From Maritalea porphyrae (GTDB lineage: Bacteria > Pseudomonadota > Alphaproteobacteria > Rhizobiales > Devosiaceae), in the NCBI RefSeq assembly GCF_027213965.1, contig NZ_JAPWGX010000002.1:538412-562411 (forward strand): a stretch of DNA of 24,000 bases. The letters are read 5' to 3'. The translations under genes and the position numbers were made by a program. Position 1 is the stretch's first letter. The number at the start of each line of letters is the position of its first letter. Of the stretch, positions 1 to 24,000 are shown in pieces. The notes beneath the pieces were generated by a model that ran no database searches, had not been told where the DNA came from, and was given only the letters and a program-made list of their open reading frames with translations.

Positions 1-443
1 AAAAACCGGCGTCGATCGGCAGCGGGGCCGGTGAACAGACCATCTTGGGCGGGGGTGAGCCAGAGGATGCGCAAATATTCACCCAACTGATCCACTGACC
101 GTGCTGGGGCACCATTTATTTTGACCCGTCGCCCCGTGATTGCACCAGCATCAAGCCCGGTGCCCAAATCGACGGTGCCATATTGTGTTTCAACTGAAGC
201 GGCAACCGCCCAGCCGCCTGTGCCATTGTGCAGCGCTAAGGTTTCAAAATTTGCGCGGCGCAATCCGCGCCCCGCGCCCAGCAAAGAGATTGCTTCAAGC
301 AGATTGGTTTTGCCCGCGCCATTTGGCCCGGTAAGCACCACATGGCGATCATCGGGATCAAGCGCAGCGCTTGCATAGTTGCGGAAATTTGAAAGCCGCA
401 ACCGCGATAGATAATGGCTGGGGGGCTGGCGTGGTACCGCCAT
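1..443 (-). CDS. recF: DNA replication/repair protein RecF, N-terminal part (runs off the window start)
   Basis: Minus-strand translation from the ATG (complement of 441-443) reads MAVPRQPPSHYLSRLRLSNFRNYASAALDPDDRHVVLTGPNGAGKTN. The Walker A motif GPNGAGKT is the complement of 306-329. The start lies 18 nt downstream of the dnaN stop, matching the classical dnaN-recF order. It is absent from the ORF track because it is truncated by the window edge. Confidence 0.9.
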   Translation of the reverse strand, partial: MAVPRQPPSHYLSRLRLSNFRNYASAALDPDDRHVVLTGPNGAGKTNLLEAISLLGAGRGLRRANFETLALHNGTGGWAVAASVETQYGTVDLGTGLDAGAITGRRVKINGAPARSVDQLGEYLRILWLTPAQDGLFTGPAADRRRF

Positions 444-461
444 TAAAACCTACCCTTGGCG

Positions 462-1583
462 TTAAACGCGCATCGGCATCAAAACATAAAGCGCATCATC
501 ATCATTGTCAGACTGCACAATGGTGGGTGAGCCTGCGTCTGACAACATAAAGATCGCTGCTTCTGATTTTACCTGATCGATGATGTCGAGCAAATAGCGG
601 GCATTGAACCCGATTTCAAAACCTTCATCTTCGAACTCAATCGGCAGCTCTTCGCGGGCCGTGCCGTGATCTGGGTTGGTGACGCTCATTTCGAGCAACC
701 CATTACCTATGGCCAATTTTACGGCCTTGCCACCACGGTCTGAGGCAATGGTGGACACACGATCAACCGCTTGCTTGAAGCTTGCGGTGTCCACGGTGAG
801 GCGCTTATCGTTATTTTGCGGGATCACCCGCTCATAATCGGGGAATGTGCCTTCGATAAGTTTTGACAAAAGCACCACGCCGTTTACTTCGATGCGGATT
901 TTGGTATCTGAAAGTTCAATCGCCACATCGTCTTCATCGCCCGACAAAAGCTTTTGCACTTCAGCAACGGTTTTGCGTGGCACAATGATAGAAGGCATGC
1001 CTTGAGCGCCTTCAGGGGCGGAGACTTGTGCACGCGCCAAGCGGTGACCATCTGTTGCCACGGCGCGCATGATGACGTTGGCCCCATCATCCATCGTGTG
1101 GAAGAATATGCCATTGAGATAATAGCGGGTTTCTTCGCTTGAAATCGCAAACTGTGTGCAATCGATCAATTGGCGCAGCGCGCCCGCTTTGATGATGAAT
1201 TTATGAGTGAAATCACCCGATTTGAGATCGGGGAACCCATCGGCCGAAAGACACGTGAGGTTGAATTTGGAGCGGCCTGATGTAATGGCCATCTGTTCAC
1301 CAGCGCCATCCACTTCAAGGTTTACTTCTGCGCCATCAGAAAGTTTGCGCACAATTTCATAAAGCGTGTGGGCCGGCACGGTGGTGGTGCCTTGCGTGCC
1401 CACCATTGCAGGCACCGATTCGGTGACTTCAATATCCAAGTCGGTTGCGCGCAATTGCAGGCCGCCATCATTGGCGTTGAGCAAAACGTTTGAAAGAATG
1501 GGGTAGGTTGTGCGGCGCTCGACGACACGGTGCACATGCCCAAGTGATTTCAACAGGTGATTTCTCTCAAGCGTAACTTTCAT
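462..1583 (-). CDS. dnaN: DNA polymerase III beta subunit (sliding clamp)
   Basis: 373-aa ORF with typical clamp length and sequence (MKVTLERNHLLKSLGHVHRVVERRTTYPILSNVLL..., C-terminus ...ALYVLMPMRV). recF follows it directly. Confidence 0.95.
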   Translation of the reverse strand: MKVTLERNHLLKSLGHVHRVVERRTTYPILSNVLLNANDGGLQLRATDLDIEVTESVPAMVGTQGTTTVPAHTLYEIVRKLSDGAEVNLEVDGAGEQMAITSGRSKFNLTCLSADGFPDLKSGDFTHKFIIKAGALRQLIDCTQFAISSEETRYYLNGIFFHTMDDGANVIMRAVATDGHRLARAQVSAPEGAQGMPSIIVPRKTVAEVQKLLSGDEDDVAIELSDTKIRIEVNGVVLLSKLIEGTFPDYERVIPQNNDKRLTVDTASFKQAVDRVSTIASDRGGKAVKLAIGNGLLEMSVTNPDHGTAREELPIEFEDEGFEIGFNARYLLDIIDQVKSEAAIFMLSDAGSPTIVQSDNDDDALYVLMPMRV

Positions 1584-1638
1584 TGGTGTCTACTCCCGGT
1601 AACTTTTTGCCGCTTTTGATACAGCTTATGCGTCTTCA

Positions 1639-1652
1639 TCCCCATGTGGGGA
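1639..1652. promoter_or_regulatory. Perfect 14-bp palindrome TCCCCATGTGGGGA in the dnaN upstream region; candidate DnaA-box-like or operator site
   Basis: Read directly from the sequence. Each half with its flank (TCATCCCCA on the plus strand, TTGTCCCCA on the minus strand) resembles the Caulobacter-type G-box TGATCCCCA and its TCCCCA core. It lies 56 nt upstream of the dnaN start. Confidence 0.3.
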
Positions 1653-1777
1653 CAAGGAAAATGGCCTTTTGCGCTTCAAAAGGCAAGGAAAAAGGCGTGG
1701 TTTTTCCAGTTAATGAACTCGCAAATTGAATATCGCAAATACAGAAGACTTGCAATTCTGAAAATCCACGCCATATT

Positions 1778-1794
1778 GATATCATAATGATATC
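1778..1794. promoter_or_regulatory. Perfect 7-3-7 inverted repeat GATATCA-TAA-TGATATC; candidate operator of the SPFH-RHH operon
   Basis: The palindrome ends 15 nt before the ATG at 1810. It lies just downstream of a possible sigma70-like promoter (TTGCAA at 1750-1755, CATATT/ATATTG around 1772-1778). The operon encodes an RHH protein, a class that typically autoregulates through such repeats. Confidence 0.3.
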
Positions 1795-1809
1795 GAATTG
1801 GAGAATACT

Positions 1810-2691
1810 ATGAACGAAAAATCCGCTTGGTCAATTTCTGGCTATCCCATGGTCGCCCTTTTGGCATTATGGATCATTGGTATGCTCTATTTCTTGACGA
1901 TGGCCATTGGGTCGGACGGCGGCCCGGCGCTAATTTTGCCGCCACTGATTGGTGGGCCAATTGTTGGCACCATATTGGCGATTGGATTTGTGATGGTGCA
2001 GCCAAAGCAGTCTAGGGTTTTGGTGTTGTTTGGGGCCTATAATGGCACCTTGAAGCAAACTGGCCTGCGCTGGGTCAATCCATTTAACTATCCGCGCATT
2101 CCCGTTTCATTGCGGTTGCGCAATTTTGAAAGCGGCAAGAATAAAGTCAATGATGCAAACGGCAACCCAATTGAAATTGCAGCGATTGTGGTGTGGCGGG
2201 TTACCGACACCGCTGAAGCGACTTTTGAAGTCGATAATTATAGAGACTTTGTGGCGGTTCAATCCGAAGCGGCGGTACGCACTTTGGCCAGCCGTTATGC
2301 CTATGACCTAAAAGACAGCAAAAGCAGAGGCGCTGTATCTTTGCGGGCCAACCCTGCAGAAGTTTCTGAAATGCTACAACACGAAATTCAAGATCGGTTG
2401 CAGACAGCTGGTGTTGAAGTAGTCGAGGCGCGGATTAGCCACCTCGCTTATGCCCAAGAAATTGCGGCCGCTATGTTGCAACGCCAACAAGCCAGCGCCA
2501 TTGTGGATGCACGTGAAACAATTGTGGAAGGCGCAGTTGGCATGGTTGAAATGGCGCTGGCACAACTCTCTGAGCGCAAAATTGTCGAACTGGATGATGA
2601 ACGCAAGGCGGCGATGGTCGGCAATCTACTGGTTGTACTTTGCGGCCAACAGGATACCCACCCGGTCGTAAACGCTGGCAGCCTATATTAG
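1810..2691 (+). CDS. SPFH/band-7 (stomatin/prohibitin-like) domain membrane protein
   Basis: ORF 1798-2691. The preferred start is the ATG at 1810, with GGAG at 1800-1803. The N-terminus is hydrophobic ([27 protein letters not shown]..., [23 protein letters not shown]). An SPFH-like core follows ([23 protein letters not shown]..., [14 protein letters not shown]...), then an A/Q/E-rich helical tail. Confidence 0.8.
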
Positions 2692-2700
2692 GGGATCAAC

Positions 2701-2895
2701 ATGCCTTCAAAAAAAGCATTCGCCTTGCGGGTTTCGCCCCAAGTTATGGATGCAATGCAAAGATGGGCTGATGATGATCTGCGCAGTTTAAATGCGCAGA
2801 TCGAATTTGTGTTACGTGAGGCTTTGGTAAAATCGGGCCGCGTGAAATTGGTACAACGGGCGATCACTGAAGTTGTCGACACAACAGACGAATAA
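2701..2895 (+). CDS. Small ribbon-helix-helix (Arc/CopG-like) DNA-binding protein
   Basis: 64-aa ORF whose ATG lies 9 nt after the SPFH stop, with an AGGGGA RBS. The strand-helix-helix pattern FALRVSPQVMDAMQRWADDDLRSLNAQIEFVLREAL is typical of Arc/MetJ-type RHH proteins. A strong terminator follows. Confidence 0.6.
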   Translation: MPSKKAFALRVSPQVMDAMQRWADDDLRSLNAQIEFVLREALVKSGRVKLVQRAITEVVDTTDE

Positions 2896-2931
2896 AGCCC
2901 CTATGTCGGTTCGACATCGGGGCTTTTGTTT
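2896..2931 (+). terminator. Rho-independent terminator of the SPFH-RHH operon, possibly bidirectional and also serving the convergent dnaA
   Basis: AGCCCCtATGTCG-gtt-CGACATcGGGGCT hairpin (2896-2924) followed by TTTTGTTT. On the other strand the stem is followed by TTTATT. It lies between the convergent stops at 2895 and 2983. Confidence 0.8.
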
Positions 2932-2982
2932 GATCCTTGAGGCGGAAGCTGACGGTTAATGATCAGCATGGCCCCTATTTGA

Positions 2983-4515
2983 TCAGTCAGCGATCATCCG
3001 CTTTAGCAATTCCACTTCTTGGGCGAAGCTATTGTCTTCCGACATCAATTGCTCAACTTTGCGCACCGCATGCAAAACCGTTGTATGGTCCCGGTTGCCG
3101 AAACGACGGCCAATTTCTGGCAGCGAGCGCGAGGTCAGCATTTTGGACAAATACATGGCGATTTGGCGCGGGCGCACAACAGAGCGCGAGCGACGTGAAG
3201 ACAAAAGATCGGGCTTTGACACTTTGAAGTGTTTGGCCACCATAATTTGAATTTCGTCGATCTTGATACGGCGCGTATCGCGGGTCCGCATCAAGTCGTG
3301 CAATGCTTTTTCGGCCAATTCAATGGTTACGGGTTCGCCTGTAAGCTGATTGGCCGCCACCAAGCGGTTAATGGATCCGTCAAGATCACGCCCGTGGGAA
3401 ATGACTTTCTTGGCCACATAATCGAGCACCTGGGTTGGAATATGCAGGCCCGGGTATTTTGCCAGAGCCTGTTCGGCACGTTTTTCAACGATGGCGCGGC
3501 GCAGATCTTCATCAAGTGAGCGAATGGGCACCACAAGGCCACCGGATAGACGTGAGCGCAACCGATCATCAAGCATATCAAGGCCATTCGGGGGAGCATC
3601 CCCTGCCACGACAACTTGCTTTGCGCCCGTAAGCAGCGCGCTAAGCGCTTGGCCGAATTCTGTAACGGACTTGCCTTGCAAGAATTGCATATCGTCGATG
3701 AGCAAAACATCAATGCCGCGCAGCCACTCTTTAAAGCTAATGGCGGACTGACGCTGTACCGCTGAAATGAAGTGATACATGAAATGGTCGGCGGTGAGAT
3801 AAACCACATTACGTGACTTATCTGCGCCACCGGCGGCCCATGCAATGGCGTTCAACAGGTGGGATTTGCCCAACCCAACTGATGAGTGAATATAAACGGG
3901 ATTAAAGGTGACAGAGTTCTGTGCCACCGCTTGAGCCACTTGTTTTGCGGCCCCCAATGCCATCTCGTTGGCGCTGCCAGCAACAAATGTGTCAAAGGTC
4001 AATTTTGGATCAAGTGCTGAGCCTGACAATGCGTCGCCCTGTTTTACACGCGCTGAGTGTTTGGCCCCAGTACGGATGGTGGCAGAAACGGTGGGCATTG
4101 GCGCCTTACGCTCTGCTGGCTCTTCAGCTTTTGGCGTTTGCTTGCTTTCAACCCGACCGTTCACGCGCACTGTGATTTGCAGCGTTTGAACATTTTGGTT
4201 TTCAGCTTGAAACGATTCGATGATCCGATCTTGATAATTGGACAAGATCCACGAGCATAAAAACCTTGTCGGTACAGAAAGGTGCGCCAGGTCCCCATCC
4301 AGCTCCACCAAATCCAGCCTTGCGAACCATGAACTAAATACGTCCTCCCCGACGCTTGCCCAAAGCCGCTTTTTCACTCGTGCCCATAGTTTTGAGTTAT
4401 CGCCCCCCGATAAATCCATTGCGCCCCCGCCTTGTTGGTTTTCAACCGCTGGCGTTGTGCTTTGATGTGTTGCAACATCTTCTTCTTTTTGCGCCAACAT
4501 TGTGAACTGATCCAT
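2983..4515 (-). CDS. dnaA: Chromosomal replication initiator protein DnaA
   Basis: ORF 2983-4545 begins at a GTG. I prefer the ATG at 4515 (MDQFTMLAQ...) because AAGAGG lies 5 nt upstream. ATG 4419 (MDLSGG...) is another option. Diagnostic features are LWARVKKRLWASVGEDVFSSWFARL in the N-domain, the AAA+ Walker A motif SSVGLGKSHLL, and the C-terminal DnaA-box-binding domain (RPRQIAMYLSKMLTSRSLPEIGRRFGNRDHTTVLHAVRKV). Confidence 0.95.
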   Translation of the reverse strand: MDQFTMLAQKEEDVATHQSTTPAVENQQGGGAMDLSGGDNSKLWARVKKRLWASVGEDVFSSWFARLDLVELDGDLAHLSVPTRFLCSWILSNYQDRIIESFQAENQNVQTLQITVRVNGRVESKQTPKAEEPAERKAPMPTVSATIRTGAKHSARVKQGDALSGSALDPKLTFDTFVAGSANEMALGAAKQVAQAVAQNSVTFNPVYIHSSVGLGKSHLLNAIAWAAGGADKSRNVVYLTADHFMYHFISAVQRQSAISFKEWLRGIDVLLIDDMQFLQGKSVTEFGQALSALLTGAKQVVVAGDAPPNGLDMLDDRLRSRLSGGLVVPIRSLDEDLRRAIVEKRAEQALAKYPGLHIPTQVLDYVAKKVISHGRDLDGSINRLVAANQLTGEPVTIELAEKALHDLMRTRDTRRIKIDEIQIMVAKHFKVSKPDLLSSRRSRSVVRPRQIAMYLSKMLTSRSLPEIGRRFGNRDHTTVLHAVRKVEQLMSEDNSFAQEVELLKRMIAD

Positions 4516-5304
4516 TTGTGCCTCTTGATATTTCAACCAACGCACCAGCCGCTTGTTTGGCGCGTTGGTCAGCTGATTATTCTACAATCAGACAAACCCC
4601 TAGCAGTCGCTGAAAGTATTCAACGCTACCATTTTTATGATTTACTTAGATTTTGACGCCAACTCGCGTCGTTTACTTTACTGGAAGTACGCTTGTTAGA
4701 CTGGCTAGCTGTGGTGGTGTGCAGATCTCGAATGGAAGACCGGAATTATTGCAATTACGCAGGTTTTCCTCTTAGCACACATCGTCAACGGCCCCCGTTT
4801 TTCTGTTCAACTCTTGGCAATACAAGGATCGCCACCAGCTCTTGTTCAATATGGGCAGTTTAGCCTTATTAGGGGACGCGTTTCAACTGGTGAATCATTT
4901 AAAAACCCTCTTGACTCTAGGGGGTGGATTTGGGTTGGCAAGCTACGCAGAATCTCGCCATTCTTAAGGGATTGGATTTGCTTAATGAATCCAAATTCAA
5001 GTGAAAAATGCCCTTCAAAAAAAAATTTACTTTTTGTTAAGGATCCCGGCATTTTGAACCATTTTGCGCATTTTCCGACGACCTACACCATCGAGTTAAG
5101 TACCTGAAATAAATGAATTTTTTCAAACTCCAAAATCACAATGTGACAAATTTATGAATAGATTCAAAGGGTTCAATTTAGACGTTAAGTTACGCAACAT
5201 GTGTCAATTAGAATGGAACAATAGATTCTTCGTCACGCTGCTTCCACGCCAATCCAAGCGAAGGAAGTGACCTCAGAATTCAGGCGTAAACGCTGTCACG
5301 CCAA
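4516..5304. promoter_or_regulatory. Long non-coding rpsT-dnaA spacer containing the dnaA promoter/leader, and possibly origin-like DnaA-box/AT-rich elements
   Basis: About 0.8 kb with no credible ORF. A very AT-rich tract spans roughly 4985-5215. AATCCA-type motifs occur at 4923-4931, 4971-4979 and 4987-4995. An inverted repeat CTGATT-N7-AATCAG lies at 4573-4591. Confidence 0.4.
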
Positions 5305-5334
5305 ACGCAAAAAGGCTGCCCTAAGGCAGCCTTT
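5305..5334 (-). terminator. Rho-independent terminator of rpsT
   Basis: The minus strand reads AAGGCTGCC-ttag-GGCAGCCTT followed by TTTTTGCGTTT, about 30 nt after the rpsT stop. Confidence 0.8.
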
Positions 5335-5363
5335 AAAATCGTCAGTCCAAGTAAAGCCAGGCC

Positions 5364-5630
5364 TTAAGCGCTTAGGGCTTTTACACGGTTAGAAAGACGT
5401 GAAATTTTGCGTGAAGCATGGTTCTTGTGAACGATGCCTTTTTGCGCTGCGCGCATAATTTCTGGTTGAGCAGCTTGCAAAGCCGTTTTGGCTTCGGCGC
5501 TATCGCCAGATGTGATTGCTTCTTCAACCTTACGGATGAATGTGCGCATGCGCGAACGACGGTTTTTGTTCACTTCGGTGCGGCGCTCAATTTTGCGAAC
5601 AGCTTTTTTAGCTGATGGAGTATTGGCCAT
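5364..5630 (-). CDS. rpsT: 30S ribosomal protein S20
   Basis: ORF 5364-5654. The true start is most likely the ATG at 5630 ([30 protein letters not shown]...), with an AGAGGA RBS 5-6 nt upstream. The length and basic composition are typical of S20. Confidence 0.95.
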
Positions 5631-5680
5631 GTGGTCCTCTTTGTGCCTATTCACTTTCTACCCGATGGCAGAATCGCGAA

Positions 5681-5707
5681 ATAAAAGCGGCGGCACCAAA
5701 GGCCGCC
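5681..5707 (-). terminator. Terminator-like hairpin between mutM and rpsT
   Basis: The minus strand reads GGCGGC-ctttggt-GCCGCC followed by GCTTTTATTT. It lies about 100 nt after the mutM stop and about 55 nt before the rpsT start. It could instead be an rpsT leader structure. Confidence 0.4.
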
Positions 5708-5805
5708 AGAAACTACGTTGGCCGGGTTATAGGTTGAAGATTGGTTTTGGTCAATAGGAAAAGCTTGCGAAATTGGCTGCAAGCCCCGGTGGAAGAGTCT
5801 TTTGG

Positions 5806-6687
5806 CTAGGTTTGGCAATTGGGACAGTAAAAGGTTGAGCGACCAGATTGTACAATTCGCGCGATGTTGGCTTTGCAATTTGGTGCAAGGCAGGGTTCAC
5901 CCTCTCGGCCATAGGCTTGGAAACGGTGTTGGAAATATCCCAACTCCCCGTCTGCATGCTTAAAATCCTTAAGCGTTGATCCACCCGCTGCAATCGCCTC
6001 GTTGAGCACTTGCACAATCGTTGGGGCGAGTAATTCCAACGCCTTTTTGGGTTTGCCGTCCGCCCTTACCAATGTGCCTATAGGACACCTGGGGTCGATC
6101 TTTGAAAGAAAGAGCGCTTCACACACATATATATTGCCCAATCCGGCCACATTACGCTGGTCGAGCAGTGCAGATTTGATGGGGGTTTTCTTATTTAGGA
6201 ATCGTTCGGCCAAATGCTGAGCGTTAAATTGATTGCCCAATGGCTCTGGCCCCATTTTGGCGAAATGGGGGCTCTCCTGTTCATCGTCAAACAGGTCCAT
6301 ATATCCAAACCGACGCGGGTCATTGTAAATAATGTCCACTCGCCCTCTTGTCGGGTGCACAACTTCTAGAATCACATGGTCATGTTTTTGCTGTGCCAAA
6401 GGCACGAATTTGCGGGCGGTGCCTTCAATCAATTCAGCGTTGATTTTGAAGCTGCCGCTCATGCCCAAATGGGCGAGCATATTGGTGCCAGACATGAGCG
6501 GCACGATTAGATATTTTGCACGGCGACGCAGCTGGCCGATCTGTTGACCTTCGAGCAACTCTTGAAAGCCGTCTGGAAATGGAAAGCGCAAATTTGGGCG
6601 ATTAAGCACAATGCGTTTGATCGTCGCCCCATCCATAAAGGGGGCAAGGCCGTTTTTGACCGTTTCAACCTCTGGCAATTCAGGCAA
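5806..6687 (-). CDS. mutM: Formamidopyrimidine-DNA glycosylase (Fpg/MutM)
   Basis: 293-aa ORF starting with the canonical MPELPEVETV. The C-terminal zinc finger is CLAPNCKANIARIVQSGRSTFYCPNCQ. Confidence 0.95.
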   Translation of the reverse strand: MPELPEVETVKNGLAPFMDGATIKRIVLNRPNLRFPFPDGFQELLEGQQIGQLRRRAKYLIVPLMSGTNMLAHLGMSGSFKINAELIEGTARKFVPLAQQKHDHVILEVVHPTRGRVDIIYNDPRRFGYMDLFDDEQESPHFAKMGPEPLGNQFNAQHLAERFLNKKTPIKSALLDQRNVAGLGNIYVCEALFLSKIDPRCPIGTLVRADGKPKKALELLAPTIVQVLNEAIAAGGSTLKDFKHADGELGYFQHRFQAYGREGEPCLAPNCKANIARIVQSGRSTFYCPNCQT

Positions 6688-6829
6688 TTCACTCTTTCCT
6701 TATGCATATAAACTGTGGCAATGACGCGCAGGCACCCAAACCTCCTCAACCATAGAAAAGCTGAGGCGCTTAGGATAAGGTGCGCCAACATTGATGATTT
6801 GTGATGACGACAAGCAAGTGACCATAAAG

Positions 6830-7597
6830 ATGAGTGAAGCGCAACAAACAACCCACTTCGGCGAACGCGAAGTGCCCTTGGAAGAAAAACAGGGGCTGGT
6901 GAACGACGTTTTTCATAAGGTCGCTGACCGTTATGACATTATGAATGACCTGATGAGCGGGGGCATGCACCGGGTCTGGAAAGACGCCTTTGTGGCCAAT
7001 CTGGCCCCACCGCGCGCCGGCAAGCGTCCGTTTGAAGTTTTGGACATGGCCGGTGGCACGGGCGACATCGCCCAGCGGATCAAAAACGCCTCACACGGGT
7101 ATGCCAAAGTCACCGTTTCCGACATTAACTCGGATATGTTGCGGGTGGGCGCGGAGCGGGCCAAGACTTGGCGCTATCAGGACGGGGTTGAATTTGTTGA
7201 AGCCAATGCCGAAGAACTGCCTTTTGAAGACAATCGTTTTGATGTTTACACCATTTCGTTTGGCATGCGGAATGTACCCCAAATCGACAAAGCCTTGCGC
7301 GAAGCCTATCGGGTGTTAAAGCGCGGCGGCCGAATTATGGTGATGGAATTTTCTGAAGTTGATGTGCCTGGCCTTGATAAGATCTATGACCTATTTTCAG
7401 AACATGTGATCCCGCCGATCGGTGGCGTGGTCACGGGGGATGCGCAGCCTTATCAATATTTGATTGAGAGCATTCGCCAATTCCCTAAACCCAAGCAATT
7501 TTGCAAAATGATTGAAGACGCTGGCTTTTCGCGGGTCACGCACACACCGCTTAGCGGCAATATTGCGGCCATTCATTCTGGCTGGAAACTGAGATAG
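6830..7597 (+). CDS. ubiE: Ubiquinone/menaquinone biosynthesis C-methyltransferase UbiE
   Basis: ORF 6791-7597 begins at a TTG. I prefer the ATG at 6830 ([15 protein letters not shown]...). UbiE hallmarks are [17 protein letters not shown] and the SAM-binding motif [10 protein letters not shown]. ubiB follows directly. Confidence 0.9.
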
Positions 7598-7608
7598 GCG
7601 GATATAAC

Positions 7609-9144
7609 ATGGGGCTTTTTGCTTATCTGCGTCTTTTTCGGGCAGGTTATGTTTTGGCGCGTGAAGGCGCTTTTTCGCTTACCGAAGGGCAAGGTATTAA
7701 GGGGCCGGCGGCAACTGCCATTTGGTTTGCGCGGCTGATAGAACGCCCTGCGGTGCGCAAAACCGGCCGGGTTGAACGGCTTTCTGCGGCTTTGCAAAAA
7801 TTGGGTCCAACCTATGTAAAGCTTGGCCAAGTGCTCGCCACCCGCGCTGACGTTGTCGGCCCGGTGGTGGCCAAAGACTTGGCCAACCTGCAAGACAAGA
7901 TGCCCCCGTTTGACAAAGCGCTGGTGCCCGCGATTTTGGCCGCGGCGCTTGGTGACAAAGTCAACACACTGACCGATATTTCTGACCCAGTGGCTGCAGC
8001 CTCAATTGCACAAGTGCATAGCGCGACCCTGATCAATGATGATGGCACAAACCAAAAGGTGGCGATTAAATTATTGCGCCCCGACGTGGCGGTGCGGTTT
8101 AAAAAGGACCTTGCTTCTTTAAAAGCTGCAGCGGGTTTTGCCGAATTCGCTATTCCAAAACTCAAGCGCTTGCGGCCCAAAGACATTGTGGACACGCTGG
8201 AACGCTCTGCGATTTTGGAAATGGACTTACGCATGGAAGCGGCGGCCATTTCTGAACTTTATGAGAACACAAAAGACGACGAGGGATTTGAAATCCCCAC
8301 GGTGCATTGGCCACAAACCGCGCGCGATGTGTTGGTGACCTCTTGGATGGACGGCATTCCGATCCGCGAACATGAGCAATTAGACAAAGCTGGTGTTGAT
8401 CGCAAAAAAGTAGCGAAAGAGCTGATGCAGCACTTTTTGCGCCATGCGATCCGCGACGGCTATTTTCACGCAGACATGCATCCGGGCAATCTGTTTGTTG
8501 ACCCAAATACCGGCAACGTGCGGGCGGTCGACTTTGGCATAATGGGCCGGATTAGCAAGCAAGAGCAGAAATTCTTGGCGGAAATCCTTTATGGGTTCAT
8601 CCGGCGCGACTATCGCCATATCGCACAATTGCATTTTGACATTGGCTATGTGCCCAAACATCAATCGGTCGACGATTTTGCACAATCGCTTCGCTCAATC
8701 GGCGAGCCACTTGTGGGACGTCCGGCGAATGAGATCTCCATGGCAAGGGTGCTCAGCCAATTGCTGGACAATACGGCCCTTTTTGAAATGGAAACCCGCC
8801 CCGAATTGGTGATGCTGCAAAAGAACATGGTTTTGGTTGAAGGGGTGGCGCGCACGCTGGACCCTGAACTAAACATTTGGACCGTGGCCGAACCCATCGT
8901 CAGCAAATGGGTGAAGCGCAATGTGGGGCCCATTGGCATTGCCGAGGAAGCCAAAGACACAGCCTTTGCACTGTACGGCGCTGCGAAAAAGATACCTCTA
9001 TTGGTGCAGCGCTATGAGGCCATGTTAGACCAAGCCGAAAAAGACCGCGCAAACCCGCCTTTCTTCATGACAAGTTGGTTCGCCGCTTTGGTGGTTGCTT
9101 TAATGATTGGTGTTGGCGCGGCGGCGATAAAAACGCTAGTTTAG
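7609..9144 (+). CDS. ubiB: Ubiquinone biosynthesis regulatory kinase-like protein UbiB (ABC1/ADCK family)
   Basis: 511-aa ORF containing LGPTYVKLGQVLATRADVVG, AAASIAQVHSATL and FHADMHPGNLFV, with a C-terminal TM helix. It forms the ubiE-ubiB pair. Confidence 0.9.
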   Translation: MGLFAYLRLFRAGYVLAREGAFSLTEGQGIKGPAATAIWFARLIERPAVRKTGRVERLSAALQKLGPTYVKLGQVLATRADVVGPVVAKDLANLQDKMPPFDKALVPAILAAALGDKVNTLTDISDPVAAASIAQVHSATLINDDGTNQKVAIKLLRPDVAVRFKKDLASLKAAAGFAEFAIPKLKRLRPKDIVDTLERSAILEMDLRMEAAAISELYENTKDDEGFEIPTVHWPQTARDVLVTSWMDGIPIREHEQLDKAGVDRKKVAKELMQHFLRHAIRDGYFHADMHPGNLFVDPNTGNVRAVDFGIMGRISKQEQKFLAEILYGFIRRDYRHIAQLHFDIGYVPKHQSVDDFAQSLRSIGEPLVGRPANEISMARVLSQLLDNTALFEMETRPELVMLQKNMVLVEGVARTLDPELNIWTVAEPIVSKWVKRNVGPIGIAEEAKDTAFALYGAAKKIPLLVQRYEAMLDQAEKDRANPPFFMTSWFAALVVALMIGVGAAAIKTLV

Positions 9145-9176
9145 CCTCAAGTCCATTGAAACGGAGTATGCCCAAC

Positions 9177-10397
9177 ATGTTGGCAGGCCGCAAAATACTA
9201 TTGATCATTACTGGCGGCATAGCCGCTTTTAAGGCGATCGACATTATTCGCTTGATCAAGAAAGCGGGTGGTGAAGTCCAGCCGATCCTGACCGCCTCCG
9301 CGCAAGAGTTTGTGACCCCGCTGACCGCCGGAACGATTGCGGGCAACGAAGCGCTGAGCGAATTGTTTGATTTAACGCGGGAAAGCGACATTGGACATAT
9401 TGAATTGGTGCGGGATGCGGATCTGATTGTGGTTGCCCCTTGCACCGCGAATTTTATGGCGAAAATGGCCAACGGATTGGCTGATGATCTGGCCTCCACC
9501 GCAATTTTGGCGCGGGACAAACATGTAATCGTTGCCCCGGCAATGAATGTTAAAATGTGGTCCGCAGGACCGACCCAGCGCAATCTCAATTTGATCGTTG
9601 AGGACGGCATGCAAATTGTTGGCCCCGATGAAGGGGAAATGGCCTGCGGCGAATTCGGCCCAGGCAGAATGGCAGAACCTGAAACGGTTTTTGCCGCGAT
9701 TGAAGACTATTTCTATACGTTTGGTGAGAACTTGCCGCTAAAGGGCAAGCGCATTTTGATCACCTCTGGTGCAACACGTGAGCCGCTAGACCCGGTGCGC
9801 TATTTGACCAATGCATCTTCGGGCAAACAAGGCACGGCCATTGCTGCGGCTTTGCGCGCTGCGGGCGCCGAAATTGAATTTGTAACCGGTGCCGCAGAAG
9901 TGCCGCCGCCCAATGGGGTGAATGTGACCCAGATCACCACCGCCCAAGACATGTATGATGCGGTGCATGAAGCGCTGCCTTGCGATGTGGCGATATTTTG
10001 CGCTGCTGTTTCGGATTGGCGGCCCAAAGAGGTGGGAAGCAAAAAGATAAAGAAAACCGGCGACGGGGAAGCCCCAAGCCTTGAGATGGTTTTAAACCCA
10101 GACATCTTGAAATCTGTGGCCGCGCTTGAACCGGGCGAACGCCCGGCGCTCGTGATTGGCTTTGCCGCTGAAACTGACAATGTGACAGAACATGCCCGTG
10201 CAAAATACGAGCGTAAGGGCTGCGATTGGCTGTTGGCAAACGATGTGAGCGCAAAAACTGGTACATTTGGCGGGGACAGCAATGCCATTGTGTTTTTTGA
10301 CGACCAAGGCCACCATGAATGGCCCCAAATGAGCAAAGCGGAAGTGGGGCAAAAGCTCGCAAACCGCATCGCATCATTTCTAAAACAATCGGACTAA
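9177..10397 (+). CDS. coaBC: Bifunctional phosphopantothenoylcysteine decarboxylase / phosphopantothenate-cysteine ligase (CoaBC/Dfp)
   Basis: ORF 9075-10397 overlaps the end of ubiB. The likely start is the ATG at 9177 ([20 protein letters not shown]...), with GGAG at 9163-9166. The ATG at 9168 is an alternative. A flavoprotein N-domain and a CoaB C-domain ([25 protein letters not shown]) are both present. Confidence 0.92.
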
Positions 10398-10402
10398 GCC
10401 CT

Positions 10403-10867
10403 ATGAGCGCATTAGAAGTAAAATATAAGGTTCTTCCCCATGGCGCCGGATTGAAGGCCCCCTTTCAGGCAACCGCTGGGGCGGCTGGACTTGATTTGTG
10501 CGCCGCCGTGCCAACCGATGAGCCAATGGTTATTGAAGCGGGTGATCATGGCATTGTGCCCTTGGGTTTTGCGCTTGGCTTGCCAGAAGGCTATGAAGCG
10601 CAAATTCGCCCCCGTTCCGGCCTTGCTGCAAAATTTGCGGTCACGACACTTAATGCACCGGGCACCATTGATGCTGACTACCGGGGTGAAGTGATGGTCA
10701 TTCTTATCAATCACGGCAAAAAGCCCTTCACCATCAACCGCGGCGATCGCATTGCGCAGATGGTGATTGCGCCGGTGCCTAAAATCACCATGATAGAAAC
10801 AGATTTGCTTGATACGACGGAACGTGGTGCGGGCGGGCATGGTTCTACGGGGGTTGCAACCTCTTAG
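10403..10867 (+). CDS. dut: dUTP diphosphatase (dUTPase)
   Basis: ORF 10319-10867. The likely start is the ATG at 10403 ([14 protein letters not shown]...). dUTPase motifs are [22 protein letters not shown] and [10 protein letters not shown]. The coaBC-dut pair is conserved. Confidence 0.93.
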
Positions 10868-10889
10868 AACATTTTGAGGGAGCTAACTT

Positions 10890-11618
10890 ATGTTTAAGAC
10901 CATTCTTACAGCAATTATGCTGGCGCTATTTGGGACCACAGCAATATTTGCCGCCGAGCGGGCTGAATTTGATTTGATCGGCTATTCGACCGACGGTAAA
11001 TATTTCGCCTTTGAGGAATATGGCATCCAAGATGGATCGGGCTTTGCCTATTCCAATATCTTTGTGATCGATTTACAAAATGATGATTGGGTTGGTGGAT
11101 CGCCGTTTCGGGTACAAGCCGCTGACGAAACCACACAATTGGCCGAAATTCGCAGCCAAGCCATGCGCGCCGCTATGGGGCCAATCGGCAATTTTGACAT
11201 TTCCCGGCCAGCGCGCTTGATCGCGCTCAATGGAGATGGGGAACCCGAGGCCAATGAGCTGACGTTGGACTTTAGCGTGCCGGGTTATTCTGACCCCTCC
11301 TCATTTTTTGCCAGCTATGAGTTGAGTTTTGACATTTATACCGCCCCATCTGGCGAGAACTGCATGGACTATTTTGGAGATAAGGCAAAAGGGTTTCGTC
11401 TCAAGCTATTTGATGGCACCAGCACCAAAATCTTGCACGAAGACGTGCGGGTGCCCACCTCGCGCGGATGCCCGGTGACATATCGCGCCAGCGCGGTGGC
11501 AATTCCGCTTGAAGATGCACATATTTTACATGGTGTGGCCTTGGTTTCGGTTTGGACTTATGGCTTTGAAGGCTGGGATCGGCGTTATATGGCCGTGCCT
11601 TTGACAACCGGAGAATAA
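10890..11618 (+). CDS. Secreted hypothetical protein (possibly DUF2259-like, from memory only)
   Basis: 242-aa ORF with a clear signal peptide (MFKTILTAIMLALFGTTAIFA/AE) and a GGGAG RBS upstream. The sequence FDLIGYSTDGKYFAFEEYGIQDGSGFAYSNIFVID resembles a conserved alphaproteobacterial secreted family. The family assignment was not verified. Confidence 0.6.
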   Translation: MFKTILTAIMLALFGTTAIFAAERAEFDLIGYSTDGKYFAFEEYGIQDGSGFAYSNIFVIDLQNDDWVGGSPFRVQAADETTQLAEIRSQAMRAAMGPIGNFDISRPARLIALNGDGEPEANELTLDFSVPGYSDPSSFFASYELSFDIYTAPSGENCMDYFGDKAKGFRLKLFDGTSTKILHEDVRVPTSRGCPVTYRASAVAIPLEDAHILHGVALVSVWTYGFEGWDRRYMAVPLTTGE

Positions 11619-11622
11619 TTGC

Positions 11623-12354
11623 GTGCTCACAGCCGACGAAATAAGGCGCTACCAGCGCCATATAGTTTTGAAGAATGTCGGCGGACCGGGCCAGCAAAAA
11701 CTTAAAGCCGCAAAAGTGCTGATAATTGGCGCGGGCGGTTTAGGCAGCCCGGTCATCGCCTATTTGGCAGCAGCTGGGGTCGGCACAATTGGGGTGGTGG
11801 ACGACGACATCGTTTCCCTTTCCAATTTGCAGCGCCAAATGGTTCATCGCACCCAAGATGAGGGTGTGACGAAGGTTGATTCTGCAAAGAGATTTGCTAA
11901 CGCGTTGAATCCAAATGTGAATTTCATTGCGATCAACCAGAGATTGAATGAGAACAATGGCGCACACATCATCGCGCCTTACGATTTTGTGGTTGATGGC
12001 TCCGACAATTTTGACACGCGCGCGTTAGTGGCTGAGTTTTGCGCGGAGGCAAAAATTCCACTGGTGGCGGGTGCGGTATCTTTGTTCGATGGCAATTTGA
12101 CCGTGTTCGCCCCGTTTAAAGACCACAACCCGCGCTTTAGCGATCTCTATCCGCAACGCCCAACGCCCGATCAACTGCCCTCGTGTGAAGAAGCGGGAAT
12201 TTTGGGGCCGATTACGGCGGTGATTGGTGGATTGCAAGCCATGGAAGTCGTGAAACTAATTACGGGCGTTGGCGAGCCACTTGTTGGGCGCTTGTTAACC
12301 TATGATGGGCGAGACGCGCGGTTCCGCGAGATGAGATATCGACGCGCCCCATAA
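11623..12354 (+). CDS. moeB: HesA/MoeB/ThiF-family adenylyltransferase (molybdopterin-synthase adenylyltransferase-like)
   Basis: 243-aa ORF with a GTG start. It carries RYQRHIVLKNVGGPGQQKL, the nucleotide-binding motif IIGAGGLGSPVIAYLAAAGVG, and DDDIVSLSNLQRQ. No C-terminal rhodanese domain is present. Confidence 0.75.
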   Translation: MLTADEIRRYQRHIVLKNVGGPGQQKLKAAKVLIIGAGGLGSPVIAYLAAAGVGTIGVVDDDIVSLSNLQRQMVHRTQDEGVTKVDSAKRFANALNPNVNFIAINQRLNENNGAHIIAPYDFVVDGSDNFDTRALVAEFCAEAKIPLVAGAVSLFDGNLTVFAPFKDHNPRFSDLYPQRPTPDQLPSCEEAGILGPITAVIGGLQAMEVVKLITGVGEPLVGRLLTYDGRDARFREMRYRRAP

Positions 12355-12390
12355 GGGGTGCTAGCCTTTCGCTCAAAAAGGGGAAGGCAG

Positions 12391-13350
12391 ATGGACGAAA
12401 AAACATCAGTTGGCGTGATCGGCCTTGGCATTATGGGCCGAAGAATGCTTGAAGCCCTTTCAAGCCACGACAAGTTTTACGCAAGTCACATCTGGGACCC
12501 GAGCGCTGTTTCTGTGGCCAAAGCGACGCCCTTGGCACCTGAGGCGAGAGTTTGCGATAGCCCTGAGGCGGTGATTGAAGGCGCGAAGGCGATATATCTT
12601 GCCTGCCCGCCAGACCCGCGCCGGCTTTATGCCATGATCGCTGCGGATTGCGGCAAACCGCTTTTTTTGGAAAAGCCCTTGGGCATCAATATGGCCGCCA
12701 GCCGTTCGATGGTGCATCACTTGGAGAAGACACGGGTGCCAGCGGCGGTCAACTTCGTGCAGGCGACCGGAGAGCCTTTGGCCGCGATTAAGACCGCGCT
12801 GCAATCGGGCGAGATGGGTGATCTCGTTGGCATCGACATTGAAGTTTCTTATGCGCAATGGCCCCGACTTTGGCAAAAAGATGCCGCATGGCTCAAACTC
12901 AGATCCGAAGGGGGCATGACCCGCGAAGTGATCTCTCATTTCATGTTTTTTGCCGAGCGGCTTTTGGGCACCACTCATTTGAATTGGACAAGTCCCATTT
13001 TTCCAGATGAGACATTGTGCGAAACCAACCTTTCGGCCCGTCTTTTCAACCCCGACGGTTTGCCGCTGAATGTCTTTGCCAATGTGGGCGGCGCGCAGCC
13101 AGACAAGCAACGGGTGTTCGTAAAGGGCACAAAGAAGAGCTTTAAGGTTGAGCAGTTCAGCGAACTTTGGGTCAGTGAGGGCGATAGGTTTAGCCAGGTG
13201 GTATTTCCGTCTGACAATGCCCGCATTGATGGGTTGCATGTGCAATTAGATCATTTTGACAAATGCATACGCGGCGAACCTCATCTGCTGGCGACCATCC
13301 AAGAAGCGCTGAGTGTGCAGGAGAAGATTGAGGGGATGTTGGCGGGATAG
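12391..13350 (+). CDS. Gfo/Idh/MocA-family NAD(P)-dependent oxidoreductase
   Basis: ORF 12358-13350. The likely start is the ATG at 12391, preceded by GGAAGG. The Rossmann N-terminus is VGVIGLGIMGRRM, and the family EKP motif appears in LFLEKPLG. Confidence 0.75.
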   Translation: MDEKTSVGVIGLGIMGRRMLEALSSHDKFYASHIWDPSAVSVAKATPLAPEARVCDSPEAVIEGAKAIYLACPPDPRRLYAMIAADCGKPLFLEKPLGINMAASRSMVHHLEKTRVPAAVNFVQATGEPLAAIKTALQSGEMGDLVGIDIEVSYAQWPRLWQKDAAWLKLRSEGGMTREVISHFMFFAERLLGTTHLNWTSPIFPDETLCETNLSARLFNPDGLPLNVFANVGGAQPDKQRVFVKGTKKSFKVEQFSELWVSEGDRFSQVVFPSDNARIDGLHVQLDHFDKCIRGEPHLLATIQEALSVQEKIEGMLAG

Positions 13351-13452
13351 TTTCTCGCTGCGGAAAATCAGTCAAAAATACGAATGCTCATCAACCAAGT
13401 CAGCAGAGTCGCAAATTGTCTTAACCCAACACCTCTCTGTGTTAGAGTTAAC

Positions 13453-14772
13453 CTAACTGGCGGAGGTTGTTTCCTCAATCATTTTCTTCCGGTTCCATTC
13501 CGCTCTTGCGATAGATAGCCTTCTCGCATTATCGGTAGCAGCTGCATATTCTTCTTTCGAAGAATCTAGCTTATATCCCTGAAGCTGAATTCGTTCTACA
13601 CTCCCTGCGTCATGTAGATAGCCGTTGACGACTGCACCTTCAGGCGTCGTAGAAAAATTGTAAACACAAATTCCGCGCCTATCGGAAGCGTGGTCCCTAT
13701 ACTCTAAGAACATCTTCTGTTCGGTGTATGATACTTTATCAGACTTGTGAGAAATCGTTTCTGTCGAGCTTTCTAACTGACGCCCGTAGGAGCAGTTCCA
13801 GTTTACGATACCATCTAATTCTACTCCGTGTTCACGAAATGACACATGGAATACAGATTCGGATACCACATCGCCCGCTTGGTTTGTTCCCTCACAAAAC
13901 CACCACCCTTGGCGATCTGATATTTCAGAACCTGCTCTTAAGCTTCCATCTTTATAGTTTAGCTCCACATCTTCCTGCAAACGATATAGTGATAGAAGGC
14001 TGAAATAGCTCTCAAATAATTCGATTATGTTTGGGTCGTTTGACCTGAATAAACGACGATTTCGAAAGTTGTCTGAATGCAACCATCCAAAGACAACCTC
14101 GCGGTCATTTCCATATGAGTCAAAATCGAAGATTGTGAAATTCAGAACAGGTATATTGTGGCGGATTACGCGCGCGAAGTGGCGCGCGCTAGTTTCTTTT
14201 CCGTTCAGTAGTATTTTTATATTTTCGTATCTCTTACCGAAAAACTCATTATATGCAACAATGTCCGTCCAGACCTTCGCTTTTGATGACTTTTCGTCGG
14301 ACGTTAAAAAACTGATATAACTATCTAAACTTGCCTCATCCAAGGCGTTTGGATTACCGCTCGCAGTTTTGTAACCTACAAAAGTATTTCGCACCTCAGT
14401 TGCATGCTTTACACGTTGTTCGATATGATTGTAAAACGCATTGTCGCTTGTAAAGCACTGCAAAGTGGACGAGCTTTGAATCGCAGCCATTATTTGGTCA
14501 TGGCTTTCAATCACGCGATCCTGAGAAGATTTGTGAAAAAATGATGTGGTTATTTGATCTATAAACAATGCGCCAAGTAGCGAAATCATAATAACGCCAA
14601 GCTCAAGCGTTGTTTTTTCAATTTGCAAAGCCTGCGCCAGGCCATCTTTGTTAAATATAAACGCTATTAGACTGATCAGAACCAACAACAGCGAGATTGA
14701 CCTCGTAGCCAGCTCTGCCTTGTGGGATCGATCTGATTGAACAATTAGACTACTCGACGGTGGACGTGGCAT
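13453..14772 (-). CDS. Orphan hypothetical membrane-anchored protein (two N-terminal TM helices plus a ~360-aa soluble region) in a low-G+C islet
   Basis: 439-aa uninterrupted ORF. An AGGGT lies about 8 nt upstream of the ATG. Predicted TM helices are SISLLLVLISLIAFIF and LELGVIMISLLGALFIDQI. I recognise no catalytic or nucleotide-binding motif. The G+C content is markedly lower than in the flanks. Confidence 0.7.
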   Translation of the reverse strand: MPRPPSSSLIVQSDRSHKAELATRSISLLLVLISLIAFIFNKDGLAQALQIEKTTLELGVIMISLLGALFIDQITTSFFHKSSQDRVIESHDQIMAAIQSSSTLQCFTSDNAFYNHIEQRVKHATEVRNTFVGYKTASGNPNALDEASLDSYISFLTSDEKSSKAKVWTDIVAYNEFFGKRYENIKILLNGKETSARHFARVIRHNIPVLNFTIFDFDSYGNDREVVFGWLHSDNFRNRRLFRSNDPNIIELFESYFSLLSLYRLQEDVELNYKDGSLRAGSEISDRQGWWFCEGTNQAGDVVSESVFHVSFREHGVELDGIVNWNCSYGRQLESSTETISHKSDKVSYTEQKMFLEYRDHASDRRGICVYNFSTTPEGAVVNGYLHDAGSVERIQLQGYKLDSSKEEYAAATDNARRLSIARAEWNRKKMIEETTSAS

Positions 14773-14832
14773 GATATTACCCTAAAAAAGCCAAAGTATA
14801 TGGTGCATCACACCAGTAATAAAGATCAAATT

Positions 14833-15570
14833 TCACACCTTGGGTGGTTCGAAAACCTTTCGTGCTGTGCCATGTAACAACCAGCTTTTTCCACCTTCAA
14901 ACACCGCCGTTGAAAGCGGGTTGCCGTAGCCAGCGCCTGAATCCAAATTGATCCGGTTGCCATAATGGGTGGGTGCATCGATGGTTGTGTGGCCGTGCAC
15001 CACGAGCAATGGGTGGGGGGCGGTATGATCCAAGAAGCCTTCTCTTATCCATACAAGATCGTCGGGATGTTGATTTTCCAGATCAACACCTGGTCGAATG
15101 CCTGCATGAACAAACAGCACATCGCCGTGAATATGGGTGAGCGGCAGGTTGGTCAAGAAATCCAGATGTGTTTGTGGTACGGCCTTTTTTGCATCTTCGT
15201 GAATTTGAAATAGCCGGCTTTCACTGTGTACTTGCACGCCATAAGACGCCATGGTTTCAATGCCGCCGATATTTTTGTGGAACCAATCATATCCCGGTTT
15301 TAGGCGATAGTCGGTGCGGGGATAGTCTTCCAAAAACATGGTGAACATGCGGTCGTGATTGCCCAACAGGCAAGTCCAGTTTTTGCCCGACTGTACGCCA
15401 TTCATCAAAAGCTCAACAACGGCTTTGGAGTTTTCACCTCGATCTACATAGTCACCCAGAAAGACAATTTTTGCGTCCTTGCCGCCATCCCGCTCGATTT
15501 TTTCAAGCGTTGTGTGCAGCATTTCGAGTTGGCCGTGAATATCGCCAATGGCATAAATTGGATCAGCCAT
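14833..15570 (-). CDS. PPP-family metallophosphoesterase (serine/threonine protein phosphatase, PrpA/lambda-phosphatase-like)
   Basis: ORF 14833-15813 is over-extended through a repeat array. The real start is the ATG at 15570 (MADPIYAIGDIHGQ...), with a strong AAGGAG RBS. The PPP signature motifs are GDIHG, GDYVDRG, GNHD and VHGHT. Confidence 0.88.
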   Translation of the reverse strand: MADPIYAIGDIHGQLEMLHTTLEKIERDGGKDAKIVFLGDYVDRGENSKAVVELLMNGVQSGKNWTCLLGNHDRMFTMFLEDYPRTDYRLKPGYDWFHKNIGGIETMASYGVQVHSESRLFQIHEDAKKAVPQTHLDFLTNLPLTHIHGDVLFVHAGIRPGVDLENQHPDDLVWIREGFLDHTAPHPLLVVHGHTTIDAPTHYGNRINLDSGAGYGNPLSTAVFEGGKSWLLHGTARKVFEPPKV

Positions 15571-15591
15571 TTTTACTCCTTTTGGAAGAGA

Positions 15592-15624
15592 TTCAACAAC
15601 AAAAAGGGGCCAAGAGGCCCCTTT
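15592..15624 (-). terminator. Rho-independent terminator, probably ending the fabA-fabB transcript after the repeat array
   Basis: The minus strand reads AAAGGGGCC-tctt-GGCCCCTTT followed by TTGTTGTTG, so the stem plus tail run CCCCTTTTTGTTGTTG. It lies between the repeat array and the phosphatase start. Confidence 0.7.
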
Positions 15625-15639
15625 AGATTTTTCAATGCC

Positions 15640-15809
15640 GCCTTCGGCGCTTCCCCGGCACCCCCGAGTTTGCTTGCCGCCGTCGCGCCTTCGGCGCTTC
15701 CCCGGCACCCCCGAGTTTGCTTGCCGCCGTCGCGCCTTCGGCGCTTCCCCGGCACCCCCGAAGTTTTTTTCGCCGCCGTCGCGCCTTCGGCGCTTCCCCG
15801 GCACCCCCG
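15640..15809. repeat. GC-rich intergenic tandem repeat, 47-49 bp unit, about 3.6 copies
   Basis: Copies at 15640-15686 and 15687-15733 are identical (GCCTTCGGCGCTTCCCCGGCACCCCCGAGTTTGCTTGCCGCCGTCGC). The copy at 15734-15782 is a 49-bp variant (..CCCCCGAAGTTTTTTTCGCCGCCGTCGC). The copy at 15783-15809 is partial. Each unit contains a GCGCC-ttc-GGCGC mini-hairpin. Confidence 0.95.
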
Positions 15810-15855
15810 CCAATTGGTACCAGAAATGGGTTTCTAGTTTGGGGAACCCGAGAAA

Positions 15856-17082
15856 CTAAGCGTCTTTGTGTTTGAACACCAAAGTTGCGTTGGTGCCACC
15901 AAAGCCAAACGAGTTGGACATGACGCAGCCAATGGATTGATTATCGCGACGTTCTTGCAAGATTGGCATGTCTGCAAACTCTGGGTCGAGTTCGAAGATA
16001 TTGGCTGATTTACACAAGAAGCCTTCGTTCATCATCATGACCGAATAAATCGATTCTTGCACACCAACCGCGCCCAATGAGTGACCGGTTAAAGATTTGG
16101 TTGCTGAAAGTGGTGGGCACTTATCTTCATTGCCAAACACTTTGCGAATCGCTTCGATTTCTTTGATGTCGCCAACCGGAGTTGAGGTGGCATGTGGGTT
16201 GATATAGTCGATCGGCAGATCAACCGTTTCAAGCGCCATGCGCATGCAACGCTCGGCACCTTCACCCGAAGGCGCGACCATGTCGTAGCCATCAGAAGTT
16301 GCGCCATAGCCAACAATTTCAGCCAGAATGTTCGCGCCGCGTGCTTTGGCGTGCTCATATTCTTCCAAGACCATAACGCCTGCGCCACCAGCGATGATGA
16401 AGCCGTCGCGGTTTTTGTCGTAGGCGCGAGAGGCAAGCTCTGGGGTGTCATTGTACTTGGATGTCATCGCGCCAAGCGCATCGAACATATTGGACATTGA
16501 CCATTCAAGATCTTCAGAACCGCCAGCAAAAACGATGTCTTGCTTGCCCATTTGGATTTGCTCGTAAGCATTACCAATGCAGTGCTTTGATGTCGCGCAG
16601 GCAGATGTGATCGTATAGTTCACGCCTTTGATCTTAAACGCGGTGGCCAAGGTGGCCGACGCGGTTGAAGACATGGCCTTTGGCACGGCTAGCGGGCCAA
16701 TGCGTTTTGGGCTGAGGTTTTTGCGGGTCAAATCCGCTGCATTGATCAGCGTTTCAGTGGATGGACCACCTGACCCCATCACGATGCCGGTGCGCGGGTT
16801 TGAAATATTGTCTTCTTCTAGACCCGCTTGCTCAATCGCTTCTTGCATGGCGATATAGTTCCACGCCGCGCCACGCGCCATAAAGCGGGTTGTGCGTCGG
16901 TCAAGAATAGCAAATGGGTCCAAGGTCGGCTCACCGTGCACTTGGCTACGAAAGCCATATTCCACGTGCTTTTCAGCCCGTGTTATGCCCGGTTTTGCGT
17001 CGTGCAGGCTTTGCAACACTTCTTGCTTGTTATTGCCGATTGAGGAAACGATCCCCATGCCTGTGATGACAACTCTTTTCAT
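15856..17082 (-). CDS. fabB: 3-oxoacyl-ACP synthase I (beta-ketoacyl-ACP synthase I)
   Basis: 408-aa ORF ([18 protein letters not shown]...) with the active-site context ITSACATS and the C-terminal [15 protein letters not shown]. It lies directly downstream of fabA. Confidence 0.92.
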
Positions 17083-17121
17083 ATAACCCTCTTCATGCGC
17101 ATTAAAGCAGCCAGATCGATG

Positions 17122-17634
17122 CTACTTGTTTTCTAGGCCGATCAAGCCCACACGCAAATTTTCCGCCTTGTAAATAATTTCGCCGTCAGCTTTGACCCAA
17201 CCGGTTGCAACACCAAATGGCAAAGGTGACTTCATGTGTTTTTTGATGTCCACATGATATGTTAGCAGCTTTTTGTCGTTTGTGGCTTGGCCAACAAATT
17301 TAATTGACCCGCCCAATGCGCGGCCACGGCCCGGTGATCCGGCCCATGACAGATAAAAGCCGATCATTTGCCACAAAGCATCAAGGCCCAAGCAACCTGG
17401 CATCACAGGGTCACCGATAAAGTGACACTTATAAAACCAAAGATCCGGATTGAGGTCCAGTTCAGCGGTTACGCTGCCTTTGCCAAATTCACCTTCATCC
17501 GCATTAATGTTGGTGATGCGGTCGAACATAAGCATTGGGGGGGCTGGCAATTTTGCATCGCCTTGACCGGGCAATTCGCCCTTGCCGTGCAAGATCAATT
17601 CTTCGTAGCTAAACTGGTTGGCACGTTCTGTCAT
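17122..17634 (-). CDS. fabA: 3-hydroxydecanoyl-ACP dehydratase/isomerase
   Basis: ORF 17122-17652. The likely start is the ATG at 17634 (MTERANQFSYEELI...), with an AAGGAAG RBS. The FabA active-site region is CHFIGDPVMPGCLGLDALWQ. Confidence 0.92.
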   Translation of the reverse strand: MTERANQFSYEELILHGKGELPGQGDAKLPAPPMLMFDRITNINADEGEFGKGSVTAELDLNPDLWFYKCHFIGDPVMPGCLGLDALWQMIGFYLSWAGSPGRGRALGGSIKFVGQATNDKKLLTYHVDIKKHMKSPLPFGVATGWVKADGEIIYKAENLRVGLIGLENK

Positions 17635-17963
17635 AAGCCAAACTTCCTTCATTTATTTTGGTTGCTGCGGCCAAATTTGAATTTAATCGTGGCTCGGCCC
17701 AGACATGCTTTTGGCCGTGCATAACATTTTTGTTCACATTCGCAAAGCAAATGCGCCCTAGTTTCGCCCATTTTTGTGATTCTGAGCCACTTCAGAAAAA
17801 CGTGCCGGAATTCAATAAAACCACAAGCAATTGGACGTACAATTCAACAATAGTTGAACGAAACAGTTCACACGTTCACCACGTGACAAATGGTCAGTTG
17901 TTTGATGTGCTGAAATTGACTATAATTCGCAACTAGAGATCAAATAGACGCGAAAAAGAACTG

Positions 17964-18410
17964 ATGACTGCACACATTGGCAATCAAAGATATACACATG
18001 GCTCACGCGGACCATGTTTGACCGCTGTTTTGCGGATGGCGGGTTTGCGCCCAACACGGCAACGTTTGGCTCTGGCGGATTTGCTTTATGGTGGTGGACA
18101 CCGGCACGTCAGCGCGGAGGCCTTGCATGCAGAAGCAGGTTCGGACGGGGTCACCGTGTCTTTGGCCACCGTTTACAACACCTTGCGCCAATTCAAAGAT
18201 GCAGGCCTATTGCGCGAAGTCACAGTTGATGCGGCCCGCACCTATTTTGATACCAACACTTCGGATCACCATCACTTCTTTATTGAGGATGAAGACCGGG
18301 TGGTCGATATCCCGACCAATGACATTGAAATCAGTGGTTTGCCTGAGGCGCCCAAAGGCATGAAGATCACCCATGTGGATGTGGTGGTACGGGTAAAAAG
18401 CGCAGGCTAA
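17964..18410 (+). CDS. irr: Fur-family transcriptional regulator, Irr (iron response regulator)-like
   Basis: 148-aa ORF with a Fur-family winged helix (GLRPTRQRLALADLL, SLATVYNTLRQFKDAGLL) and the Irr-typical YFDTNTSDHHHFF histidine triplet. It is divergent from fabA-fabB, as in Rhizobiales synteny. A candidate -10 TATAAT lies at 17921-17926. Confidence 0.75.
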   Translation: MTAHIGNQRYTHGSRGPCLTAVLRMAGLRPTRQRLALADLLYGGGHRHVSAEALHAEAGSDGVTVSLATVYNTLRQFKDAGLLREVTVDAARTYFDTNTSDHHHFFIEDEDRVVDIPTNDIEISGLPEAPKGMKITHVDVVVRVKSAG

Positions 18411-18421
18411 ATTGCCAGCGG

Positions 18422-19006
18422 CTATTTCACCTTTTCATCTTTATAAACGCCCCACAAAGCGACCTGATTGATCCAGCCGGAGAAATTGTCGCTTTTGTCC
18501 GTTGATGCGTCAGGCTTATAGCGCCCGCTGATTTTGCACCAATTGTCCGCGCAATTGTCTACGCTCACCAAAACTTTTGGCTGCAAAATGGCGCGGCGGG
18601 GTGCGGTGGCATCAGCGCGGGCATAAATTGGGGTGCCCGAAACAGCTGCATCAAGCCAGGGGGTCACCAATGCTGTGCGACGGCCCGACAATAGGGTTTT
18701 ATGGATCCAACCTTCAGCACCCTCCGAATCACGCACCTTGCGCCAAGCATCAAATTCTTGAACAATTTCGATGGGGAGGCCGTTCTGCACAAAAATCCAA
18801 GCCACTTCATATTTTTGCCCGGGGCCCACACGCACATTGATCTTGGACGAGCCAAGCGAAGCAAAACGGGGTAAAGGCAAACCCGATGCGCCAACCGATT
18901 GCGCCAAAACCACCGGCTGACCCGCCAACAGCGCGGTGCTAAGCGCTAAGAACAAGACAATGATATGCCGAGCAAGGGATTGGCGTGTGGTTTTGATTTT
19001 TGACAT
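18422..19006 (-). CDS. Secreted SH3-like (bacterial SH3b) domain protein
   Basis: ORF 18422-19063. The likely start is the ATG at 19006 (MSKIKTTRQSLARHIIVLFLALSTALLAGQPVVLAQS, a signal peptide). There are two SH3b-like segments (INVRVGPGQKYEVAWIF...WRKVRDSEGAEGWIH and IYARADATAP...WCKISG). The start assignment is less certain because the RBS is weak. Confidence 0.65.
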   Translation of the reverse strand: MSKIKTTRQSLARHIIVLFLALSTALLAGQPVVLAQSVGASGLPLPRFASLGSSKINVRVGPGQKYEVAWIFVQNGLPIEIVQEFDAWRKVRDSEGAEGWIHKTLLSGRRTALVTPWLDAAVSGTPIYARADATAPRRAILQPKVLVSVDNCADNWCKISGRYKPDASTDKSDNFSGWINQVALWGVYKDEKVK

Positions 19007-19127
19007 TCGGGGAGAAGCTCTTTTCAGTGGCAAAGAATTCACATAACAATTAGCCAAATACACCTTAAGGTATAGCTAAGACTGTGCAGCTAATGCTGAA
19101 CCGGATTATAGCCAATATGAGGTTTGA

Positions 19128-20129
19128 ATGACAGGATCAACTGCCAAAATTTTTGTGACCCGACGGTTGCCCGCGCTGATTGAAGAGCGCATGGCGGCTT
19201 TGTTTGATACGCACTTTATTGGCGAAGATCGCCCCCAAACCAGTGAAGAACTAATCGCACAATCTCAGGATTGCGATATTTTGGTTTCCACCATCACCGA
19301 TCAACTCAATGCCGAGGTGATTGGGGCGCTGGGCAAAAATGTGCGCATGATCGCCCAATTTGGCAATGGGGTGGACAATGTGGATGTGAACGCCGCATCC
19401 GCGCGTGGCATCACCGTGACCAACACCCCCAGCGTTCTAACAGACGACACAGCAGATATGGCCATGGCGTTGATATTGGCGGTGCCTAGACGCTTGATCG
19501 AAGGCTCACAAACCTTATTGAAAGACGGCACGTGGCCGGGCTGGTCGCCCAATTGGATGTTGGGGCGTCGCCTCGCTGGTAAACGGCTCGGCATAGTAGG
19601 GCTTGGCCGCATTGGCATGGCAGTTGCCCGGCGCGCCCGCGCCTTTGGGTTGGAGATCCACTATTTTGGCCGATCCCGCAAACCTGGGGTGGTGGAAGAA
19701 GAGTTGGATGCACACTATTGGGACAATCTTGATGAAATGCTTAGCGCCGTAGACATTGTCACGCTGCACACACCTTCAACTGAAAAAACCCGCAATATCA
19801 TCAATAAAGAACGGTTGGCGCTGATGAAAGACGACGCCTATTTGGTCAATCTTGCGCGGCCGAATTTGATCGACGAAAAGGCATTAATCGAAGCGGTGCA
19901 ATTGGGCGAGATATCTGGTGCGGCGCTTGATGTGTTTGAACATCATAAAGTGATCAACCCCGCCCTTTTAGACCTCGCCCGGCAAGACAAAATTGTTTTG
20001 ACGGCCCATATGGGGTCGGCGACCCTTGAGGGGCGTATTGAGATGGGTGAAACCGTTATTGTTAATATGCGCGCGTTCTTAGATGGCCATCAGCCGCCGC
20101 ATCGGGTGTTGCCGGATCGGCTTGGTTAG
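19128..20129 (+). CDS. D-isomer-specific 2-hydroxyacid dehydrogenase (glyoxylate/hydroxypyruvate reductase-like)
   Basis: 333-aa ORF with the NAD-binding motif LGIVGLGRIGMAVARRA and family motifs (NTPSVLTDDTADMAM, LVNLARPNLIDEKAL, LDVFEHH, LTAHMGSAT). Confidence 0.88.
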   Translation: MTGSTAKIFVTRRLPALIEERMAALFDTHFIGEDRPQTSEELIAQSQDCDILVSTITDQLNAEVIGALGKNVRMIAQFGNGVDNVDVNAASARGITVTNTPSVLTDDTADMAMALILAVPRRLIEGSQTLLKDGTWPGWSPNWMLGRRLAGKRLGIVGLGRIGMAVARRARAFGLEIHYFGRSRKPGVVEEELDAHYWDNLDEMLSAVDIVTLHTPSTEKTRNIINKERLALMKDDAYLVNLARPNLIDEKALIEAVQLGEISGAALDVFEHHKVINPALLDLARQDKIVLTAHMGSATLEGRIEMGETVIVNMRAFLDGHQPPHRVLPDRLG

Positions 20130-20130
20130 G

Positions 20131-20315
20131 GGCTCTTTTCGCGCCGCCGTTGGTCGCTGCGCTCAGCTTCTTTTGGCGCTCACGCCGCGCAGGTTGGCCC
20201 GGCACCCCCGGCTCTTTTTTCGCGCCGCCGTTGGTCGCTGCGCTCCCGACCCCGGCACCCCCGGCTCTTTTTTCGCGCCGCCGTTGGTCGCTGCGCTCCC
20301 GACCCCGGCACCCCC
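20131..20315. repeat. GC-rich intergenic tandem repeat, 53-bp unit x2 plus one 79-bp variant, related to the array at 15640-15809
   Basis: Copies at 20210-20262 and 20263-20315 are identical (GGCTCTTTTTTCGCGCCGCCGTTGGTCGCTGCGCTCCCGACCCCGGCACCCCC). The copy at 20131-20209 has the same ends with a longer internal segment. The modules GCCGCCGT and CCCGGCACCCCCG are shared with the first array, in the same orientation. Confidence 0.95.
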
Positions 20316-20383
20316 GCCGGTTGTAGGTATCCATGTAAAAACCGTTGCAAGTGGGACTTGATCCGGGATCAACCAAAAGGGAA

Positions 20384-20422
20384 GAAAACAAAAAGCCCGG
20401 CACAGATTTCTCAGGCCGGGCT
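20384..20422 (-). terminator. Rho-independent terminator of pnp
   Basis: The minus strand reads AGCCCGGC-ctgagaaatctgt-GCCGGGCT followed by TTTTTGTTTT, about 28 nt after the pnp stop. Confidence 0.75.
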
Positions 20423-20449
20423 TCTTTATTCAACAAAGGTTAGAACAGA

Positions 20450-22579
20450 TTATTCTGCGTCTTCGCCTTCTTTGATTTCTTCACCAGTTTCCTGGTTTAC
20501 AACTTTCATGGACAAACGCACTTTGCCGCGGTCATCAAAGCCCATAAGTTTCACGTAAACTTTTTCGCCTTCTTTGATCACGTCAGTTGTTTTTTCAACG
20601 CGCTTATCGGCAAGTTGTGAAATGTGCACTAGGCCATCACGTGGACCGAAGAAGTTCACAAATGCGCCAAAATCAACGCATTTAACAACGGTACCTTGGT
20701 AAATTTCGCCAACTTCTGGCTCATCTGTGATCGACTTAATCCATTTAACCGCTGCGTCGATGGCTTTGCCATCGCTTGAAGCGATTTTGATGGTGCCATC
20801 GTCTTCGATGTTCACTTTAGCGCCGGTTTTTTCAACGATCTCACGGATCACTTTACCGCCGGTGCCGATCACTTCACGGATTTTGTCGGTTGGGATCTTC
20901 ATGGTTTCGATGCGTGGTGCAAACTCACCAACTTCATCACGTGCGCCATCAAGAGCTTTAGACATTTCACCCAAGATGTGATGACGACCTTCTTTGGCTT
21001 GTGCCAAAGCGGTTTTCATAATGTCTTCGGTGATGCCAGCGATTTTGATGTCCATTTGCAACGATGTGATACCATCAGAAGTACCCGCCACTTTAAAGTC
21101 CATATCGCCAAGGTGATCTTCGTCACCCAAGATGTCTGAAAGCACAGCGAAACGATCGCCTTCCATGATCAAGCCCATGGCAATACCAGAGACCGGACGA
21201 GGCATTGGAACACCCGCATCCATAAGCGCCAAAGATGCACCACAAACAGACGCCATTGAAGACGAACCGTTGGATTCTGTGATCTCAGAAACAATACGAA
21301 TAGTATAGGGGAATTCTTCAACACTTGGACGCACTGGGTTAATCGCGCGCCATGCCAATTTGCCGTGGCCAGTTTCGCGACGGCTTGTGCCGCCCATGCG
21401 ACCCGCTTCACCTACTGAGTATGGAGGGAAGTTATAGTGCAGCATGAAGTTGTTTTTGAACGTGCCATCAAGGCTGTCAACGAACTGCTCGTCGTCGCCT
21501 GTACCTAGCGTTGCAACAACCAAGGCCTGTGTTTCACCACGGGTAAACACGGCGGAACCGTGCGTACGTGGCAAAATGCCAGCTTCAGCAACGATAGGGC
21601 GTACTGTTGAAAGGTCACGACCATCAATACGCTTGCCTGTGTCCAAAACGCTCAGGCGAACAACTTGGGCTTGAAGTGATTTAAACACCGCGCCAATTGT
21701 TTCGTCTTTATAAGCTGGGGCTTCACCTTCAGCCGGCGCATAATGTGCTTTGACTTTGGCTTTGGCCGCATCAAGTGCAACGTAACGCTCTTGCTTTTCT
21801 GTGATTTGGTAAGCGGCACGAATGTCGTCTTCAACCAATTTAAGCATGTCTGCTTCTAGCGCTGAATTGTCTTCTGCTTCGAATTCACGTGGCTCTTTAG
21901 CCGCCAATTCTGCAAGCTTGATGATGGCGTCGATCACTTTTTGTGATTGCTCGTGGCCATACATAACCGCGCCAAGCATCTGATCTTCGCTCAATTCGCT
22001 GGCTTCTGATTCAACCATCAAAACAGCGTCTTGCGTGCCAGCCATAACCAGATCCAATTTTGAATCTGTTTCTTGCTCTGGTGCAAAGTTTAGAACGTAC
22101 TCGCCATCGATATAACCAACGCGTGCCGCACCAATTGGGCCCATGAATGGAATGCCCGAAATGGTAAGTGCTGCTGAAGCGGCGACCAAGCCAAGGACGT
22201 CTGGACGGTTCTCAAGGTCATACTGAAGTACGGTTACAACGATTTGTGTTTCGTGCTTATAGCCTGCTGGGAACAAGGGGCGGATTGGACGGTCGATCAA
22301 GCGACAGATCAATGTTTCCGCTTCTGTAGGACGGCCTTCACGTTTGAAGTAGCCACCCGGGATTTTGCCCGCGGCGTAGAATTTTTCTTGGTAGTTTACC
22401 GTCATCGGGAAGAAGTCGACGCCCGGTTTTGCAGATTTGGCTGAAACAACAGTTGCCAAAACAACGGTTTCGCCAAGGGTTGCTAGAACAGCACCGTCTG
22501 CCTGACGTGCCATTTTGCCTGTTTCAAGGGTCAGCGGTTGGCCGCCCCAGTTTAGTTCCACCTTATGGTGATCAAACAT
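20450..22579 (-). CDS. pnp: Polyribonucleotide nucleotidyltransferase (PNPase)
   Basis: 709-aa ORF with two RNase PH-like domains, a KH domain ([15 protein letters not shown]) and an S1 domain ([20 protein letters not shown]). The rpsO-pnp pair is conserved. Confidence 0.96.
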
Positions 22580-22760
22580 ATTTTTTATCCTAAAATGCCT
22601 TGGCGGATGTGTCCCTCATGGCCACATTTTCGAAATCGACAAGGCGTCGTTCATTTGTGTGCTGAACGGAGAAGAGAGCTGGATGGCAAGGCGCTTTTGA
22701 AGATACGTTCATATCAAAAGCGACCGACGATCCCGCCCGCTTGGCCGTTCGGCCAGATTG

Positions 22761-22792
22761 TAAAAAGGCGCGGCGGCCACAGACCACCGCGC
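22761..22792 (-). terminator. rpsO terminator/attenuator hairpin in the rpsO-pnp intergenic region
   Basis: The minus strand reads GGCGCGGTGG-tctgtgg-CCGCCGCGCC followed by TTTTT, starting about 15 nt after the rpsO stop. Confidence 0.7.
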
Positions 22793-22806
22793 CAATTTGG
22801 TTGTGC

Positions 22807-23076
22807 CTAGCGGCGCAAGCCTAGACGCTCGATGAGCGACTTGTAACGTGCTTCGTCTTTATTGCGGGTATAATCCAGCAAACGACGACGCAAGCTAACC
22901 ATTTTCAAAAGACCACGACGTGAGTGGTTGTCTTTCTTATGGTCTTTAAAGTGTTCGGTGAGGTTTGAAATACGCTCTGAAAGGATCGCAACCTGAACTT
23001 CTGGTGAACCTGTGTCACCTTCTTTGGTTGCATATTCTTTGATAAGCTCTTCTTTGCGCTCAGCAGTAATCGACAT
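22807..23076 (-). CDS. rpsO: 30S ribosomal protein S15
   Basis: 89-aa ORF ([57 protein letters not shown]...) with a GAAGGGA RBS. Confidence 0.96.
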
Positions 23077-23241
23077 CGTAAATTCCCTTCTTACAAACTA
23101 AAGGAGTAAAAGCCGCCATGCGCCAAGATGTCGTCCAGCGCTGGCCCGAATTGGCCGCCCATCGGTTAGACCATAAGGGCGGTTGCGCTGGCTTATACAG
23201 CAAAATAGGACATATGAAAAGAGGTAGGTTTGTGCAGCACT

Positions 23242-24000
23242 TCAGCCCGCAACAATCACACGGGAGGGCTTGAATTGGCCTTTTTCAACATATCCCATCG
23301 CAACCATTGCCCCTTTGTGGGTGGCATATGCCTCATCCAAGGCGATAGGCGCGTTGCGGCCAATCAAAAGCGCTGGATTTCCCATGCGCACCAGTTGGGC
23401 TTGGCGTTCGTCCAGCACCACTTCTGGCAAATGGCTCACGGCTTCATTGAGCGGGCGCAATTGCTGATCACGCTCGGCCAATTCCAATGCTTCAATTTGT
23501 TCAATCGTTACCGCATCTTGATCCGTGAATGGGCCAACCGCCGCCCTGTGCAAACGCGACACATGGCCTTTTGAACCCAGTTGCTCGGCAATATCGCGCG
23601 CTAATGCACGAACATAGGTGCCCTTTTGGCAAGTAACGCGAAAAGTTGAAATCTGATCACTATGCGCCAGCAGTTCAAAGGCTTCAATTTCAACTTCACG
23701 GGACGGCATGTCCACTTTTTCGCCTGCGCGTGCCAAATCATAGGCACGTTCGCCATTGATCTTGATCGCAGAGAAGGCGGGCGGCACTTGGGTGATGACT
23801 CCGGTAAAGGCGGGCAAAATGGCTTCTAGTTCTGACTGACTCGGACGCACCTCAGATGTTGCGGTCACTTCGCCCTCAAGATCGTCGGTGGTGGTGGTTG
23901 AGCCCCACTTAAGGTCAAACTCATATATTTTGACCCCATCTTGCACAAATGGCACCGTTTTGGTGGCTTCGCCCAAAGCGACGGGTAAAATACCGGTTGC
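23242..24000 (-). CDS. truB: tRNA pseudouridine(55) synthase TruB, C-terminal about 250 aa (N-terminus beyond the window end)
   Basis: The reading frame stays open to position 24000. The complement of 23977-24000 adds ...TGILPVAL before GEATKT. Motifs are QVPPAFSAIKINGERAYDLAR and CQKGTYVRALARD. The order truB-rpsO-pnp is conserved. Confidence 0.92.
   Translation of the reverse strand, partial: ATGILPVALGEATKTVPFVQDGVKIYEFDLKWGSTTTTDDLEGEVTATSEVRPSQSELEAILPAFTGVITQVPPAFSAIKINGERAYDLARAGEKVDMPSREVEIEAFELLAHSDQISTFRVTCQKGTYVRALARDIAEQLGSKGHVSRLHRAAVGPFTDQDAVTIEQIEALELAERDQQLRPLNEAVSHLPEVVLDERQAQLVRMGNPALLIGRNAPIALDEAYATHKGAMVAMGYVEKGQFKPSRVIVAG

Follow-up and report, generated by a model that had tools for sequence, protein, structure and literature searches.

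A horizontally acquired Maritalea porphyrae gene encodes a predicted membrane-anchored protein with a TrmB-like ligand-binding fold and a plausible role in defence

Two-helix effectors and the TrmB ligand-binding domain

The coupling of a two-helix transmembrane (2TM) element to interchangeable receptors is an established effector logic, including ligand-controlled oligomerisation that disrupts the membrane (PMC12657218). Saf_2TM-SAVED (Cap14) and the 2TM-CARF/SAVED effectors join such an element to a cytoplasmic second-messenger sensor (PMC12657218). The S-2TMbeta effectors Cap15 (from CBASS) and OptE (from Panoptes) have a two-pass N-terminal transmembrane (TM) element and a cytoplasmic ligand receptor, a beta-barrel fused directly to the TM element. 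They occur in mobile, defence-rich settings and are operonic with a CD-NTase or mCpol synthase. SLATT proteins also contain two TM helices and are linked to conflict systems; there the TM domain is itself the effector, and it is usually either fused to nucleotide-signal enzymes or encoded in an operon with them.

A 439-aa protein encoded in the 24,000-nucleotide stretch of DNA from the marine bacterium Maritalea porphyrae that we analysed (the window) resembles these effectors in its N-terminal layout and differs from them in its soluble part. The Cap15 receptor superposes on the barrel sub-domain of the 439-aa protein (TMt 0.59–0.60), and relatives of the protein occupy similarly mobile, defence-rich settings. 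However, a phospholipase D (PLD)-like sub-domain of ∼165 aa and a stalk are inserted between its TM element and its barrel, the Cap15 match (Foldseek E 4e-3) is much weaker than that to TrmB, there is no S-2TMbeta match in Pfam or PADLOC, and the gene is solitary. SAVED and CARF sensors are Rossmannoid, unrelated to the PLD-like-plus-barrel fold described here, and are always operonic with a synthase. An earlier note on this DNA had likened the protein to SLATT-type modules. That likeness fails: none of the SLATT, Saf_2TM or S-2TMbeta Pfam models matches any of 111 family members at E ≤ 0.01, which rules out SLATT or Saf_2TM membership. In contrast to SLATT, it is the soluble module that is conserved across this family, and the TM region is conserved poorly. 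Closer analogues of the protein are 2TM-plus-ligand-receptor effectors of the Cap15/OptE class.

The other useful comparison is with an archaeal chromosomal regulator. The effector-binding domain (EBD) of TrmB (PF11495, 2F5T/3QPH; TrmBL2 5BPD/5BPI) likewise consists of an alpha/beta sub-domain, a short hinge and a flattened beta-barrel, in that order. In both proteins the alpha/beta sub-domain is a sheet flanked by helices, one of which crosses the sheet; the module is preceded by a long helix and is non-catalytic. Unlike TrmB, however, the 439-aa protein belongs to a bacterial family carried by mobile elements, it has a two-helix membrane hairpin where TrmB has a winged-helix DNA-binding N-terminus, and the two have no detectable sequence similarity. 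To our knowledge, TrmB-type domains are metabolic sugar sensors, not immune receptors. Part of the archaeal family arCOG03414 (Mefer_1301-like) also resembles the TrmB sugar-binding domain, in a membrane and glycosylation context (PMC5898192). Compared by description only, arCOG03414 differs from the present family in being archaeal and tied to Wzy-like polymerase genes, not mobile-element cargo. The single-domain PLD-superfamily nucleases NucT, Nuc and Zucchini, and vaccinia F13, share the alpha/beta fold (TMt 0.54–0.61 for Zucchini and NucT). The nucleases of this superfamily are HKD-catalytic, whereas the 439-aa protein is without that motif and has a barrel and a TM hairpin in addition.

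A foreign gene in a variable slot of the Maritalea core genome

The gene and its surroundings are laid out as follows, in window coordinates.

12358–13350, plus strand: Gfo/Idh/MocA oxidoreductase (Pfam PF01408), the conserved right-hand slot boundary, syntenic in loci L012–L014
13351–14832, no strand: lineage-specific insert (islet), defined by homology breakpoints, unrelated slot content in relatives and a G+C of 0.39–0.46
13453–14772, minus strand: single ORF of 439 aa, with an ATG start and an uninterrupted reading frame
14773–14832, minus strand: upstream spacer of 60 nt, with a weak hairpin (14801–14815) and a T-run past the phosphatase stop, then AGGG
14833–15570, minus strand: metallophosphoesterase of 245 aa (Pfam PF00149), the conserved left-hand slot boundary, syntenic in relatives

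This gene order, and the single uninterrupted ORF within it, are as earlier described. The ORF converges on the Gfo/Idh/MocA gene, and 60 nt upstream of the ORF, on the same strand, is the metallophosphatase, with its real start (MADPIY) at 15570 and orthologues of 242–246 aa. The ORF product is 100% identical to a Maritalea porphyrae ‘hypothetical protein’, and its exact sequence is known from one genome only. Its ATG start is backed by the N-terminal MxxPPxS, which can be aligned with homologues, and is preceded by a ribosome-binding site, AGGG, at a distance of 7 nt. The 60-nt spacer contains no clear promoter for the ORF. We considered and dropped an operon with the upstream phosphatase; since the phosphatase is a core gene, syntenic in relatives that lack the 439-aa gene, any co-transcription is incidental.

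Both base composition and codon usage set the ORF apart. Its G+C is 0.428 and its GC3 0.42, against 0.49–0.55 and 0.46–0.61 for the 15 other window ORFs that reach 200 aa. Between 13.2 and 14.8 kb, G+C falls to 0.39–0.46 in 400-nt windows, compared with ∼0.51 window-wide, and among 1320-nt windows the lowest value of all falls within the ORF (z = −3.87 relative to non-overlapping windows). Relative synonymous codon usage (RSCU) correlates with that of the rest of the window genes at only 0.167, whereas every other gene reaches 0.54–0.88. An earlier hand estimate of ∼40% G+C erred a little on the low side but had the direction and size of the difference right. A second low-G+C patch (4546–5363) was considered as a further islet and dropped, as it is the dnaA–rpsT intergenic region.

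Comparison with related genomes places these features at a variable position in a conserved Maritalea core block, fabA-fabB-phosphatase-[slot]-Gfo/Idh/MocA-thiF... In blastn comparisons with three Maritalea-type loci, DNA homology breaks off at 13346 and is regained at 14893. All three loci keep both flanks and carry different slot content, either a glyoxalase-like gene or three small ORFs, unrelated to the 439-aa gene. Neither remnants of the gene in the relatives’ slots nor remnants of their slot genes in the window were found. The locus is therefore polymorphic for presence and absence at a conserved syntenic position, and the breakpoints, the differing slot genes and the composition together bear out the proposal of a horizontally acquired single-gene islet. 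The 439-aa gene is an accessory gene, acquired horizontally and compositionally foreign to its host. Consistent with what had been read from the sequence, searches of the window detected no integrase or tRNA, and nothing beyond short chance matches as flanking direct repeats around the insert. There was no Rfam family either. The family gene is richer in A+T than its own flanks at 10 of 11 loci.

The protein belongs to a real, conserved family. Searches returned 12 close homologues and, at E ≤ 1e-3, 202 representatives, most of which span the full length (420–480 aa). The ∼200 distant relatives are nearly all metagenomic singletons with the architecture of the 439-aa protein, and the family is rare and extremely patchy in distribution. 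A pattern-seeded locus search with the close alignment yielded Mesobaculum and, beyond it, just two short metagenome contigs. Among the atypical members, P0132 has its alpha/beta sub-domain duplicated in tandem; neither it nor P0092, P0060 or P0087 carries a Pfam fusion domain. The earlier description of the protein as an orphan holds in the annotation sense: searches of Pfam, NCBIfam, PADLOC, PHROGs and PDB sequences with the single sequence, the 111 members and full-length and soluble-domain profiles gave no family match. PADLOC-DB v2 returned 0 matches for the 439-aa protein and, among the 111 members, scattered single-member chance matches, 0 of them consistent. Searches for a phage or plasmid origin, by tblastn of 50,697 phage and 72,556 plasmid records, were empty (four divergent members were used against the plasmids), as was a scan of IMG/VR for the family. 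These data are thin, and the absences weigh little for or against a defence function.

The ORF, whose exact sequence occurs in one genome, might be the remains of a decaying gene or might have arisen by chance in foreign A+T-rich DNA. However, long chance ORFs become less likely, not more, as G+C falls, and the ORF has an intact start codon and ribosome-binding site, a confident fold prediction (see next section), and full-length conservation with invariant motifs over ∼200 divergent homologues. Because the family is conserved, we regard a non-functional origin as effectively refuted.

Membrane hairpin and predicted soluble module

An AlphaFold2 (AF2) model of the 439-aa protein is confident (pLDDT 88.1, pTM 0.80) and, together with hydropathy, Foldseek matches and residue conservation, suggests the following layout.

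14635–14718, minus strand: TM helix 1, aa ∼19–46 (Kyte-Doolittle maximum 2.31; helix 8–40 in the AF2 model)
14536–14616, minus strand: TM helix 2, aa ∼53–79 (hydropathy 1.87; one continuous model helix, 53–100)
14473–14535, minus strand: cytoplasmic stalk helix, the extension of TM2 to aa ∼100 (AF2 model)
13978–14472, minus strand: alpha/beta sub-domain, aa ∼101–265, predicted PLD-like fold without HKD motif (Foldseek, conservation)
13567–13917, minus strand: beta-barrel sub-domain, aa ∼286–402, nine consecutive antiparallel strands (AF2 model, Foldseek)
13459–13533, minus strand: C-terminal helix, aa ∼414–438 (AF2 model helix, pLDDT ∼75–84)

The two N-terminal TM helices had been placed at aa 25–41 and 56–73 from the sequence; the segments at 19–46 and 53–79 confirm them with wider boundaries, and the model likewise reproduces the mixed alpha/beta region followed by a beta-rich region. 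Of 111 family members, 88 have two hydrophobic segments. Positive charges outnumber negative ones in the N-terminal tail family-wide (K+R 2.6 versus D+E 0.9), and the N-terminus is therefore taken to be cytoplasmic; the inter-helix loop has a family median of 12 aa and is net acidic (K+R 1.2 versus D+E 2.1). Hydropathy, the positive-inside rule applied across the family and the AF2 helices thus predict an N-in/C-in two-helix membrane hairpin with an external loop of only ∼12–16 residues. In place of a winged-helix DNA-binding domain (PF01978), the N-terminus consists of this hairpin, and no HTH Pfam model matches it. At the other end, the C-terminal helix is poorly conserved in sequence, within a tail of variable length family-wide (median 44 aa).

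The cytoplasmic part is predicted to be a two-sub-domain module, PLD-like alpha/beta plus beta-barrel, that is closest to the TrmB ligand-binding domain. The best Foldseek match is the TrmB EBD (2f5t_X, E 4e-7), with 317 aligned columns spanning both sub-domains, followed by full-length TrmB (3qph_A, E 4.6e-6) and TrmBL2 (E 4e-6 to 1e-5). The published TrmB EBD architecture has the same element order as the model (PMC4158304). The likeness is one of fold only: PF11495 does not match the 439-aa protein at E ≤ 10 or the 111 members at E ≤ 0.01, and neither the full-length nor the soluble-domain profile finds the TrmB/TrmBL2 PDB chains. A first model, built on a shallow alignment, did not rank TrmB at all and was read as independent ‘PLD + lipocalin/Cap15’ domains; that reading was set aside, as the TrmB module fits the deeper model far better over both sub-domains. 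The suggestion that the soluble part is sensor-like is supported by the EBD fold, with no catalytic motif.

Each sub-domain also has matches of its own. The alpha/beta sub-domain resembles Zucchini (4gem_B, E 3e-5, TMt 0.54) and NucT (6ehi, E 6.5e-5, TMt 0.58–0.61), as well as vaccinia F13 (9fhk_A) and PLD (1v0t). Lipocalins, hemophilin and the Cap15 receptor 7n34 match the barrel. In the viral structure library BFVD, an S-2TMbeta effector ranks first (E 1.5e-4), and a NucT-like nuclease of a phage is also matched.

Column conservation over 111 members identifies 16 positions conserved in at least 90% of sequences. The alpha/beta sub-domain carries the family signature KNTF, WxD, R181, PxxNF and FGW; in the barrel sub-domain, G289 and W291 are invariant, and G367, Y371 and G384 are conserved. 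The conserved set includes N129, T130, Y152, W168, D170, R181, N211, W230, W291 and Y371. Invariant Asn, Thr, Asp and Arg together with Trp, Tyr and glycines are what a binding pocket would have, and the conserved Asn, Asp, Arg, Trp and Tyr suggest a putative ligand pocket. By position, N211-F212 and G229-W230 probably lie on the strand-turn-strand where the HxK(x)4D...GSxN of an HKD enzyme would sit.

These matches raise the question of whether the protein might be a divergent catalytic member of the PLD superfamily, acting close to the membrane as a phospholipase or nuclease by way of a non-canonical active site (e.g., N211, D170, R181 and H198). Vaccinia F13 carries an NxK variant of the PLD motif, N211 is 98% conserved, and the tandem sub-domain duplication in P0132 recalls two-HKD enzymes, in keeping with the resemblance of the alpha/beta sub-domain to Zucchini, NucT, F13 and the phage nuclease. 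However, column conservation over the 111 members shows no HxK(x)4D motif and no conserved Lys, Ser or Cys; H198 is conserved in 74% and H205 in <60%. A catalytic HKD enzyme is ruled out by this conservation. None of the 111 members matches a PLDc-type Pfam model, and the non-catalytic TrmB domain scores better over the whole module. We therefore consider a divergent PLD enzyme very unlikely.

Relatives on mobile elements and candidate functions

About 10 family neighbourhoods are informative, and two of these, L017 and L018, are of one element type. In L017/L018, the gene is mobilizable-element cargo, fixed between relaxase/T4CP/DUF7678 genes and a resolvase, and lies beside type II CBASS, Lit, Fic and a VWA-PP2C-kinase triad. 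In L018 the CBASS genes form an operon apart, which brings an effector of its own, and a 2TM-SAVED-type CBASS effector lies 2.2 kb from the family member. Another relative is cargo of a Tn7-like element, adjoining KptA. Elsewhere, family genes are found near an integrase, IS91 and GmrSD; near AAA/DUF6414, a Lit peptidase and a serine recombinase; near NERD, SNase and UmuDC; near IS21; and near RadC and a methylase. PADLOC annotated Lit in three of the relatives’ loci, methyltransferases and E1-E2. An all-vs-all comparison of 78 neighbour proteins revealed no partner gene shared across independent loci, and none of 10 family loci has an adjacent nucleotide-signal synthase. The relatives are thus solitary cargo of mobile elements beside known defence genes, without a conserved partner. 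Mobile, defence-rich settings are seen for homologues, which agrees with the conflict or defence comparison of the earlier note, whereas the M. porphyrae gene itself sits in the core chromosome, in the dnaA/fabAB vicinity and outside any defence island.

Given a TrmB-like, membrane-anchored architecture and relatives on mobile elements among defence genes, a one-gene defence effector is plausible, on context and architecture only. At a probability of roughly 0.4, we favour a self-contained membrane-tethered sensor-effector of the conflict type, most likely acting in anti-phage abortive infection. The logic would be that of Cap15 and OptE, with a TrmB-like module in the role of their receptor (beta-barrel, SAVED or CARF). 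The cleft between the sub-domains would be occupied by a phage product or by a small molecule, a metabolite that resembles a sugar or nucleotide and whose level is altered on infection. Binding could change the oligomeric state, relayed through the TM2 stalk helix, and the TM hairpins might then form a membrane-disrupting oligomer that stops growth of the infected cell. No dedicated signal synthase would be involved.

Several observations run against a defence reading. The family has no sequence-level homology to any defence family, and the M. porphyrae copy stands alone in the core chromosome. There is no signal-producing partner gene (the window holds no CD-NTase/SMODS or mCpol gene), and TrmB-type domains are known from sugar sensing.

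The same cargo position may instead point to a function for the mobile element itself, such as entry or surface exclusion, addiction or toxin-like stabilisation, or an anti-defence factor. Such a role would suit the fixed position of the gene in two elements, the copies in or beside Tn7-like, IS91, IS21 and serine-recombinase elements, and an inner-membrane location like that of exclusion proteins. However, exclusion factors match one cognate transfer system, whereas these elements are mutually unrelated, and the M. porphyrae gene persists with no element around it. A large conserved ligand-binding-like module would also be atypical; we know of no exclusion or addiction protein that has one. 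On balance, we find a benefit to the element alone quite improbable.

A non-immune alternative takes the structural kinship at face value. The protein could be a membrane-tethered metabolite (sugar) sensor whose TrmB-like domain binds a carbohydrate or similar metabolite at the membrane’s inner face. It would then act on a transporter, on a process of the envelope or on a partner that it sequesters, and mobile elements would spread the niche-specific metabolic benefit. Structurally it is closest to TrmB and TrmBL, regulators that respond to sugar (PMC4158304), and the archaeal TrmB-sugar-binding-like, membrane-associated family is tied to glycosylation and polysaccharide genes (PMC5898192). 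The conserved Trp/Tyr/Asn/Asp/Arg set is of a kind typical for carbohydrate pockets, and the neighbours of the 439-aa gene in the window are metabolic or housekeeping genes. Against this, the TM hairpin is the sole candidate output domain, no transporter, glycosyltransferase or regulator recurs beside family genes, mobile-element and defence genes dominate their contexts, and the family is an extremely patchy collection of singletons. We rate a non-immune sugar sensor as unlikely.

A bolder version of the conflict-type sensor-effector would place the protein in a new class of solitary immune sensor-effector, in which an ancient TrmB-type module on a membrane hairpin directly reads a cytoplasmic metabolite and kills or arrests the cell via the membrane. 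The metabolite might be a sugar, a sugar-nucleotide or a nucleotide derivative that phage make, consume or sequester. We offer this as a possibility and hold it doubtful. If true, it would amount to a one-protein counterpart of Cap15/OptE that reads host or phage metabolism and not a cognate second messenger. So far as we are aware, sugar sensing in archaeal transcription factors is the one role in which the TrmB-type module has been known.

Should the proposed membrane mechanism hold, a TrmB-type PLD-like-plus-barrel module would join the few cytoplasmic sensors (beta-barrel, SAVED, CARF and STING) that gate two-helix effectors of bacterial immunity, and the TrmB effector-binding module would be a portable sensor beyond archaeal transcription control. 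An effector acting without its own signal synthase would also raise the question of which metabolite reports infection. With no model in Pfam, NCBIfam, PADLOC or PHROGs, this divergent ∼200-member family offers a clean case for a new domain definition whatever its function, and the locus shows that the Maritalea core genome has a small slot in which cargo is swapped.

Composition and insertion site of the gene

The earlier note had described a single uninterrupted ORF in a low-G+C islet, and the ORF call agrees with it exactly: 13453–14772 on the minus strand, with an ATG start, 439 codons, and an AGGG ribosome-binding site 7 nt 5′ of the start. In the alignment, the N-terminus of the protein is in register with those of its homologues. 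The gene has a G+C content of 0.428 and a GC3 of 0.42, as against 0.49–0.55 and 0.46–0.61 in all other ORFs of the window that encode 200 aa or more. The lowest G+C among all 1320-nt windows falls inside the gene (z = −3.87 relative to non-overlapping windows), so its composition is not that of the background. Its relative synonymous codon usage (RSCU) correlates with the pooled other genes at 0.167, versus 0.54–0.88 for each of 15 others. The compositional anomaly is real and significant.

Orthologous loci were located via the adjacent metallophosphatase in M. myrionectae, M. mediterranea, and a closely related Maritalea known from a metagenome (81% identity). Gene order is conserved across the three as fabA-fabB-phosphatase-[slot]-Gfo/Idh/MocA-thiF-DUF2259-dut-coaBC-ubiB. 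In the slot, two carry a glyoxalase-like gene (137 aa) and the remaining one has three small ORFs without annotation; the 439-aa gene is absent from all three. DNA homology between these loci and the window stops at 13346 and restarts at 14893, and tblastn detected no trace of the gene in the relatives' slots and, in the window, none of the genes that fill those slots. As the earlier note had remarked, the window contains no integrase or tRNA gene, and no meaningful repeats flank the gene; Rfam families are likewise absent from the window. Because the gene is not universal at this position and its G+C is unlike the background, its proposed horizontal acquisition is supported, by a mechanism that left no recognisable scar.

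Cargo is exchanged at more than one place in the Maritalea core block (5086–5932 and 6745–7981 in L012; 2935–3775 and 6753–7169 in L013/L014; all three are Maritalea-type loci). The fabB-phosphatase interval carries a MerR gene and a gene for a 139-aa membrane protein in L012 only, the fur-fabA interval carries a PhzF gene in L013 and L014 only, and the slot studied here has three alternative contents.

The protein family and its predicted fold

The protein is 100% identical to a Maritalea porphyrae hypothetical protein. A word-indexed search of 5.8 billion proteins returned only 11 relatives (28–52% identity). HMMER, run exhaustively against 1.84 billion cluster representatives, yielded 202 at E ≤ 1e-3, of which 82 also passed E ≤ 1e-10; almost all measure 420–480 aa and align over their full length. 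Beside these full-length relatives, a non-functional ORF is hardly credible. Almost all family clusters are metagenomic singletons; the named carriers are Maritalea, Mesobaculum, Tateyamaria, an uncultured Roseobacter, and a Blastocatellia MAG. Searches of 50,697 phage and 72,556 plasmid records and of IMG/VR found no member. The query had no matches in Pfam, NCBIfam, PADLOC, or PDB sequences, which bears out its description as an orphan. The 111 full-length members gave just scattered chance matches, one member each, in Pfam, PADLOC, and PHROGs, and profiles of the whole protein and of its soluble part found nothing meaningful among PDB sequences. The family is, at minimum, undescribed.

An AlphaFold2 model built on the 111-sequence alignment is confident (pLDDT 88.1, pTM 0.80).

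Elements of the AlphaFold2 model
aa 8–40, helix, followed by a short loop
aa 53–100, long helix comprising TM2 and a stalk
aa ~101–265, alpha/beta sub-domain, followed by a linker
aa ~286–402, nine consecutive antiparallel strands
aa 414–438, C-terminal helix

Two N-terminal TM helices had been proposed, and hydrophobic segments do lie at aa 19–46 and 53–79, with two strong segments in 88 of the 111 members. Across the family, basic residues outnumber acidic ones in the N-terminal tail (K+R 2.6 versus D+E 0.9), and the short inter-helix loop (median 12 aa) is net acidic (1.2 versus 2.1); the positive-inside rule therefore predicts a cytoplasmic location for both the N-terminus and the entire soluble module. 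A divergent 656-aa protein from the Blastocatellia MAG (P0132) has two TM helices and then the alpha/beta sub-domain twice in tandem, with a PxxNF...FGW signature in each copy. Its C-terminal region differs and is apparently not a barrel, and it matches nothing in Pfam or PDB sequences.

A first model from a shallow alignment gave separate Foldseek matches to PLD-fold proteins and to lipocalin-type barrels, including the Cap15 cyclic-dinucleotide receptor. For the better model, the top match is the TrmB sugar-binding domain (2f5t_X, E 4e-7), over 317 aligned columns that therefore cover both sub-domains. Further matches are full-length TrmB (3qph_A, E 4.6e-6), TrmBL2 (E 4e-6 to 1e-5), Zucchini (TMt 0.54), NucT (TMt 0.58–0.61), and the Cap15 receptor (TMt 0.59). 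In the viral structure library, an S-2TMbeta (Cap15-class) effector ranked best (E 1.5e-4), followed by a NucT-like nuclease. The TrmB effector-binding domain comprises an eight-stranded sheet with flanking helices, a hinge, and a flattened seven-stranded barrel, and binds sugar in a cleft (PMC4158304). The model has the same order of elements, and the earlier description of the soluble part as sensor-like agrees with the top match. Pfam presumably places Regulator_TrmB in the PLD clan, which would explain why PLD nucleases are matched as well.

Column statistics over the 111 members identify G229, G289, and W291 as invariant and N129, T130, Y152, W168, D170, R181, N211, F212, W230, F253, G367, Y371, and G384 as at least 90% conserved; H198 reaches 74% and H205 less than 60%, and conserved columns of Lys, Ser, or Cys are absent. 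N211-F-T...D216 and G229-W-L-H232 would lie on the strand-turn-strand where PLD enzymes have HxK(x)4D...GSxN; Asn seems to have taken the place of the nucleophilic His, and the Lys seems to have been lost. A cryptic PLD-type enzyme, with Zucchini and NucT among the structural matches, is thus very unlikely, and an HKD enzyme was rejected, since the catalytic His and Lys are not conserved over the 111 members. The combination of Asn/Asp/Arg with four aromatics is expected of a ligand pocket, often one for carbohydrate or nucleotide. Taken together, the model describes a two-lobed TrmB-type module, predicted to be non-catalytic and cytoplasm-facing, which a stalk connects to an N-in/C-in TM hairpin.

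Neighbourhoods of relatives and possible function

Defence-type and mobile-element genes are found around the relatives.

Loci of family relatives (coordinates are those of each locus)
L001 (Mesobaculum littorinae), 2088–9603, Tn7-like module (TnsB-like = Mu-transposase_C, TniB, TniQ) and KptA/Tpt1-like gene, with the family gene directly downstream
L002, adjoins a tyrosine integrase and an IS91 transposase
L003, adjoins GmrSD
L007, flanked by an AAA/DUF6414 pair, a Lit-type Peptidase_U49, and a large serine recombinase
L007, 7219–8873, Lit-like Peptidase_U49 region
L008, NERD, SNase, ankyrin, and UmuDC genes nearby
L009, IS21 and DDE transposases on the flanks
L010, region of RadC / N6_N4 methylase / DUF6961
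L017 and L018, mobilizable element, MobC-relaxase-T4CP-DUF7678-...-gene-resolvase, with the family gene at a fixed position
L017, 20229–21203, Lit-like Peptidase_U49 region
L018, 18183–19915, Lit-like Peptidase_U49 region

After the family gene, L017 carries a methylase, HNH, a VWA-PP2C-kinase triad (Ser/Thr kinase; we take it to be TerY-P-like), and a Lit-like protein, and L018 carries a complete type II CBASS (CD-NTase, E1, JAB, Saf_2TM-SAVED), a Lit-like protein, and Fic. PADLOC, run on 78 neighbour proteins, identified Lit in three loci, methyltransferases, and CBASS E1-E2. An all-versus-all comparison of neighbours found nothing common to independent loci except the Lit-like module and the L017/L018 backbone, and by gene content the family gene is therefore without an obligate partner. 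In 10 of 11 loci the flanking sequence is less A+T-rich than the gene (e.g., G+C 0.42 in the gene versus 0.62, and 0.40 versus 0.55). The gene is thus solitary, compositionally foreign cargo that travels with defence genes. A function from which the mobile element itself would benefit, for example by exclusion or stabilisation, is unlikely.

Several features of individual loci deserve mention. In L001 the gene is Tn7-like cargo immediately after the gene for a KptA/Tpt1-type RNA 2′-phosphotransferase, and a downstream 88-aa ORF overlaps it. In the related integrated mobilizable elements of L017 and L018, the defence cargo differs at one and the same site (L017 15517–19092, the VWA-PP2C-kinase triad; L018 13525–18032, the type II CBASS). 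Three loci have a Lit-like Peptidase_U49 gene within 2.5–9 kb of the family gene. In L007 and L018 a convergent gene for a ~240-aa protein (37% identity between the two loci) accompanies it, and these two genes could form a Lit-type module or simply be cargo that related elements share.

We read the protein, with a probability of roughly 40%, as a ligand-gated membrane-disrupting effector. The inter-lobe cleft would bind a small molecule (or perhaps a phage protein), and the conformational or oligomeric change that follows in the module would drive the TM hairpins into a membrane-disrupting assembly; either ligand activation or ligand inhibition is possible. This logic is demonstrated for S-2TMbeta effectors, of which Cap15 is ligand-activated and OptE ligand-inhibited, and whose interchangeable cytoplasmic receptor is a beta-barrel, SAVED, or CARF (PMC12657218). 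The family protein is likened to these in working mode and its sensor resembles the TrmB effector-binding domain, but by sequence it is a member of neither: it matches no Pfam or PADLOC model, and it lacks the direct TM-barrel fusion and synthase partner of Cap15/OptE and the HTH domain of TrmB. A non-immune membrane-tethered metabolite sensor, for which the sugar-binding top match would speak and the defence-gene company would not, is rather unlikely. If the effector reading is true, the protein would be a solitary effector of the 2TM ligand-receptor kind whose receptor fold is new. We found no published link between TrmB-like domains and anti-phage systems in the literature; the closest precedent, from archaea, is a family of membrane systems that partly resembles the TrmB sugar domain (PMC5898192). 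The earlier interpretation stands in part, as to horizontal acquisition, orphan family, 2TM anchor with a sensor-like domain, and the relatives' defence-type contexts; its SLATT comparison is not supported and was the wrong analogue.

Other features of the window

The fabB-phosphatase intergenic region (15591–15828) contains four copies of a G+C-rich 47-nt tandem repeat (two identical, two at 70–74% identity), preceded by a hairpin with 21-nt arms that resembles a bidirectional terminator. The tandem repeat accounts for spurious GVPGKRRRRDGG repeats in a long TTG-initiated ORF (14833–15813); the real start of the phosphatase is at 15570. A 38-nt piece of this region matches the equivalent region of M. 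mediterranea (L014).

A second low-G+C patch (4546–5363, 0.38–0.40) was rejected as an islet, being the ~820-bp intergenic region between two genes:
2983–4545, minus strand, dnaA
5364–5654, minus strand, rpsT
It contains no E. coli-type DnaA boxes (TTATCCACA, at most one mismatch; the consensus is that of E. coli) and may be a dnaA promoter or origin-related region. The PNPase gene (20450–22579) ranks second from the bottom in GC3 (0.46), and no core gene has a lower RSCU correlation (0.54); since it is syntenic in all relatives, this deviation probably reflects expression-level codon bias, not foreign origin.
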